Positions 1-64,000 of a DNA stretch of 64,000 nt are shown here, one piece after another. The position numbers and the translations under genes were made by a program. The notes beneath the pieces are model-generated. The model did no database searches and was not told the DNA's origin. It worked only from the letters and a program-made list of their open reading frames with translations. Each line of letters opens with the position of its first letter. Position 1 is the first letter of the stretch. The DNA is from a virus. The stretch covers positions 64,001 through 128,000 of the IMG/VR virus record IMGVR_UViG_3300021962_000028. One strand, written 5' to 3'.

Positions 1-882
1 AAATTTATTTGCAACACGTTGTACATAAGCTTCAACATCCTTATCGTCCATATTACCAACAAATACCTTAAAGATTCTTCTTTCAGGTGCTCTTGATGTA
101 CGATAGATTAACATTGCGTCTTCCGATAATAATAACTGTTTCCAAATACGTCTTGCTTTTTCTAACATAGAAGTACCATAAGGAAGTTTTCTATCATCAC
201 CCAATAATCTAAAGTGGGCAATTTCCCAAGTATTGAATGACATATCTTTATTCTTCCAATTGAATGCAAGTGCTTTTTGCTCACCTTCGCCACTGTCTAA
301 ATTAGATTTACCTTTCATACCTCTTTCAACCCTTTCAATCTCAATGTTAGGTAATTGCATACATCCAACAATTCCTTTCTCAGGGTCTAATTTAAGATAA
401 ACAAAATTATCACCGTACTTACAAGTGTTTCTAGTCCACATTGCAAGGTTAGTGTTAATATCTAACACATTGTTAAATAAATCAGCCAATACTGATTTAA
501 TACGTTTTGATTCTGAGTATATTTGTAGGATGTAACCGTTTTGGTCGGCAGTTGTAGATTCTTCGGCATAAATGTCTAACGCTGCGGAAATCTCAGGAGT
601 ATACTCCATAGATTCGTAGTCGTAATACGACGCCAATCTTGTTGGTTCAAAATAAACTCCTTGACTGTAGAGGTTATTTTCTATTTTAGTCCACTGATTT
701 GCAAGATAGAATGTTTGTTGGGCTTGTAATTTAGCCTTCTCATATTCTTGTGCATTTGTTGTTTTTAATAACTCTTTCTTATCGTATTTAAAAACGGGGT
801 AATCCTGATTCATTAAAGAATTAGGACCAAAGGTCTGTGATAACCTTTGCCAAACCGTTAAATCTCTATTTTCATTACTCAT
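1..882 (-). CDS. Portal protein, T4 gp20-like (partial, runs off the window start)
   Basis: Not in the ORF track. Manual translation MSNENRDLTVWQRLSQ...EISAALDIYAEE...CKYGDNF...PYGTSMLEKARRIWKQLLLSEDAMLIYRTSRAPERRIFKVFVGN matches T4-like portal motifs. Lies next to the terminase. Confidence 0.9.
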   Translation of the reverse strand, partial: MSNENRDLTVWQRLSQTFGPNSLMNQDYPVFKYDKKELLKTTNAQEYEKAKLQAQQTFYLANQWTKIENNLYSQGVYFEPTRLASYYDYESMEYTPEISAALDIYAEESTTADQNGYILQIYSESKRIKSVLADLFNNVLDINTNLAMWTRNTCKYGDNFVYLKLDPEKGIVGCMQLPNIEIERVERGMKGKSNLDSGEGEQKALAFNWKNKDMSFNTWEIAHFRLLGDDRKLPYGTSMLEKARRIWKQLLLSEDAMLIYRTSRAPERRIFKVFVGNMDDKDVEAYVQRVANKF

Positions 883-918
883 AATTAAAATTTAGTATAA
901 TTTAAAAATATATAAACA

Positions 919-2685
919 TTATCTCGACCTACCGAACAACCATAAATATTTTTGATAGTCATTTTTAGTCGCCTCGTTAGAATAATTCTGATGGTTAGGC
1001 ATTCCTGCAGGAATTACAGGATTAAACGACACCTGTCTACCAATTTCCTCATTATTATTTACCGTCCAAGAACTTAACATTGCTTTAGTCTGTTCTGTTA
1101 CTTTGGTCAGCTGATTAAATGAATTCTCACCAACATATGTTGCCATAGCAATTGCCATAATCAAATCATCGTGATGACCTTTTTGGTGGTCTGGTCTTCC
1201 GTTTATATATACAAAGGTATTCATCTCATTAAAGAGTCTATTACTATAGATTTTAAATCCGTGTCTCATAGATTCTTCAAATGAAGAAATTATTTGAACC
1301 CTCTTGTTATTAAAGTTTAACCCTGGAATCTTATCTAAAGCTTTAGGGTCGTATTTCCATTTATTACCCATTTCAACTCCATCAATATACAAGTTCTTAT
1401 AATTCATCTCCTGTAATTTTCGAGCAGTTGAAACCCCCATACCTCCTGTGATATCAATAACCACAAACGCACTATACATCATCGCCCATTTATAAGCAAT
1501 CTCTGCAGCTACGTCAGGTGGGATTTTACCTATGTATTCTAATACTTGTTCTCTTTCGTCAAAATCAATAATAATCATTGAAGTAAAGTCTTCAGAATCT
1601 CCTCTTGATACGTCAACACCCATAATATATTTATGACCTTCAACAGGTTCTTTCCACATCCATAATGCACCTCCCATCATTCTATTGGTAGGTTCTTTTA
1701 ACATATTTTGATGAATATCTTGTAATTGTTTTGAATCAAATACGTTATCACCAGAACCTAAGAAGTTACACTCTAACTCCTGAGACACTTTACGTTTATC
1801 GTATTTTAATTTTTTAACCATACCCTCAAACCAACTTGATGTAGGTTTATATCCGTCGGCAAGTTTTTGTTTGATTTCTTCAAAATCTCTTAATCTAGGG
1901 TCTATGGATGAATAATCGATAGTATCAATCTCCTTATATTCATCTCGATTTAAATAAAAGTGAATTAAGTCTTCAACTTTTAGTAATTTTAAATCTTTAG
2001 TGTATCTTGGGTCTTTAAACCAATACATCTCTGAGATTTTGAATTCATTCATACCTCGTAATGCTTGGTCATATATTTCATAGTAGATTGGGTCATAACC
2101 GTTAGGTGTTGATACCACAATCACTTTACCCCCTGTTGAAAGGGATGCCATACAAGCCGCCCAAAAATCTCCATCGGCTTCAATATATGCAGCTTCGTCA
2201 AATACAAGAATTGTTGGAGTATAACCCCTTAACGCATCTCGTGATGTTGCAACCGCCTTAACTTCACATCCGTTAGTTAACTTATAGTGTCTTTGTGAAT
2301 TTTTTTCACTTGAAAACCCTACACCTGTCCAATTAGGCCATTGTTCAGTAAAACCTCTAATCTTATTTGCCATCTCAACCGCAGTATCCAATTTGTTGGC
2401 GATGATTAGAATTTTTTCAGGTTTTTTCTTAGACGCAAATACTAAACGTTTTGACGCCCAAGCTGCGGTAACTGTAGATACTCCAGCTTGTCGGTATTTT
2501 AACGCAATATTTTCATTGTAATTCTCGTAATCCTCCAATAAGGTTACTTGGTCAGGAAATAATTCCAAAGGGACATACTGAGATACAGTATTGTCATAGG
2601 TCTGTAAATAAGTTTTAAGTGCGTAAGGAGTATTCTTTACGCACTTAGTATATTCTAATATTAATTGTTCTTTAGTAAAAGCCAT
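919..2685 (-). CDS. terL: Terminase large subunit (T4 gp17-like)
   Basis: KYRQAGVST Walker A variant, LVFDEAA Walker B, STPNG motif, nuclease GVDVSRG and HDDLIMA. Confidence 0.93.
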   Translation of the reverse strand: MAFTKEQLILEYTKCVKNTPYALKTYLQTYDNTVSQYVPLELFPDQVTLLEDYENYNENIALKYRQAGVSTVTAAWASKRLVFASKKKPEKILIIANKLDTAVEMANKIRGFTEQWPNWTGVGFSSEKNSQRHYKLTNGCEVKAVATSRDALRGYTPTILVFDEAAYIEADGDFWAACMASLSTGGKVIVVSTPNGYDPIYYEIYDQALRGMNEFKISEMYWFKDPRYTKDLKLLKVEDLIHFYLNRDEYKEIDTIDYSSIDPRLRDFEEIKQKLADGYKPTSSWFEGMVKKLKYDKRKVSQELECNFLGSGDNVFDSKQLQDIHQNMLKEPTNRMMGGALWMWKEPVEGHKYIMGVDVSRGDSEDFTSMIIIDFDEREQVLEYIGKIPPDVAAEIAYKWAMMYSAFVVIDITGGMGVSTARKLQEMNYKNLYIDGVEMGNKWKYDPKALDKIPGLNFNNKRVQIISSFEESMRHGFKIYSNRLFNEMNTFVYINGRPDHQKGHHDDLIMAIAMATYVGENSFNQLTKVTEQTKAMLSSWTVNNNEEIGRQVSFNPVIPAGMPNHQNYSNEATKNDYQKYLWLFGRSR

Positions 2686-2688
2686 AAA

Positions 2689-3975
2689 TTACTTAGGTCT
2701 TGAGATACCCAAGCCACCTAAGAAATCATCTAAACCGTCATCGTCATCGTCATCATCGTAGTCATCTTCATAACTTCCTAATGAATCTTCTAAATCACGT
2801 TTTTTCAAATCAGTAATAATATCTTTAACCATATCTTGTAAGAATTTCTCACCTTTAGGGTCTCCAGATAATATTTGTTTCGCAACTTCAAAAAACTGTT
2901 TTGTGTCTAACGCTGAAAATCTAGCGAACAGGTAGTGTTGGATATGTTTTTTATCTTCATCAAAGACTTCCATAGGATATGATTGAGAGAATTTCTCCCA
3001 AATAACAGGTCCCAATCTTAAGTCCCAAATCTCGTTAGGTAGAGTATCTGTACTTCCCATAATCATTTGTTGTGATTTAGGGTCATCTGGTAATCCGTGA
3101 GTACCAAAAACCTCCATAACTCCTTTAATAAGTTCGTGAATTAAAACAGGGAAAAATAATCCTCTCGCTTTAATTGTTGGTGGGTCAGTAGTATCGTCAA
3201 CTTCTTCTTTACCAGCCATACTTGACGGATTACCCGCCATCATTTGTACGGCTTCGTCAGGCATTAACCAATAAACTAAATCATTAATCGACATCAATAC
3301 CCCGTATAAGTTTAATAATTGAGGGTCAATTCTATTTAACTCAGCTCTAACCAATTCAAACATATAATGTCCTTTTTTAGAAGAACCTTGAATTAACGCA
3401 TTAATGAATCTACGTTTAGCCTTTTCTAAGTCAAACTTTTCCATTGCAGTCATAAAATCGTCTAAATCTTCTTCAGCATCTTGACTACCAAATTGTTGTT
3501 CAATCTCTTCTTCTTCTGGTTCCTCACCTTGTTGTTGGAATCTACTTTGGTCAATACCCCCCATACCAACTAGTTTGGCGTCAAATTGGAAAGACCCGTC
3601 AGGAATTCCCATTTCTTTGATAACTAAATCGACCGCTAATTTCTCAAGATATTCTTTATTTTGAGACTCAATTTGCATAACTCTTTGAACCGCACCCATT
3701 AGGGCTCTTTGTAGTTGCATAAAAGCGTTTTGTCCTGATATGTCTTCCATACCCGTATAACGTTTTACTCGTTCAACAACATCTTTAAATCTTTTAGATG
3801 CAACCAATTCTTCAAAGTTATCAGGAACACCGTTCTTATCCACATCAGGGAACGCGGGGTTTTTTGATAAACTTGTTGTTTGAGTTCTAAGTTTATTCTC
3901 CAAGTCAGGATTCATTCTTTCTCGTCCTTGACCGTAATCTATAGCTTCTTTAGCGTCTAATTTAAACTTTGCCAT
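2689..3975 (-). CDS. Hypothetical protein of the head-assembly module
   Basis: 428-aa ORF abutting terL, acidic C-terminus. Confidence 0.6.
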   Translation of the reverse strand: MAKFKLDAKEAIDYGQGRERMNPDLENKLRTQTTSLSKNPAFPDVDKNGVPDNFEELVASKRFKDVVERVKRYTGMEDISGQNAFMQLQRALMGAVQRVMQIESQNKEYLEKLAVDLVIKEMGIPDGSFQFDAKLVGMGGIDQSRFQQQGEEPEEEEIEQQFGSQDAEEDLDDFMTAMEKFDLEKAKRRFINALIQGSSKKGHYMFELVRAELNRIDPQLLNLYGVLMSINDLVYWLMPDEAVQMMAGNPSSMAGKEEVDDTTDPPTIKARGLFFPVLIHELIKGVMEVFGTHGLPDDPKSQQMIMGSTDTLPNEIWDLRLGPVIWEKFSQSYPMEVFDEDKKHIQHYLFARFSALDTKQFFEVAKQILSGDPKGEKFLQDMVKDIITDLKKRDLEDSLGSYEDDYDDDDDDDGLDDFLGGLGISRPK

Positions 3976-4880
3976 TATTTTTTTAATTTAATTCCGATAG
4001 TATCAAATGACATCCAAGACGGTAACTCTTTGTTAGTTCTCGCCTTAGGAGCTGGTGATGTTTTTGGTTTATAAGGACTATCCTTATCTGGTTTTGGTGG
4101 AGTTTTAATTCCAGGTTTTGTTGTTGGTTTAGTCGGAGCGGGAGCGTTCGCAACCATTGATTCTTTAGTCTCCGATTTTCTTGCTTTAGGAGCTGGTGAT
4201 GTTTTTGGTTTGTAAGGACTATCCTTATCAGGTTTTGACGGGGTTTTAACAGGAGTCTTCACAGGAGCCTCTTTAGTATTATTTTCCGTAACATCAATAG
4301 ACCCTAAAGTACCAATTGGTTTGTTAAGTGTTTTTTTTGTAATTAGATTCATTAAATCTCCTTTTTTCATTTTTGCATTTGAGTGTTTCTCAAGCAAATA
4401 TAGGATTTTATTTTCTAAAATCACAGAAGTAATATCTTTTCCCTCATTCATAGATTGTTTGATGGCTTTAACACATCTTTCATATTTGTTATTCTGTTTT
4501 GAATTCCACATATGTCTTTCAGTTGTACCAAATTCATTACCTAATTGAGAAGTACAAATTGCGAATGGATTAATCTTTTTAGTTTTTTTCTTTTTACCTT
4601 CAGACATTTCACCTTCATTGGTAACATCCATACTACCATCAGCATTCATTTTAACCGCTCTACCTCCTGGTAATGCCTTACCTTTACTCTTAGCATCTTG
4701 AACTTCGCTAGCCGAATATTTAGTGATACTAGTTTGTATTGTTTGAGCTTCTTTAGTTTCTTTCTTTTTACCTTCTACAAGGTTTCTATGTAATGTGTCA
4801 ATTTCTGACTCACTTAAAGTCATTAAGGTTTTTGGACTAAAACCAAAATCTACTAATTTTGAGTATTTGTTAGTTTTCAT
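3975..4880 (-). CDS. Hypothetical Lys/Pro-rich protein, possibly prohead core
   Basis: Duplicated KPDKDSPYKPKTSPAPKAR motif and many x-x-E-A/S sites. Confidence 0.55.
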   Translation of the reverse strand: MKTNKYSKLVDFGFSPKTLMTLSESEIDTLHRNLVEGKKKETKEAQTIQTSITKYSASEVQDAKSKGKALPGGRAVKMNADGSMDVTNEGEMSEGKKKKTKKINPFAICTSQLGNEFGTTERHMWNSKQNNKYERCVKAIKQSMNEGKDITSVILENKILYLLEKHSNAKMKKGDLMNLITKKTLNKPIGTLGSIDVTENNTKEAPVKTPVKTPSKPDKDSPYKPKTSPAPKARKSETKESMVANAPAPTKPTTKPGIKTPPKPDKDSPYKPKTSPAPKARTNKELPSWMSFDTIGIKLKK

Positions 4881-5280
4881 ATACTACTTTTTTTTCAAAT
4901 TCAAGAACGACATCTCGTTCGTATAATTTATTTTTAACCTCTTGTTCGGTTTCACCAAAATTAAATACTAATCGTTTAGTAACTGTAAAATCAGTATTTT
5001 CATTTTCTTTCTCCCAACCTAAGGCAATCACCCCATCCATACAATCCATAAAACTAAAAAAATCAGAGTTCTGTATTAATTCTAACTCTATTGAGGTATT
5101 TTTCAGTACTCCGACTTTTTTTATATAATCAAGTTCAGGTGGTTTAGGGTAACCGTTGGAAGGTTTTGCCTCCCAACTTTCATCCCAAATATCAGTTTTA
5201 TCTTCAGAAAAAATAAACTCATACATATTATCCCCTTTATAGTTAGGACCTAACCCATTTATAAAGACTAAATAACTCAT
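4870..5280 (-). CDS. Hypothetical protein
   Basis: 136-aa ORF overlapping neighbours in an operon. Confidence 0.6.
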   Translation of the reverse strand: MSYLVFINGLGPNYKGDNMYEFIFSEDKTDIWDESWEAKPSNGYPKPPELDYIKKVGVLKNTSIELELIQNSDFFSFMDCMDGVIALGWEKENENTDFTVTKRLVFNFGETEQEVKNKLYERDVVLEFEKKVVYEN

Positions 5281-6662
5281 ATAAGACTACCTTTAGGTGA
5301 TATTTTATATTGTTTATAACCTAATTCAAATACTAAGTTTTTCTTATTTGTTTTACCAACAAGTTTAGCGTTAACATTTTCTTTTAGGAATTTTTTAGCA
5401 CTAACCTCTTGTTGTATTGATTCAGATAGTCTTTTGATTTCACCATTTAATTCAGACAAAGTAATTTTAGTTTTTACTTTTCTTTCTTCATTAATTGTTT
5501 TGTTAAATTTCTTTTCACTTTCAGTTATAGTAAAATATTTCATTAACGTATCTTCAATTTTAGATTCGAACATTGAACTAGCGATACTATCTAAATGTTT
5601 AGAATCTTCACTCATCTCACCACCGTCAGAACCAAATCTTGCACCTGTTGCTTTTAATGCCGTTGTTTGTGCAATATCATTACCTAAGTCAGCCCAAGCG
5701 TTTTCTTCACTCATTTCTCCAAAACCAATAGGTTCTTCATCACCAGGAATTGGTTGTTCCTCGTCAAAATTATCTTCGTCATTTTCTTCGTCATCATTAC
5801 CAAATTTTTCTTCAGGATTGAATTCTTCTTCCGCACCTTCTAATTTGTTAACAATATCTTCCATATCGTCTTCATCTAATTTTTCCAAATCTAACGCAGA
5901 CAATATTGAATTAATAACGTACTTAATGTCTTTTGATGACATAGATTCTTCTTCATCTTCAGAAGAATTTAACGTTCTTAATTTTTGACCTAATTTACCT
6001 GTAAGTTTTTGTATTGTTTTGAATGTTACAACCTCGTCATTTTCTTCATTACCTTCCATATCATCCGTTCCCATATCGTCAGTTCCCATATCGTCAGTTC
6101 CCATATCATCCGTTCCCATATCACCTGTTGGTGATGGGGGTGGTGGTGGAACATCTCCCATATCATCTGTTGGAGCAGGAGGTGGAGGTGGGACATCCCC
6201 TAAAGGAGCCGCGGGTGGAGCTGGTGGTGGAGGTGGTACATTTTCTACCTCGTCGGTAGGGTTAGAATTTTTTTTTTCTGATTTCGGAGTTTTTAATGTA
6301 AATCTTTTTTGTTCCGAAAACAATGATGTACCTTCATCATTACCATATAATTCATTCATTTCTTTAGCCATTAAATTTAATCTTTTTAACGCTTGAGAAT
6401 ATGAATCATAATATTTTCTTTCTCTCATAGGTGCGATATAATCGACCTCTGATTCTGAAATAGTTTGTTTAATAATATAACCTGTCTTTTCTCTAACAAT
6501 TTGGTATTCATTACCGTCAGCAAGTTGAAGGCTATATTCGTTTTTAGACGTTTCATTAATTCGGGATGGGGTACTCTCGTTAAATCTTGCGATTTCAAGA
6601 ATCCTTTGTATTTTTTCCATACCTTGAAGTTTTTCACTTCCTATTGGTTTTAAATCTGCCAT
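5277..6662 (-). CDS. Acidic, Pro-rich protein, possible scaffold/prohead core
   Basis: Poly-Pro tracts, DDMGT repeats, many I/L-x-E-S sites, position in the head module. Confidence 0.5.
   Translation of the reverse strand: MADLKPIGSEKLQGMEKIQRILEIARFNESTPSRINETSKNEYSLQLADGNEYQIVREKTGYIIKQTISESEVDYIAPMRERKYYDSYSQALKRLNLMAKEMNELYGNDEGTSLFSEQKRFTLKTPKSEKKNSNPTDEVENVPPPPPAPPAAPLGDVPPPPPAPTDDMGDVPPPPPSPTGDMGTDDMGTDDMGTDDMGTDDMEGNEENDEVVTFKTIQKLTGKLGQKLRTLNSSEDEEESMSSKDIKYVINSILSALDLEKLDEDDMEDIVNKLEGAEEEFNPEEKFGNDDEENDEDNFDEEQPIPGDEEPIGFGEMSEENAWADLGNDIAQTTALKATGARFGSDGGEMSEDSKHLDSIASSMFESKIEDTLMKYFTITESEKKFNKTINEERKVKTKITLSELNGEIKRLSESIQQEVSAKKFLKENVNAKLVGKTNKKNLVFELGYKQYKISPKGSLI
6057..6121 (-). 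repeat. 15-nt tandem repeat encoding (DMGTD)n
   Basis: Repeated ccatatc(a/g)tc(c/a)gttc units. Confidence 0.8.
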
Positions 6663-6692
6663 TTTATTTTTATTTTAACTTTTTTTAATTTA

Positions 6693-6875
6693 TTAACTGT
6701 TTAACCCATTAGGTCCTCCTAATGTAACCATTTGTAATTGTACAACCGCATCACCAGCACCATTAGTGTATGTTGGATGTGGGGTGTCAACGTAAGTTGC
6801 AGTAGTCCCTTGGTCAGTGTCGCACACTACACAAATTTCGGACGTAAATGTTCCAGCGCTATATGTTGTTGCCAT
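6693..6875 (-). CDS. Small hypothetical protein
   Basis: 60-aa ORF downstream of a TATTTATA motif. Confidence 0.55.
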   Translation of the reverse strand: MATTYSAGTFTSEICVVCDTDQGTTATYVDTPHPTYTNGAGDAVVQLQMVTLGGPNGLNS

Positions 6876-6911
6876 AGTATTTTTTTATCTATAAATATAT
6901 CAAACTAACCA

Positions 6912-7697
6912 TTATTTCAAAGATTTGTTAATCTTCTCTTGTAATGATAGTCTTTCATCTGTTAGTTTATTTTCAAAATCATAAAGTTTTTCAATATACC
7001 CATTTCGTCTTAGTACCTTAAATACCAAGTTTTCGTTAGAATATTCTCCACCCTTTTCTAAACCACACTGTCTAAATTTCTTTATTTTTTCTTTATATTT
7101 TTTGATTAATTCTTTAGCATCCTCTAGTTCTTCATCTCCAGCGTTTTCAATTACACCGTCAATTATTTCCATCCATTGTTCTGATTTATGTTTAATCTCA
7201 TCAATGTTAATACTAACGTCTTCTTTTTTTGGTTTCTTAATCCACTCATCGAATAATACAGAATAAACCCCCGTACTTTCGTGAGGTTCCTTTTCATCTT
7301 GAGCATACAACTCAACTTCATATTTTTTTATAGTAATGTCGTGAGTGTTGTTGAACAACATTTTTTTAAGATTAAAAAGTTTTTGATATAACTCAACTGA
7401 TTCTTTTGGGAATTGGTCAAAGTCGATTAATAAGTGTAAATCAAAGTCTGAAAATTTTGACCAATTATAATTTGATAGTGACCCTGTTAGAATTATATCA
7501 CCAACAAATACTGGAACGTCTAAGAACTCTATAAATTCATAAGCTATCTCAAGTAGTCTTTCTCTAATTTCAGGTTTCATAGTTTCAACCTGTCCTTTAG
7601 GGTCGGACATAAATCTTTCGTTGGGTAATACCCAAACATCAGGATTTAATTCATCCTGCAATAAAAAACTTTTTAAAATTTCAGATTGTTGTCCCAT
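6912..7697 (-). CDS. Pol-beta superfamily nucleotidyltransferase
   Basis: GSLSNYNWSKFSDFDLH matches the GS...DxD motif, with a later E-L-Y acidic strand. Confidence 0.7.
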   Translation of the reverse strand: MGQQSEILKSFLLQDELNPDVWVLPNERFMSDPKGQVETMKPEIRERLLEIAYEFIEFLDVPVFVGDIILTGSLSNYNWSKFSDFDLHLLIDFDQFPKESVELYQKLFNLKKMLFNNTHDITIKKYEVELYAQDEKEPHESTGVYSVLFDEWIKKPKKEDVSINIDEIKHKSEQWMEIIDGVIENAGDEELEDAKELIKKYKEKIKKFRQCGLEKGGEYSNENLVFKVLRRNGYIEKLYDFENKLTDERLSLQEKINKSLK

Positions 7698-7727
7698 TAT
7701 ACATAAATACTTAAAAAGTTAACTTTG

Positions 7728-7982
7728 TTAAACCTTTTTGTATTTATGTACCTTAGAAATGTTTGTATTGAAAAACTTACCCTGTGATTCAGCCATTCTA
7801 AACTGAGTATAAGTTTTATGAGTAACGTCATCGTACTCATATTTAGTTCCATTTTTAAACTCAACAACAAGTTTACTTGTTTCAGTATCATACTCGGTTT
7901 TAACCAAATTTGTTGAGTCTATTTCGTTAATAATTTTAGTACCTAATATCGTTTCTTTTTTGATTCCCATATCATTAATCAT
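7728..7982 (-). CDS. KTSC-domain protein
   Basis: STNL...YD..T.KL.VEFKNG..YEY..V....Y..F..AESQGKFFN..I is the KTSC consensus. Confidence 0.85.
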   Translation of the reverse strand: MINDMGIKKETILGTKIINEIDSTNLVKTEYDTETSKLVVEFKNGTKYEYDDVTHKTYTQFRMAESQGKFFNTNISKVHKYKKV

Positions 7983-8280
7983 TTGGATTATTTAGTGGAG
8001 TTTCTTCATCAATGTGTTTCATCTCTTTCTTAAGATAATCAATAAACTCATTATGGTCAATATCAAAATACATCCTAACCTCATTAAATAACCTTTTATG
8101 TTCACTACTAAAGTCTTGATAATATTTCATAATATCTTGTGGATAATATGGAGGTTTAACTAAGTCTTCTTCGGACCATCCTTCTCGTTTAAAACAATGA
8201 CGTAATTTACGATAAATTTTTTGTAACTGACTATCAGCGTCAAGTTGTTTTATATATTTCTCAAAAGGTCTCATAGACAT
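7975..8280 (-). CDS. Hypothetical protein
   Basis: 101-aa ORF. Confidence 0.5.
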   Translation of the reverse strand: MSMRPFEKYIKQLDADSQLQKIYRKLRHCFKREGWSEEDLVKPPYYPQDIMKYYQDFSSEHKRLFNEVRMYFDIDHNEFIDYLKKEMKHIDEETPLNNPND

Positions 8281-8324
8281 AAATATATTAAAAATAAAAA
8301 ACCCCCATTGATTGGGGGTTTGTT

Positions 8325-8771
8325 TTATGACTTTAGTTTTTTCAACATATCTCTCAATTCAATCGACTTTTCAAAATCTTGGTCGTTTATAGATTTTTTA
8401 AGTTCTAGTTCTAATTTAGAAATCTCTTCTTGATTAGACTCGTATTTTTTAATTTGGTCTCTAAGTTTAACCGCTTCTTCAAATTTTTCAGATTCAACTG
8501 CAGATTTAAGTTTTCTTTTTAAATCATTAATTACTGAATCGTCGTTTGATTTTACATTTCTACTACCACCCGTTCTAATAAAACTTGTGACGTGTACAGA
8601 ACCATCATCAGAAATAAAAGTCTCTTTTGTCCAATTACCTAATTCGTCGGTTCCCTTCTCAACCTCACTTTTATTTGGTAGACCACCAAAAATTGAATCG
8701 AATTGACTAAACATTGAGTCGAATTCGTTAAATAAGTCATTAAAATTGTTTTTTCTTCTTCCGAAAATCAT
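8325..8771 (-). CDS. Protein with two UVR (UvrB/UvrC) coiled-coil motifs, candidate ClpC adaptor
   Basis: AVESEKFEEAVKLRDQI and SINDQDFEKSIELRDML; divergent from clpC. Confidence 0.75.
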   Translation of the reverse strand: MIFGRRKNNFNDLFNEFDSMFSQFDSIFGGLPNKSEVEKGTDELGNWTKETFISDDGSVHVTSFIRTGGSRNVKSNDDSVINDLKRKLKSAVESEKFEEAVKLRDQIKKYESNQEEISKLELELKKSINDQDFEKSIELRDMLKKLKS

Positions 8772-8878
8772 AGTTTTAAAATTTTGTTTTAAATTTATTT
8801 TTTATTTTCAATTATTCTATCTAAATTTGTACCGTAACAATAATAAAAGAAATATTGTCATAAGTCAATACCCTTATG

Positions 8879-8922
8879 TGACACAATGTCATATATAAAT
8901 ATTATCACCTGACATTATGTCA
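8879..8922. promoter_or_regulatory. Two TGACA-N3-TGTCA palindromes, candidate operator
   Basis: tgacacaatgtca at 8879-8891 and tgacattatgtca at 8910-8922, between the divergent UVR gene and clpC. Confidence 0.6.
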
Positions 8923-8948
8923 ATATTGGATTTTTAGAATAATTTTTG

Positions 8949-8956
8949 TACCTTTG
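8949..8956 (+). promoter_or_regulatory. Bacteroidota-type -7 promoter element (TAnnTTTG) for clpC
   Basis: tacctttg shortly upstream of the clpC ATG. Confidence 0.65.
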
Positions 8957-8973
8957 TAAAAAAATAAAATAAT

Positions 8974-10998
8974 ATGATAGAATCAATGGACAATGACAAC
9001 AGAAAAGAGAACAAACGACCTTCTGACTCATCAACACCCGCTTTAGACAATTTTAGTCGTGATTTGATTAAACTTGCCGAACAAGGTAAATTAGACCCTG
9101 TAGTAGGTAGAGAGAAAGAAATCTTACGTATTGCTCAAATACTTTCCCGTAGAAAGAAAAATAACCCAATTATCATTGGAGAACCTGGTTGTGGTAAAAC
9201 CGCAATTGTTGAAGGTTTGGCAATGAAAATCTATGAAGGGGATTGTCCAAGAAATCTAGCCGACAAAAGAATTCTTTCATTAGATATGACTTCGATTGTT
9301 GCTGGTACAAAATACCGTGGTCAATTTGAAGAAAGAATGAAAGTTCTTATTGAAGAACTTCAGGCCAACCCTGACATTATCATCTTTATTGATGAAATTC
9401 ATACAATAGTTGGTGCAGGTAATTCTTCAGGGTCGTTAGATGCTTCAAATATCTTTAAACCCGCACTCGCTCGTGGAGAAATCCAATGTATCGGAGCGAC
9501 AACATTAGACGAATATCGTAAAAACTTTGAAAAAGATGGGGCGTTAGAGCGTCGTTTTCAAAAGGTTATTGTTGATGGGGCAACTAAAGAAGAAACTTTG
9601 GTCATCCTTAAAAATCTTAAAGACAAGTATGAGGGGTTTCATAAGGTATCCTTCAGTGATGAAGTTCTTGAGACTTGTGTAACTTTGGCGGAACGTTATA
9701 TCACAGATAGAGAATTCCCTGATAAAGCAATTGATATTCTTGATGAGGTTGGGGCACGTAGTCAGGTTGATATGAAACTTCCTGAAATTATTGAAGAGTT
9801 AAAAACCAAAGCACTTGATATTAAGAACCAAAAGGTTGAGGTTGTTAAAAATCAACGTTATGAGGAGGCCGCAGAACTTAGAGATAAGGAGAGAAAGATT
9901 TTGTCAAAACTTGATGAGGAGAAGAAAAAATTCGAGCAAGATTTGACTACAAAACGTAAAGAAGTTTCTTTAGAATTAGTTTACGATGTTGTTTCTAATA
10001 TGACTAAAATCCCTGTTAGTAAATTGAATGCGGATGATACTAAGGCTTTAGTCGATTTAGATAAAACTTTAAATACCAAAGTTATTGGTCAAGAAGAGGC
10101 GGTTAAACGTATTGCAAAATCAATTAAAAGAAATCGTTTAGGTATTAAAGACCCAAATCGACCAATCGGTTCATTTATTTTCTTAGGGTCCACAGGTGTT
10201 GGTAAAACTTATTTAGCGAAACAATTAGCTAAAGAAGTGTTTGGTAGTGAAGATTCGTTAATCCGTGTGGATATGTCTGAGTACCAAGAGAAACATACCG
10301 TATCTCGTTTAATCGGAGCACCTCCAGGATATGTTGGTTATGATGAGGGAGGTCAATTAACTGAACAAGTTAAAAATAAACCTTATTCGGTAATCTTATT
10401 TGACGAGATTGAGAAGGCAAATAAAGATATTTTCTCATCTTTACTTCAAATGTTGGATGATGGACATATGACGGATGGTTTAGGTCGTAAAATTAACTTT
10501 AAGAATTGTATCATCATTATGACATCAAACTTAGGGGTTAAAAAATTACAAGACTTTGGTAATGGTGTTGGGTTCTCAAATTCTAATAACGCTTTTGTTA
10601 ACGAAGAATTAAGAAAACAAACACTACAGAAAGAATTGAAAAAATTCTTTTCACCTGAATTCTTAAACCGTATTGATGATACTATTATCTTTAATAGTTT
10701 AGGTCAAAACGACGTTGATAAAATTGTCGCTATCGAATTAGATAAGTTAAAAGTTCGTTTAGATAGTATGAAATATCAAATCACGTTTGATAAGTCAATT
10801 TCTGAAATGATTTCGAAAGTAGGTTTTGATGAAATGTACGGAGCACGTCCTCTAAAAAGAGCAATCCAAGATAAGGTTGAGGATTACATCTCGGAAGAAG
10901 TTCTTAGAAATAACATTAAAGAGGGTGTTAAATACGTTTTAACTACCGAAGATGGTGAGACTGTATCAATTCAGTCTAAAAAGAAAAAAGGGGTTTAA
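8974..10998 (+). CDS. clpC: ClpC-like AAA+ unfoldase lacking the N-terminal domain
   Basis: Two Walker A motifs ([16 protein letters not shown]), UVR M-domain ([11 protein letters not shown]), GVGF ClpP-docking-type loop, GARPLKR. Confidence 0.92.
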
Positions 10999-11213
10999 TA
11001 CCCCTTTTTTTTATCATTAATTTTGTCTTTTTTATAATCTAAAAAATCAAGAAAAAACCCAACACCTACAATAATATTCATTCCCACAGACATTAGTATT
11101 TCATAAATGTCTTCATAGACATTCATAGTTAAGTGAATATGACCAACAATCCAAAAAGGTATTGATAGGTTTTGTGATATCCAAGAAAGAGAGTATCTTA
11201 TAAAATATTTCAT
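10995..11213 (-). CDS. Small membrane protein
   Basis: Two hydrophobic segments; TATTTATA motif upstream. Confidence 0.5.
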   Translation of the reverse strand: MKYFIRYSLSWISQNLSIPFWIVGHIHLTMNVYEDIYEILMSVGMNIIVGVGFFLDFLDYKKDKINDKKKGY

Positions 11214-11267
11214 ACTATAAATACCCTTTAATTAAAAAACCCCTCCGTTTCCGAAGGGGTTTTATTT

Positions 11268-12098
11268 TTACCAATATCTAAAGGTTGATGATTTTTGTCT
11301 TTCGTGTGTATATTTTTGATACCCTAATGACTCTATCATTTGTTTACCCATATCAACACCATTAAACGTATCTTCAACCACAACATACTCTTGGTTAGTG
11401 TGGTATCGGTAATATCCGATTGAGAAGTTAATACAGGAGAAATCAAACTTAGTCTTCAATGCGTATACATCTGTGTATGGGTGTACCATATACTGACGTT
11501 TCTCATTCATACTTTCGGTTATTACCTTATCACATTTTTCAAAGAATTCCCCTTCTTTATCAAATAATCTAGCACCATAACAAGTTTCAGTTACCATCCA
11601 ATTTTCGGGAGCGTCGAATTGAATTGCATATCCAACGTTAGTAAAGAAACTTGGGTCTGCCATTTTTGAACCGTGACAACCTGTTTCTTCAGATACAAAA
11701 AATGCGGCTTTAAGGTTTGGAAGTTCTTTTAGTAATTCAAAACAGGCAAATACCCCGCATTTATCATCACCACCAATTCCTGTTGGTAGTCCGTTATCGT
11801 TGTACGCTTTTAGTGAAAGTTTTAAATCACCGTTAGAATTAGGCAACATTTCTTCTCTAACATTAATAGTATCTAATTTGTGAACCGTATCAGTATGTGC
11901 GACGACACAAGGAAAAACAAAGTCTTCAGGAAGTTCTCCTGTTTGTTTTATAGCGTAAACATTTAAATGTTCGTCAACGTAGTGTTCAATATTATTAGAC
12001 TTTAACCAGTCAACAATAAACTGAACCATTAAATCTTCTTGATATGTGTAAGTAGGCACTGAAAGTACTTCCTTAAGTAACTGCAAATCTCTTGCCAT
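11268..12098 (-). CDS. M28/M20-family zinc peptidase
   Basis: AHTDTV, GGDDKCG, SEETGC, QFD and YH metal-ligand motifs. Confidence 0.8.
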   Translation of the reverse strand: MARDLQLLKEVLSVPTYTYQEDLMVQFIVDWLKSNNIEHYVDEHLNVYAIKQTGELPEDFVFPCVVAHTDTVHKLDTINVREEMLPNSNGDLKLSLKAYNDNGLPTGIGGDDKCGVFACFELLKELPNLKAAFFVSEETGCHGSKMADPSFFTNVGYAIQFDAPENWMVTETCYGARLFDKEGEFFEKCDKVITESMNEKRQYMVHPYTDVYALKTKFDFSCINFSIGYYRYHTNQEYVVVEDTFNGVDMGKQMIESLGYQKYTHERQKSSTFRYW

Positions 12099-12136
12099 AA
12101 TTTTAGTATATTAGACACAAAGATAAGTAAAATAAT

Positions 12137-13165
12137 TTAATCAAACAACTCTGGGTGGTATAAAAAATTATTAAATTGTTCTAAATCATAATCACCACGT
12201 TTAAAATCCATAGTACCCTTTTTCTTATATTCTAGTTCTATTTTATTGGTTTCAGGATTTATTCTTATGACTTTAAACATCATTTTATTTTCATCCTTAG
12301 GTCTACCATACCAAACATTGTATTTAAATTTTTTGGTAACGTAAGTTACTAATTTTTTGTATTCATCCAAATCTGCAAACTTATCACCATCCTCCATATC
12401 TGAGATGATGTTCTCCAACTGGTATTTTACTGACCTATTAAATGATTCGGAATCAAATTCATTAGACCCCATATATTCATACATATTACTCCAATAATCG
12501 CCATCAACTGATTTGTCGTGACCAACAGTTTTTAATAACGTTAATAAATCACTATTTTTATTACCGTACTTATCGTATAACTTAATTAATGAATCTACGG
12601 TTGTCATATATTTGTAAAAACAACCTTGGGTATTGTGAATACCGTTTTCTAAAAAAATATCACATAATTCTTTAGTAATTTCTTTCTCCATTGAGTTTTT
12701 CATCCCTGAGTCCATCTCAGATTCGTAATCACCAATAATATAATCAACACGATTATTAAACAACTCCTCAAGTAATCTACAAAATTCAACCGCTTGAGCA
12801 TCATCCTGTAAGTTTAAATTTGGGGCAATTAATCTTTTAATTTCCTCCATTAATTCTTTATTCTCATCATTAAAGTATGGAAAAACATAACCTTCTCTCC
12901 AATCTTCTTCCGCTCTATAACTGTCAAAAACTTCTAAATTACCGTAAGACGAATATAGATTATTTAAAAACCAAACATCATCATCGGATAAGTCAAATAA
13001 TTTAAAATACTGTTCGTCGTTTTCAAATTTCAAAGTAATAATACCGTTATCTCTAACATTAAATATTAATTCGTCATTTATCCCTTTACCATCAACTAAT
13101 CCTCTCTTAAACATATGCAATTGCATATATAACCAATCGGGATTTGATTCTTTTAGTATTTTCAT
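12137..13165 (-). CDS. Hypothetical protein with MKILKES leader
   Basis: 342-aa ORF after a TATTTAT motif. Confidence 0.6.
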   Translation of the reverse strand: MKILKESNPDWLYMQLHMFKRGLVDGKGINDELIFNVRDNGIITLKFENDEQYFKLFDLSDDDVWFLNNLYSSYGNLEVFDSYRAEEDWREGYVFPYFNDENKELMEEIKRLIAPNLNLQDDAQAVEFCRLLEELFNNRVDYIIGDYESEMDSGMKNSMEKEITKELCDIFLENGIHNTQGCFYKYMTTVDSLIKLYDKYGNKNSDLLTLLKTVGHDKSVDGDYWSNMYEYMGSNEFDSESFNRSVKYQLENIISDMEDGDKFADLDEYKKLVTYVTKKFKYNVWYGRPKDENKMMFKVIRINPETNKIELEYKKKGTMDFKRGDYDLEQFNNFLYHPELFD

Positions 13166-13222
13166 CTATATTTACTTTAACAATAAATACAACAAACATT
13201 TGGATATTTAAAAAACAAATTG

Positions 13223-13243
13223 TATCTTTGTAATGTTCTTTGA
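13223..13243 (+). promoter_or_regulatory. TAnnTTTG promoter plus boxA-like GTTCTTTGA upstream of tmRNA
   Basis: tatctttg at 13223-13230 and gttctttga at 13235-13243. Confidence 0.7.
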
Positions 13244-13249
13244 AAATAT

Positions 13250-13635
13250 GGGGATGAATGGAATCGATTGGCATTGTTGCGTATCGGTGGCACGTCGGAA
13301 CTGAATTAATTCCGTAAAAACTGATTCAAAACTGTAAACGGCAACGTTTTAGACAAAATGGCTCTATTAGGTCTTGTTAAACAAGATGAGCTTGTTTCTG
13401 TAGCGTAAGCACAAAAACATTCGGGTCGGCGGACTTATAACCTAGGAACAGAAGTCTTTATAGGTGTGGTTTCTATCTTAAAAGGAACAAGTGGAGGATT
13501 AGTTCTCAGTAAACCGAACCACTATAAAATAAGGGAATTGTGAATTTCGGAACATTAGAAAATGTTGACCTAAACGTGTAGTCACTTATATGTGAAGTGA
13601 ACAAGACGAGAGTTCGAATCTCTCCATCTCCACCA
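13250..13635 (+). ncRNA. ssrA: tmRNA; tag (A)GNVLDKMALLGLVKQDELVSVA
   Basis: 5' GGGGATG pairs with CATCTCC-A-CCA and contains G3.U70. GAGAGTTCGAATCTCTC T-arm. Resume context TAAAC-GGC, tag ORF 13340-13408. Confidence 0.92.
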
Positions 13636-13756
13636 TTAGAAATAAGGGATTTAATTATCCCTTATTTTTTTTTACTTATTGACAAATAATAATTGACTAA
13701 CTATATTTATAATCTAATCTAAACAATAAAACTTAACTAAAAACAAAAATCAAACA

Positions 13757-13921
13757 ATGAAAAAAGTATTTTTTGCAATCGGGGTAGTGGCTTTTTTATC
13801 ATCTTGTGGTGGTAATGCGTCTAAAACAGAAGGAACAAACGTTGATTCAACTACAGTTTCAACTGACACTACTAAAATGGTTGTAGATTCAACAAAAGTT
13901 GACACTACGTCAGTAAAATAA
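13757..13921 (+). CDS. Small lipoprotein (54 aa)
   Basis: Not in the ORF track. MKKVFFAIGVVAFLSSC lipobox followed by a DST/T-rich tail; TATTTAT upstream and a terminator downstream. Confidence 0.75.
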   Translation: MKKVFFAIGVVAFLSSCGGNASKTEGTNVDSTTVSTDTTKMVVDSTKVDTTSVK

Positions 13922-13969
13922 TTATTACTGAGCCTAAATAATAAACCCTCCAATCGGAGGGTTTTTTTA

Positions 13970-14557
13970 TTATACTAATTTTGAAAAGAAATCTTTAATA
14001 CCTGTTGAGGCGTTTGACACTAAGTCCTTGAGTTTTGTATTTCCAACTTTATAATCCATTATTTTAGATAACAGATTTTCATCATCATCTGTTTTATAAT
14101 CAATTTTATAATTACCGTTGGCGTACTCCTCCTCAATCCACATAATTAATTCCACTATTTTTTCCTCATCGCCGCTAATATCAACACCAGCACCTACTTC
14201 AGGTTCTCCTGGAAATGTTTTATAATGGAAACTACCTACGGCGTGTACATTATCAACCTTACCATTTGGGTCTTTTTTAGCGTAAGGATTTTCGGTAGTT
14301 CTTAAACCCATACTATCCGCCTTATCAATTACCTTTATTGCAACATCTCTATCGGTAAATCCAAGGTGTAAATGGTCTTCGTGACCTGACCAAGTAATTC
14401 CGTTAATTCGAGTCCCGTGGTCATATCCGTGGCCAATTTCCCCTCCTGTCTTTGTCGCAGGATTATAAACTAACTCATCAACCCCCTCAATGTCTGATTC
14501 ATTGATGTTCATTAATTCTCTATTTCTTTTAATTTCTTCTATTAAATTCTGTCTCAT
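13970..14557 (-). CDS. Putative LAS-type Zn peptidase with N-terminal virion leader
   Basis: WSGHEDHLHLG and HAVGSFHY...GVDI motifs; MRQNLIEEIKRNRELMNINES leader. Confidence 0.5.
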   Translation of the reverse strand: MRQNLIEEIKRNRELMNINESDIEGVDELVYNPATKTGGEIGHGYDHGTRINGITWSGHEDHLHLGFTDRDVAIKVIDKADSMGLRTTENPYAKKDPNGKVDNVHAVGSFHYKTFPGEPEVGAGVDISGDEEKIVELIMWIEEEYANGNYKIDYKTDDDENLLSKIMDYKVGNTKLKDLVSNASTGIKDFFSKLV

Positions 14558-14574
14558 AATATTAAATATTTGTA

Positions 14575-15288
14575 TTAAACTAATCCTATTGATATTCTAA
14601 AAACTTCTTCCATCCAATAAGGTAAGTCAATACCTGCATCGTCAAAATAAAAGTTTCTTGGCCATTTATCGAAGGTATTAGATAGGGCTTCTTTTATATT
14701 TTTATATTCGGGGAAATTTTCTTGAATAAATTCTTCGTCAACATCTCCCTCTAATTGTTGTAAATCATATTCAATCTTAGGTTCAGTACCTTTAACTCTG
14801 AACGTTAAATCTAAAAATAATTCATCTCTAAAATCACTAACCCCTATTCTTGGAATAAATTTACCGAATATCTTAAGGTGTTCTTGTTTTCCGTGATGAT
14901 GGTTAACATTTAAAGTTGTAATATCTTGTAAGTTATGAAGTAACTCAGATTTAAATGAATTTGTTATATAAAATATTTCACTAAACGGGACCTCAGAACC
15001 CAGTATATGAAAAACGTCTTGAATTCCTTTTTGTTGGCCAACATAACTAACATATATATGGTTTGGTTCAAATGAAATATACTCTGAAAGTTTTTCAACT
15101 TCAGTTCTTAAATTAACCCCAATTATTAATAAGTTATATGGGACATCACCAACATTTTCAATATCAAATACGACTCTAATGTTATCATACATATCTGATT
15201 CAACGCTAAGAATATTAACTATTAGTCCTGGAGAAAATTCTTTCCCATTAATAAAGTGTTTAAGTATTTTTTCTAAACCTGTTACCAT
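14575..15288 (-). CDS. Hypothetical protein
   Basis: 237-aa ORF. Confidence 0.55.
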   Translation of the reverse strand: MVTGLEKILKHFINGKEFSPGLIVNILSVESDMYDNIRVVFDIENVGDVPYNLLIIGVNLRTEVEKLSEYISFEPNHIYVSYVGQQKGIQDVFHILGSEVPFSEIFYITNSFKSELLHNLQDITTLNVNHHHGKQEHLKIFGKFIPRIGVSDFRDELFLDLTFRVKGTEPKIEYDLQQLEGDVDEEFIQENFPEYKNIKEALSNTFDKWPRNFYFDDAGIDLPYWMEEVFRISIGLV

Positions 15289-15329
15289 ATGTTATAAATA
15301 CTGGTATTTATAATTAAATTAAAACTATA

Positions 15330-16109
15330 ATGAAACTATTAACCTTAGCGAAAGCCGTTCAGCCTTTTATTCAAAAAAATATCACATTAGAAGGGATATA
15401 TAAAGAAATTTTAACTAATAAATCATTACCTTTCACAACAATGTTAAAACCTATCGATTTGATTAAATTAGTTTTTTTAGCCAAAAAAGTATCAAACGGT
15501 GAAGACCCAAGAGAAATAATGACACAATTAGATAATAATATTTTTCTTTTCTCAACTGTAGAATTTGGAGATAATAACCAAACAATAGATTGTGAAGAAT
15601 GCCAAGGAGACCCTAGTGTTGAATGTACTTGGTGTGATGGTACTGGTGAAACCGATTGTGATGAATGTGATGGTTCAGGTGAGGATGAGGAAGGAAACTC
15701 GTGTGATGAATGTCAAGGAGGGGGTAAAGTTGAGTGTAATAACTGTGACGGTGAAGGGACTCAAGAGTGCGGATATTGTGATGGTCAAGGATATAATGAG
15801 ACTGAGGATTATACCCCATATGATATTGGGTACTATGTATCATATGATGAAACTCTTAAAAACTCATTACAACAAAGATTATTAAGAAATAACACTGAAG
15901 ACCCAATTTTTAATTCCAAAAAAACATTCTTACTGTCAGTTAATCAAATAGGTGTTGATGAGGGTGATAGTGAAAGTATTAAAGATAATTTCGCAAATAC
16001 AACACACTTATTAGAGATAAATGATGAAGAAGTAAGTGAAAGTCTAATTTATGGAAACGGTAGAATACTACCTACAGGGTTTTTTGATAGTTTAAGTGAA
16101 TTTATGTAA
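15330..16109 (+). CDS. Protein with DnaJ-type CxxCxGxG zinc-finger repeats
   Basis: Six CxxCxG(xG) repeats and no J-domain HPD motif. Confidence 0.7.
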   Translation: MKLLTLAKAVQPFIQKNITLEGIYKEILTNKSLPFTTMLKPIDLIKLVFLAKKVSNGEDPREIMTQLDNNIFLFSTVEFGDNNQTIDCEECQGDPSVECTWCDGTGETDCDECDGSGEDEEGNSCDECQGGGKVECNNCDGEGTQECGYCDGQGYNETEDYTPYDIGYYVSYDETLKNSLQQRLLRNNTEDPIFNSKKTFLLSVNQIGVDEGDSESIKDNFANTTHLLEINDEEVSESLIYGNGRILPTGFFDSLSEFM

Positions 16110-16715
16110 TTACTTCTCTAAATGACCCATCAAAACACCACCTATTGCGGTTGCGTGAACTTGTAAGTGATTTACAGATTCCATATCAAGTTTGGTCTTT
16201 CTTTTGGTAAAATCCAATCCTAAAGTACCAATAAATTTATCATCAATAGTTTTTATTGAAAATAAGAATCCTGATTTACATCCTGTATCTTCGGCAATAT
16301 ATTTTAAACCGTAGGTTGGGATTGTTTCATCTTTAAAATCAGGGATTTCAATCACATCGTTTTCGTATAATTGATTAATAGACTTGCTAAATAAATTAAC
16401 AGGGATATTTTGAAAATTTAATTGTATTGAATTTACGGAAGGTGATACCGTCTCATAGATAATACTAAATTTAGCCATCGATTTACCTGTTGGGTAAAAG
16501 TGTCCACCATTGTGAAATTGCATTATCCAAACTCTATCCGCTTTAAATTCTTCCTTAATATGTTCAATTTTTGAGGTAATTAATTCACTAACTTGTAGTG
16601 CCTCTTTAACCATATCAGGTTTTTCTTTTTTCTTTTCTAACTTACTCTTTAAGTATAAAAGAACCACAGGACCTAATACCCCCGTTATAAATGCTACAAT
16701 TACTTCACTTGACAT
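16110..16715 (-). CDS. N-terminal TM helix plus GAF-like domain (T4 holin T-like architecture)
   Basis: Hydrophobic N-terminus; ADRVWIMQFHNG...FIGTLGLDF GAF-like pattern. Confidence 0.55.
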   Translation of the reverse strand: MSSEVIVAFITGVLGPVVLLYLKSKLEKKKEKPDMVKEALQVSELITSKIEHIKEEFKADRVWIMQFHNGGHFYPTGKSMAKFSIIYETVSPSVNSIQLNFQNIPVNLFSKSINQLYENDVIEIPDFKDETIPTYGLKYIAEDTGCKSGFLFSIKTIDDKFIGTLGLDFTKRKTKLDMESVNHLQVHATAIGGVLMGHLEK

Positions 16716-16784
16716 TAACTAATCTTTTGTTTTATGTTTTATAAATATCCTATTATAAAAAAAAATACGACATTATGTCGTATT

Positions 16785-17867
16785 TTAAAGTTTTTCAAAT
16801 TTAGGTTTTAGATATTTCCATATCATATGGTCATATGGTTTTCTATCCCACATTGCAAAACATAGTGATTTAACCTTAGGGTGTACCTTATTAAGTTCTA
16901 AATGTTCCGCAAATTCTTTTTTAGTCGGCTCAACTTCTTTATCCCCATATTTACCATATCTAAAATAATCGTGCATCTTACCTGCGTATTCTGAGTAACG
17001 ATAATGGTTATAATTCAAAGTTGAAACATACTGTTTTACTTTTTTGTAAAATTCGTCAGGAACGTCTTTAAGATAGTCCTCCATTTTACCTCCAGAACTT
17101 AAAACTTCCCAAACACCAGTTGTAGATAGATTAGTCATTATTTTATGAAGACGAAGATATTCTTCACCTTTTATCTTCATTCTATCTCCATTAGAGAATC
17201 TAACGACAAACCCTTCTTTATTATCCGCAATGGCGTGTTTCAAGTAAGTGTAGTCAGAAATTCCATCGTATTTTCTAACAATATTAAATCCTAAGTTGTT
17301 CAGAAGGTTTTTAAACCTAACATCCTCATTATTACCTGAATGGATGTTAACCTCATCACCATCTTTAGTGTGTATCATCCCTAATAATACCAAATCTTCA
17401 AAATCGTAAGAACAAACTATTCTATTTTCAGGATAGATTATCTCAAACAAATAAGTATAGTCAGGGTTTAATCTGTTATAATCGTATTTCTGAAGTAACT
17501 TAGTACCTTTAACCGCTTGGTCAGAAGTAAAAGAACCACGAGTAGCAAGAACCCACTCACCTTTATAGTTGAACAGTATCCCTAAAGAACCATCCATTTT
17601 TTCATAAACATCAAACTCTTCAGTTGGGGTGTGTTGGTTTTCTTCTATGTTAAAAAACTTCTTAAATGGTCTTGCAACGACATTACCTTCATTATCAGTA
17701 ACCAAACCACGGCATTGTTTAGTAACGTCATCCCAAAATTTATATTGGTTGTTACCTTCACCGTATTGAACCTTTGGAGTGTAGTTCCATATAGTCAAAG
17801 GAAGGGTAGGATGCACTTGTTTTTGCACCAACTCTTTCTCATAATATTTGTTCAATTGTTCTAACAT
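16785..17867 (-). CDS. RNA ligase, T4 Rnl1 family
   Basis: QCRGL, PFKKFFN, EKMDGS adenylation motif, ATRGSF, FEII, EGFVV, KIK. Confidence 0.88.
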   Translation of the reverse strand: MLEQLNKYYEKELVQKQVHPTLPLTIWNYTPKVQYGEGNNQYKFWDDVTKQCRGLVTDNEGNVVARPFKKFFNIEENQHTPTEEFDVYEKMDGSLGILFNYKGEWVLATRGSFTSDQAVKGTKLLQKYDYNRLNPDYTYLFEIIYPENRIVCSYDFEDLVLLGMIHTKDGDEVNIHSGNNEDVRFKNLLNNLGFNIVRKYDGISDYTYLKHAIADNKEGFVVRFSNGDRMKIKGEEYLRLHKIMTNLSTTGVWEVLSSGGKMEDYLKDVPDEFYKKVKQYVSTLNYNHYRYSEYAGKMHDYFRYGKYGDKEVEPTKKEFAEHLELNKVHPKVKSLCFAMWDRKPYDHMIWKYLKPKFEKL

Positions 17868-17894
17868 ACTACAAAGATAATATTTTTTATTTAA

Positions 17895-18131
17895 TTACCA
17901 ACTATCAACGTCGGTTAAATCTAATTCTGTTCTTGTTTTGTGGCTATACACCGCAATTCCACTACCAATACCTGTTGGTGTTATTTTCCAAGTGAATGTA
18001 CCATATTCACCATAAATCGCTTTAATGTGTGATAACCACTCATCATACATTTTCTGTTGTTTCTCGCTGAGCTCCTCGTGTATCACGGTTTTTCTCGTAT
18101 TCTTTCCTCCCATCGCATTTAGTTTTTTCAT
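17895..18131 (-). CDS. Hypothetical protein (start uncertain)
   Basis: C-terminal TPTGIG...LDLTDVDSW resembles a recurring phage motif. Confidence 0.5.
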   Translation of the reverse strand: MKKLNAMGGKNTRKTVIHEELSEKQQKMYDEWLSHIKAIYGEYGTFTWKITPTGIGSGIAVYSHKTRTELDLTDVDSW

Positions 18132-18260
18132 TTATATTCCAAAGTTCTTTTCCTCCATTTTTCATATGACAGTTATGGGGTTTATCCATTCGTTTGGAGA
18201 ACCCAACAATCATATCATTATGTTTATTCCTTACAACCCAAGGACATTCTTTACAACTCA

Positions 18261-18920
18261 TTACCCTACAACCCCCGTTAATTCATCTAAGTGATGGTCG
18301 TTACCAATTTCAGACACTTTGTCTCTGTGACGTAATAATGGAACTACTTCTCTCATAACGTTGTACGGTCTGAACTCAGGGTGTCCATCCATCCCCACAT
18401 CCATACGTTGACCTTTACCAAATCTCAAACTAGTCGGTAGGTGACAATGTCCGTGAAGGTGCATAACACCCTTGTTTAATCCGTCCCAAGAGCTAATTGG
18501 GTAGTGCATCAAACGGAATGTGTGTTCTGCAATTTTCAAAGTGTTATAATGTGAAACACTTTTGAAATAACCTTGGCATCCTTGTCGGTTGTTTTCAATG
18601 TGGTGGTCGTGATTACCAAGAATAAGGTGAATGTTTTTACAAACAATTCGGTCCCAAAATTCTTTAATAGATTCAAACCCACCAAATGACCAGTCTCCAA
18701 GACAGATTAAGATGTCGTCTTGCATAACATTTTCATTAATGTTATTTACGATTGACGCATTCATTTTATCTAACGATTCAAAATCACGAGTCTGTGAAAT
18801 TGGAATCGACCCGTCAGGCATACGCCAATTTGTAGTGCCACGACATATGTTTTTGTGATTGTAATGTGGGTCTGAAAAAATCCACACATTACCTTTAAAA
18901 TCTTTATCTATTTTAATCAT
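18261..18920 (-). CDS. Calcineurin-like metallophosphoesterase
   Basis: SDPH, LGD, GNHD, MHYP, HGHCH motifs. Confidence 0.88.
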   Translation of the reverse strand: MIKIDKDFKGNVWIFSDPHYNHKNICRGTTNWRMPDGSIPISQTRDFESLDKMNASIVNNINENVMQDDILICLGDWSFGGFESIKEFWDRIVCKNIHLILGNHDHHIENNRQGCQGYFKSVSHYNTLKIAEHTFRLMHYPISSWDGLNKGVMHLHGHCHLPTSLRFGKGQRMDVGMDGHPEFRPYNVMREVVPLLRHRDKVSEIGNDHHLDELTGVVG

Positions 18921-18921
18921 C

Positions 18922-19383
18922 TTATTCCGCTAATTTCTTATTACTAAATTCTTTAATACCTGTAACCTCATATAATATTTCCTTCTCAATATATCTTGGA
19001 AAACTGATTTTATCGTTTAGGTCTTTTAATTCGACCTCTAAGATTATTATGTTAATTCCGTTATACTTGTCAATCTCAAATTTATGTCCCTTATATTTAA
19101 TTACGGTTCTTGTTTTATTTATATGTAACGAATTACTTAAATTTAATTCATTAAACTCTTCTTGAGTCAATGTTATCTCCTCCTCCTGATTAACACCTTT
19201 AGAGATATTTGTTTTTTTTGTTTTGAATATCTGTACGTCACCTGTAGGGGTCTCAACTTGATATCTATAACGATACCCATCTGAATGATACCACTGTTCA
19301 ATTTGATAAACAGTGTTAATTCTTTCTAATCTTGGGAATCTTTTTAACAAAAATTTTCGTTCTATCTCTTTAAATGTTTTCAT
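18922..19383 (-). CDS. CYTH-domain protein
   Basis: EIERKF N-terminal motif, K.R, EID, EVE, EVTG..EFSN..LA. Confidence 0.85.
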   Translation of the reverse strand: MKTFKEIERKFLLKRFPRLERINTVYQIEQWYHSDGYRYRYQVETPTGDVQIFKTKKTNISKGVNQEEEITLTQEEFNELNLSNSLHINKTRTVIKYKGHKFEIDKYNGINIIILEVELKDLNDKISFPRYIEKEILYEVTGIKEFSNKKLAE

Positions 19384-19868
19384 ACTAATTCCATTTCTTT
19401 TTTAAACCATTTAGGTGTTTCTCGATTTTTCCATACCGCGAATCCTGATTTTGCACCAATATAATAATTTCGATACGATTCAACAACGGATTTAACTTTA
19501 TACTCGTCAGGCATTGCTTTTGGTGGTTCAGTAAATCCTTTGTCACAAATGTTTGGTTTATTTGTTACACACCACTCAATCACATCCTGTGATTTATGTC
19601 GTTTTTCATATCGGTAAGTATACTCTTTACACAACTCTAAACCCAGTTCACAAAGATACAAATAATTTGTCAAACTTTCACGAGTCCATATCGCACAAGG
19701 ATGATTTTTATGTGATAATTTGTAAGGAACTTGTGGGGTAACTTGTGGGGTTAAATGGTGAACACCACACAATAATTGAGCGGTTTCAAGTATCATTTTA
19801 ACTACGTGTTTATCACAATGATATTCCGCACATTTTTTTAAATCAAAATCAAGAAAAAATATATTCAT
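19380..19868 (-). CDS. Pyrimidine-dimer DNA glycosylase/endonuclease V-like protein
   Basis: MNIFFLD...HCDKHVVKMILETAQLL...HKNHPC..W...EY..RY.K.H...YR.YY. Confidence 0.8.
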   Translation of the reverse strand: MNIFFLDFDLKKCAEYHCDKHVVKMILETAQLLCGVHHLTPQVTPQVPYKLSHKNHPCAIWTRESLTNYLYLCELGLELCKEYTYRYEKRHKSQDVIEWCVTNKPNICDKGFTEPPKAMPDEYKVKSVVESYRNYYIGAKSGFAVWKNRETPKWFKKEMELV

Positions 19869-20101
19869 TATGTATTAAATTGTTCCCACCAAGTAGGAAT
19901 GTTAACTAATATGGCAACCTCAACAATTACCATTAAAACTCTACCGAAAGTTGTTGTAAACGCCCACCAATGAAATGGATTAAAGTCCCAAGCTATAAAA
20001 CTACCAAGTAGGTAAAAAATCCCGTTAGCTATTACTAACGGGAGTGTTATCATCCAAATCACTTCTAAAAATGCGTTTATTTTATACTTCAACTTTTCCA
20101 T
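19868..20101 (-). CDS. Small membrane protein
   Basis: Two hydrophobic helices. Confidence 0.5.
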   Translation of the reverse strand: MEKLKYKINAFLEVIWMITLPLVIANGIFYLLGSFIAWDFNPFHWWAFTTTFGRVLMVIVEVAILVNIPTWWEQFNT

Positions 20102-20102
20102 A

Positions 20103-20513
20103 TTATACTGTGTGTTCTATTTGTACTCTAATACAATCTTGAGGTAATCGATTGATATGTCGGTAGTTATTAATATACCCCATCATATTTGCACTGCCAA
20201 TAGCATTCGCAGAGTGGACTACAACGTTCACAACAGGTTTACCGTCCATCCATTGTTCCACTAACCATTTAGTACAATCCATACCTGTTTTTTCGGTGAT
20301 GTTATCGTAGTTCAATTCGTAGTTATGGTAAACATTTTTATGCCACTCCGCCATTGCAGTGTCACCTAAATCGTGGTCCAAAGAAATCAAACTAATATTT
20401 TCCAATCCAATCTCGGTCACTTTTTCTACAAATTCATCGTAAGAACGAACAACAACCCATTGGTCTTTTTCAACAGGAGTTCTTACATCATCCAAATATA
20501 TTCTTTGTTTCAT
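20103..20513 (-). CDS. Cyclic-phosphate-processing receiver-like domain protein
   Basis: IYLDDVR...ISLDHDLG...TGMD...VHSAN..G; start reassigned to MKQRIY. Confidence 0.75.
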   Translation of the reverse strand: MKQRIYLDDVRTPVEKDQWVVVRSYDEFVEKVTEIGLENISLISLDHDLGDTAMAEWHKNVYHNYELNYDNITEKTGMDCTKWLVEQWMDGKPVVNVVVHSANAIGSANMMGYINNYRHINRLPQDCIRVQIEHTV

Positions 20514-20559
20514 ACTATAATTTTTTTTACTAATTTTCTTCATTTGACAAATATATGGA

Positions 20560-21060
20560 TTAACTACCAACTTTCCAAGCGAAGTTTACAATCTTTCTTT
20601 TTTTAACTGCGTCTTCAGTATTACCAATAACAACACCATCTTTAATTGTAAACGCGTGTCTACTAACACACATAACATAAGTTCCTTTTGGGTATTTTTT
20701 AATAAAAGTACCTACGGTCATTTTACGATTAACTTTCTTACCTTTTACTGTAACAGTATACTCAAGAGTGTTGAAAGACGAATGTTCAATAGGTTTCCCC
20801 ATTTCTTTACAACATTTACGACCAATACGAACACGGTCTTTAGCGAATTTATTCATTCCAGGAATGAATCCAAAAGTACCTTGTCTTGGTTTACGTCCAA
20901 ATTTATCAGCAACAAATTTATGAGCCTTATCATATTCAATATCAAATGCCGATGCTATCGCACGAACAACACAGTCATTAGTTTCAGATTTTGCGATAGA
21001 AGAATTATCATAACCTTTAATCGCTTCGGATGTCTTACAGTATGGTAGTTGATTTTTCAT
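20560..21060 (-). CDS. Hypothetical phage protein (DCVVRAI family)
   Basis: NDCVVRAI...H...DG Cys/His pattern. Confidence 0.55.
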   Translation of the reverse strand: MKNQLPYCKTSEAIKGYDNSSIAKSETNDCVVRAIASAFDIEYDKAHKFVADKFGRKPRQGTFGFIPGMNKFAKDRVRIGRKCCKEMGKPIEHSSFNTLEYTVTVKGKKVNRKMTVGTFIKKYPKGTYVMCVSRHAFTIKDGVVIGNTEDAVKKRKIVNFAWKVGS

Positions 21061-21105
21061 AAGACAAAGATATGAAGAATATTTTAATTGGCAAAGAAAA
21101 ATATG

Positions 21106-21191
21106 CGGAAGATGAGGGGCTCGAACCCTCGCGACTTTAACATCCTACCTGTTTAGCAAACAGGCCCCTTCACCAACTTGGGTAATCTTCC
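21106..21191 (-). tRNA. tRNA-Ser(GCT)
   Basis: Cloverleaf, CCTGT-TT-GCT-AA-ACAGG, long variable arm. Confidence 0.92.
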
Positions 21192-21196
21192 AATAG

Positions 21197-21268
21197 TAGT
21201 CCCTGAGGGATTCGAACCCCCACTAAAACATCCGTAGTGTTTCGTGCTCTCCGTTACACCAAGAGACT
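21197..21268 (-). tRNA. tRNA-Arg(ACG)
   Basis: AAACA-CT-ACG-GA-TGTTT. Confidence 0.9.
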
Positions 21269-21274
21269 GTACAT

Positions 21275-21478
21275 CTAATTAAAGGTATATTTCATATCTT
21301 CATTAAAGATAAAAACATTACCTTCTTGAGTTATACCTAACTTACTCAAAACAATATTAAATTCTTCTTGAGTGAAAAATTTAGATTGTACCAACCTGTA
21401 ATACGAGTTTAATAAATCAACTATCTCAGGTTCTGAAATTTGATGGGTGTTTAATAATTCATTTAATTTGTCTGTCAT
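21275..21478 (-). CDS. Small hypothetical protein
   Basis: Likely start MTDKLNELL; the upstream extension in the ORF track overlaps structured RNA. Confidence 0.5.
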   Translation of the reverse strand: MTDKLNELLNTHQISEPEIVDLLNSYYRLVQSKFFTQEEFNIVLSKLGITQEGNVFIFNEDMKYTFN

Positions 21479-21504
21479 ATATTTTAGGATTTTAAGTGTC
21501 AGAA

Positions 21505-21915
21505 TAAAAAGGTCCTGAATCATCCCTCCGCCTTCTGAGGAGAACCTTTTAGTTTTTAGTATAGTTTGGCGTTCATAGTATCCCACACCGATATGACTAA
21601 GATTCGTTAGCCCATAGTAACCATCCACGGTGGGTCTGTACTCTCACCCATATTTCAGGGTTACCCTCAGAACATCTTCACCCTACCCCCAAAGTTACGT
21701 GGCGAGTCTCACTCGGAAGACAGAGTGTGTATTGTAAGATTGTTCAGTGTTCTTACAACTTGTGGATTGTATTACGACTAATTAAAGCCCCTCACCCCCT
21801 TAATCCATAATGGGGAATCCTTGTTTGTTTGTGTAGCCTCCCCCATAGCCTTGAAGCCTTCAAGTCAGGTTCACACTCCATAACGGTAGGATATTTCCGT
21901 TAATCGTGGGGTCTT
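21505..21915 (-). ncRNA. Candidate structured non-coding RNA(s), about 410 nt
   Basis: GC-enriched spacer in the tRNA operon with hairpins such as TAACGG/CCGTTA, TTGTAAGA/TCTTACAA and AAAGGT/ACCTTT. Confidence 0.45.
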
Positions 21916-21918
21916 TTG

Positions 21919-22003
21919 CGGAGGAAGTAGGATTCGAACCTACGGTACCTTGCGGTACGCTAGTTTTCAAGACTAGTGCAATCGACCACTCTGCCATTCC
22001 TCC
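21919..22003 (-). tRNA. tRNA-Ser(TGA)
   Basis: CTAGT-CT-TGA-AA-ACTAG, long variable arm. Confidence 0.93.
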
Positions 22004-22102
22004 AATTTAGGTCGTCACGAACCCATCTGTGACTTATTACTAGATACTTGTAGTTTACTTACTATAGTTTAATCCGTTACTACAAGGGAACCCAACCTAT
22101 CG

Positions 22103-22176
22103 GGTGACTAACGGGAATCGAACCCGTGACAACTTGAACCACAATCAAGTGCTCTGCCTACTGAGCTATAGCCACC
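22103..22176 (-). tRNA. tRNA-His(GTG)
   Basis: CTTGA-TT-GTG-GT-TCAAG; encoded G-1 and C73. Confidence 0.92.
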
Positions 22177-22390
22177 ATATTAATCGTTCAATCATTTTTG
22201 ACTGTCCCCAATACCGAATTTCAGCGGCAACTCACTTTTGTGAGGGGTTAGAACTTGTGTGTTAACTTACTCCTGTTACTGGTACACTAACCAACCGACT
22301 TAGACTCAAGTAATCGGCTCAGGTCCCTATGGTTGTAACACCACTTCTCATCATTCGGGAGCAAACTAGTCGTGTACTACTCGACTCGTG

Positions 22391-22492
22391 TAGTCAGGAC
22401 AGGATTCGAACCTATTCCGTCTTTGCCATAAAGAGTCATCCGTACTGTTACTCAACCTTGGGGAGGTGACACCAACCAATGGTCTCCTGACT
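22391..22492 (-). ncRNA. tRNA-like RNA with non-canonical anticodon/variable region (102 nt)
   Basis: AGTCAGG/CCTGACT acceptor stem and GGTTCGAATCC T-arm, but no standard anticodon arm. Confidence 0.65.
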
Positions 22493-22497
22493 ATTTG

Positions 22498-22631
22498 TAA
22501 TCAAGGTCGGACTCGAACCGAATACCGTTCAAGACGGATTAGACAACCTTACGACTCCATAGACCCCACAAGTGTCTGGGACTATTGGTCTTGGGGACTC
22601 GGGCACCGTCCCTCATTACGCCCACTTGATT
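22498..22631 (-). ncRNA. tRNA-like RNA with enlarged body (134 nt)
   Basis: AATCAAG/CTTGATT acceptor, GGGC/GCCC D-like stem, TCGG-TTCGAGT-CCGA T-arm. Confidence 0.65.
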
Positions 22632-22706
22632 ATTTACCCCACTTCACCAGGTTAACGGACTGGCTGCCATATGGGAGTGGGGGTTTCCCGTTAATTCGGG
22701 ACTCCG

Positions 22707-22779
22707 TGGAACGGGGCGGAATCGAACCGCCGACACCTTGCTCTTCAGGCAAGTGCTCTACCAACTGAGCTACCGTTCC
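22707..22779 (-). tRNA. tRNA-Phe(GAA)
   Basis: CTTGC-CT-GAA-GA-GCAAG (G37). Confidence 0.92.
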
Positions 22780-22784
22780 AAGTA

Positions 22785-22921
22785 TGATAATGATGGAGTA
22801 CCCGTCTCGCTCCAATCTTAACTGCTTTCCTGAGTTTTAGGAGGCCTCGGCAGAAAGGGTGATGAACTATTTTTCCATTCGGAATTGTCGACATTCCATT
22901 GAATGGTAAGAACCATTATCA
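22785..22921 (-). ncRNA. Candidate multi-stem ncRNA, about 137 nt
   Basis: Closing stem TGATAATG/CATTATCA enclosing three hairpins. Confidence 0.55.
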
Positions 22922-22932
22922 ATATTTTAAAA

Positions 22933-23159
22933 ATTGGTGAGACCTTAAGATTTACTCATTCGTGGGTCACCCCATCCGTTCTACCTAGACCTCGCCTTTA
23001 ACATCCGTTCTACCCAAACCATCGTTTTTACCTGTTAACCTTTCGGAAAACTTTGAGTACCTCCTCAATGAGTTAATCTGATAGGGGCTCCATCTTGCTC
23101 GTCATTTCTGACTCCCTATGGGGTTCTGCTGATATAGGTCTATCTGCTATCTTACCAAT
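22933..23159 (-). ncRNA. Candidate structured ncRNA, about 227 nt, with a duplicated 13-mer
   Basis: Closing stem ATTGGTAAGA/TCTCACCAAT, inner stem AGATTAACTCATT/AATGAGTAAATCT, GGTAGAACGGATG twice. Confidence 0.55.
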
Positions 23160-23167
23160 CTAATTAT

Positions 23168-23245
23168 TCAAAGAACTCTTTTGACAGGGGAGTAGGTCAC
23201 CAACTTACCAACTACCTACCCCCCTTCAACCACATTACAAATGTA
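23168..23245 (-). promoter_or_regulatory. Internal TAnnTTTG promoter, leader hairpin and boxA-like element
   Basis: tacatttg (23238-23245), a GC-rich hairpin at 23187-23224, gttctttga (23168-23176). Confidence 0.6.
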
Positions 23246-23278
23246 CGGCAAATTATTTAATTCTCCAAACATTTTTTG

Positions 23279-23350
23279 TAGTTCCTGTAGGATTCGAACC
23301 TACGACAACTTGTATGTAAAACAAGGGCTCTTCCACTGAGCTAAGGAACT
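23279..23350 (-). tRNA. tRNA-Val(TAC)
   Basis: CTTGT-TT-TAC-AT-ACAAG. Confidence 0.92.
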
Positions 23351-23356
23351 GTTAAG

Positions 23357-23428
23357 TACCGATGGGAAGAATTGAACTTCCGACACCTTCCGTATGAAAG
23401 AAGTGCTCTACCACTGAGCTACATCGGT
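23357..23428 (-). tRNA. tRNA-Met(CAT), elongator type
   Basis: Paired 1-72; TT-CAT-AC loop as in bacterial elongator Met tRNAs. Confidence 0.8.
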
Positions 23429-23482
23429 ATTTTGGTGGACGTAGACTCATCACCTACTCTTGGGTTTCCACCGAACCCCTTG

Positions 23483-23553
23483 TTGTCCCTGAAGGATTCG
23501 AACCTCCACCGCGTGGACCAAAACCACGTGTCCTGCCATTAGACCAAAGGACA
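23483..23553 (-). tRNA. tRNA-Gln(TTG)
   Basis: CGTGG-TT-TTG-GT-CCACG; U1-A72. Confidence 0.92.
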
Positions 23554-23609
23554 GTTTGACTGTTTTTCCGATATTTATAGACTGGCATAAACCTTTAATC
23601 AAATTTATA

Positions 23610-23774
23610 ATGACTAAAGAACAAATCCAAGGTATCGTTAGACACGCACTTACTTTTGTGGGTGGTATCCTGATTATGAAAGGTCTTGCAACTGATTCAA
23701 CAGTTCAAGAACTTATCGGAGCTGCAGTTACATTAGTTGGTGGTGTATGGTCAATTATTGCTAAACAGAAATAA
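23610..23774 (+). CDS. Small two-TM holin-like protein
   Basis: MTKEQIQGIVRHALTFVGG...VGGVWS; TATTTATA upstream and a terminator downstream. Confidence 0.65.
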   Translation: MTKEQIQGIVRHALTFVGGILIMKGLATDSTVQELIGAAVTLVGGVWSIIAKQK

Positions 23775-23792
23775 TTGATAACGACCTAATCG

Positions 23793-23826
23793 AAAAAGAG
23801 GGGATTTATATCCCCTTTTTTATTTT
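23793..23826. terminator. Bidirectional intrinsic terminator
   Basis: aaaaagaggggat-ttat-atccccttttt. Confidence 0.7.
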
Positions 23827-23827
23827 G

Positions 23828-23908
23828 TGGGAGTGGAGGGATTCGAACCCCCAATGTCGTAAGACCACTGATTTACAGTCAGCTAAGCAACCGTTGCTCA
23901 ACACTCCC
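23828..23908 (-). tRNA. tRNA-Tyr(GTA)
   Basis: GCTGA-CT-GTA-AA-TCAGT, long variable arm. Confidence 0.9.
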
Positions 23909-23911
23909 AAT

Positions 23912-24048
23912 TTAGGAAAACAGAAGATGGTTCAGTGGACATCTGTTTTTACGATTAGCGTTACTCGGGTGAATACCTGCAAACTCCGATTATATTAGTC
24001 AGTATTCACTCTCGAACTATCAATACAATCATTCCCTAATCAACCTAA
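23912..24048 (-). ncRNA. Candidate structured ncRNA, about 137 nt
   Basis: TTAGG/CCTAA closing stem plus GATTAG/CTAATC, GTGAATAC/GTATTCAC and AAAACAGA/TCTGTTTT stems. Confidence 0.5.
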
Positions 24049-24056
24049 TTTTTTTG

Positions 24057-24128
24057 CGGCCAGGGAGAATTACGATATCTCGACCTATCGCTTAACAGGC
24101 GATTGCTCTTCCTCTGAGCTACCTGGCC
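24057..24128 (-). tRNA. tRNA-Asn(GTT)
   Basis: ATCGC-CT-GTT-AA-GCGAT; atypical T-loop ATCGTAA. Confidence 0.88.
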
Positions 24129-24133
24129 ATTTG

Positions 24134-24206
24134 CACGCCTACCAAGATTCGAACTTGGAACAACAGTTTTGGAGACTGTGATGATAAACCGTTTCACCAT
24201 AGACGT
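24134..24206 (-). tRNA. tRNA-Trp(CCA)
   Basis: ACAGT-CT-CCA-AA-ACTGT. Confidence 0.92.
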
Positions 24207-24211
24207 ATTTG

Positions 24212-24283
24212 AGGTCGGTACAGGAATCGAACCTGTGTAGATAGTTTTGCAGACTATCGCCTAAACCACTCGGCCAACCGACC
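24212..24283 (-). tRNA. tRNA-Cys(GCA)
   Basis: ATAGT-CT-GCA-AA-ACTAT; U73. Confidence 0.93.
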
Positions 24284-24289
24284 CTATTG

Positions 24290-24364
24290 TGTCCCCGACA
24301 GGACTCGAACCTGTGACTCCCTCATTAAAAGTGAGGTGCTCTAAACCAACTGAGCTACGAAGAC
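24290..24364 (-). tRNA. tRNA-Lys(TTT)
   Basis: CCTCA-CT-TTT-AA-TGAGG. Confidence 0.93.
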
Positions 24365-24370
24365 ATTAAG

Positions 24371-24444
24371 TTGTCACAGATGGGCTCGAACCATCGACCT
24401 TTCGCGTATCAGGCGAACGCTCTAACCAACTGAGCTATGTGACA
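24371..24444 (-). tRNA. tRNA-Ile(GAT)
   Basis: TTCGC-CT-GAT-AC-GCGAA. Confidence 0.92.
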
Positions 24445-24450
24445 ATGTTG

Positions 24451-24522
24451 TCGGGGTGGCGGGAGTCGAACCCGCCGCCTCGTGTTCCCAAAACACGCGT
24501 CTCTCCTCGAGACTACACCCCG
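24451..24522 (-). tRNA. tRNA-Pro(TGG)
   Basis: CGTGT-TT-TGG-GA-ACACG; C1-G72. Confidence 0.92.
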
Positions 24523-24543
24523 TTTACTTTTCTTACCAATATG

Positions 24544-24552
24544 TCAAAGAAC
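24544..24552 (-). promoter_or_regulatory. boxA-like element (GTTCTTTGA)
   Basis: Lies between attenuator terminator 1 and the first tRNA. Confidence 0.65.
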
Positions 24553-24562
24553 ACTTTATTAC

Positions 24563-24594
24563 AAAAAAAAATCCTGAACTTTTTGAGTTCAGGA
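24563..24594 (-). terminator. Attenuator terminator 1
   Basis: UCCUGAACU-caaaa-AGUUCAGGA followed by a U-tract. Confidence 0.8.
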
Positions 24595-24631
24595 CTTTGA
24601 TATATTTGTTGTATGTTTTTCTAAAATTACA

Positions 24632-24742
24632 TTACACTAAATCATCATTAACTGAACTTGTATGCGAAATACGCGGATACGAACAATTACTAAATTGTTG
24701 TTTCCAAATCACGACGTTCATATGTTTATTAGTGTTTTTCAT
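24632..24742 (-). CDS. Leader peptide 1 (36 aa) MKNTNKHMNVVIWKQQFSNCSYPRISHTSSVNDDLV
   Basis: Not in the ORF track. A-rich start context, TAnnTTTG promoter at 24788-24795, anti-terminator AGUUCAG (24652-24658); codons match the downstream tRNAs. Confidence 0.8.
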   Translation of the reverse strand: MKNTNKHMNVVIWKQQFSNCSYPRISHTSSVNDDLV

Positions 24743-24829
24743 TTTTTCTATTTGTTGTGGTATCTCTACCTGTTTCTATAATTACTACAAAGTTACGAAA
24801 AATTACGTAATTGTCAAATATTTTTTATT

Positions 24830-25414
24830 TTATTTTAAAAAAGATAATACTTTTTCTTTAATACCAGATTGTTTTAACCCTTCATTACCTCTTGGAGTCA
24901 ATACAAAATTTTCTAAACCCCAATCGTGAACCCATTTAATCGAATACGACATCCCTTCTTTACCCATATCAAGGTCGTCGATAGCTACCCACTCAGTAAC
25001 CTCAGGATGATTCTTTAAGTATTGGTTGATTTCCAATGTACGAGTCTGTTCTAAATCCCAATCTCTATTCCAAGGGAACGAACCATCGTAGTTATTACAT
25101 TCACTTAAGTTAGGTGTAAAGGCGATTGGTTTTTTATTAATTCCTTGGGACTCGTAATACTCTCCCATTTCCTCAACGGTACACCATCTTTTCCAATCTG
25201 ATGATACCACAATTTCCGCACCAGTTTTTTCCAAGATTTCGTTAAGAACTTTAATAGCTTTCTTATTGAAATTATCAAAACGGTATTCTAATGGCATTTC
25301 CTTTGGGGTCATTGATAACTTTTGACCGTCCCATTTATTTCGTTTCTTATAACGACCACCCCACTCTGTGGATAAACAGATTACTCCGTCGTGGTCTAAA
25401 AATATAACTTTCAT
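24830..25414 (-). CDS. HAD-family phosphatase (RNA-repair-associated HAD type)
   Basis: FLDHDGV, SSDWK and AIDD motifs; start reassigned to MKVIFLD. Confidence 0.8.
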   Translation of the reverse strand: MKVIFLDHDGVICLSTEWGGRYKKRNKWDGQKLSMTPKEMPLEYRFDNFNKKAIKVLNEILEKTGAEIVVSSDWKRWCTVEEMGEYYESQGINKKPIAFTPNLSECNNYDGSFPWNRDWDLEQTRTLEINQYLKNHPEVTEWVAIDDLDMGKEGMSYSIKWVHDWGLENFVLTPRGNEGLKQSGIKEKVLSFLK

Positions 25415-25686
25415 TTTTTTTCTATTTTTTTTAAAACCATAGACGACCATTTTTGTCTTGGCCCGTTTTTCATTAACACCTCGTTGATAAAAGTCTCAGC
25501 ATCAGGAAGATTGTTGAATTTTAGAACGGTGTTGTAAGACCCACTCTCATAACATTCTTTATACTTTACGTACGACCACCATTTAAACCATAAAAATTTT
25601 TTAGATTCTTTTATACAGAAATGAACTTGGTTACTAATACCATTCTCATTAAAATAATCTTCTCTAATAATCAGGTAACTTTTCAT
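25411..25686 (-). CDS. Hypothetical protein
   Basis: 91-aa ORF after a TAnnTTTG motif. Confidence 0.5.
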   Translation of the reverse strand: MKSYLIIREDYFNENGISNQVHFCIKESKKFLWFKWWSYVKYKECYESGSYNTVLKFNNLPDAETFINEVLMKNGPRQKWSSMVLKKIEKK

Positions 25687-25701
25687 AGTACAAATATACG
25701 A

Positions 25702-25869
25702 CTATTTTTTAATAATATAACCATATTGGTTTAAAATTAGAATAATCCCTAAAATGGATAAACCAAGACAAATTATTTTAACAATAACGTCAATGAATGT
25801 TTTCTTACTCCATATAACCCCAAAGATTAGGAATATAATTGTCGCAATAATATTGAATATAAGTTGCAT
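25702..25869 (-). CDS. Small two-TM membrane protein
   Basis: Likely start MQLIFN; the longer track ORF overlaps a tRNA. Confidence 0.5.
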   Translation of the reverse strand: MQLIFNIIATIIFLIFGVIWSKKTFIDVIVKIICLGLSILGIILILNQYGYIIKK

Positions 25870-25890
25870 ATTTGTTTTTTTAGATATTTG

Positions 25891-25964
25891 TGGTCCATAC
25901 AGGACTTGAACCTGTGACCTTCTCATTATGAGTGAGCTGCTCTAACCAACTGAGCTAAAGGACC
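25891..25964 (-). tRNA. tRNA-Ile2(CAT), probably lysidine-modified and reading AUA
   Basis: GGTCCTTTAGCTCAGTTGGTTAGAGCAG...CT-CAT-AA body resembles bacterial Ile2 tRNAs. Confidence 0.75.
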
Positions 25965-25970
25965 TATTTG

Positions 25971-26043
25971 AGCCTCCTGTAGGATTCGAACCTACGACCC
26001 CTTCATTACAAGTGAAGTGCTCTACCAGCTGAGCTAAGGAGGC
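25971..26043 (-). tRNA. tRNA-Thr(TGT)
   Basis: CTTCA-CT-TGT-AA-TGAAG. Confidence 0.93.
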
Positions 26044-26328
26044 CTATTTAATTTTCTTATATACGTAAGTTATTGTGTCCCCTATTTTGTAGATATCGTC
26101 CCTATCTGTTGAGAATGCTTGTCCGCACTCTGTTTTGTAGTAATATTTTGGAGTTAATTCATTAATTGCCACAGGTTGTTTAACCCAAGAACTATCTATA
26201 ACGCATTTAACAACTTTGTCCCCTGGTTCAATTTTATTTCTATTTTCACACCCTGTTAATACAAAGGCAATAATACCAATTAATAAAAACCAAATAATGG
26301 CAAATACGTACGGTGCGAACTTTTTCAT
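26044..26328 (-). CDS. Putative lipoprotein
   Basis: Hydrophobic signal ending in LTGC. Confidence 0.55.
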   Translation of the reverse strand: MKKFAPYVFAIIWFLLIGIIAFVLTGCENRNKIEPGDKVVKCVIDSSWVKQPVAINELTPKYYYKTECGQAFSTDRDDIYKIGDTITYVYKKIK

Positions 26329-26347
26329 ATATTATTTTTTTTGTAAT

Positions 26348-26602
26348 TTAAACAACCAAATACTTTATAGAATTTTTTTTAATCCATTCTGAATCATATT
26401 TAAACTCCTTCCAATTGTCGAAGTCCTTAAGTTCTTCTAATACCTCATTAGGTACTAATGTAAACCCTTCAGGTGCAATACCATCAAATTTATGATATGC
26501 AGAATGTTCTATTTTTTCTTTCATCATTTGACAGAATAACTCACTTTTGATAAACTCATTATGTTCTTCTTCAAATACAATATCTTGATTAATATCAACC
26601 AT
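26348..26602 (-). CDS. Hypothetical protein
   Basis: 84-aa ORF. Confidence 0.5.
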   Translation of the reverse strand: MVDINQDIVFEEEHNEFIKSELFCQMMKEKIEHSAYHKFDGIAPEGFTLVPNEVLEELKDFDNWKEFKYDSEWIKKNSIKYLVV

Positions 26603-26617
26603 AATTTCTTAATTTAG

Positions 26618-26689
26618 TAGCCCCACCAAGAATCGAACTTGGAACTAATCTTTAGAAGAGATTCGTTATATCCATTTAACTATGGAGCC
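26618..26689 (-). tRNA. tRNA-Arg(TCT)
   Basis: AATCT-CT-TCT-AA-AGATT. Confidence 0.92.
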
Positions 26690-26694
26690 ATTTG

Positions 26695-26871
26695 TTAGAC
26701 TTTTTTAACTAAGTAAACGTGACCTGAGTCTGAGTTTTTAGAAAAAATATCTCTCATTTTAATTGCTTCTTCCTCGGTTTCAAATTCCCATATTTCAGAG
26801 TGACCATCTAATATGATAACAGGAACTTTAACTCCGTTAAGACTTTCCATTAATTTTACAATTACCCACAT
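26695..26871 (-). CDS. Small hypothetical protein (58 aa)
   Basis: Manual translation MWVIVKLMESLNGVKVPVIILDGHSEIWEFETEEEA...; promoter motif at 26890-26897. Confidence 0.55.
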   Translation of the reverse strand: MWVIVKLMESLNGVKVPVIILDGHSEIWEFETEEEAIKMRDIFSKNSDSGHVYLVKKV

Positions 26872-27106
26872 AATATTTTATTTACACTACAAATTTAGTA
26901 AAAATTATCCGAATTTACAAATTAAAACAACTTTTAAGTGAAAATAATATAAAAAAAATTATTACTAACAGAATTGAGTAACCGAAAACTTTATTATTTC
27001 TTTCAACCTTTTCTTTTGAACGACCTTGCCATTCATCAGAATCCCATACTTCAGAATCCCATTCTTCATTTTCCATACTTAATAAGTATTACTAAATTTA
27101 TTTGTG

Positions 27107-27178
27107 CGGTCTATGAGGGAATCGAACCCTCCTCACTACCGTGACAGGGTAGCATCCTAGCCGATGAACGAATAGACC
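27107..27178 (-). tRNA. tRNA-Asp(GTC)
   Basis: CTACC-CT-GTC-AC-GGTAG; G73. Confidence 0.92.
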
Positions 27179-27186
27179 AATTTTTG

Positions 27187-27259
27187 CGGTCCCGACGGGA
27201 TTCGAACCCGTACCTCGCACCGTGACAGGGTGGAATTGTAACCATTCAACCACGGGACC
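27187..27259 (-). tRNA. tRNA-Asp(GTC), second divergent copy
   Basis: CCACC-CT-GTC-AC-GGTGC; G73. Confidence 0.9.
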
Positions 27260-27265
27260 TTTTTG

Positions 27266-27338
27266 AGCGGAAGACGGGACTCGAACCCGCAACCCCCGAC
27301 TTGGAAGGACGGTGCTCTACCAATTGAGCTACTTCCGC
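27266..27338 (-). tRNA. tRNA-Gly(TCC)
   Basis: CCGTC-CT-TCC-AA-GTCGG; U73. Confidence 0.92.
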
Positions 27339-27418
27339 ATTTTTGGGTAGAATCAGACGCGTTCTGTCTACCGAGACCTCGTCGTTAACTTTCGTCAGAG
27401 CGGACCGAGACACTTTTG

Positions 27419-27492
27419 TTGCGGGTGAGGGACTCGAACCCCCGTCTTTGGCTTATGAGACCAAGCTGGAACCACCTCCAGTCTAACCCACG
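27419..27492 (-). tRNA. Initiator-like tRNA-Met(CAT)
   Basis: C1.A72 mismatch; TTGGT-CT-CAT-AA-GCCAA. Confidence 0.8.
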
Positions 27493-27503
27493 ATATATTA
27501 TTT

Positions 27504-27593
27504 GTTATCACTTCAGCCACATCGTGAAAGCCGCCCCTCACGCGTTGTTTAAAGGAATCCGATTGCGGCCTCATCCTACTGAGTTATGATAAC
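27504..27593 (-). ncRNA. Candidate small structured RNA (90 nt)
   Basis: GTTATCA/TGATAAC closing stem and GCCGCA-ATCG/CGA-TGTGGC inner stem. Confidence 0.45.
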
Positions 27594-27597
27594 TTTG

Positions 27598-27669
27598 TTG
27601 CGGGAGGAGGATTCGAACCTCCGACCTCAAGGTTATGAGCCTTGCGAGCTACCACTGCTCTATCCCGCG
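27598..27669 (-). tRNA. Initiator tRNA-fMet(CAT)
   Basis: CGCGGGATAGAGCAG start, C1.A72 mismatch, CAAGG-CT-CAT-AA-CCTTG. Confidence 0.88.
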
Positions 27670-27675
27670 ATGTTG

Positions 27676-27749
27676 TGGAGATGGTGAGAATCGAACTCAC
27701 CCCAGATTGATTGCAAATCATTCTCGTCGGCCTTGAGACATACACCCCC
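27676..27749 (-). tRNA. tRNA-Ala(TGC)
   Basis: G3.U70 identity pair, TT-TGC-AA loop, atypical D and anticodon stems. Confidence 0.82.
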
Positions 27750-27756
27750 ATTTTTA

Positions 27757-28020
27757 TTATGAATACTTTTTAGCGATATTCATAATAGTATCTTCATCTT
27801 CTTTACTCATTCTATGATAAGAATTTGCTAAAACATCACAATAATCCCTATGAGTTTCCTCAATTAGTGTATATTGATTTGGTTTACCAGGACCCTTACT
27901 ATTTTTAGTTAAGTGACCTCTTTCGATTAATTCATCAATTAATTCATTAATTTCACTTTTAGAGCATTCATCAATAAATTCATAAACCTCTAAATCAATG
28001 TAAGTGCTAAATTCAGGCAT
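27757..28020 (-). CDS. Hypothetical protein
   Basis: 87-aa ORF within the tRNA operon. Confidence 0.55.
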   Translation of the reverse strand: MPEFSTYIDLEVYEFIDECSKSEINELIDELIERGHLTKNSKGPGKPNQYTLIEETHRDYCDVLANSYHRMSKEDEDTIMNIAKKYS

Positions 28021-28040
28021 AATAGTTATTTTTAAGTTTG

Positions 28041-28112
28041 TAGTCCCTACGGGAATCGAACCCGTCTTTTATCCGTGAAAGGGATATGTCCTAACCGATA
28101 GACGAAGGGACC
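28041..28112 (-). tRNA. tRNA-Glu(TTC)
   Basis: TATCC-CT-TTC-AC-GGATA. Confidence 0.93.
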
Positions 28113-28147
28113 ATTTTTAAATCTTTTACAAAGATACAACCAATATT

Positions 28148-28156
28148 TCAAAGAAC
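28148..28156 (-). promoter_or_regulatory. boxA-like element (GTTCTTTGA)
   Basis: Just downstream of attenuator terminator 2. Confidence 0.65.
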
Positions 28157-28170
28157 AAAATTTTACAAAT

Positions 28171-28200
28171 AAAAAAACCCATCTCTTTTGGAGATGGGTT
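28171..28200 (-). terminator. Attenuator terminator 2
   Basis: AACCCAUCUC-caaaa-GAGAUGGGUU followed by a U-tract. Confidence 0.82.
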
Positions 28201-28224
28201 CAGTGAATTCATAGTATAGGAATA

Positions 28225-28299
28225 TCACACCATCTCCATTGGAGTAGTCGCTTCAGTTCTATCTGTCCCGCCTATTAGTATGATATGTATTGTTTTCAT
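28225..28299 (-). CDS. Leader peptide 2 (24 aa) MKTIHIILIGGTDRTEATTPMEMV
   Basis: Not in the ORF track. Anti-terminator UGGAGAUGG (28230-28238) is complementary to the terminator 5' arm; codons match the downstream tRNAs. Confidence 0.8.
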   Translation of the reverse strand: MKTIHIILIGGTDRTEATTPMEMV

Positions 28300-28361
28300 T
28301 TGCAGTTTTACTTGTTTTTTATTAAATATACGTATGTAACGTAAAAAGTCAAATTTTATTT

Positions 28362-30152
28362 TTAAAAATTAAATCCTCCCCCTCTTTTTGTGTTAATTCC
28401 ACTTGTTCTACCCGTCTTTTTACCAGATGGGACGGTATATGGTATTACAACATCTCTACTATTCTGTCTTTTTTGGTCAATTAAATCCTTGTCAATTTTT
28501 TTAACAACTTTTTTATCGGACAATAATGATAAAATATTCTTACGAATATCTTCTACCGTACTATTATCTGACTTTTCAATTGATTTAGATGTAGCTTCAT
28601 TATTAGTATTGACTAACTTACTATCGGTATCTACAAACGTATTTTTAGAATAAACTTGTTTTAACGTATCAATAGTACTGTGTTGGGGGGTATCAATTAC
28701 GGGTTTAGTGGCCGTATTATAATAATAATTGATTTTACCGATGTCAGTTTTAGGGTAAATTCTAATAAAGGTAGAAGTCTTTAATTCATCTAATGGTCCA
28801 AAATTTGTTTTTGAATTTGTTAACTCAATATAATGTTTTCGTAATTTAGAACCATAGTTAGTTTCAGGATTAGTCGTTAATCCATTTTCGTGAATTCTTC
28901 GATAAAATAATGTTTCCTCAATTCGTTTAAAGGTCACACCATTTTTTTGGGTTCTAACCATAAAATCCGAATCTGCCGCACATCTCCAACCCTCAAAACC
29001 ATTAAAATGGTGAAAAATATGTTTTCTAATTCCAAAAACCCCTTCACCAAATAAATTAGAATATGTTTTATATTTTGGGTCATCGTAATTAATTTCTTCT
29101 TTAAAGTCGTGATACATAGGTTTAACACATTCATAATCAGTAAGGGTATTAATTATCTTGAAAACCATATCATCCGACATAACATCGTCAGAATCAAAAA
29201 ATATTAAATTTTCTGTTTTAGAAATTTTTGACAATGTATTCTTAATAACATAAGGACCAACATTTTCTTCAAAGTAAAATAACTTAATTCTAAAATCGAA
29301 TATGTTTTCTCGCACAAACTTTAAAGTTTTTTCACATTTATCAATTCCAACTAAGATTTCAAAGTTTTGTAATTGATTACAAGAATTAACTACAGAATCT
29401 AAACATTCTTTTAAAAAGTCCACATTATTAAATGTTGGTATAATAACCGAAACTTCTTTATCCAAATAGGATTCGTTAGTAAGGGTTGTTTGAATAAAAT
29501 CGGAACGTAAATCTTTTTCATAGATAGACCCTTCAAAATTTTGTTGGGTAACGTATCCGCTATTATGTTTTGCACATATAATATCAATGTTATTTTCTTT
29601 AGCATATTTACCAATCCATACATCCGCCATATTTGGTCTATCAAAATATTCTATTGGAACTTTAAATAAATCAGTATGGAAACACATAACACCTGTCCCA
29701 CCAAATTGAACTTTAGTATCTTGAGATAAAAGTTGTTTAAAGTGGTATACTGAAGTATTACGTCCATAAAAACTATTAATAGGAAATGAGTTAAATGTTC
29801 GAGCGTGTAAAGTAATAATCGACTTCCTTTTATATTGATTAACCTTATCAATCATATATTCAGTGTAGTTTTCAGGGTAAATTAAGTCGTCATCTATGGT
29901 GAAAAAATACCCGTCGGAATTCATTAAATTATAAAATTTATAAGCATCCCCTCTATCATTATCCGAAATAAATAAATTTATTTTTTTATCATACAGTTCA
30001 GGTGGAATCTCGGTATAATCATTTAATGCTACATTTATAATGTCAGATTGATTATAAATCGATTCAATAGTTTTAATCAGAGTATCCCCTCTTTTATAAC
30101 TGGCGACATTATATATTACTTTATCCATACTTTTTTTAAAATTATATTGCAA
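28362..30152 (-). CDS. Two-domain GT-A glycosyltransferase (GT2-like)
   Basis: FTIDDDLIYP in domain 1; VSVIIPTFN...FFDSDD...ADSDF in domain 2. Confidence 0.85.
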   Translation of the reverse strand: MQYNFKKSMDKVIYNVASYKRGDTLIKTIESIYNQSDIINVALNDYTEIPPELYDKKINLFISDNDRGDAYKFYNLMNSDGYFFTIDDDLIYPENYTEYMIDKVNQYKRKSIITLHARTFNSFPINSFYGRNTSVYHFKQLLSQDTKVQFGGTGVMCFHTDLFKVPIEYFDRPNMADVWIGKYAKENNIDIICAKHNSGYVTQQNFEGSIYEKDLRSDFIQTTLTNESYLDKEVSVIIPTFNNVDFLKECLDSVVNSCNQLQNFEILVGIDKCEKTLKFVRENIFDFRIKLFYFEENVGPYVIKNTLSKISKTENLIFFDSDDVMSDDMVFKIINTLTDYECVKPMYHDFKEEINYDDPKYKTYSNLFGEGVFGIRKHIFHHFNGFEGWRCAADSDFMVRTQKNGVTFKRIEETLFYRRIHENGLTTNPETNYGSKLRKHYIELTNSKTNFGPLDELKTSTFIRIYPKTDIGKINYYYNTATKPVIDTPQHSTIDTLKQVYSKNTFVDTDSKLVNTNNEATSKSIEKSDNSTVEDIRKNILSLLSDKKVVKKIDKDLIDQKRQNSRDVVIPYTVPSGKKTGRTSGINTKRGGGFNF

Positions 30153-30846
30153 TTAGTTTTTCTTGTTTTCTTAATTCAGGTAAAAACATTGATTCGTGGT
30201 CTCCGTGAGTTGTTAATGAATCAATTACGTGATACATATTCAAACCTTTGGAGAATAGTCTATTACTTATTTGGTCCCCAACTCCGCAACTAAGATTTGG
30301 GTTATTATCCCACCTATTTGGACTTATTGGATTTATATTAAAATCTAATGATTCAAAAAAGTTATACTTACATATGAATACTAATTCACACCACTGAGTT
30401 TTATAATATTCGTTATATTCTATCGGTAAAACTCCCGTCCATTTTGGTTGATTTCTTTGTGATTCTATCATAAGAGTACCCAAAGTCATTTTATTATCAT
30501 CAGGAATACTTTCAAAAATCCTAACACTTTCTTCAAAGAAATTATCTTTTAACCTTAAATCATCTTGTAAATAAACAAAATAATCTGAATTAATATTTTT
30601 ACAATATTTGAATGTGTCAGTAATGACTTTCCAAACATTTTTTAACCCATTATTTTTAATATACTTAATATATTTAACATCATAATCCTCAAGATTATAA
30701 GGTTCTTTACTTCCATCATCAAATACGGTCACCAATATATTATATTGGGTATTTTTGAATATATCATCTAAAAGATTTTTTAACATCTCCTCCCGATTAT
30801 AAGTTGTAATAATCACACAAAAATCGTATTTCTCTTTATCTTTCAT
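30142..30846 (-). CDS. GT2-family glycosyltransferase
   Basis: VIITTYNR, FDDGS, YLQDD. Confidence 0.85.
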   Translation of the reverse strand: MKDKEKYDFCVIITTYNREEMLKNLLDDIFKNTQYNILVTVFDDGSKEPYNLEDYDVKYIKYIKNNGLKNVWKVITDTFKYCKNINSDYFVYLQDDLRLKDNFFEESVRIFESIPDDNKMTLGTLMIESQRNQPKWTGVLPIEYNEYYKTQWCELVFICKYNFFESLDFNINPISPNRWDNNPNLSCGVGDQISNRLFSKGLNMYHVIDSLTTHGDHESMFLPELRKQEKLIAI

Positions 30847-31394
30847 TAATGTAATATTGTAAATGTTTTTTTATCTTCACAAATTATAGATGAAGTTATG
30901 TTTTTATTTAGTTTTTCTGATAAAAATATAGACATATTCTTATCATTTTCTCTATTAGTATCATCAATAATTATTGGTATGTCTGTTTTAAACATTTCAT
31001 AATTATTAATAATATTAACTCTGTTTTCCCCTATTGGACCGTCAATAAGTAATAAATTGTAATTGGTGGGTAATTCAGTTTTTAAAATTTCAACGTCGTA
31101 CCATCCATCTACTAAAGGTGCGTAGATATATTTTGAATCAGGTACTAAATCAACCCATTCAATATCGTGTTCAACACTATAAACATTATAAAATTTAACT
31201 AATTCTTTGGTACCATTACCACTACCTAATTCAAGAATAGTACTTCCTTTGGGTATGTTTTTAAAAATCCAATCAAACAGTTCTTTTGATATTGCCCAAC
31301 CGCCAAATGAATCATAATTAACCTCACGTTTTAAGTCAGTGTTAGTAACTACTCTTTTTGTACCTACAACTCTTTTGTTGTTTATTCTATTCAT
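30846..31394 (-). CDS. Class I SAM-dependent methyltransferase
   Basis: ILELGSG.GT, SVEHD..W, LLIDGP, IIDDT.R. Confidence 0.8.
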   Translation of the reverse strand: MNRINNKRVVGTKRVVTNTDLKREVNYDSFGGWAISKELFDWIFKNIPKGSTILELGSGNGTKELVKFYNVYSVEHDIEWVDLVPDSKYIYAPLVDGWYDVEILKTELPTNYNLLLIDGPIGENRVNIINNYEMFKTDIPIIIDDTNRENDKNMSIFLSEKLNKNITSSIICEDKKTFTILH

Positions 31395-31447
31395 TTAATA
31401 ACATTTCTATTTATAATTATAAGTATAATTATTTTTAAATCTATAAT

Positions 31448-32272
31448 ATGGTAAAAACAGTAGGAGTAGTTGGTAATGGTTTTGTTGGGGAAACTATTGC
31501 GTTTGCATTTAGCCCAACATCTAACGTAAAAATCTATGACGTTAACCCATTGAAAACAACCCATACATTAGAAGAGGTTATGGGACAAGAATTTATTTTT
31601 GTATGTCTACCAACCCCAATGTTAAGTGATGGGTCTCAAGACATTTCATTTATTGAAGACTTCTTCGGTAGTGTAATTTATAATGAAAATACTGTTTTTA
31701 TTATAAAATCAACTATACTACCAGGCACTACGGAGTCTTTAATTAAGAAGTACGGTCATAATATTGTTTTTTCACCTGAGTTTTTAACCGAGAGAACTGC
31801 TAAGTTAGATATGTTAACACAATCAAGAATTATTTTAGGAGGTGAACCATCTTTAACTAAACGAGTTGAAGAATTATTCAATGACCGATTTATGAATAGA
31901 CACATTATTCATACCGATTCTAAAACTGCTGAGTTTGTGAAATATATGAACAACACATTCTTTGCGGCAAAAGTTAGTTTGATGAACGAATATTATCGAC
32001 TAAGTCAATTAATTGGTGTTAATTGGGACGACGCACTTTATGGGTTCGCGTCCGATGGTAGAATTGGAGATTCCCACTTACACGTACCAGGTCCTGATGG
32101 TAAATTAGGGTTTGGAGGAACTTGTTTTCCAAAAGACATAAACGCACTTATCACAATGGCAAAAGAAGTGGGTTGTAATATGAATGTATTAGAGTCCGCG
32201 TGGAAAACTAATTTGGAAGTCAGACCTGAACAAGATTGGAAATCTTTAAAGGGTAGGGCGGTTTCAGAATAA
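31448..32272 (+). CDS. UDP-glucose/GDP-mannose dehydrogenase family protein (short form)
   Basis: GNGFVG, CLPTP, IKST, SPEFL, AE..KY..N.F, GFGGTCFPKD. Confidence 0.88.
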   Translation: MVKTVGVVGNGFVGETIAFAFSPTSNVKIYDVNPLKTTHTLEEVMGQEFIFVCLPTPMLSDGSQDISFIEDFFGSVIYNENTVFIIKSTILPGTTESLIKKYGHNIVFSPEFLTERTAKLDMLTQSRIILGGEPSLTKRVEELFNDRFMNRHIIHTDSKTAEFVKYMNNTFFAAKVSLMNEYYRLSQLIGVNWDDALYGFASDGRIGDSHLHVPGPDGKLGFGGTCFPKDINALITMAKEVGCNMNVLESAWKTNLEVRPEQDWKSLKGRAVSE

Positions 32273-32304
32273 GGACATATTTATAAGAAAGAAAACCGTA
32301 AATT

Positions 32305-32409
32305 ATGAAAACGTATAACAACACAGGTCTTTTGATACAGGATAACATTATCACATCGTTATGTGGCAATGGTATAGTGACCTTACGCGGTTTAGATAAA
32401 CAAAAATAA
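32305..32409 (+). CDS. Leader peptide 3 (34 aa) MKTYNNTGLLIQDNIITSLCGNGIVTLRGLDKQK
   Basis: Not in the ORF track. TATTTATA motif upstream; anti-terminator GUGACCUU (32377-32384). Confidence 0.65.
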   Translation: MKTYNNTGLLIQDNIITSLCGNGIVTLRGLDKQK

Positions 32410-32437
32410 GATTAGTTAAACTAAAAACGTATAAAAG

Positions 32438-32467
32438 AAAGGTCACAAGAAATTGTGACCTTTTTTT
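32438..32467 (+). terminator. Attenuator terminator 3
   Basis: AAAGGUCACAA-gaaa-UUGUGACCUUU followed by a U-tract. Confidence 0.8.
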
Positions 32468-32502
32468 GTTTTATTAAAAAAATGTATTAAATTTGTACAG
32501 TT

Positions 32503-33000
32503 ATGGATAGAGTATTAGTATTAAATGCGGATTACACTCCGTTAAACGTGACTTCGTCTCAAAGGGGATTCAAGTTAGTGTTTAAAGGTAAAGCGGAAGT
32601 CTTAAAGAGTTCCGATAACCCTATCTATGCAGGATATCAAAATTTTGTTCGTCCATTAATTATACGTTTATTGAAGTATGTAAAATACCGAGTTAGAAAT
32701 ATTAGGGTTAACAGAAATAGAATTTATAGACGGGATGGTGGAGAGTGTGTTTATTGTGGTTCAACAAAACAATTAACTTTGGACCACGTTATACCAAAGT
32801 CTAAAGGAGGTAAGAATACTTGGAGTAATTTGGTTACTTGTTGTCATAAGTGTAACTTATACAAAGCGGATAGAAATCCACAAGAAGCTGGTATGAATAT
32901 GAGGACAAAACCGTATGAACCAAGTCTGTTCTCAGACGTATTGAATAATTCAATTGAACGTGTGTGGATTGATTATAAAAGTTCGATGGGATTTGATTAA
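32503..33000 (+). CDS. HNH endonuclease
   Basis: VLVLNA.Y.P, RD...CVYCG, TLDHVIP.S.GG...W.NLVTCC..CN..K. Confidence 0.9.
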   Translation: MDRVLVLNADYTPLNVTSSQRGFKLVFKGKAEVLKSSDNPIYAGYQNFVRPLIIRLLKYVKYRVRNIRVNRNRIYRRDGGECVYCGSTKQLTLDHVIPKSKGGKNTWSNLVTCCHKCNLYKADRNPQEAGMNMRTKPYEPSLFSDVLNNSIERVWIDYKSSMGFD

Positions 33001-33015
33001 TCCAAATTTATTTCG

Positions 33016-33039
33016 TACATTTGTACCATAGTTCTTTGA
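33016..33039 (+). promoter_or_regulatory. TAnnTTTG promoter plus boxA-like element
   Basis: tacatttg at 33016-33023 and gttctttga at 33031-33039. Confidence 0.65.
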
Positions 33040-33042
33040 AAC

Positions 33043-33128
33043 GCTCGGGTGGTGGAATAGGTAGACACGTCAGACTTAAAATCTGATGGACCGTAAGGTC
33101 CGTGCGGGTTCGATTCCCGCCCCGAGTA
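33043..33128 (+). tRNA. tRNA-Leu(TAA)
   Basis: TCAGA-CT-TAA-AA-TCTGA, long variable arm. Confidence 0.93.
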
Positions 33129-33342
33129 CTAAGAGTAAGGGATACTCTGAAAGTTTGGTAACGTTCTTTATAAATGTTATAGTTGTCGCCTTCCACGACT
33201 TTAGAGAGGGGGTTCGTCGGATCCTGGACGTAACAAATCCACCGAGTATGTTTGACTTTTATGTGCGGGTAAGACCGTCTCGTGTTTTCAATAGGAAAAC
33301 AGAAGAAAAATCCACTCACCGTAATCTCAGGTGGGTACTCAC

Positions 33343-33422
33343 ATCAGAGTGGTGGAATTGGTAGACACGTATGCCTTAGGAGCATATGCTACGGCGTGAG
33401 GGTTCGAGTCCCTCCTCTGATA
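33343..33422 (+). tRNA. tRNA-Leu(TAG)
   Basis: TATGC-CT-TAG-GA-GCATA. Confidence 0.93.
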
Positions 33423-33441
33423 CTAAATTTAAAATTTAAAT

Positions 33442-34116
33442 ATGGATAACGCAAAAGAATTTAAATCGTACTACACGAAACACTTGTATAAACCATCAAG
33501 TCATTTGGATTACTACTCAAAACAAATTGAGAATTCTATGACTCCATACATTTTGGAAGAAAGAGAAATGAGGGCGACTCAAATCGACATCTTCTCAAGA
33601 TTAATGAGAGACCGTATCTTATGGGTCGCTGGTGAAGTTAATGATAATATGTCAACTATTGTTCAGGCTCAGTTAATGTTCTTGGATTCTGCGGACAGTA
33701 CAGACATCACAATGCACATTGATAGTCCAGGTGGGTCGGTTAAATCAGGTCTAAGTATGGTTGACGTTATGGATTACATTAAATGTGATATCCGTACAGT
33801 AAACACAGGTATGGCAGCATCAATGGGTTCAGTATTGTTAGGTGCAGGAACAAAGGGAAAACGTTCTTCATTACGTTTCTCAAGAACAATGTTACACCAA
33901 TCTTCAGGTGGGTTCCGTGGAAATATCCAAGATGCGGAAATCGATATGAAAGAATGGAAAAAAATCAACGAGACACTATTTGAATTACTTGGTAGTTACT
34001 GTGATAAAACGGCAAAACAAGTAATGAAAGATGCAAGTCGTGACTTATGGTTATCTTCACAAGAGGCACTTAATTACGGTATCATTGATGAAATCGTAAA
34101 ATCTAAGAAGGGGTAA
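33442..34116 (+). CDS. clpP: ATP-dependent Clp protease proteolytic subunit
   Basis: DIFSRL..RI, DSPGG, GMAASMGS (Ser), MLHQ (His), RD.W (Asp), YGIID. Confidence 0.95.
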   Translation: MDNAKEFKSYYTKHLYKPSSHLDYYSKQIENSMTPYILEEREMRATQIDIFSRLMRDRILWVAGEVNDNMSTIVQAQLMFLDSADSTDITMHIDSPGGSVKSGLSMVDVMDYIKCDIRTVNTGMAASMGSVLLGAGTKGKRSSLRFSRTMLHQSSGGFRGNIQDAEIDMKEWKKINETLFELLGSYCDKTAKQVMKDASRDLWLSSQEALNYGIIDEIVKSKKG

Positions 34117-34200
34117 AATGAAAAAAGGAGGTCAAATGACCTCCTTTTCCACAGGAAAAATTACCCTCCTTTTTTTTATCTATTTATAATAAACAATCAA

Positions 34201-34890
34201 TTACGATTGAGTATCCGAGTCAGCAGGAATCAAAGAAGATTTCATAGAATCTAATTGATTACCGAATTTTTCAGACATCTTATCCACTAATGGACAAACA
34301 ATACCTGAAATCTTTTCTTTAACTTTGTCACCAAAGTCACTACTTTTAATCACGTCATATAATGAATTTCTAACAAAGTCCATAAAATCACCGCCCATAC
34401 CTTTTTCATACTCTAATTGTCTTAGGTATGCCTCAGGAATAGATTCTGATATTTTTTCTGTTAAAAACTCACAATCTGAAAATAATTTAGGGACATCTTT
34501 TAAATCCGTATTACCTAAAGCGGTAATTAAGAAATTTTTAAGGAAATTGTTATCTTCAATTCCTAATTTTTCTAATATCCATCTAACTCCTTTTTCTTTA
34601 AATAATTCAACCACTGCATTAGTACTTCCACCAAATAAGTTACCTAAAACGGTGAAAACACTTTCAGCATTTTCTTTAATTAAATTACTATCAAAACCTT
34701 GTTTATGTAAGTAAATCATCTCAGAAAGAAGATTCACAAAAGTATCATCTAATTGTTTTTTAGTTTTAATCTTAGAAGATTCTGCAATCATTAAGAATCT
34801 TGTTTGAATTATCTTAGATTCACCTAACAATCGATTTTTACTTTCTTTAGTTTCGATTAACTGTTTTCTTATATTATTTTTAAGACTCAT
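34201..34890 (-). CDS. Hypothetical, probably virion-associated protein
   Basis: IRKQLIE..ES leader; last gene of a late operon. Confidence 0.5.
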   Translation of the reverse strand: MSLKNNIRKQLIETKESKNRLLGESKIIQTRFLMIAESSKIKTKKQLDDTFVNLLSEMIYLHKQGFDSNLIKENAESVFTVLGNLFGGSTNAVVELFKEKGVRWILEKLGIEDNNFLKNFLITALGNTDLKDVPKLFSDCEFLTEKISESIPEAYLRQLEYEKGMGGDFMDFVRNSLYDVIKSSDFGDKVKEKISGIVCPLVDKMSEKFGNQLDSMKSSLIPADSDTQS

Positions 34891-34907
34891 ATCTTTATAT
34901 TCTTTTT

Positions 34908-36524
34908 TTATTGTAATGGTGGTTGGTCCATAGACTTCATAGAAGCAAAAGATACTTTATATCTATCTTCTAATCCTTCATCAGACAACGCACTTATTTG
35001 ATTTCTATCTGTAATGATTCGTTTTCTAGCACAGTTAGCAACAACTTGTTTCATCGCTTTTAATTCACCAATTTCAAACGCTTCACAACTTGTAACACTT
35101 TCCGCTTTCTTCTTAAACAATCCTGTTTCTTGGTATTGTATACAATCTAATAATTTAGAAATTGTAGTTTTACAGAATTCTGCAGTTAACGTATTCCCTG
35201 CCATATATGCCGAAAGATTTTTATCGATATTTGTTGTCGCGGCAGTTGTCATATTCTGACCCTTTATCACATACGCAGTGAATGGAACCGTAAACGGAGC
35301 TTTATCGAACTTAACCTCAGTATAATTCATAATGTCTTGTTGAGGTGGGTTTGTTAAAGGATTCCAATTTGATTGATTACTTGTTTTCGCTAATTCGTTG
35401 GTTGCGGTAGTTATTGCACTTTTAAGTTGTGTAAAATTATCATTAACAACTGTAACATATCTTTGGTATTTTTCACCCATAGATGTATAAAAATCAATTA
35501 AATTTTCTAAGAAAGTCGCGTAATATCCGAAACCATTACTTCTATATTTTGAATTAATACCTGAAATAACCGCTTCAGTGGCTTGTGTCAACTCAACAGA
35601 ATTTAATCTATAATTACCTAAAATAATTTTAAGCCCTAAATAATCATTAGTCTCTTTTACCATATCATAAGTTTCTGATTGGTCAGGTGTTAAATTAGAC
35701 GCTTGATTACCTCCCATACCTACAGGACCTACCGTGTAAGACGCTCCGTTATTATCTGTAATTGTTAAACCATTATTACAATTGTATAATAGATTAACTT
35801 TACCATTATCACCTTTAACCCCAACAGGTCTTGATACCGCTAAGTAATTACCACCCTGTCTCGGAGTTTTGGTAAAATAGATATCAACTTCAACACCTTT
35901 ATTATCTTTTCCAACGGTATGGAACATTCCATAACCCTCAATTCTTTCAAATGACGTTACACAATTAGGGAAACCTGTTGCCCAATCACCTCCAGATGTT
36001 TGTTGATTAGTATTTGTACCACCATAAGTAACTCTAACATCGTTGTCTCCATTACACGACCAAGTACCTGATGAATTATCACTTGTTGTGAATTTACCAT
36101 CTTTACTGAATGTATATGTAACACTGTTAGCATTAACCACCCATTGTTTTTGAGTGTTTAATGAACCGCTTTGATTGTTAATATTAAGAATACATTTTTG
36201 AAAACCTTCTGCAGTACCCGCCTCAATATTACTTCTATTGGTGACATTAGAATTGTTTTGATTTTGATTTTGGTTTTGATTTTGGTTCTGATTTTGGTTC
36301 TGATTTTGGTTTTGATTTTGGTTTTGATTTTGGTTTTGATTTTGGTTAGTATTTCCTCCTTGGTCAAAAGGATTTCCCCCTTGGTCAAAAGGATTCCCCC
36401 CTTGGTCAAAAGGATTTTGTTCTACTAATACTTTACGCATACCCTCTATGTTATTTGGATTTTCATTTTCAAATAACTTATTAATGATTGAGGTTACGTT
36501 TGTTTTTTTATTTTTGTATCGCAT
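34908..36524 (-). CDS. Asn/Gln-repeat protein, possible virion or ejection protein (start uncertain)
   Basis: (NPFDQGG)3 and (NQ)n repeats. Confidence 0.55.
   Translation of the reverse strand: MRYKNKKTNVTSIINKLFENENPNNIEGMRKVLVEQNPFDQGGNPFDQGGNPFDQGGNTNQNQNQNQNQNQNQNQNQNQNQNQNQNQNQNNSNVTNRSNIEAGTAEGFQKCILNINNQSGSLNTQKQWVVNANSVTYTFSKDGKFTTSDNSSGTWSCNGDNDVRVTYGGTNTNQQTSGGDWATGFPNCVTSFERIEGYGMFHTVGKDNKGVEVDIYFTKTPRQGGNYLAVSRPVGVKGDNGKVNLLYNCNNGLTITDNNGASYTVGPVGMGGNQASNLTPDQSETYDMVKETNDYLGLKIILGNYRLNSVELTQATEAVISGINSKYRSNGFGYYATFLENLIDFYTSMGEKYQRYVTVVNDNFTQLKSAITTATNELAKTSNQSNWNPLTNPPQQDIMNYTEVKFDKAPFTVPFTAYVIKGQNMTTAATTNIDKNLSAYMAGNTLTAEFCKTTISKLLDCIQYQETGLFKKKAESVTSCEAFEIGELKAMKQVVANCARKRIITDRNQISALSDEGLEDRYKVSFASMKSMDQPPLQ
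36255..36420 (-). repeat. 6-nt (NQ)n microsatellite and 21-nt NPFDQGG x3 repeat
   Basis: Tandem ttttga/ttttgg units; ccttggtcaaaagga three times. Confidence 0.85.
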
Positions 36525-38373
36525 AAGTCCCATCAGATTGTTTTTTAAATTTAAGTTCAATTTCAACTCCTTGACTATTTTTACCTTTAGCGATAATTAA
36601 AGTCTTATCTGACCCGTCAATTTCATATGATGTCATAACATTTTTATACGTTGGGTACTGTTGGTCAAACCACGTTTTAAATTCTTGTTTGTTTGCATCA
36701 CCCGTTTGATTTTGGTTTTTATTTTGGTTTGGGTCAGGAGGTGTGCTAGATACCGTAGACATTTTATGAGGTGTTAGACTCTCACTTCCAGCACCAATCG
36801 CGGCGTCACTAGGTTCAAATTTAAAAGTTGTATAAAGTTTACCATCAACCGAAATCCCTGGGTCTAACTGTATAGTACCTTCTTTAGCGGATAATACAGT
36901 AACCTTAGGTGTTTCGGTTCTTAAACCAGCGTTTGCCGATGCGTCTTTAGCACCGAAAATTGATGTTCCGTTAATTTTTGGGTCATCATATTTTAAAAAT
37001 TCACCAACTTTTTCAGTTATTTGTTCGTTTGAAAGTGGGGTTAAATCATCAATATACCCTGTAAATTTTTCTACAGTTTGTCCACTCTTCTTCCACATCC
37101 ATCCGATAGCTCCCGTAAATAAAACCGCACTATGTAGACAAACTACACCAAACGCTTTCCACCATTCCTTAGTTCCCATTTCACCAAGTTGAATCACTTT
37201 TACGTAATTTTTACTTAGACCCTCAAAGAAATTTCTTGTTTGACCACCTAATTTAGTAAGTGTTGTAGGAGCTTTAAATCCTTTACTTTCCAAATACTTT
37301 TCAAATGTGGGGAATTTTTGTTTTTCTCTAAAATTTGTATATTTTTTATCGTATTCAGCCCATTGAGTTAGTAAATTCGCGGTATCTTTAATACTTGGAG
37401 AATCTAAGGTAATTAATCTAATTTGTTCTTGAGTGAAAGCCCCTTTTTCACTTAACTGTATAAACCAAGCTGCTTCCTCTTCACTAAGTTTTGTAAAATC
37501 TTTACCTTTTAATTTGTTAAACCATTCATTCGCACTAACCTTTAACTCAGAAGCGTTCATATTTGATATTTTCTCAGCGATTAATTCACTTGTACTTAAT
37601 TCTTCAACAGTCTCTTCAGCCTCTTTTTCTCCGTTTTCAATAACATCGTTAATAATTTCGTCATTAATTTCACCTTCAATTTCACCTTCAATTTCACCTT
37701 CAATACCTTGTTCTACCGATTTACCAAAAGGAGTTCCTCCCGCTTCCTCAACATTTTTACTAATTTTTGCAATTGCATTATCTAAATCATCGGTTAATTC
37801 TTTCTTAACAACGTCTGATAAATCTACTTGAGATTCTACAGATTTTCTTAATTTAGTTAAATCTTCTAAAGTTTCGTTGGCAAAACCAATATATTCCGAA
37901 TCAACTTTAGTTCCGAAAGATTCCATACTCGCAGCAACTTCACCTCTAACTTTTGTAAATGCGTTTGAGTTACGTACTCCAGTATTTAATATTTTTTCAA
38001 TGGCTCCTGAACCTCCTGATTGTTCCAATTCTTTAAGTGCTTGTTTAACAAACGCGTTTTTAATTGTCGCTACTTCAGCTCTTTCAATTCCTTTCTCACC
38101 AATTTTCGCCAAATCTTCTAAAGTTCTAATCCCTGCCGATTCAAGTTTTTTAGATATACCTGATTCAGTATCTTTACTTAACGCCTCAATCGCTCTTTCG
38201 CCTGCTTGGGTTAAGGAGGTTTTTTCGGCAGATTCAATACCTTTTTCAGTACCTAAAAATAGTTTTTCAAGGGCACTTTCTCCGTATTTCGATAATGGAG
38301 ATTCGGTTAATAATTTAATACCCATCATTTCTCTTATTCGGGATACTTCAGTAAGTAACATATTATTTTTCAT
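36508..38373 (-). CDS. Helical protein with one TM segment, possible ejection protein
   Basis: LLTEVSRIREMMGIKLLTES leader; hydrophobic AFGVVCLHSAVLFTGAIGWMW. Confidence 0.55.
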   Translation of the reverse strand: MKNNMLLTEVSRIREMMGIKLLTESPLSKYGESALEKLFLGTEKGIESAEKTSLTQAGERAIEALSKDTESGISKKLESAGIRTLEDLAKIGEKGIERAEVATIKNAFVKQALKELEQSGGSGAIEKILNTGVRNSNAFTKVRGEVAASMESFGTKVDSEYIGFANETLEDLTKLRKSVESQVDLSDVVKKELTDDLDNAIAKISKNVEEAGGTPFGKSVEQGIEGEIEGEIEGEINDEIINDVIENGEKEAEETVEELSTSELIAEKISNMNASELKVSANEWFNKLKGKDFTKLSEEEAAWFIQLSEKGAFTQEQIRLITLDSPSIKDTANLLTQWAEYDKKYTNFREKQKFPTFEKYLESKGFKAPTTLTKLGGQTRNFFEGLSKNYVKVIQLGEMGTKEWWKAFGVVCLHSAVLFTGAIGWMWKKSGQTVEKFTGYIDDLTPLSNEQITEKVGEFLKYDDPKINGTSIFGAKDASANAGLRTETPKVTVLSAKEGTIQLDPGISVDGKLYTTFKFEPSDAAIGAGSESLTPHKMSTVSSTPPDPNQNKNQNQTGDANKQEFKTWFDQQYPTYKNVMTSYEIDGSDKTLIIAKGKNSQGVEIELKFKKQSDGTYAIQK

Positions 38374-38444
38374 ATCAATATTTTTTATTTATAAATACCT
38401 TAATAGGTCTAAATGTTTATTCTAATAGTTTATAATCTTTATAT

Positions 38445-40121
38445 TTAGTCAAAAGGGTTCGTCTCTGAATTTTGAGTTACAGGTGGTATTACCTGACTTT
38501 TAGACTTAGCAATTGAATCCATAGCTTGTTGTCTCCTAATTCTATTTTTTTCAAATTCGTCAGCACTATTTTCAATATTTTGTAATTGTACTGAATAATA
38601 TTCTTCAGCCGCCAACTTACTCTGTTTTACATCGGTTGACGTTTCTTCCCCAATTTTCTGAGCCGCCTCATAATTTTGTTTAATATTATCTAAATAAGTA
38701 ATAGCCTCTTCTTGAGTAGGTTTACTTTCAGCCTCTTGTTTAATCTTAGTAAGTTCCTCTTGAGGCATTTCCTTACCGTAAAGTTTTTTGTAGGCAATTT
38801 TTACTCCTTCAGCACCTAATATAATAGGTGTATCTACAGTTACTACTGCTTTACCCATTTTAACACTACCTTCTTTAATCTTAATACCAAATTTAGAAGC
38901 CTTTTGTGCAAAAGTTTTACCGACAGTTGGATTTGTTGCGGCTTTAGCTGCATTAACCTTGTAAACTTCTTGAATAACCGTTTTAAATCCGTCGGGTTTT
39001 GTTTTTGCGGCTTTAGCAACAGTTTCATATAATTCTTGTGCGGGTTTTGACATACCTTCAAAAATCAATGGATTTGTACCATCAAACTTTCCTAAAGTTT
39101 CGACTATTTCTTTACATTCCGCTTCACCATATTTAACGGTGTTACCCAACCAACCTCTAATACCTGGTGCGTTATGTATAAGTGGTAACGCGGCAAATAC
39201 AAATGACACTGTTGGGTCTAAACCTCTGTCCATTTCATATAACCCGATACCTACGTTGAATGCTGCCTGAGTTAAGAAATCTAAACCTATCGTCACTAAC
39301 TTGGCATTATTCATCACACTTAAGGCGGATGTTATTTCGGCCGATGCCGCAGTTGCAACCGCAACTCCTTCAGCTACCGCAACTCCCTCCGCAACAAAAT
39401 AAGCCCCTACAATAATATCCGCAATACCTGCAGTTGCAATACCAATTAAAATTGCCCCACCAATCTGAACAATCCAACCGTATTCATCCCACCATTTATC
39501 ACCAGTACTTCTTAAGTCGTCAGATGTCGGGGGTGAATAAGATACTTCTTTACCTCCTTCGGTTTTATAGTACCAAGGTTGCATAATCCAACCTCTATCA
39601 TCCCTATCATTTTCGTTTTTATAATGAATAGTCGCCCAATCGTAATTTTCGTCTTTTAATTCGATTAAGAAATGATAATTTTCGCCATTTTCGTGAGTAA
39701 CTGTTGGTCCTGTTTTAAAGGATTTAGGCCAATTCATCGCTGCAATTTCTTGCCAATACTTATTCGTCGGGAAAAATACTTTAGTCCCGTCATTCATTAA
39801 TTTATACCAACCATATTTTGGGTCTTCTTTTAAACCTGGAAATAAAGTACCTGATGTGTCTGTATCTTTAAACATATCCCATTTAGTACCTTCAACTACG
39901 TCAATTTCTTGACCATTTAAATAAGGCATTTTAATAGTAGTTCTTCTAGTCAAATAAGAACCGTCAGTGGTACCTCCAGGATTTTCTATAACACCATAGT
40001 TAGGTGCTCCTAAAACTGATTCGAGTATATTGATTTTTTTAATATTCTCGGTTAAAGTATCACCTACAGAATATTTCATTAATAATTTAATCCTATCTAA
40101 AGATTGTTCTTTATCACTCAT
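38445..40121 (-). CDS. Protein with Ala/Gly-rich hydrophobic helices, possible ejection or pore protein
   Basis: LDRIKLLMKY...TLTEN leader; long hydrophobic Ala-rich segment. Confidence 0.55.
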   Translation of the reverse strand: MSDKEQSLDRIKLLMKYSVGDTLTENIKKINILESVLGAPNYGVIENPGGTTDGSYLTRRTTIKMPYLNGQEIDVVEGTKWDMFKDTDTSGTLFPGLKEDPKYGWYKLMNDGTKVFFPTNKYWQEIAAMNWPKSFKTGPTVTHENGENYHFLIELKDENYDWATIHYKNENDRDDRGWIMQPWYYKTEGGKEVSYSPPTSDDLRSTGDKWWDEYGWIVQIGGAILIGIATAGIADIIVGAYFVAEGVAVAEGVAVATAASAEITSALSVMNNAKLVTIGLDFLTQAAFNVGIGLYEMDRGLDPTVSFVFAALPLIHNAPGIRGWLGNTVKYGEAECKEIVETLGKFDGTNPLIFEGMSKPAQELYETVAKAAKTKPDGFKTVIQEVYKVNAAKAATNPTVGKTFAQKASKFGIKIKEGSVKMGKAVVTVDTPIILGAEGVKIAYKKLYGKEMPQEELTKIKQEAESKPTQEEAITYLDNIKQNYEAAQKIGEETSTDVKQSKLAAEEYYSVQLQNIENSADEFEKNRIRRQQAMDSIAKSKSQVIPPVTQNSETNPFD

Positions 40122-40132
40122 ACTTTTAAATA

Positions 40133-40372
40133 TTACGTTAATTGATTTGCAGGACCATCTCTTTTAACCCTATCAGGTCTTTTCTCATTTGAAATCGGGT
40201 TTGCAGGACCTCTTGTTAGTTTAGAACCAACAATTCCTGACCAAGTTGTAACGTTACTTCCACCACCAGTTGACCCTCCAGCAGGAGCGTCTTCCTCCTC
40301 AATTTCGGTCTTATCATTTGATGTGGTGTATTTTTCCATCAAACGTATTAAATAATCAACGTCTATCCTCAT
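40133..40372 (-). CDS. Small hypothetical protein
   Basis: RGPAN.I / RDGPANQL repeat; TATTTATA upstream. Confidence 0.55.
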   Translation of the reverse strand: MRIDVDYLIRLMEKYTTSNDKTEIEEEDAPAGGSTGGGSNVTTWSGIVGSKLTRGPANPISNEKRPDRVKRDGPANQLT

Positions 40373-40424
40373 AATTATCTATAAATATTTTGTTTTTATG
40401 GAAAAAAATCAATACATTTGTCAT

Positions 40425-40931
40425 ATGAAAAATTTATTATTATTATTCGGGATTTTTGGTTTACTAATTTCTTGTGAGAAATACGAACAACCAACACTAT
40501 TAAGTTTAAGTGGTGAGTATGTGATTGATAAAATTACATTTGAAAAAATAGATAACGCGGTAACTCCTGACGATACCATTTATCAACCTGGTACAATGTA
40601 TATAAATCCTTTGGAAAGATTTCCTATGGATAGTATTAGTGTTGGGTTTACCAAATGGCATTTGGATTATTCAGTGATATCTATGAAACCAATACCGACA
40701 AATACGGGTCAATATATTTGGACCAAACAATATTTCTATTCTGTAATTAACCATTATTCAAATTATGATTTAGGTTATTTAGATTTTAATTGTGAAGGTA
40801 GTAGACGAGTATTTAAAATTATTGATGACCAAGCTGAGAGTATAACCTTAAGGTCCACAGGTCAGTGGGGTTATGCGGAAATAGGTCCTGATATTTCGGT
40901 TACATTACATTTAACCAGAATTGGTCCATAA
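40425..40931 (+). CDS. Lipoprotein
   Basis: MKNLLLLFGIFGLLISC lipobox after a TAnnTTTG promoter. Confidence 0.7.
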   Translation: MKNLLLLFGIFGLLISCEKYEQPTLLSLSGEYVIDKITFEKIDNAVTPDDTIYQPGTMYINPLERFPMDSISVGFTKWHLDYSVISMKPIPTNTGQYIWTKQYFYSVINHYSNYDLGYLDFNCEGSRRVFKIIDDQAESITLRSTGQWGYAEIGPDISVTLHLTRIGP

Positions 40932-40961
40932 AAAAACCCTCAGAAATGAGGGTTTTTTATT

Positions 40962-41258
40962 TTAGTATAAGTCTTTAGTTGGTAGTCTTTCAGGGTATAT
41001 CATATAGTATTCATTTAAGAATGCCAATAATTCATCTTCATCAACACCATCGTCTAAGTTCTCAACATCATCTTCGTCATCTTCATCATAGAAGTCTAAA
41101 TCTTCCATTATTAGATTATAACCAAAATCATCAGATTCACTTAATTCTATTTCATCGACACGAATCTCGTCGTTATTGTCTTCATTAAGTCTAAACTTTA
41201 CTTCAATAGTATCTATTGAATGATTAACGTAGTATGATATAATTTCTACTATTTCCAT
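40962..41258 (-). CDS. Acidic hypothetical protein
   Basis: 98 aa, very Asp/Glu-rich. Confidence 0.55.
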   Translation of the reverse strand: MEIVEIISYYVNHSIDTIEVKFRLNEDNNDEIRVDEIELSESDDFGYNLIMEDLDFYDEDDEDDVENLDDGVDEDELLAFLNEYYMIYPERLPTKDLY

Positions 41259-41309
41259 AAAATATTATTTATAACAATAAAATATCTCAAAAAAATTAAA
41301 AATCCACTT

Positions 41310-41765
41310 TTAATTATATTTTTTAAATCTTTTGAACATATCTAAAGATTCCTGTAATTTCTCTTTGAAGTTGTCTTCTACTGAATCGTCCTCTAAGTAT
41401 TCCGAGTTCATTTCTTCTTCCATTCCACCACATTCAGTACATTCTTCTTCCTCAACGTAGTCAAACTCATCAGAACCTCCAATACCTTTAACTTGACCGT
41501 GTCCACATTCACAAACCTCTTCGTATAATCCACACTCATCACAAACGTTCTTAGATTCTTTCATATACATTTTATTGTTGTATTTTGACACATTACCTAA
41601 ATGGTCTATCTGTAACCCATCTTTGTCATTTGCAAAATCTTGGGTATATAATGGAGTCATATTAGATTGTTGGTTATTTGTTGCATAACCGTCATACACT
41701 GTTTTGTGTTTATCTAATATGTTCTCTTTTTCTTCTTTTGTTATTGCTAAAAATAATCCGCTCAT
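41310..41765 (-). CDS. Hypothetical protein with CxxCG motifs
   Basis: CDECG, CECG, CTECGG; ITKEEK.NIL..H leader. Confidence 0.55.
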   Translation of the reverse strand: MSGLFLAITKEEKENILDKHKTVYDGYATNNQQSNMTPLYTQDFANDKDGLQIDHLGNVSKYNNKMYMKESKNVCDECGLYEEVCECGHGQVKGIGGSDEFDYVEEEECTECGGMEEEMNSEYLEDDSVEDNFKEKLQESLDMFKRFKKYN

Positions 41766-41829
41766 AATTTTTGTTTTTTTATATAAATATATTGACCTCT
41801 TGATTAATGTTTGTTATGTTTGATATATA

Positions 41830-41904
41830 AGAATTGGGGAAGGGTTTTTGGTTTAATATCTTGGTAACTTATTTCTCTTTAATACTCTTCCCATTCTTTC
41901 TTTT
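41830..41904 (+). ncRNA. Candidate trans-antisense sRNA
   Basis: TATGTTTG promoter (41815-41822). Stem AGAAT-tg-GGGAAG/CTTCCC-ATTCT plus U-tract encloses 25 nt matching 56923-56947 at 24/25. Confidence 0.6.
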
Positions 41905-42484
41905 AGTGGATTTTAATCCAATAATTGAGCATTAGGGATGCGTACCTTTGAATATATCGATTAATTACGTTAATATCCATCTCTTTACCCTCTTTCTCAA
42001 GAACTTTCATAACACCTTTAACCATTTCGTGTTGAGCTTTGTCTGCTAAGTCCAAAACTTCTTCAAATGATTCTTCATCACCAATATTCTTGTATTTAAA
42101 TTCGTGTTCAATTCTTTCTTTACCAAGATAAAGATACGGGGAAGCCCCGAACATATTAGTTATTCCTGACTCTCTTACCTTTTCCAAATATTGACCCAAA
42201 AATCTTGTATTAAAATTTTCAACAATAGTTTTATTGTCAATAAACCATTTTGCTTTATCAAATGAATTTTCTTGAATAGGCTCTAATTTTCTCCAAGCGT
42301 CTGTTACAGATAATAAAGATAATTGACTACCGTCCTCCCATCTAACACTATAAATCACTCCGTCCTTCTCAAAAGGGTCTCTACTTACTTTAATGACAGT
42401 ACCTTTACTACCTGGCGACATCATTTCACCTTCCATATGTAGTAACATTACTTTATCATCAACTTGTAACTCGGGATTTATCAT
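41903..42484 (-). CDS. Hypothetical protein
   Basis: SH3-like N-terminus (G.V..V...V.W.DGS.L.L) and ESG.TNMFGA.PYL motif. Confidence 0.55.
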   Translation of the reverse strand: MINPELQVDDKVMLLHMEGEMMSPGSKGTVIKVSRDPFEKDGVIYSVRWEDGSQLSLLSVTDAWRKLEPIQENSFDKAKWFIDNKTIVENFNTRFLGQYLEKVRESGITNMFGASPYLYLGKERIEHEFKYKNIGDEESFEEVLDLADKAQHEMVKGVMKVLEKEGKEMDINVINRYIQRYASLMLNYWIKIH

Positions 42485-42527
42485 ATCTTTTTTTAATAAT
42501 AAATATATTCATTATATTTATTGTTGT

Positions 42528-43148
42528 ATGAAAGTATTAATAACAGAGAATCAATATCGAACAATTCTATTAGAATCGTCTAAAAACTCATTAAATAATG
42601 TTTTAGAGGATTTAAAAGAGTTTGCAACAATGGTTATTGAAAAAACTCAACAGGATGTTGGAGTTAACTTAAAGATGTTATTAATATGGGGTGCTGGTGT
42701 AGGTGGAGTAATGGCTCCGTTAAATGAATTCATTCAGAATGGTGACTTCAATTTAAATGATTTTCAAATCGCATCTATATTATGTGCAACTACGGCAATT
42801 CTTTATGGTGAAAGTAAAAGTGTTATAAACGAATTACTTAAAGTTATAAAAGACGAGGGGATTGTAGATGAATTCAACAGAGTTTTATCGAAAGGTACTA
42901 AATTAAAGAAAGTATTTCTTAATTTCATTCAAAGTCTTAATATGACTTTATCAAGTGTAACTAACATTATGAGTTACGCATTTATTATCCCTATTTTACC
43001 TATATTATGGGATATGTCTCAAACAGGTGTTACTAAACCAGAGGTTAAAGAAATTGTGATTAGATTAATGTCATTTGGGTTAACCGCAATTTCAGGGAAC
43101 ACATTAAGAGAACTAGTGACAAAATTAGTCAACCGATTTAGGGACTAA
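42528..43148 (+). CDS. Membrane-associated hypothetical protein with MKVLITENQ leader
   Basis: Start reassigned; hydrophobic segments. Confidence 0.55.
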   Translation: MKVLITENQYRTILLESSKNSLNNVLEDLKEFATMVIEKTQQDVGVNLKMLLIWGAGVGGVMAPLNEFIQNGDFNLNDFQIASILCATTAILYGESKSVINELLKVIKDEGIVDEFNRVLSKGTKLKKVFLNFIQSLNMTLSSVTNIMSYAFIIPILPILWDMSQTGVTKPEVKEIVIRLMSFGLTAISGNTLRELVTKLVNRFRD

Positions 43149-43925
43149 TTTTCTAAAGTACTCTTCAATTTCATTCTCATCCATATCACCACCAGAATAT
43201 AAATGAACTTTTTTACCACATATTCTTTCAGGTATCAAATATAATGACAGATAATTTTCTTCGGTTTCACCCATACTAAACGCATCTGAAAATACCTGAC
43301 GATAGGCCTCACCTTCCATAAAATATCTAAGTTCTTCTAACTCGGTGTCGGTACTTTCCATCAATAATGTATATAACGACTCAACTAAATCTTGACTTAC
43401 TGAAGTAATAACAACTTTTTTATCTGAGTCATATCGTTTTAGTATTATTTTATCAATATTAAAACCACAATTAACAGTCACCTGATAGGAATGATTTTCA
43501 ATATCATATAACCCGTCATACTTAACAATGAACATAACACCAAAGTCCTGATATGAAATACCAAAATCAGGTATTTTCTTAAACATACTTTCTAACTTAT
43601 TCTCAAGTTTTAAAGGTAGATAATAGTCACTTCCTTTAATTGGGGTCCCATTAACATAAATCCTATCTAAATTTACTGTCATATTACCTGACGAATCAAT
43701 AAATTTAATTTTTTCATTAATTATGTTATAAGCAAAAAATTCTAACATATAATGATTCCATCCTCTACCTTCAGGTACGGTACAATTAACATCTATTGAT
43801 AATGTATCTTTTTTATGACCAGTATTATGAAACTTAAAGATAATTCCATTATCTTCATAATCTTTATGTGTCAATAACCTCTCAAGTAACTTGTACTCAT
43901 TATCAGGAATATAATTATTTTCCAT
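43125..43925 (-). CDS. Hypothetical protein
   Basis: 266-aa ORF. Confidence 0.5.
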   Translation of the reverse strand: MENNYIPDNEYKLLERLLTHKDYEDNGIIFKFHNTGHKKDTLSIDVNCTVPEGRGWNHYMLEFFAYNIINEKIKFIDSSGNMTVNLDRIYVNGTPIKGSDYYLPLKLENKLESMFKKIPDFGISYQDFGVMFIVKYDGLYDIENHSYQVTVNCGFNIDKIILKRYDSDKKVVITSVSQDLVESLYTLLMESTDTELEELRYFMEGEAYRQVFSDAFSMGETEENYLSLYLIPERICGKKVHLYSGGDMDENEIEEYFRKLVPKSVD

Positions 43926-44904
43926 CTCGATAGTACTGTAATATTCTTTGGATTACCTTTTCTTGATGTTTATCATCTAAGGTATGTTTAGACTTGTTAT
44001 TATTAAACCATTCCCGAGCACTTTGCTCAAACGGTTGTTTTCTTAACTTAGATATCCTTTTAAGACCCGCAACCTGAGCGTCTAACTCGTGTGGTTGTAC
44101 GTAGTATTTTTTAGGGTTATTTGTAGTTTTTTTAGGTTTTTCATCACCTCTCTCCGCCTGTATTAAATGTTGTAGTTCGTGTCTAACTGTCTCATTTAAA
44201 CTACCAACCAAGTCGTACATTTTTTGGGGGAAGTCGTTTTCATTATAAACTATTTCAATTTCCATAGTATCCTCATCATCATAATACCCCCCATCAAGTT
44301 CATAACCATCTACATCATCCGACTTAACAATAGTTAGCTCAAGATTAAAATTAGTTTTTAAATTTGGGAAAGAATATGTGATGTCTTCACTAATATCTTC
44401 AGGTAATACATAATCACCTTCGCCCTGGCTTTTAAACACCCTAACGATGTCCTCAACAACTTTTCTAACTACGTTTCTTTTTTCTGATTTAGTTTCTTTA
44501 ATCATTTCAGGATTTGATTCAAATGGGTTATATTGTTTACCAACATATTCAATAGATTCTACACTAGGGTCGTCTTTAATACTAAAATGTTGTAAAACTC
44601 TCCAAATATATTGTGTTAACTCTCTAGTAAAATGATAGGACCTGTCCCAACATTTATTTCTTGTATCACAGTTGTCAAGTAAATCTGATAATTGGTGTGG
44701 AGTAAATTCTGTAACATAAACTTTTACCCCTACGTGATTTCTTGGTTCTCCCATATGTAATAATTCCACATCATTAACCAATTCTATCTTAAATGAACAT
44801 TTAATAATGAAGTCAGGGGCTCCACTAACAAATGGACCCTCATATTGAAAGACTTTGTCTTTTATTACTCTATTAACTATTTTATATAAATCTTCATTAT
44901 TCAT
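43915..44904 (-). CDS. Protein with C-terminal HExxH zincin-like domain
   Basis: VRHELQHLIQ...YY..P.ELDA. Confidence 0.6.
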   Translation of the reverse strand: MNNEDLYKIVNRVIKDKVFQYEGPFVSGAPDFIIKCSFKIELVNDVELLHMGEPRNHVGVKVYVTEFTPHQLSDLLDNCDTRNKCWDRSYHFTRELTQYIWRVLQHFSIKDDPSVESIEYVGKQYNPFESNPEMIKETKSEKRNVVRKVVEDIVRVFKSQGEGDYVLPEDISEDITYSFPNLKTNFNLELTIVKSDDVDGYELDGGYYDDEDTMEIEIVYNENDFPQKMYDLVGSLNETVRHELQHLIQAERGDEKPKKTTNNPKKYYVQPHELDAQVAGLKRISKLRKQPFEQSAREWFNNNKSKHTLDDKHQEKVIQRILQYYRDGK

Positions 44905-44915
44905 ACTAATAAATA

Positions 44916-45374
44916 CTATCGATAGTAGGTTCCGTACCTATAAGGAATAGAAATTCCAAAACCAATATACGGTATGTCACTAACACCAACAGTAACAGAT
45001 ACATCCCATATGTCCTTATTACGGGTTAAAAGTTTTATTGGTTGTAGTTTAACCATAACATCAGGGTAAAAAACAGGGTCTGGACCAATAGTTAAATCTG
45101 TTTTAACTCCTGCACCTAAAACCACTCCACACTTTAAAAGTCCATAGGTTATACCTATTCTGTTAAAATAAGCATAAGGTGTGCGATAGATATAAGGATT
45201 TGAAGTCGCACCTATCTTATAGTAAGCGCCAATATAAAACCCAAAGTTATCATCGTTGATATTTTCAAACGAACAGATTACACTTCTATCTTCAGGAATA
45301 ACGGTTAAACCTGAATATTGTCCGTACGACGGAACACTAATTAAAATCAAAAGGAATAATATTATTTTTTTCAT
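44916..45374 (-). CDS. Secreted or outer-membrane beta-rich protein
   Basis: Signal peptide and alternating hydrophobic strands. Confidence 0.55.
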   Translation of the reverse strand: MKKIILFLLILISVPSYGQYSGLTVIPEDRSVICSFENINDDNFGFYIGAYYKIGATSNPYIYRTPYAYFNRIGITYGLLKCGVVLGAGVKTDLTIGPDPVFYPDVMVKLQPIKLLTRNKDIWDVSVTVGVSDIPYIGFGISIPYRYGTYYR

Positions 45375-45430
45375 ACTACAAAAATACGATTTTATTTCTT
45401 ATTTTACAAAAATATTTATAACTTTGTACT

Positions 45431-45661
45431 ATGAATAAACAAAATAACATTAAACCAGAGAAACCTACTAAATTCGAGAGAGTTTATGAGGATGAAGATA
45501 CGATTAGTATTTGGAAATATGATTTGAAAAAAACAACAACAGGTCCTGTTGAGGTTGAGATTAAATATAAGAAGGGGTATGTTCATCCTAAACCTGAGAA
45601 GAAAAAAACTTTAAAGGATTTGGTTGATGAGGAGAAAAAGTCTAAGAAGAAAGGGTCTTAA
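45431..45661 (+). CDS. Small basic hypothetical protein
   Basis: TATTTATA motif directly upstream. Confidence 0.55.
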   Translation: MNKQNNIKPEKPTKFERVYEDEDTISIWKYDLKKTTTGPVEVEIKYKKGYVHPKPEKKKTLKDLVDEEKKSKKKGS

Positions 45662-46229
45662 TTCTTTGTTCTATGGATTTTTTCATTATTAACAAATCCT
45701 GTAACTCTCTATTTTGAGATTCTGTTAAAACTTTTTTAGGCTTTCTTGACTCAACTAATGATGGTTTTCCAATATCATAAATTTCCCAATCACCTGATTC
45801 TGAGTCATATGTATCTTCATCTCTAAATTCACCATCATAGTAATCAAATCCGTGTGGGTCGTTATAAATGAACCCACTAACATAATCTTTAGAATAAGTA
45901 TTAATACGATGTAAATATTTTTCTGTCGAAGATTTTCTAACGTCAACAGTTATGATAACAGGAAACACCATCATTTTAGGGATAGTAATGTCACCCTCAC
46001 CATTAAAGTTATGGTTGTCCTGATATAATTTCCAAAAAAACCCGTAGTCCTCCCAATTAATATCCATAATACCAAATTTCTTAAGCGAGGTATCAATTAA
46101 CCCTAAAATAGTGTCATCATAAACCTCATCATCAGTCCAACTAATATTTTCTTCAGTTGCTTGTTTATCGATTTCTTTGATAATCATTTTCAATATTGAT
46201 ACGGGTAATTCGTTTTCAAATCGTCTCAT
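45642..46229 (-). CDS. Hypothetical protein
   Basis: 195-aa ORF. Confidence 0.5.
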   Translation of the reverse strand: MRRFENELPVSILKMIIKEIDKQATEENISWTDDEVYDDTILGLIDTSLKKFGIMDINWEDYGFFWKLYQDNHNFNGEGDITIPKMMVFPVIITVDVRKSSTEKYLHRINTYSKDYVSGFIYNDPHGFDYYDGEFRDEDTYDSESGDWEIYDIGKPSLVESRKPKKVLTESQNRELQDLLIMKKSIEQRIKTLSS

Positions 46230-46276
46230 ACAAATAAATACTTTGGAAATAAAAAAACCACCCGAAGGTGGTTCTT

Positions 46277-46975
46277 TTAATCATTACCCAAAAAAGTAAC
46301 TTTGTTTGTGATTGGGTCCCAATCAATATTCCAAGGAGTATGAGCGTAAAGATATCTTTCGTTCAATACTGATGCGTTGAAGTAATGAGTGTGTCCGTCA
46401 AAGTAGTGACCGTACCCAGTGTGGATATGACCACAAACGTGAATCTTTGGTTTGATAGTTTTAATTCTTTCAGCCAATAATTCACAACCTAAATGGTCTC
46501 CTCTGCGACCTTCAACATCATCCAAGAACCCCCAAGCTGGACCGTGAGTGATTAGGATGTCAGTATCCTCAGGAATCGCATTCCATTTTTCTAATAACTC
46601 AGAACCATTTTTAGGTAAATTGAACGCCCAATTATAAAATTCAGGTTGCCAAGGACTACCGTAAACTTTAACCATTTGTTTGTCATCACCAACTTTCAAC
46701 CAATCATCTTGTAAATAATCAACTGTTTTGTAAGAGTTTACAATTTGCATTGCTTTCTCAACGTTGTTTTGGAATCCCCAATCGTGATTACCCGCAATAA
46801 AGATTTTATGGTCGTAATTATCGATTTTATCAAACCATTTACAAAATTCGGTAATCTCGTGCTCATAACCCATAGAAGACATATCCCCTGCGTGGATTAA
46901 CAAATCACCACCAGGTAAATCCTGAGTTATGTGTTTGTGTTTTGTGTGCGTATCTGATATAAATGTTATTTTCAT
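46277..46975 (-). CDS. Metallophosphoesterase
   Basis: SDTH, HAGD, AGNHD, THGP, CGHIH. Confidence 0.9.
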   Translation of the reverse strand: MKITFISDTHTKHKHITQDLPGGDLLIHAGDMSSMGYEHEITEFCKWFDKIDNYDHKIFIAGNHDWGFQNNVEKAMQIVNSYKTVDYLQDDWLKVGDDKQMVKVYGSPWQPEFYNWAFNLPKNGSELLEKWNAIPEDTDILITHGPAWGFLDDVEGRRGDHLGCELLAERIKTIKPKIHVCGHIHTGYGHYFDGHTHYFNASVLNERYLYAHTPWNIDWDPITNKVTFLGND

Positions 46976-46998
46976 AGTACAAATATAATAAAATTATT

Positions 46999-47598
46999 TT
47001 AATCCCACCAACCTTTTATTCCCGAACCATCAAATTGTTCGTACCAATCTTTATCTTTATCAAATTTTGAAGTGTCTTGACCTTTCAAAATTGTAAAAAG
47101 TTCATCCCATTCCTGATTCTCAATTTCACGAGCCCTGTCAAATACTTTACGATTGTGAATTTTTTCTTCTTCAGTATCTTTATCGATTAAACGACTATAA
47201 CCTGGTTTATCCTCAATAGGTTCAAACTCCCAATCGTGATGTACTATTTCACCAAGTTCTTTTTCCGCCATCTCAATGTAGTTATCCTGATTGTAATTTT
47301 TAATTAACTCAATCGCTCTACGCATCGCGGCAACTTTCTTTAAACGAGATTCATCAATTTCATTTCCGTGTTTCTCAACAGTGTCAGAAATGTTAGTTAG
47401 ACCAATCTCAAGGAATTTTAAAGTTCCGTGATGGTCAAACCAATAATGACTCCATAACGCTTTTCTAAATGTCCAAACATTCTTGAAAAATCTTGGTAAG
47501 TCATATCTGAATAACTCGTATGTTTTATACCACCAAGTTTGGTGTCGTATTAATGTCTTAAGACTATCCCCAAAACTATCTGCAAATCCTACCTTCAT
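46999..47598 (-). CDS. Hypothetical phage protein (WWD C-terminus)
   Basis: 199-aa ORF after a TAnnTTTG motif. Confidence 0.55.
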   Translation of the reverse strand: MKVGFADSFGDSLKTLIRHQTWWYKTYELFRYDLPRFFKNVWTFRKALWSHYWFDHHGTLKFLEIGLTNISDTVEKHGNEIDESRLKKVAAMRRAIELIKNYNQDNYIEMAEKELGEIVHHDWEFEPIEDKPGYSRLIDKDTEEEKIHNRKVFDRAREIENQEWDELFTILKGQDTSKFDKDKDWYEQFDGSGIKGWWD

Positions 47599-47747
47599 AA
47601 CTTTAATTTTTTACAAAGATAGTAAATTTAAACCAAATACCAAATAAAAAAGACCTAAGATTTCTCTCAGGTCTTTCGATACAGGATATATATAGACACC
47701 CAAAGAAGGGCGGATGTTTTAATAAATATAACAAATTTTTAAAAAAA

Positions 47748-48182
47748 TCAATCTTCAGAGTCTTCTAAACCCAATTTTTTTGATATTTGGGGTAATAATT
47801 CTTCATTAAACTCAATACCGTGTCTTTCTTTGAAGTGTTTCAATAATAATTCAATAGGTTTTTCATATCCGTGATGTTGTAAAATAACGTACGCACCTAA
47901 ATCCGCTTCAAGTTCTTCTCTCTCGTCTCTTGGGCCTGAATGGTCTAAAAGTATGTGAGAAACTTCGTGAGCTTCAATGAATTTTAAAACTCCCTCATTA
48001 CCCTCGTCCATTAATACCTCACCATCAATAATGACCAAATTTTTATTTGGTACCATAAACCCGTAACCATATTCGTTAAAATATTCTTTCACTTGAGGGT
48101 ATAATGGGTCGTCATTGAATACCACAACGATAGTTACGTCTGGTAAAAACTCGCTTTTATATTCTAATTGTGTTTGTTCCAT
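47748..48182 (-). CDS. HExxH metallopeptidase-like protein
   Basis: AHEVSHILLDH...ELEAD. Confidence 0.65.
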   Translation of the reverse strand: MEQTQLEYKSEFLPDVTIVVVFNDDPLYPQVKEYFNEYGYGFMVPNKNLVIIDGEVLMDEGNEGVLKFIEAHEVSHILLDHSGPRDEREELEADLGAYVILQHHGYEKPIELLLKHFKERHGIEFNEELLPQISKKLGLEDSED

Positions 48183-48202
48183 AATTTAAAAAATGGGGTG
48201 GT

Positions 48203-48460
48203 TTAGTTCCACCCCAAGGTATTTCTTTTGTGCGCTAAGATAATCTGAAACTTTTCATCATATTCGTATGTTAGTTTATCCATTTGACTATCCTTTGATT
48301 TCAATAAATTTGACCATTTATATTTAAATTGTTTATAACACTTTTCAGTGGTGTCTAACTGACCTTGTTTTGTACAAGACTCTAATACGTTGATTATCCA
48401 ATCATAATCTTTTTTGAAATTTTCAATCATATATGTGTTATTATTAATTATACAAAACAA
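48203..48460 (-). CDS. Hypothetical protein
   Basis: 85-aa ORF. Confidence 0.45.
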   Translation of the reverse strand: MFCIINNNTYMIENFKKDYDWIINVLESCTKQGQLDTTEKCYKQFKYKWSNLLKSKDSQMDKLTYEYDEKFQIILAHKRNTLGWN

Positions 48461-48492
48461 AGATACGTATTTTTTTTTAAATCAACTAAATT

Positions 48493-49314
48493 TTATACTA
48501 AAAGTGAATAATATTCTTTAAAATGTTTTAATCTGTCGGCTAAACCGATTGTTCCACCATTAACTCTTTTTGTCACCGCAGTAACTGTTGCATCATCAGC
48601 ACCTTTATCACATATCGCCCATAACTTGTTAGAATCAAAGAAAAAAGCCGCAGATGCTAAAGGATATTTTGTCGCAACTAAATCAGGATTTGATACCGTA
48701 TCTTCACCAATAAATTTTGCGAAGTTAGTATAGTTTGATTTACCTGTTAATTGAATGTATCCTCTACCACGGAATTTATAACCTTCTTTAGACGCTTCAT
48801 CACCATTACCCATTCTACTACCGTAAACACGAGATGCAATTTTTTCAGGTTGTCTTGCATAAGACTCTGCTAAGTTACCTGGAAAATATTTGCCAAAGAT
48901 TTTTTTAAGACCATCAGCAGAATAATTAACGTTTTCACTAACCGCTTTGAACCCTCCACTCTCGTGACCACATTGTGCTAAGAAATGTGCTAATCTTAAT
49001 GGTGTGGTAATATTGAATTTAGCTGCGGTTTCAGGAATCTGAGCAATAACCGCATCAGGAATATGACCTTTTAATTTTTCTAATTTTAATGGACCTCCTG
49101 TTGGGATTACAACATCTTCTTTAATTACCTCACCCGCAAACATTTTACTCCAAGTGCCATCACCAACGATACCATCGGCGGTTAATCCATTGGCCGCCTG
49201 CCATTGTTTAACTTTTGTTTCAGTACCAGGACCAAAATCTCCATCGGCAGTTAGACCTAATTTTGATTGTAATTTTTTTACGTCTTCACCTTTAGAACCT
49301 TTTTTTAATAACAT
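48493..49314 (-). CDS. Endolysin: peptidoglycan-binding domain plus GH19 catalytic domain
   Basis: LKKGSKGEDVKKLQ..L...DG.FGP.T...V..WQ...GL.ADGIVG..T; FLAQ..HES, RGRGYIQLTG..NY, T..VNGG..GL.DR. Confidence 0.92.
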   Translation of the reverse strand: MLLKKGSKGEDVKKLQSKLGLTADGDFGPGTETKVKQWQAANGLTADGIVGDGTWSKMFAGEVIKEDVVIPTGGPLKLEKLKGHIPDAVIAQIPETAAKFNITTPLRLAHFLAQCGHESGGFKAVSENVNYSADGLKKIFGKYFPGNLAESYARQPEKIASRVYGSRMGNGDEASKEGYKFRGRGYIQLTGKSNYTNFAKFIGEDTVSNPDLVATKYPLASAAFFFDSNKLWAICDKGADDATVTAVTKRVNGGTIGLADRLKHFKEYYSLLV

Positions 49315-49373
49315 TGTTTTAATATTTTATAATAGTTTATTTACTATAAATATTTAAAAAACAACATTATATC

Positions 49374-49775
49374 CTATATTACACCTTTTCTCTTTAAATA
49401 CGCTCTACATTTTGGGTACTGTGATTTCTCAAACTTCCTCGCGTCAATTTCTAAAGGATGGTTTTCATAATCATACTCCTCACACAATTTAGAATATTGT
49501 GACATATTATTTATTTTAGGCATTTGTAGAAAATGTCTATATTCGTGAATAACTGTTCGGATAATTAACGTCTCAGTTTCACATACTAACGGGAAAACAG
49601 TTATAACTCTATTATAATATAAACCGTAATTATATTTGTTGGATTTATTGAATGAGACCTTTAAAGAGGGTTCCAATGTTTTAAGTGGGTTACCAAACTT
49701 GCTAAGACACCATATGAAAGTTTCTTTAGCGATTTCTTTACATTGTTGTTTAGTTAAAAATTTTCCCGTTTTCAT
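49374..49775 (-). CDS. HExxH zincin-like protein
   Basis: TVIHEYRHFLQ...Y..HPLE..A. Confidence 0.6.
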   Translation of the reverse strand: MKTGKFLTKQQCKEIAKETFIWCLSKFGNPLKTLEPSLKVSFNKSNKYNYGLYYNRVITVFPLVCETETLIIRTVIHEYRHFLQMPKINNMSQYSKLCEEYDYENHPLEIDARKFEKSQYPKCRAYLKRKGVI

Positions 49776-49818
49776 AACACAAAGATACGAAAAATGGTTT
49801 AAATTAACAAAAAAACTT

Positions 49819-51516
49819 TTAATAACCTAAAATAGTGTTATTTGAATATCCTGTGTTAATTAAATAATAATTTGCACTACCTCCACTCACTGGTGATGAA
49901 ATGGTAATACTTTGTACACCTGGATATGTACTTCTTAAGTCATTTGTTGACGTATTAATTATTGAAAATTGGGATGAGGTAAATAATCTAACGCTTGGTA
50001 GTGAGGGTCCCCAACTTGAAAATCTTCCATTCTTTTTCATAAAAATGTAATACTCGTCAGATACCGTAATATTACCATCATTATTAACATCGTACTTATA
50101 AAAATCTAAAGAAGTGAAGGACCTAGTTATTGCTTTTGTAGCGGCACCTATTGCGTCAATATTTTGTAGACCTGTAATTGTGGTAGGAGCGTCTAATTGA
50201 ATATACCACTCAACTGATGGGTTAGTGGATTCATTAATTGTGTATTTACCTGTAACATCCGTATATACGGTTTTAAATAACACCCAAGGTGTGAAGGTAA
50301 CTATATAATCAAATTCAAGTACATAAGGTAACGAAACATTATTAGGTAAGTCGTTCCATAGACCCGCACCAACGAATTGTGCGTAATCTTCACCCCCCGC
50401 ATTATTTGGTTCTCCACCATTCCAAGATAGATATGGGTTTATACCAAACCTGTAAGATAGTGACATATAATTTCTATTTATCTCATCCGAAGTTAAAGAA
50501 GTGTTATATACTTGGAATGAGCCTAATCTGAACGACCCATAACCACCGTGACCCATATGAGTCCCATCCGCCAATCCTAGTGCAAACACTTGGTCACCCC
50601 CACCATTTAAATGAGGTGCTAATCTATTAAACGTTGAACTACCAAAAGACACTCCATTTTTATATCCTGTCATTGTTGACCCATCATAGGTTAACGCCAC
50701 CATACACCACTGATTTAATGTAATACTTGTGGATATTTGAGTAATTCCCGTTCCATTCCAAAAACCACATCTTAATGTATTACCACCTGTAATTTCAATA
50801 ACTGACTCGTGCCATCCTGAGGTTGTCGATGTCGTACCCAATTCATCTAATATAATACCATTACCTGTTGGGTACACCCATAGTATTAATGTAATGACTT
50901 TTGAATTTGTGAAATGACTTGTTAAACTTGGTGTAATACCATAGTTATTAACACCATTAAATGTTAGGTATTTTCCCCCGCCTGTAGTTAGAACTGGTGA
51001 ATTATATAATGTAATATTTTTTGAATTTTTTAAATCCGTTAAAACACTACCTGAATTATAACTATTAACATCGTAATTGTTGGTTTGAGTGGTTGTTACA
51101 TAATTCTCAGTCCACCTCCACCCACCTAAGGGTTCTGAATAAAAGGCTCCTGTTTTATCCTGATAATAACCTATCCACCCTGAAGGCCAAGTGTTAAAAA
51201 GAAAATTTTTCTCGGAAACATCTGATATTGTCGCCAAATGCCCGTTCATATTTTCACAAGCGGTTTTTGCATCTAACCAAAACATTGAGCCTGTTGAACG
51301 ATAATATGAGTGACCGTTATAGTTGGTTTGAGACGTAAATCCGTTTAATGATGGTGTTGTTCGCTTATATAATTTCACAGGAACATTCGACGCTCCAACC
51401 CCATTTGAATTGTAGATATACCCTGAATAAGTAAAATTTTGACCCATCACAACATTGGTGAAGAACAAAACCAAAACACATATAATGTTTCTAACCTTAG
51501 ATTTTATTAACTGCAT
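49819..51516 (-). CDS. Secreted lectin-like protein: C-type lectin domain interrupted by a LamG domain, plus a dockerin-like C-terminus
   Basis: NGHSYY...W.DA...C....GHLATI...E..F and later W..GEPNN.GGED...WND; LamG W..VA.TYDG....Y.NG; DVNNDGNITVSD. Confidence 0.75.
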   Translation of the reverse strand: MQLIKSKVRNIICVLVLFFTNVVMGQNFTYSGYIYNSNGVGASNVPVKLYKRTTPSLNGFTSQTNYNGHSYYRSTGSMFWLDAKTACENMNGHLATISDVSEKNFLFNTWPSGWIGYYQDKTGAFYSEPLGGWRWTENYVTTTQTNNYDVNSYNSGSVLTDLKNSKNITLYNSPVLTTGGGKYLTFNGVNNYGITPSLTSHFTNSKVITLILWVYPTGNGIILDELGTTSTTSGWHESVIEITGGNTLRCGFWNGTGITQISTSITLNQWCMVALTYDGSTMTGYKNGVSFGSSTFNRLAPHLNGGGDQVFALGLADGTHMGHGGYGSFRLGSFQVYNTSLTSDEINRNYMSLSYRFGINPYLSWNGGEPNNAGGEDYAQFVGAGLWNDLPNNVSLPYVLEFDYIVTFTPWVLFKTVYTDVTGKYTINESTNPSVEWYIQLDAPTTITGLQNIDAIGAATKAITRSFTSLDFYKYDVNNDGNITVSDEYYIFMKKNGRFSSWGPSLPSVRLFTSSQFSIINTSTNDLRSTYPGVQSITISSPVSGGSANYYLINTGYSNNTILGY

Positions 51517-51949
51517 TAATTAAAGCCTTTTTCAAACCTGCCGAAAATGAAGATTTTTCAAATGGTATATTTTCATCTTGTAATTCAATAAAAGTTGATT
51601 TGACATCAATTTTACTCTCCCCAACACCAATATAATCTTTATCGTCGATAGTCACTCTTAATGTTACTATAGTAACCTTTCTTTTTTTCTCGAATGGACC
51701 TATTGAGATACCAGTAGTTGGTGCCTCAATACTTTCAATCACAACTGAAACAGGTTTACCGTCTTCACATATGGAATATTTTTCAGATAATACCTCTTCA
51801 GTTATTTGTTTTACCCCCAATGTAAATCGTTTAGGGCTAATCCCTTGAATACTGTCTTTAGTTTGAACACTTTTAACAGTAAAACACGACTGAGAGTAAG
51901 ATGTTATTGACATTAAAGTCGTCAATGTAATTAATAATAATATTTTCAT
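51497..51949 (-). CDS. Secreted hypothetical protein
   Basis: Signal peptide; C-terminus resembles the end of the CsgG-like gene product. Confidence 0.55.
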   Translation of the reverse strand: MKILLLITLTTLMSITSYSQSCFTVKSVQTKDSIQGISPKRFTLGVKQITEEVLSEKYSICEDGKPVSVVIESIEAPTTGISIGPFEKKRKVTIVTLRVTIDDKDYIGVGESKIDVKSTFIELQDENIPFEKSSFSAGLKKALINAVNKI

Positions 51950-51950
51950 T

Positions 51951-53543
51951 TTATAATAAAGCTTTAGCTCCAAGTAATACTTGGTAATTTAATGTGGCAT
52001 CTTTTACTTGTTGTACACCACTGAAACTTAAATTTAATTTAAATTTACTACTTATTCGATAATCAAATGCGGTGAATGGTACTGCTAACCATCCTGATTC
52101 GTACCACAACCCTTCATAATAATATACATATGGTGAGTATACAAATACTAACATAGTTGTGTTATTTATTTTTTTAGTAACTTTAAAAGTACCTATTAAT
52201 CCACCTAATGCCGATAAACTTTGGAATCTTGCGGAACCTAAGTTACCTGTCGTGTAATTAACCCCTAAAGTACCTGTAATATTTTTATATTTATAAGATT
52301 CCATTATTGAGGTTGTGTTGAAAAAATCCTTTTCAAAGTTCAACATTGATGAATTAGCAATAATTGATGTTAAATTTTTTCTTCGGTATCCCGCGAAAAA
52401 AGTGATGTTTGAATTGTTAATAGAACTAGTAAAATTAAGTAACGCACCTCTAACAAATGTATTATCGGTGTTTGACTTTGTGAAACTCATATTAACTCTA
52501 AACTGTTGAGCTTCGTCACCCGACGCACTACTAATCGCTACAATATCACCCGTTAATAAAATCCCACCTTGTTTTGCATTCGCAACTTTAGATTTAACTT
52601 GGGCCGAGTTAGATGATGAGGTTTTGGTCATATCATTTAACTTATCCTCATTTGGGGTTTCATTCCCGTTGTTAGTAGTGTTACCACCTGAACCTTGAGA
52701 ATTACCTCCATTTGTCGTTACAGACGATTGAGTCGTTTGACTTCCTCCTTGAGTTGGGTTACCTGTATTTGTAGTGTTTCCTCCTGTTGTTGACGTTGTA
52801 GTTCCTTGACTTGAATTACCTCCTCCAGTGTTTTGGTTATTTCCATTACTTGTTTGTGATTGCGGGTTCGTTTGATTTCCTCCAGAAGTAGATGAACCTC
52901 CTCCATTGTTATTTGTGGTACCATTATTTTGTGTTTGATTGTTAATGGTCGACGAACCTGAATTTGAGGTTGTCTGACCGTTAGAACCACCACTTTGATT
53001 TGAATTTCCGTTGGTTGTTCCGTTGGTTGTTTGAGGACTAGACCCCTGAGAACCACCATTTTGTGTGGTTGTCTGTGTATTCCCTCCGATGGTTGATGAA
53101 CCCTGATTAGGTTTAGATTTATTATCTTCAGAGTTGGACTTTTCCTTAGCTTCGATAATACCTCCGATATTCGAACCACCGATTGATGATATGTCGTTTA
53201 ACGCGGATAAAACATTTGTTAAAACCGCAATATTGTTAGCCGCAATAATTGCATTCATTGTTGTATTTTGATATAATGCAACACCACTACAAGGACCCGA
53301 AGGATTTGATGAATTAATTTGAGTAATCCATTGCTCCAAAGCACCTGATTGTAATTGAGTGGGGGTAAAACTTTGCACCTGACCATAATACATTAAGGCA
53401 ACATTTCCATTAGGGTTATTAATGAAAAGTTCTTTAATTTTATTAGTACAGGGGTCCGTATATGTATACGAAAACCCCTGTCCAAATACCATTAATGTTG
53501 TGAACAGAAAACTTAGTGTTATTAAAATTTTCTTAATGTTCAT
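51951..53543 (-). CDS. Secreted protein with a G/N/T/S/Q-rich linker and probable C-terminal beta-barrel
   Basis: Signal peptide MNIKKILITL, low-complexity linker, amphipathic strands ending LGAKALL. Confidence 0.6.
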   Translation of the reverse strand: MNIKKILITLSFLFTTLMVFGQGFSYTYTDPCTNKIKELFINNPNGNVALMYYGQVQSFTPTQLQSGALEQWITQINSSNPSGPCSGVALYQNTTMNAIIAANNIAVLTNVLSALNDISSIGGSNIGGIIEAKEKSNSEDNKSKPNQGSSTIGGNTQTTTQNGGSQGSSPQTTNGTTNGNSNQSGGSNGQTTSNSGSSTINNQTQNNGTTNNNGGGSSTSGGNQTNPQSQTSNGNNQNTGGGNSSQGTTTSTTGGNTTNTGNPTQGGSQTTQSSVTTNGGNSQGSGGNTTNNGNETPNEDKLNDMTKTSSSNSAQVKSKVANAKQGGILLTGDIVAISSASGDEAQQFRVNMSFTKSNTDNTFVRGALLNFTSSINNSNITFFAGYRRKNLTSIIANSSMLNFEKDFFNTTSIMESYKYKNITGTLGVNYTTGNLGSARFQSLSALGGLIGTFKVTKKINNTTMLVFVYSPYVYYYEGLWYESGWLAVPFTAFDYRISSKFKLNLSFSGVQQVKDATLNYQVLLGAKALL

Positions 53544-53544
53544 C

Positions 53545-53913
53545 TTAAACGTCTGTAGTGTTCGATAAAGACACACCGTCTTCTTCGTCAACCTTTTGAA
53601 TTAACATTTTATCTCTGTCCTCAGAATTGAACCAGTAATCAACAACTTTATTTAAGTTACCTACGAATGCTCCTAAAAGGATTAATAACATTTCTTTCCA
53701 ATCCTCTTTAATTTCAATACCAAAGAATACCGCGGAATTAATTCCTGCAATTATAAAGAAAAACAAACCTAATACGATGGCAGTAATTCTCCAACGATTA
53801 GATTGCATTTGTTGTAACATATAATAGAAACGATTTTTATCTTCTACTTTCACCATTTTGGTTTCACCCATTAATAAACTTTTTAAACTCATTTTTTTAA
53901 GATTTAAAGACAC
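53545..53913 (-). CDS. Two-TM membrane protein
   Basis: LLILLGAFVG...VVDYWF holin-like helical hairpin. Confidence 0.55.
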   Translation of the reverse strand: MSLNLKKMSLKSLLMGETKMVKVEDKNRFYYMLQQMQSNRWRITAIVLGLFFFIIAGINSAVFFGIEIKEDWKEMLLILLGAFVGNLNKVVDYWFNSEDRDKMLIQKVDEEDGVSLSNTTDV

Positions 53914-54613
53914 CCTTTTTTATTAATTTTGACACAACTCTTGACGATGCCGTTTCAAGAGCCTTTTTTGTCGAAATACCTATAGTTGATTGATTAAATT
54001 TGATATCATCAACATCTGACAACAATGATGATGTTTTAACCGTTGACGCCTCACCTAAACCACTACCTGTGTAAATTTCGCCCGTTTCAGCGTCCACAAA
54101 TCTTACTTGTAAACCTAAACGAGTTATTTGAGTTGTTTTTGCACCATCAGAAGCTTTAATGACTTCATCTTCAGACACTGAAAAATCATATACTTCGATG
54201 TACACAAAATATTTAGCTAAAATTACATTACCTTTAACTTCTATTTTATTACTCGAAATCCCTTTATCTGATGCTTTGTCTTGAGCAATCATTTTTTGTT
54301 TAATTTCCTCTTTATCTTCAGTAAATTTAAATCTATCTGTTGATTCAAGATATTCTAAAACTATGTTAGCAACACCTAATCCCACTCTTTTATCTTTAAG
54401 TTCAGGATACATAGAATATAGTTCTTCATTAATACCAATTTTAAGAACTTGGATAGGTATTACGATAGTATCAGTATAGTCTGATACTACAGAAATGGAT
54501 TGTTTCTTTTCAAAATCCGCTTGATACTGTTCGGTTTTAACCGTACCTATTTGACCACTTACTTTACAAGAAAGTAATATTATGGGTAATAGGGTATACA
54601 ATAACTTTTTCAT
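53897..54613 (-). CDS. CsgG/HfaB-like protein
   Basis: LG..NI....L..TDRF...E, VYDF, LGLQVRFVDAETGEI; signal peptide with LSC. Confidence 0.65.
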   Translation of the reverse strand: MKKLLYTLLPIILLSCKVSGQIGTVKTEQYQADFEKKQSISVVSDYTDTIVIPIQVLKIGINEELYSMYPELKDKRVGLGVANIVLEYLESTDRFKFTEDKEEIKQKMIAQDKASDKGISSNKIEVKGNVILAKYFVYIEVYDFSVSEDEVIKASDGAKTTQITRLGLQVRFVDAETGEIYTGSGLGEASTVKTSSLLSDVDDIKFNQSTIGISTKKALETASSRVVSKLIKKGVFKS

Positions 54614-54951
54614 TACCAAGAATCCTCTTCTTTTTTAACAGGTTTAGCAGGTTCAGTTGTCTGAGCTGCAGGTTTTTCAATAATACGTTCTTTAATGATT
54701 GTATTTGTACCACCACCGTTTTCAACTTTTTGTTTATTTTCTTGATTTTGTTGTACGTTAACTATAACTGGTGCGGGTGCCGCAGTTTGTTCTGTTTTAG
54801 GTTCTTCTTTTTCTTCTGAATGACCACCAAATAACATTGTTGATACCCATACCCCACCGCCAGCAATTACTGTAGTTAGTGTTCCGATTATTGTTTTCTT
54901 TAACCCTGACCAAGTTCCATCTGATTCAGGTACGTTTGTTTCCTCTGACAT
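54613..54951 (-). CDS. Single-TM protein
   Basis: N-terminal TM and low-complexity tail. Confidence 0.55.
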   Translation of the reverse strand: MSEETNVPESDGTWSGLKKTIIGTLTTVIAGGGVWVSTMLFGGHSEEKEEPKTEQTAAPAPVIVNVQQNQENKQKVENGGGTNTIIKERIIEKPAAQTTEPAKPVKKEEDSW

Positions 54952-55019
54952 AATATTTGTTTGTTTTAATTTAGTTTATTGTTTAAAGGCTAAGAGGTCA
55001 CAAATTGTGACCTCATTTA

Positions 55020-56921
55020 TTATTTTAAAATTATTTTACTTGTTAGTTGTATGTCACTTCGTTTAAGAACCGCAACATAAACACCTGCAGGTAAATAACC
55101 AAGGTTAGTACTGTACTGATAATCACCTTCAGGCATCTTATCATTAACCATTACTTTATATTCTTTACCATCAACACCGTAAACCGATAACCTAACGTTA
55201 CCATATTCTTTTACTTCAAATTTAACAGTAACATAATCTTGGGTCGGGTTAGGGTACACTATCATACCATCAATACTTGTCATATTTCCATTTATCATTT
55301 TGTAAACTTGAATAACTCCGTTAGTAGGTGTTATTTCCAAATCTTTACATTGGTTGTCACCAGCGAATTTATCGGTAGTCCAAAGAGGACTTTCGTCCCA
55401 TAAATTTTGTGGTTGTTTTGCGATAAATTTTAAAGTCACCACTTCATCGTTATTACGAATAGGTTTTAAATGATTACTATTATCGTAACCACCCCAAGTA
55501 ATAATGTTATCATTAGTATTCAAGTATGTTAACCAACTTGATGCTGATGATTTAGAATCAATACCTTTGAATTCTAATAATGTGTCATTATATTTTAACC
55601 CAAACTGTAATGAACCTAAGTCAGTACCACTTGTAAAAACTTTTACAGGTATATTAACTAGATTACCTTCTTGTACTGATAATCTCGGTACGTTAACTTC
55701 TATCGAAGTTGTTGGGAAATCATACTCAACTCTATTGTCAATCACATTATATATTTGAGATTCAACACCAGGTTGAGGGTTAATTAAAACCTCAATCGGG
55801 GTCACACGAGCCATATGATAACCTGTTCCGTTAGCGTCACCAGGTACTAACACGTAGAATGTTGGGGATGGTGCTCCCGCAATAATATTAAATGTGAAGT
55901 TGGTTGTACCAGGGATTGATGACAAATAGTTTGTGGATGAACCGTTAATTGTCGTGTATTCAGACGCAGTGAAGAATTTAACATCTTTAACACTGTTAGG
56001 CCAAACTGAGAATCTACCTGAGATTCTACCAAATACACCGTAAGCGTCCGATATAGTTATATTATTATCACCGTTAACATCCGCAGCGTAGTAATCAAAC
56101 CCTGTCGGTGTTTGAGTTCCTAATACATAGTCATTAACTTTTTGAGCATCAGCCGTAGAAATAACATTACCTACTGACATAGTATCACCAACAATTTTAA
56201 TACGAACATCATAACCTGTAGTATCAACCGCAATATCGTTAAACGCGAAGATACCTGAGTTATTAGTTAATGTACTAGTTACTGATGTCCAAGACCCACT
56301 AGGTCTAAGTTTTTTCTCAAGACCAACTGTTAAGTTTTTAGCCCCTGTACCTGTAACGTTTGTAAACGTACCCGTAAAAGAAAATGTCTGAGGTAACATA
56401 ACCCCACCAAAGTTTTGTAAGGTTAACGAATTATCAGTACCATCTTGTTTTGTAGAAATAGATGGATATGTGTTTATACCACTAAACGACATATTACCTA
56501 CAGATGTTAATGATGAGAATCCTGCGATATGTTGTAATTTCAATTGTACAAATGCACCGTCAGGAATCTCAAAAGTAGATAAACTACCTGTATAAGATAA
56601 TGTAATTGTTACATAACCATTTGCAGGGTTATCTACATATTGTAAATACTGAGAATACGATGTGTTTAATGAGGTAACTGTGTCGACACCTGAAAAGGCA
56701 AGTTTGTCGTAGTATACTCTGAATTGAGCCGCGGTAATTAGAGTTGTAGTGTTATTGTAGAAACACAAACCTACGTTAGTAAAACCAGCTGCCGACGGTG
56801 CCAATTGGTAATTTGAATCTAACGTAACGAAGACCCCTGTTGTGGTCGGGGTAGGACACGTTTGAGAGAATCCGATTGCACTCATTAATAGAAATGAGGC
56901 AACCGCTAAGAGTTTTTTCAT
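55020..56921 (-). CDS. Secreted cohesin/dockerin-like protein with T9SS type-A C-terminal sorting domain
   Basis: Signal peptide; cohesin-like V..G..V.IPV...LGSLQF.L.Y...LL.F; DVNGDNNITISD; VYPNP...LPAGVY...K C-terminal domain. Confidence 0.78.
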   Translation of the reverse strand: MKKLLAVASFLLMSAIGFSQTCPTPTTTGVFVTLDSNYQLAPSAAGFTNVGLCFYNNTTTLITAAQFRVYYDKLAFSGVDTVTSLNTSYSQYLQYVDNPANGYVTITLSYTGSLSTFEIPDGAFVQLKLQHIAGFSSLTSVGNMSFSGINTYPSISTKQDGTDNSLTLQNFGGVMLPQTFSFTGTFTNVTGTGAKNLTVGLEKKLRPSGSWTSVTSTLTNNSGIFAFNDIAVDTTGYDVRIKIVGDTMSVGNVISTADAQKVNDYVLGTQTPTGFDYYAADVNGDNNITISDAYGVFGRISGRFSVWPNSVKDVKFFTASEYTTINGSSTNYLSSIPGTTNFTFNIIAGAPSPTFYVLVPGDANGTGYHMARVTPIEVLINPQPGVESQIYNVIDNRVEYDFPTTSIEVNVPRLSVQEGNLVNIPVKVFTSGTDLGSLQFGLKYNDTLLEFKGIDSKSSASSWLTYLNTNDNIITWGGYDNSNHLKPIRNNDEVVTLKFIAKQPQNLWDESPLWTTDKFAGDNQCKDLEITPTNGVIQVYKMINGNMTSIDGMIVYPNPTQDYVTVKFEVKEYGNVRLSVYGVDGKEYKVMVNDKMPEGDYQYSTNLGYLPAGVYVAVLKRSDIQLTSKIILK

Positions 56922-57142
56922 AGTTTAATATCTTGGTAATTTATTTCCTAATAAATATTTTATTTATACGGATTATTACATTAAACTATTAAACTATTTC
57001 TAAAAATGGGAAAATTATTACTTTAAAAGTAATTATATGTGTAAAAATTATGAGAAGTATTATATATAAAACCTACCTTACCACTACAAGAGTAATGATT
57101 TACTCAATTGACATTATGCAAAGATTTTTTTTAATTTAAAAA

Positions 57143-57934
57143 TTACACCATACCCGTGGTTTGGTAATAGTTTTTAAGGTCACCAACTGTTAGGGGAGTT
57201 CCTTTTTCCTTACCTAAAACTCTATTAAACACAGGATTAGCATCCGCAACTGTTTTTGCCGATAAATCTCTACTTTTTAAAACAAAATCGTCCGATTTAC
57301 CTGCTGCAATAGGGAAAAAATTATATATGTATAAATCTTCAGGTTCTTTTATCTTACCATTCTCATAACCTTTAACCCAAAAGTCTTTAATTGCATCCAT
57401 CTGAGCACTTAAATCATTTCTTAGGTCTTCTAAAGAGTATGATTTACCATTAATTGTTTTTGTACCTCCACCACTAGGACAAAATTGAATTAAACCAACA
57501 CAACCAATACTATTTTTGATTTTAGGGTCTAATCCCGATTCGTGGTTCATTAACTTAATTATATATTTTTCATCAATATTAATTGCGTTGGATATTTCTT
57601 CTAACTTTTCTTGGAAAATCTTATTATCAAGTAATTTTTGACCTTTTTCACTAATGTTATCCAATTCTAAATCTTTTAATTCTTTTTCTGAATCAGGACC
57701 TTTGAATAAATCTTTTAGTTTTTTAATAATACTAGTTTCCTCATCTTTTTTATCACCATCTAAGTCAATTGATTTAATTTTTTTAACTAAATCAGTGCCT
57801 TTCAAATAATCAACGGCTTTTGACCCTAAGTCTTTAATATCATCAATTAAATCTTCATTAACTGAAGATTCTTGCAAATTAGATAGTTTTCTAAATCGAT
57901 TTATCTCTTCTAATATTTTCTTATTGTCATTCAT
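57143..57934 (-). CDS. Lytic transglycosylase-like protein with virion leader
   Basis: LMNHESGLDP...N..G.VGLIQF; ILEEINRFRKLSNLQES leader. Confidence 0.7.
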   Translation of the reverse strand: MNDNKKILEEINRFRKLSNLQESSVNEDLIDDIKDLGSKAVDYLKGTDLVKKIKSIDLDGDKKDEETSIIKKLKDLFKGPDSEKELKDLELDNISEKGQKLLDNKIFQEKLEEISNAINIDEKYIIKLMNHESGLDPKIKNSIGCVGLIQFCPSGGGTKTINGKSYSLEDLRNDLSAQMDAIKDFWVKGYENGKIKEPEDLYIYNFFPIAAGKSDDFVLKSRDLSAKTVADANPVFNRVLGKEKGTPLTVGDLKNYYQTTGMV

Positions 57935-57939
57935 AGTAT

Positions 57940-58158
57940 CTACTCTTTTTTAGAATAAATATCATCAGGATTAGAATTATCAAGAATCTTAACTACATAC
58001 AAATCTAATAACAACGCATAAACGTACCACTGAGCCTCATCTAAAGAAATTTCTGGATTATTAAACGACACCTTTAAATAATAGAATAATTTAAAAACCA
58101 GATACAACCTAACCACAACTATCAATGCGGTAAACATTATTTTAAGTATTCTTATCAT
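57940..58158 (-). CDS. Small membrane protein
   Basis: Hydrophobic helices. Confidence 0.45.
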   Translation of the reverse strand: MIRILKIMFTALIVVVRLYLVFKLFYYLKVSFNNPEISLDEAQWYVYALLLDLYVVKILDNSNPDDIYSKKE

Positions 58159-58562
58159 AATTTAAATTCAAATCTATTACGCATTATTTCTAATTTATCT
58201 TCAGGAACTCCGTGTACATTTTCACCACCGTGTCTATTTTCAACCACAATAGTAAAAACAGTATATCCCCATTCTTTCGCCATTTCAATATACGGGACCA
58301 TTTCCCATTCTTGAGTAAATGTGTTAGACACCACAATTACATTGTTTAGGTTACCTGTTGTGTAGTTAATTAACATCGCGTTACTAACTTGTCCCTGACA
58401 CCATTTATGGGCATCTTTTAATTTAGTCACGTCAAATTTATATTCTCCGTCAACCATAAAATATTGGTCGGCCTCAAAATGAACACCACCTAATGTTTTT
58501 GCAAAAGTAGTTTTACCACTACCTGGTATCCCTCTAACTATATATAATATTTTTTTTCCCAT
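58155..58562 (-). CDS. P-loop kinase (AAA_33, polynucleotide-kinase-like)
   Basis: RGIPGSGKTT, EADQYF, AH.WC, SNTF, HGVP. Confidence 0.8.
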   Translation of the reverse strand: MGKKILYIVRGIPGSGKTTFAKTLGGVHFEADQYFMVDGEYKFDVTKLKDAHKWCQGQVSNAMLINYTTGNLNNVIVVSNTFTQEWEMVPYIEMAKEWGYTVFTIVVENRHGGENVHGVPEDKLEIMRNRFEFKL

Positions 58563-58633
58563 ATTTTAGTATTTAACCACAAATGTAATGTTTTATTATG
58601 GTTAAATCAAATAATTCCGATATTTATTTTAAA

Positions 58634-59008
58634 ATGAAAACTATGGACTTAGAAAGTATAATCAAACAAGTTTTACGTGAAGAATTTGGAACTAATAAAT
58701 TCATTTATGAAGATGAATTTGGTTCAGTAGAACAAACAACAATAACTGAAGCTGAGTATAAAGGAAGAAAAGTTCAGTTAGGTAAAATAATGCAAGGTGA
58801 CGTTAAGAAATTTAAAGTATACGTTAAAAACGATAAAGGAAACGTTGTTAAAGTTAACTTTGGGTTTGGTGGTAAATCTGCCAAGGGTAAACGAATGGTC
58901 ATCAAGAAAAATAACCCTGAAAGAAGAAAAAGTTTTAGAGCGAGAATGAGATGTGATAATCCAGGTCCTAGATGGAAACCACGTTATTGGGCGTGTAGAA
59001 CTTGGTAA
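58634..59008 (+). CDS. Basic hypothetical protein with acidic N-terminal leader
   Basis: KKFKVYV...VKVNFG...NPERRKSFRAR..C...YWAC..W; IIKQVLREE and ITEA leader. Confidence 0.65.
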   Translation: MKTMDLESIIKQVLREEFGTNKFIYEDEFGSVEQTTITEAEYKGRKVQLGKIMQGDVKKFKVYVKNDKGNVVKVNFGFGGKSAKGKRMVIKKNNPERRKSFRARMRCDNPGPRWKPRYWACRTW

Positions 59009-59043
59009 TAATATAAAAACCCCCTTAATTGGGGGTTTTTTAT

Positions 59044-60183
59044 TTATATCGATTCCCGAGGTACATCATCGGGATACATTTGAACAACTCTCCCACCATT
59101 TTCTTGGTGTGTTCTCTCCACCAAATTCTCAAGTATATTATTCAGTCTATTAATTATAGGCTCCCCAACGTCATAACCCATAGATTCTTCCATAGATTCT
59201 TCCATAGATTCTTCCATAGATTCTTCCATTACCATTTCACCTATTGACCTATCTATCTCCTCATTTGTTATATCAACTTGGATATTTTCCAAAATTCTCA
59301 AAGGCCTTTCAATATCCATACCCACGGCTCTTGGAATCTCCCTATTAGACATTCTCTTTTGACCATAATATTCGTTTTCTAACCACAATAGTTGTCTATT
59401 TCGTTCTTCGTCAGTTAAACTATTCCAATTAGATACTTTGACATTATGGAATTGGTCTTTAAAGATATCCATAATATTATTAGGTAATCCTGTTTCTAAC
59501 GAGTCAATTCTTTGGTCCACAATATCCCAAAAAGAAGTTTCTCTTTCGTACGATGAATCAAGGTTTTTGAACCCCGCAACTTTATTTCCTGTTTTTTTAT
59601 TAATTACATAGATTAAGATACCTCTTTTTACGTATTTGTAATAGTAGTCAGGTTCTCTATCAGATGCGGTACACCATTTAGTAGACGCTCCGTATTTTTT
59701 AGATGATAAGTAGGATAAAGGTTTTAAAACTAACCATTCATCATTTTCAAACAATTTTTCAATTTGTTTTTCCATTTCTTTGTCAACTAATTTTAAGTCG
59801 GCTAAAGACATTTGTAACTCTAATTCTTCAAATGTTTTATATGAAGTTAAATCGGAATTTTCAATTAACTTTCTTTCATTCATCTCAATGAATTTAGTTA
59901 AAGTTGTATAGTTACTATACCCGATAAAATCACTAATAACTCTATGATAATTTTGTAATTCAAAAAATGACATATCATTAACTTTATCTTCAGATATTTT
60001 GTATTCACGTATTAATTCGTTACGAATATCACTAGCGTGAGATTCTTTAGATTCAAACTTATGTTTGATTAAATTAACCATCATCTCAGTATATTTTGGT
60101 TTAATTACCAAATTATTCATAAGGTCAATAAGATTAATCCCGAATAAAGGATTTTGTTTTTTTAATTCATCAATTCTAGACAT
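59044..60183 (-). CDS. Hypothetical protein (YG..TKWC motif family)
   Basis: W....P....S.KYGASTKWCT...L.Y.I.K; MEES repeats. Confidence 0.6.
   Translation of the reverse strand: MSRIDELKKQNPLFGINLIDLMNNLVIKPKYTEMMVNLIKHKFESKESHASDIRNELIREYKISEDKVNDMSFFELQNYHRVISDFIGYSNYTTLTKFIEMNERKLIENSDLTSYKTFEELELQMSLADLKLVDKEMEKQIEKLFENDEWLVLKPLSYLSSKKYGASTKWCTASDREPDYYYKYVKRGILIYVINKKTGNKVAGFKNLDSSYERETSFWDIVDQRIDSLETGLPNNIMDIFKDQFHNVKVSNWNSLTDEERNRQLLWLENEYYGQKRMSNREIPRAVGMDIERPLRILENIQVDITNEEIDRSIGEMVMEESMEESMEESMEESMGYDVGEPIINRLNNILENLVERTHQENGGRVVQMYPDDVPRESI
59178..59229 (-). repeat. 12-nt tandem repeat encoding (MEES)n
   Basis: ccatagattctt repeated. Confidence 0.85.
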
Positions 60184-60195
60184 TTTTAATATATA

Positions 60196-61221
60196 TTATT
60201 TGTTAAAACGTTTAAGTGCGTTTTCAGTTATGAAAACAAATTCAGAATCTTTAAATGATTCTAATGTTAGTGAGTTAGTGTATGACATCGCAGATTTCAA
60301 ATAATCCTTGAAGTTTGTAACCCATTGCTCCAAAGTATAATCAATTTTATTTGATTTAGAAATACCCTCTGAGGTTTTTAACACTCCTTTATTCCATTTT
60401 CTCTGAACATCTTTAGTACTCATTCCTCTAAAAGATTTGTACATATATTTTCTAAATTTAGGGTATCTATACCATATGTATTCTGACTGACTATTGGTTA
60501 AGTTGATTTTATTAAACAATCTAGTTTGTCCGCAAGATTCTAAACATTTATTTAAAACTCCTCCCAACATAACATAATCAGCACCTAACGCAAGAGCTTT
60601 AATTATATCATCATAATTTCTAAACCCTCCATCAGCAACAATTTTAGTATCATACCCATTCTCTTTTTTAATCTGATAACATTCGTGAATTAATGATGCC
60701 ATAGGATAATGAATACCTGTATTTGCCGAGGTCAAACAACCTGAACCTCCACCAATTCCCACTCTCACATAATCAACTCCAATTTTTGAAAGTTGTTTAT
60801 ACGTTTTAGGATTGGCAATATTCCCAACCATTAAAGTATGTAATGATTTATCTCTGTTTTTGATGAATTTTTTACATAAATCGTGTAATTTTTTAATATG
60901 ACCATTGGCAATATCTACTAAAATATTAACCTTCATATTAATCTCTTCTCTTAAATAAAAATTAACAATGGTCTCGAATTCATCTAATGAAACTGAATAA
61001 AATGTATCGTCAACCATATCTTCACCTCTAGGTAAACACACAGGAATTTTTTGGTTTAAATATTTTCTATAGTTGTCTAAATCAACAACGGTATCCATAG
61101 GGGATACCATTATAGGTAATTCTCCATTTTCATTTAAAATATTAACTTCACTTCTACTACTAATTGAGGAAATTGTTTCTGGAATTATTGTTATGTCTTT
61201 AAAGTCAAATTTTTTTTTCAT
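60196..61221 (-). CDS. GMP reductase / IMP dehydrogenase family enzyme
   Basis: SPMDTV, DIANGH, VGIGGGSGCLT, ADGG, KALALGAD.VMLG, GMS, SAMSY. Confidence 0.88.
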   Translation of the reverse strand: MKKKFDFKDITIIPETISSISSRSEVNILNENGELPIMVSPMDTVVDLDNYRKYLNQKIPVCLPRGEDMVDDTFYSVSLDEFETIVNFYLREEINMKVNILVDIANGHIKKLHDLCKKFIKNRDKSLHTLMVGNIANPKTYKQLSKIGVDYVRVGIGGGSGCLTSANTGIHYPMASLIHECYQIKKENGYDTKIVADGGFRNYDDIIKALALGADYVMLGGVLNKCLESCGQTRLFNKINLTNSQSEYIWYRYPKFRKYMYKSFRGMSTKDVQRKWNKGVLKTSEGISKSNKIDYTLEQWVTNFKDYLKSAMSYTNSLTLESFKDSEFVFITENALKRFNK

Positions 61222-61290
61222 TATCTTTTTTTATTATTTGTTTTGTTTGGAATATACAACATATTCAATCATATAAAACTATTTATTAGT

Positions 61291-61379
61291 AAACAAGCCT
61301 CCTCATTAAATTGGGGACTTTTAGGACCGTTACCGTTGTGGTAACAAACGAAAAGGGGAATTCGCTACTCCCCTTTTTA
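61291..61379 (+). ncRNA. Candidate small RNA
   Basis: TATTTAT motif, two hairpins and a terminator; no ORF. Confidence 0.4.
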
Positions 61380-61552
61380 CTTTAAAAAAATACCCCCCAA
61401 ATCTTTAAGAAGACCCACTTAGCAATATACACACAAGACATTAGCATTACTAATGACAAACCAACTATTAATCCGACTAAACTTAGTCCGACAGTTGTTA
61501 ATCCTATTTTCATCAATTTTGAGTTCATACTGCTAAGATATAATAATTTTTT

Positions 61553-61966
61553 TTATTCGCCAAAATTATTTTCCTCAATTAATCTTGCAATTCTACTTCT
61601 ACCCTTTTCATTAATTGGGATTGGATTACCTTCCTCGTCAATTCTAACAAATCTGATATGTGTTTTTAAAACAACCGCCTGATTACCTGTGTAAACATTA
61701 TGGGCTCTTGCCTCCATATATAAACTAACTGAAGTATTACCTAATTTACTTGGGTACCCATAGATTTTTAAAAGTTGACCCTCTTTTGCGGGTTTCTCAA
61801 AAAAACATTTATCGATAGATACTGTGACCATTCTTGGTGAGTCACATAATTGCATTGAATAACCCGCGGCTGCGGCGTCAATCCAGGCCAAAAGTTTTCC
61901 TCCAAATAAGTTTCCGTGAAAACCTAAATCGGATTTTTTAATTGGGTGAGTGTTTAAAAGTTCCAT
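61553..61966 (-). CDS. Hotdog-fold acyl-CoA thioesterase
   Basis: HGNLFGG.LL.WID.AA...VT.....F..P...G..S...FV.IDE.G.P. Confidence 0.88.
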   Translation of the reverse strand: MELLNTHPIKKSDLGFHGNLFGGKLLAWIDAAAAGYSMQLCDSPRMVTVSIDKCFFEKPAKEGQLLKIYGYPSKLGNTSVSLYMEARAHNVYTGNQAVVLKTHIRFVRIDEEGNPIPINEKGRSRIARLIEENNFGE

Positions 61967-62032
61967 AACCCAAATATAATAAAAAACCCCCGATGAATCA
62001 AAGGGGGTTTTAATTTTTTTAGAAGAAATATA

Positions 62033-62305
62033 TTAATTAGTTTCCTCTTCTTTAGTTGCGTTTGCAACATCTTTTTTCATTGCAATAAATTTATCCGCAG
62101 AAGATAAACCTAAACAACCAAATGCTAATAATGCAACTGCGTTAACTAAAGAATCCGCAGGTTTAATATCCCCGTGAGAATAACTGTTCACATACATAGT
62201 AATACATAGTGTTAATGCACATACAATACCTACAAATCTTTTAGATGAAGGTATTCCGTTTTCGTCTTTAAAAAGTCCTGAGACCCAGTCAATAATTTTT
62301 TTCAT
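62033..62305 (-). CDS. Two-TM holin-like protein
   Basis: SSKRF.G motif plus two TM helices; TATTTATA upstream. Confidence 0.6.
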   Translation of the reverse strand: MKKIIDWVSGLFKDENGIPSSKRFVGIVCALTLCITMYVNSYSHGDIKPADSLVNAVALLAFGCLGLSSADKFIAMKKDVANATKEEETN

Positions 62306-62346
62306 ATCTTGGTAGTTTTTATACCTATAAATACTTTCAAAAACTA

Positions 62347-62640
62347 AAAAAGGGAGACCGTCGTCTCCCTTGTACTTTCCCCGTCAGGAAATTTTTAGAA
62401 ATTTTACTTAGGACTTCTTAGTTCCTGTGTGGGTTGAACATCCACCACTTTTATTTAGGAAGAAAAGTGAGTAAAAAACCTGGCAACTTTAAACTTATTT
62501 TAGTGTACACTAGGATGTAGTTAAGGTATTTCCAACCTATAAACCTTATCACTTTGCGTTCGTTTTGTCTTTTAGTTTTGAGAGGTTGGACAAAATCTGC
62601 GGGTGTAGTGATTGAAAACCCTTGAAAAAGAATACCTCTG
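62347..62640 (-). ncRNA. Candidate multi-hairpin ncRNA, about 290 nt, ending in a terminator
   Basis: Stems ATCACT/AGTGAT, TTTTGTC/GACAAAA, CACTTTT/AAAAGTG and TTTTACT/AGTAAAA; GGGAGAC/GTCTCCC terminator. Confidence 0.45.
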
Positions 62641-62692
62641 TTCAATATTTAAATGATAAGTACATTATTTTAAAATGTCAAATCTTTTTTTG

Positions 62693-62766
62693 TGGTAGGG
62701 ATTGGAATCGAACCAATGGCACACCGTTGTTCAAACGGATGCTCTGCCTTCTGAGCTACCTCTACC
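62693..62766 (-). tRNA. Atypical tRNA (Phe-like GAA, C37, bulged acceptor stem)
   Basis: Canonical D and T arms; loop TT-GAA-CA; boxA-like element at 62774-62782. Confidence 0.6.
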
Positions 62767-62847
62767 AAATGTTTTAAAGAACAACAATATAAAGATAATA
62801 ACTTTTTTTCAATCAGTCAAATTTTAAACAAAAAAAAAGGAAGATTT

Positions 62848-62979
62848 TCATCTTCCTTGTCCTCTGTAATTTTTTTCAGATTTGTCGTGTTTGTTACGTT
62901 TTTTTTGGTACTTACCTTTTTTCTTTTTACCGAAAGAAACTTTCATACCATTAGATGAACTGCCTTTAGTCTTCGCCAT
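62848..62979 (-). CDS. Small basic protein (43 aa) ending YRGQGR
   Basis: Manual translation MAKTKGSSSNGMKVSFGKKKKGKYQKKRNKHDKSEKNYRGQGR. Confidence 0.65.
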   Translation of the reverse strand: MAKTKGSSSNGMKVSFGKKKKGKYQKKRNKHDKSEKNYRGQGR

Positions 62980-62991
62980 TTTCTAATTTTA

Positions 62992-63999
62992 TTACTCAAA
63001 TTTTATGTGAACGTATTCACCTAGTGGACCTGCGGCTTTTAACACATAAGGAGCACTATTCAATTCGGGAATTGCGTTTTTCAACTCATTATACGTTTTA
63101 TATGCCTTAGCCTTACACAACTGTAGATTACCTGTTCCATCGTCATTGTTTCCAACAACTAAATCATCATAGTTCATAGTATCCGACCACTTTGGTTTAG
63201 TCCCGTCATTATCAATATGTCCAGCAGGTACTTTAGATGTTGATGCGTTAATCATAAGTCGATTAATTTTACCCCCATCCGCAATATGTTTTTTAATAGT
63301 GTCAATAAATGATGCGGTATGTAAATTGTGAGGAGTATCACTATTTTCCGCGAAAAAATCACCAATATTATACGTTTTTGGTAATTTTAACATATTTTGA
63401 TTAACCCCAAAATCTTTTAAAGATATTGGTTGTCCGTGCATTGAGACCTCAAGTCGAATACCATAATCCTTACCGTGTTTAAATGCCGATTGTTGGAAGA
63501 ATATCTTATTTCCTGGTTTTGCGTCGATGGTATTTAATCTACCCTCAACACCATCAGGGAATTCTGTACCAACAACAAACCCACCTAAGGTTGGTGCCAT
63601 ATATTTTTGAGAATAAAACACAATTGGTAACATACTACCGAAGTTGGCAATCGCTTCATTTTTACCGTAGATATACTTACCGTAATTAATTGCATTTTTC
63701 ATTTTTTGGTCAAAATTAAGACCTGATAATTCTTTCCCTTTAATATTTTCATCGTCAACTTCTTGAGTCTTTTGAGTCCACTCTGCGGATATTTCATTTG
63801 TGGACGGGAATTCAACTGACATATTAGGACTTAACTCTCCTGTTGATTTATCCGCCAAACACATTCTACCATTATCAACATAAAAATAAAAACCACCAAG
63901 AGCGAAATATTCCCCTGCGTGATTTAAACTGTCATCGTGTTCCTTAATAACTCTAGTGACAATTCTTCTTAAGTCAGATTCGGTTAATTTTATAATTTT
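62992..63999 (-). CDS. Hypothetical virion-leader protein (5' end outside the window)
   Basis: Frame open to the window end: KIIKLTESDLRRIVTRVIKE... Confidence 0.65.
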   Translation of the reverse strand, partial: KIIKLTESDLRRIVTRVIKEHDDSLNHAGEYFALGGFYFYVDNGRMCLADKSTGELSPNMSVEFPSTNEISAEWTQKTQEVDDENIKGKELSGLNFDQKMKNAINYGKYIYGKNEAIANFGSMLPIVFYSQKYMAPTLGGFVVGTEFPDGVEGRLNTIDAKPGNKIFFQQSAFKHGKDYGIRLEVSMHGQPISLKDFGVNQNMLKLPKTYNIGDFFAENSDTPHNLHTASFIDTIKKHIADGGKINRLMINASTSKVPAGHIDNDGTKPKWSDTMNYDDLVVGNNDDGTGNLQLCKAKAYKTYNELKNAIPELNSAPYVLKAAGPLGEYVHIKFE

Positions 64000-64000
64000 T

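Follow-up and report, generated by a model that had tools for sequence, protein, structure and literature searches.

A word repeated at four gene boundaries of a 159-kb phage genome, and a candidate antisense RNA that may pair with its distant copies

Phage-encoded antisense RNAs that act on messages of their own phage include lambda OOP RNA (77 nt) and P22 sar RNA (68/69 nt), of which sar pairs at the translation start of ant and OOP at the 3′ end of the cII gene, with cleavage by RNase III (PMC12197685). The known phage antisense RNAs directed at phage genes are encoded opposite their targets, while the known trans-acting ones aim at host genes (PMC12197685); DicF, from the Qin prophage, and PreS are phage-encoded small RNAs that act in trans by pairing at translation starts (PMC12197685; bioRxiv 10.1101/2024.10.31.621285). 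We regard OOP and sar as the systems nearest to the locus described here, and DicF and PreS as the next nearest. P4 CI RNA and P1/P7 c4 RNA are immunity RNAs that pair with repeats in the phage’s own operon, and leader sites of the nut and ops type serve antitermination factors (lambda N, RfaH and Bacteroides UpxY).

The stretch analysed here, called the window throughout, comprises 64,000 nucleotides (bases 64001–128000) of a single phage record of 158,622 bp (~159 kb; G+C 32.5%); positions are those of the window unless marked as genome positions. Domain searches would group the phage with phages of Flavobacterium-type hosts. A word of 20–25 bases, which reads GAAATAAGTTACCAAGATATTAAAC on the minus (gene) strand, is repeated at four gene boundaries in this genome. 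A preliminary description of the window had matched 41851–41875 (copy 1) to 56923–56947 (copy 2) at 24 of 25 nucleotides; we confirmed this same-strand match and found none of its level in 100 dinucleotide-preserving shuffles. We located the exact 11-mer ATATCTTGGTA at three window positions (41856, 56928 and 62304), always on the plus strand; beyond the window there is a third full copy in the same orientation, at genome 144072–144096 (L284:2073–2097), where the first 21 nucleotides (plus strand) are exact and 22 of 25 agree overall. The inventory is three full and one or two partial copies per 159 kb, all in the same sense, with no reverse-orientation copy of the 25-mer in the phage record within 6 mismatches. 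The possibility, named in the preliminary description as one that would undo its reading, that the 25-mer is a dispersed DNA motif is partly borne out by these three to five same-sense copies. Their shared orientation is not independent evidence of function, because nearly all genes around the copies lie on the minus strand. Among the partial copies, a possible fifth in the same orientation is TTACCAAGATAA (genome 148062–148073, outside the window), an 11-nt piece that overlaps the stop codon of a 98-aa frame.

A nucleotide search with 40000–44000 against 50,697 phage records gave no match. Chance hits predominated among the matches listed in an exact 15-mer scan of IMG/VR, and an exact 17-mer scan, which is blind to variants of the word, found it in this context only in the relatives G001, G002 and G004; the other 17-mer matches fell in unrelated sequence, many of them recurring in apparent coding regions. 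Among the IMG/VR matches listed, the word in this context thus appears limited to a small clade. Relatives for comparison were gathered with the flanking proteins as entry points and by walks along contigs from metagenomes. Features of the window are collected in Table 1.

Table 1. Positions of the word copies, the copy 1 cassette and neighbouring genes in the window
Feature	Position	Strand	Basis or conservation
Host-type (Bacteroidota) promoter-like site, TTG-N20-TATGTTTG	41792..41822	+	Genome-wide pattern scans; kept in 97% relative
Predicted ~78-nt small RNA (start deduced, 3′ end placed in T-run)	41827..41905	+	Prediction from sequence
Hairpin, 15 pairs (one G-U, one 2-nt bulge), ~38-nt interior with word	41829..41898	+	Folds
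Word copy 1	41851..41875	.	Kept in G004, G001-type and type-B relatives
T-rich tail TCTTTTA, directly 3′ of stem, overlapping stop codon of 193-aa gene	41899..41905	+	Sequence
193-aa gene, upstream of cassette, weak DUF4314 match	41903..42484	-	ORF, Pfam
151-aa gene, downstream of cassette, own TATTTATA box	41310..41765	-	ORF
Word copy 2, nearly whole predicted 5′ leader of cohesin operon	56923..56947	-	Kept in G004, G002, G001 and type B; absent in G003
TATTTAT box (putative late promoter), 3 nt upstream of copy 2	56951..56957	-	Sequence
633-aa first gene of cohesin operon: Cohesin domain, T9SS C-terminal sorting domain	55020..56921	-	Pfam
Partial word copy 4, TACCAAGATAT, overlapping AT of holin-like start codon	62304..62314	-	Kept in G004, G002, G001 and distant relative L083; absent in G003 and E180 type
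90-aa small membrane protein, putative ‘holin-like’	62033..62305	-	No Pfam or PHROG match

Copy 1 sits between two minus-strand genes, after the stop codon of the 193-aa gene (41903) and before the TATTTATA box and ATG (41765) of the 151-aa gene. As had been proposed, it lies within a hairpin that is followed directly by TCTTTTA on the plus strand. The cassette measures ~85 nt, and we read it as an insertion because the counterpart spacer in relatives that lack it is only 30–50 nt long. Three versions of the stem were found, different in sequence and each complementary within itself, with the word in the loop every time: GAATGGGAAGAG with CCCTTCCCCAATTC in this genome, AGAGGGA with TCCCTCT in the G001 type, and GATT..GGGGG with CCCCC..AATC in type B. 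The loop flanks differ in both length and sequence among lineages, the word alone being constant.

All three versions have a T-run immediately 3′ of the stem on the plus strand (TCTTTTA here; T9, T8, T5CTT and T6 in relatives), so the U-tract of the preliminary description is a kept feature and every version ends in a hairpin and then a U-run, as a defined 3′ end would. The minus strand carries no equivalent T-run in the G001 type, and a few stem pairs form as G-U in a plus-strand RNA where a minus-strand RNA would have A-C mismatches. The T-run and the G-U pairs favour the plus strand as the RNA strand; fold z-scores (−1.06 for plus vs −1.90 for minus) lend that strand no support. The loop closed by the stem ranges from 38 to 55 nt across lineages, atypically large for an intrinsic terminator, and a simple terminator scan did not call the hairpin. 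A MAFFT alignment of six cassettes misaligned the stems, so that RNAalifold on it was uninformative and the stems were instead judged by eye on individual folds. Rfam covariance models applied to 41600–42050 returned chance-level matches only (E above 4).

Upstream of the stem, on the plus strand, TTG (41792–41794) and TATGTTTG (41815–41822) are separated by a 20-nt spacer. The preliminary description had seen a Bacteroidota-type promoter here; that pattern is perfect in this genome (G000) and in G004, is half kept in the G001 type, where the −7 box TATCTTTG remains and the −33 element is poor, and is lost in type B, in which no plus-strand box is recognisable. The full pattern occurs 48 times in the genome, with 28 of the 48 in the 11% that is intergenic. 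About 23 of these 28 precede an identifiable gene or RNA gene: 17 lie within 40 nt of a same-strand start, and most of the others stand before RNA genes, including tRNA blocks and the tmRNA. Because intergenic matches mostly have a gene or RNA gene behind them, the site at copy 1 probably functions as a promoter in this genome. The −7 box stands exactly 4 nt before the ATG in ten genes of this phage, implying leaderless messages from host-type promoters, and the start of the predicted RNA, ~41827 or two bases before the stem, was deduced from these ten genes.

Several other sites of this promoter type were noted along the way. The TAnnTTTG box 4 nt before an ATG (ten genes genome-wide) is found, for example, at window positions 17872, 20548, 21065, 45379, 46980, 49780 and 61971. 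A tmRNA that ARAGORN missed (Rfam RF00023, 101.8 bits, E 1.8e-40) lies at 13250–13635 on the plus strand (region 13200–13635), with a perfect host-type promoter ending at 13230, ~20 nt before the RNA start. A further perfect host-type promoter, at L284:3640–3800 (plus strand; genome ~145640–145800), has no gene behind it and is followed by a strongly folding sequence of ~90 nt that ends in a hairpin around a T8 run; this sequence, near genome 145680, had no Rfam match, and the element may be another small RNA gene.

Copy 2 belongs to the cohesin operon. The second site had been described as essentially the entire predicted 5′ UTR of the first gene, and this holds: copy 2 starts 3 nt past the TATTTAT box and stops 1 nt short of the ATG. 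At copy 2, four lineages have the same TATTTAT-N11-TTACC spacing but anything from 1 to 6 nt between copy 2 and the ATG, which fits a promoter-linked site better than a start-codon-linked one. TATTTAT occurs within 40 nt of 54 of the 204 gene starts, its distances before starts peaking at 4 nt and at 13–17 nt.

The cohesin operon itself (49819–57142) comprises seven genes and appears as a movable block when compared with L364/L368 and L390. The whole operon is replaced by a reverse-strand PPK2 gene in the E180-type relative; PPK2 adjoins the operon on its upstream side in G001, G002 and type B and lies ~30 kb away in the present genome (genome 149111–150187), where the gene upstream of copy 2 is a lytic transglycosylase. 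Inside the operon, the start of a 238-aa gene (54606–54620, minus strand) reads CTTGGTAATG, an 8–9-nt reverse complement of the word core that abuts the ATG; G004 and G002 share it, and type B has it with one mismatch. We regard this match as probably due to chance.

Copies 2 and 4 both lie between a TATTTAT box and a start codon. Copy 3 is flanked differently: the TAA within it serves as stop codon for a 286-aa gene, and a classic terminator hairpin with a T-run follows directly. Inspection of the 286-aa protein by eye shows a hydrophobic stretch close to the C-terminus and then a basic tail. At copy 4 the core TACCAAGAT runs directly into the ATG (62303–62305, minus strand) of the 90-aa gene, whose product has two hydrophobic stretches, also judged by eye. 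The genes at sites 2–4 all appear to encode membrane or exported proteins. The preliminary description had cast the targets as translation starts, which suits the cohesin leader; copy 3, the other strongest site, is a junction of stop codon and terminator.

We then compared pairing energies. The predicted duplex of the hairpin interior reached −32.1 kcal/mol with copy 2, in the cohesin leader, and −33.2 kcal/mol with the copy 3 site. When 100 shuffled loops were set against all 204 gene starts, the best duplex was −24.8 kcal/mol and the average best −18.4; the next real pairing sites reached −21.5 kcal/mol at a gene start and about −27 genome-wide. Complementarity to distant sites is beyond chance for copies 2 and 3. 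The start of the holin-like gene, at −15.9 kcal/mol, ranked 6th of the 204 gene starts, which is not beyond chance alone. The target search that the preliminary description had called for, run here by energy, thus returned the cohesin leader as an extreme outlier and left the holin-like site within chance, even though the 11-nt core does overlap the holin-like ATG as had been stated.

The differences among copies are consistent with copy 1 behaving as a hub for copies 2 and 3, although the pattern is suggestive only. Copy 1 matches copy 2 in its 5′ flank and shares a G at −1 and a C at +18 with copy 3, where 22 perfect pairs result. At flank positions −7 and −8, copies 1 and 2 agree within each of three genome types and differ between types. 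Two types retain a G/A difference at −1 between copies 1 and 2, and G001 shows an indel and a C/T change between its two copies, tolerated but uncompensated. No clear compensatory change between RNA and target was seen, because the word is nearly invariant over ~20 nt.

Across relatives at 65–92% protein identity the word sites are kept while their flanks diverge. G004 (97% protein identity), G002 (81%), G001 (71%, with a 1-nt deletion) and type B all retain copy 2, and the six bases between the TATTTAT box and the word differ in each lineage that keeps it. Copy 3 is kept in G002 beside an unrelated terminator, with homology stopping exactly at the end of the word. Copy 4 persists in G004, G002, G001 and L083, and copy 1 in G004, the G001 type and type B, the last of which has both copies 1 and 2. 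A distant relative, G006, has one word copy, at the holin-like start, in a contig that is 11% complete.

The presence of the word is all-or-none: two related genome types are without it at every site examined. G003 has no word at sites 1, 2 and 4, despite 83% identity in its cohesin gene and 76% in its holin-like gene, and shows ordinary leaders at both genes and no cassette after its homologue of the 193-aa gene. The E180 type has no cassette, no cohesin operon and no word at the holin start, despite 94% identity in the holin-like protein and 79% in the 193-aa protein. As presence is out of step with protein similarity, the sites must have been gained or lost jointly on more than one occasion. 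A presence/absence matrix of the proteins of this genome against five relatives (partial, mosaic contigs) revealed no clear protein that matched the distribution of the word.

We hypothesize, with a probability of about 45%, that a plus-strand RNA of ~78 nt, with the core TTACCAAGAT, pairs in trans with the cohesin leader and with the 3′ end of the 286-aa message, and weakly with the holin-like start. Host RNA polymerase would transcribe copy 1 from TTG-N20-TATGTTTG, and the transcript would fold into one long hairpin that displays 20–25 nt of complementarity to the word, with a U-run at its end. Its first target would be the cohesin/T9SS operon, 15 kb away, where 24 of 25 nt could pair with the whole short leader and the approach to the start codon; its second, 38 kb away, would be the stop-to-terminator junction of the 286-aa membrane-protein gene, with 22 perfect pairs; and a third, weak target (11 nt) would be the start codon of the holin-like gene. 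At the two starts, ribosome loading would be blocked; at the 3′ site, the duplex would offer a double-stranded target for RNase III, as lambda OOP does on cII. Messages from TATTTAT-type promoters, encoding membrane and exported proteins, would in this way be held down for as long as the host-type promoter is active. Plus-strand transcription, the RNA ends, the timing and the direction of the effect are all inferred. The antisense RNA proposed in the preliminary description draws support from the hairpin, the T-run, the promoter match, the outlying cohesin leader and the joint presence and absence of sites, and is weakened by the uneven conservation of the promoter, the stop-junction target and the energy at the holin-like start.

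The main rival is that the word is a sense-strand site, in RNA or in non-template DNA, for a trans-acting protein of phage or host, with the copy 1 hairpin presenting a high-affinity version and the plus-strand signals there coincidental. Such a protein might be a translational repressor like T4 RegA, a repressor at an operator just past TATTTAT, or an elongation or antitermination factor as at nut or ops sites, which lie in leaders and before terminators. We consider this reading somewhat unlikely, yet the data fit it nearly as well as they fit an antisense RNA. Near-invariance over ~20 nt, found at every site and in every lineage, exceeds what base pairing needs, as is usual for sites bound by proteins; no lineage departs from TATTTAT-N11-TTACC at copies 2 and 4, whereas the gap to the ATG is variable; copy 3 directly before an intrinsic terminator and copy 1 after a gene end recall nutR; loss of a protein would explain the all-or-none presence equally well; and type B does without a plus-strand promoter. 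A candidate protein was not found, however: PF02357 (NusG) gave no hit in the 159-kb record (53% complete by CheckV estimate), and the flanking 193-aa and 151-aa genes also occur in word-free genomes. A protein site would moreover leave unexplained the conserved T-run, the perfect promoter in this genome and G004 and the co-changing flanks of copies 1 and 2, and presentation in a hairpin is seen at copy 1 only.

Two further readings compete with the antisense RNA. The word could be sequence from module junctions or from a duplicated leader, disseminated and homogenised by recombination among mosaic phages and without a regulatory role. The genomes are strongly mosaic, copy 2 does lie at a junction (lytic transglycosylase vs PPK2 upstream), homology at copy 3 ends exactly with the word, and the cassette has a patchy distribution even among close relatives. 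With three to five copies in 159 kb, the word nevertheless falls short of a genome-wide set, and the constancy of the word across lineages at 65–80% protein identity, as its surroundings change, argues for selection on the word itself; the G/A difference between copies 1 and 2, kept in two lineages, speaks against recent homogenisation, the compensating hairpin and T-run would go unexplained, and copy 4 is not at a junction because the terminator upstream of it is kept in word-free genomes too. We judge this origin improbable. Least probable to us, and by our estimate quite remote, is that the functional RNA is from the sense strand, the 3′ end of the 286-aa message or the 3′-UTR hairpin of the 193-aa message being released as a decoy for whatever binds the leaders or to pair with host RNA. 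The seed-then-terminator layout at copy 3, which G002 keeps with a different terminator, is typical of small RNAs derived from 3′ UTRs, and the copy 1 hairpin has the better z-score on the minus strand; such an RNA would lack a complementary partner in the phage, which has no reverse copy within 6 mismatches, and the sole 11-nt complement, inside the 193-aa gene, is not conserved.

That complement, TATCTTGGTAA, lies 250 nt upstream of the word and had been considered for internal pairing within the 193-aa message; it is exact over 11 nt and is not kept at the nucleotide level in cassette-bearing relatives, and so we attribute it to chance. The idea of a promoter for a phage polymerase was rejected on the terminator that immediately follows copy 3 and on copy 4, which is the 5′ half only, coding sequence replacing the rest. 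Complementarity of only ~6 nt to the conserved 3′ end of 16S rRNA and a 9-nt match to the T-arm of a phage tRNA near 24140 were likewise treated as chance.

More broadly, and tentatively, this may be a large Bacteroidota phage of lytic type in which a dedicated RNA, made by host polymerase and carrying a single loop of 22–25 nt, represses the phage’s own distant cohesin/T9SS, tail-anchored membrane and holin-like messages, as a regulon gained or lost as a unit with its target sites. If this is true, a trans-acting RNA that reaches several targets within the genome of its own phage would represent another layout for the timing of phage genes, and an example of it in Bacteroidota. To our knowledge, Bacteroidota lack Hfq and their messages lack Shine-Dalgarno sites, so long complementarity displayed in a loop may be the mode in which such regulators work there. 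Even without the RNA, the word singles out a few jointly inherited sites at envelope-protein genes and would offer a handle on the control of the unexplained cohesin module.

Among described systems, T4-type promoter-stem-loop cassettes come in many intergenic copies, each with a promoter and a stem-loop, whereas here only copy 1 has a hairpin. Like nut and ops sites, the word is short and oriented and lies in the early transcribed region of long surface-structure operons and also before terminators, but three of its four sites are without a boxB-like hairpin and the record holds no NusG-family gene. With P4 CI and P1 c4 RNA the proposed RNA would share the use of one small RNA on several repeated sites in transcripts of the same phage; those RNAs are processed from the target transcript and act through same-strand inverted complements, whereas the copies here are direct repeats, for which a regulator must come from the opposite strand. 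OOP and sar are closer: each is similar in size, a lone short RNA with a promoter of its own and a terminal hairpin and U-run, and targets a phage message, and between them they cover the start-type and 3′-end-type targets that are both proposed here. They are encoded opposite the gene they control, whereas the copy 1 cassette overlaps in cis only the 3′ UTR of the 193-aa gene, so that it is not cis-encoded with respect to its targets, at least two of which would be strong and lie 15 and 38 kb off. DicF and PreS resemble the proposed RNA as phage-encoded small RNAs that base pair in trans at translation starts; they act on host genes through short seeds, mostly with Hfq, whereas the RNA proposed here would act on the phage’s own genes through 22–25 nt.
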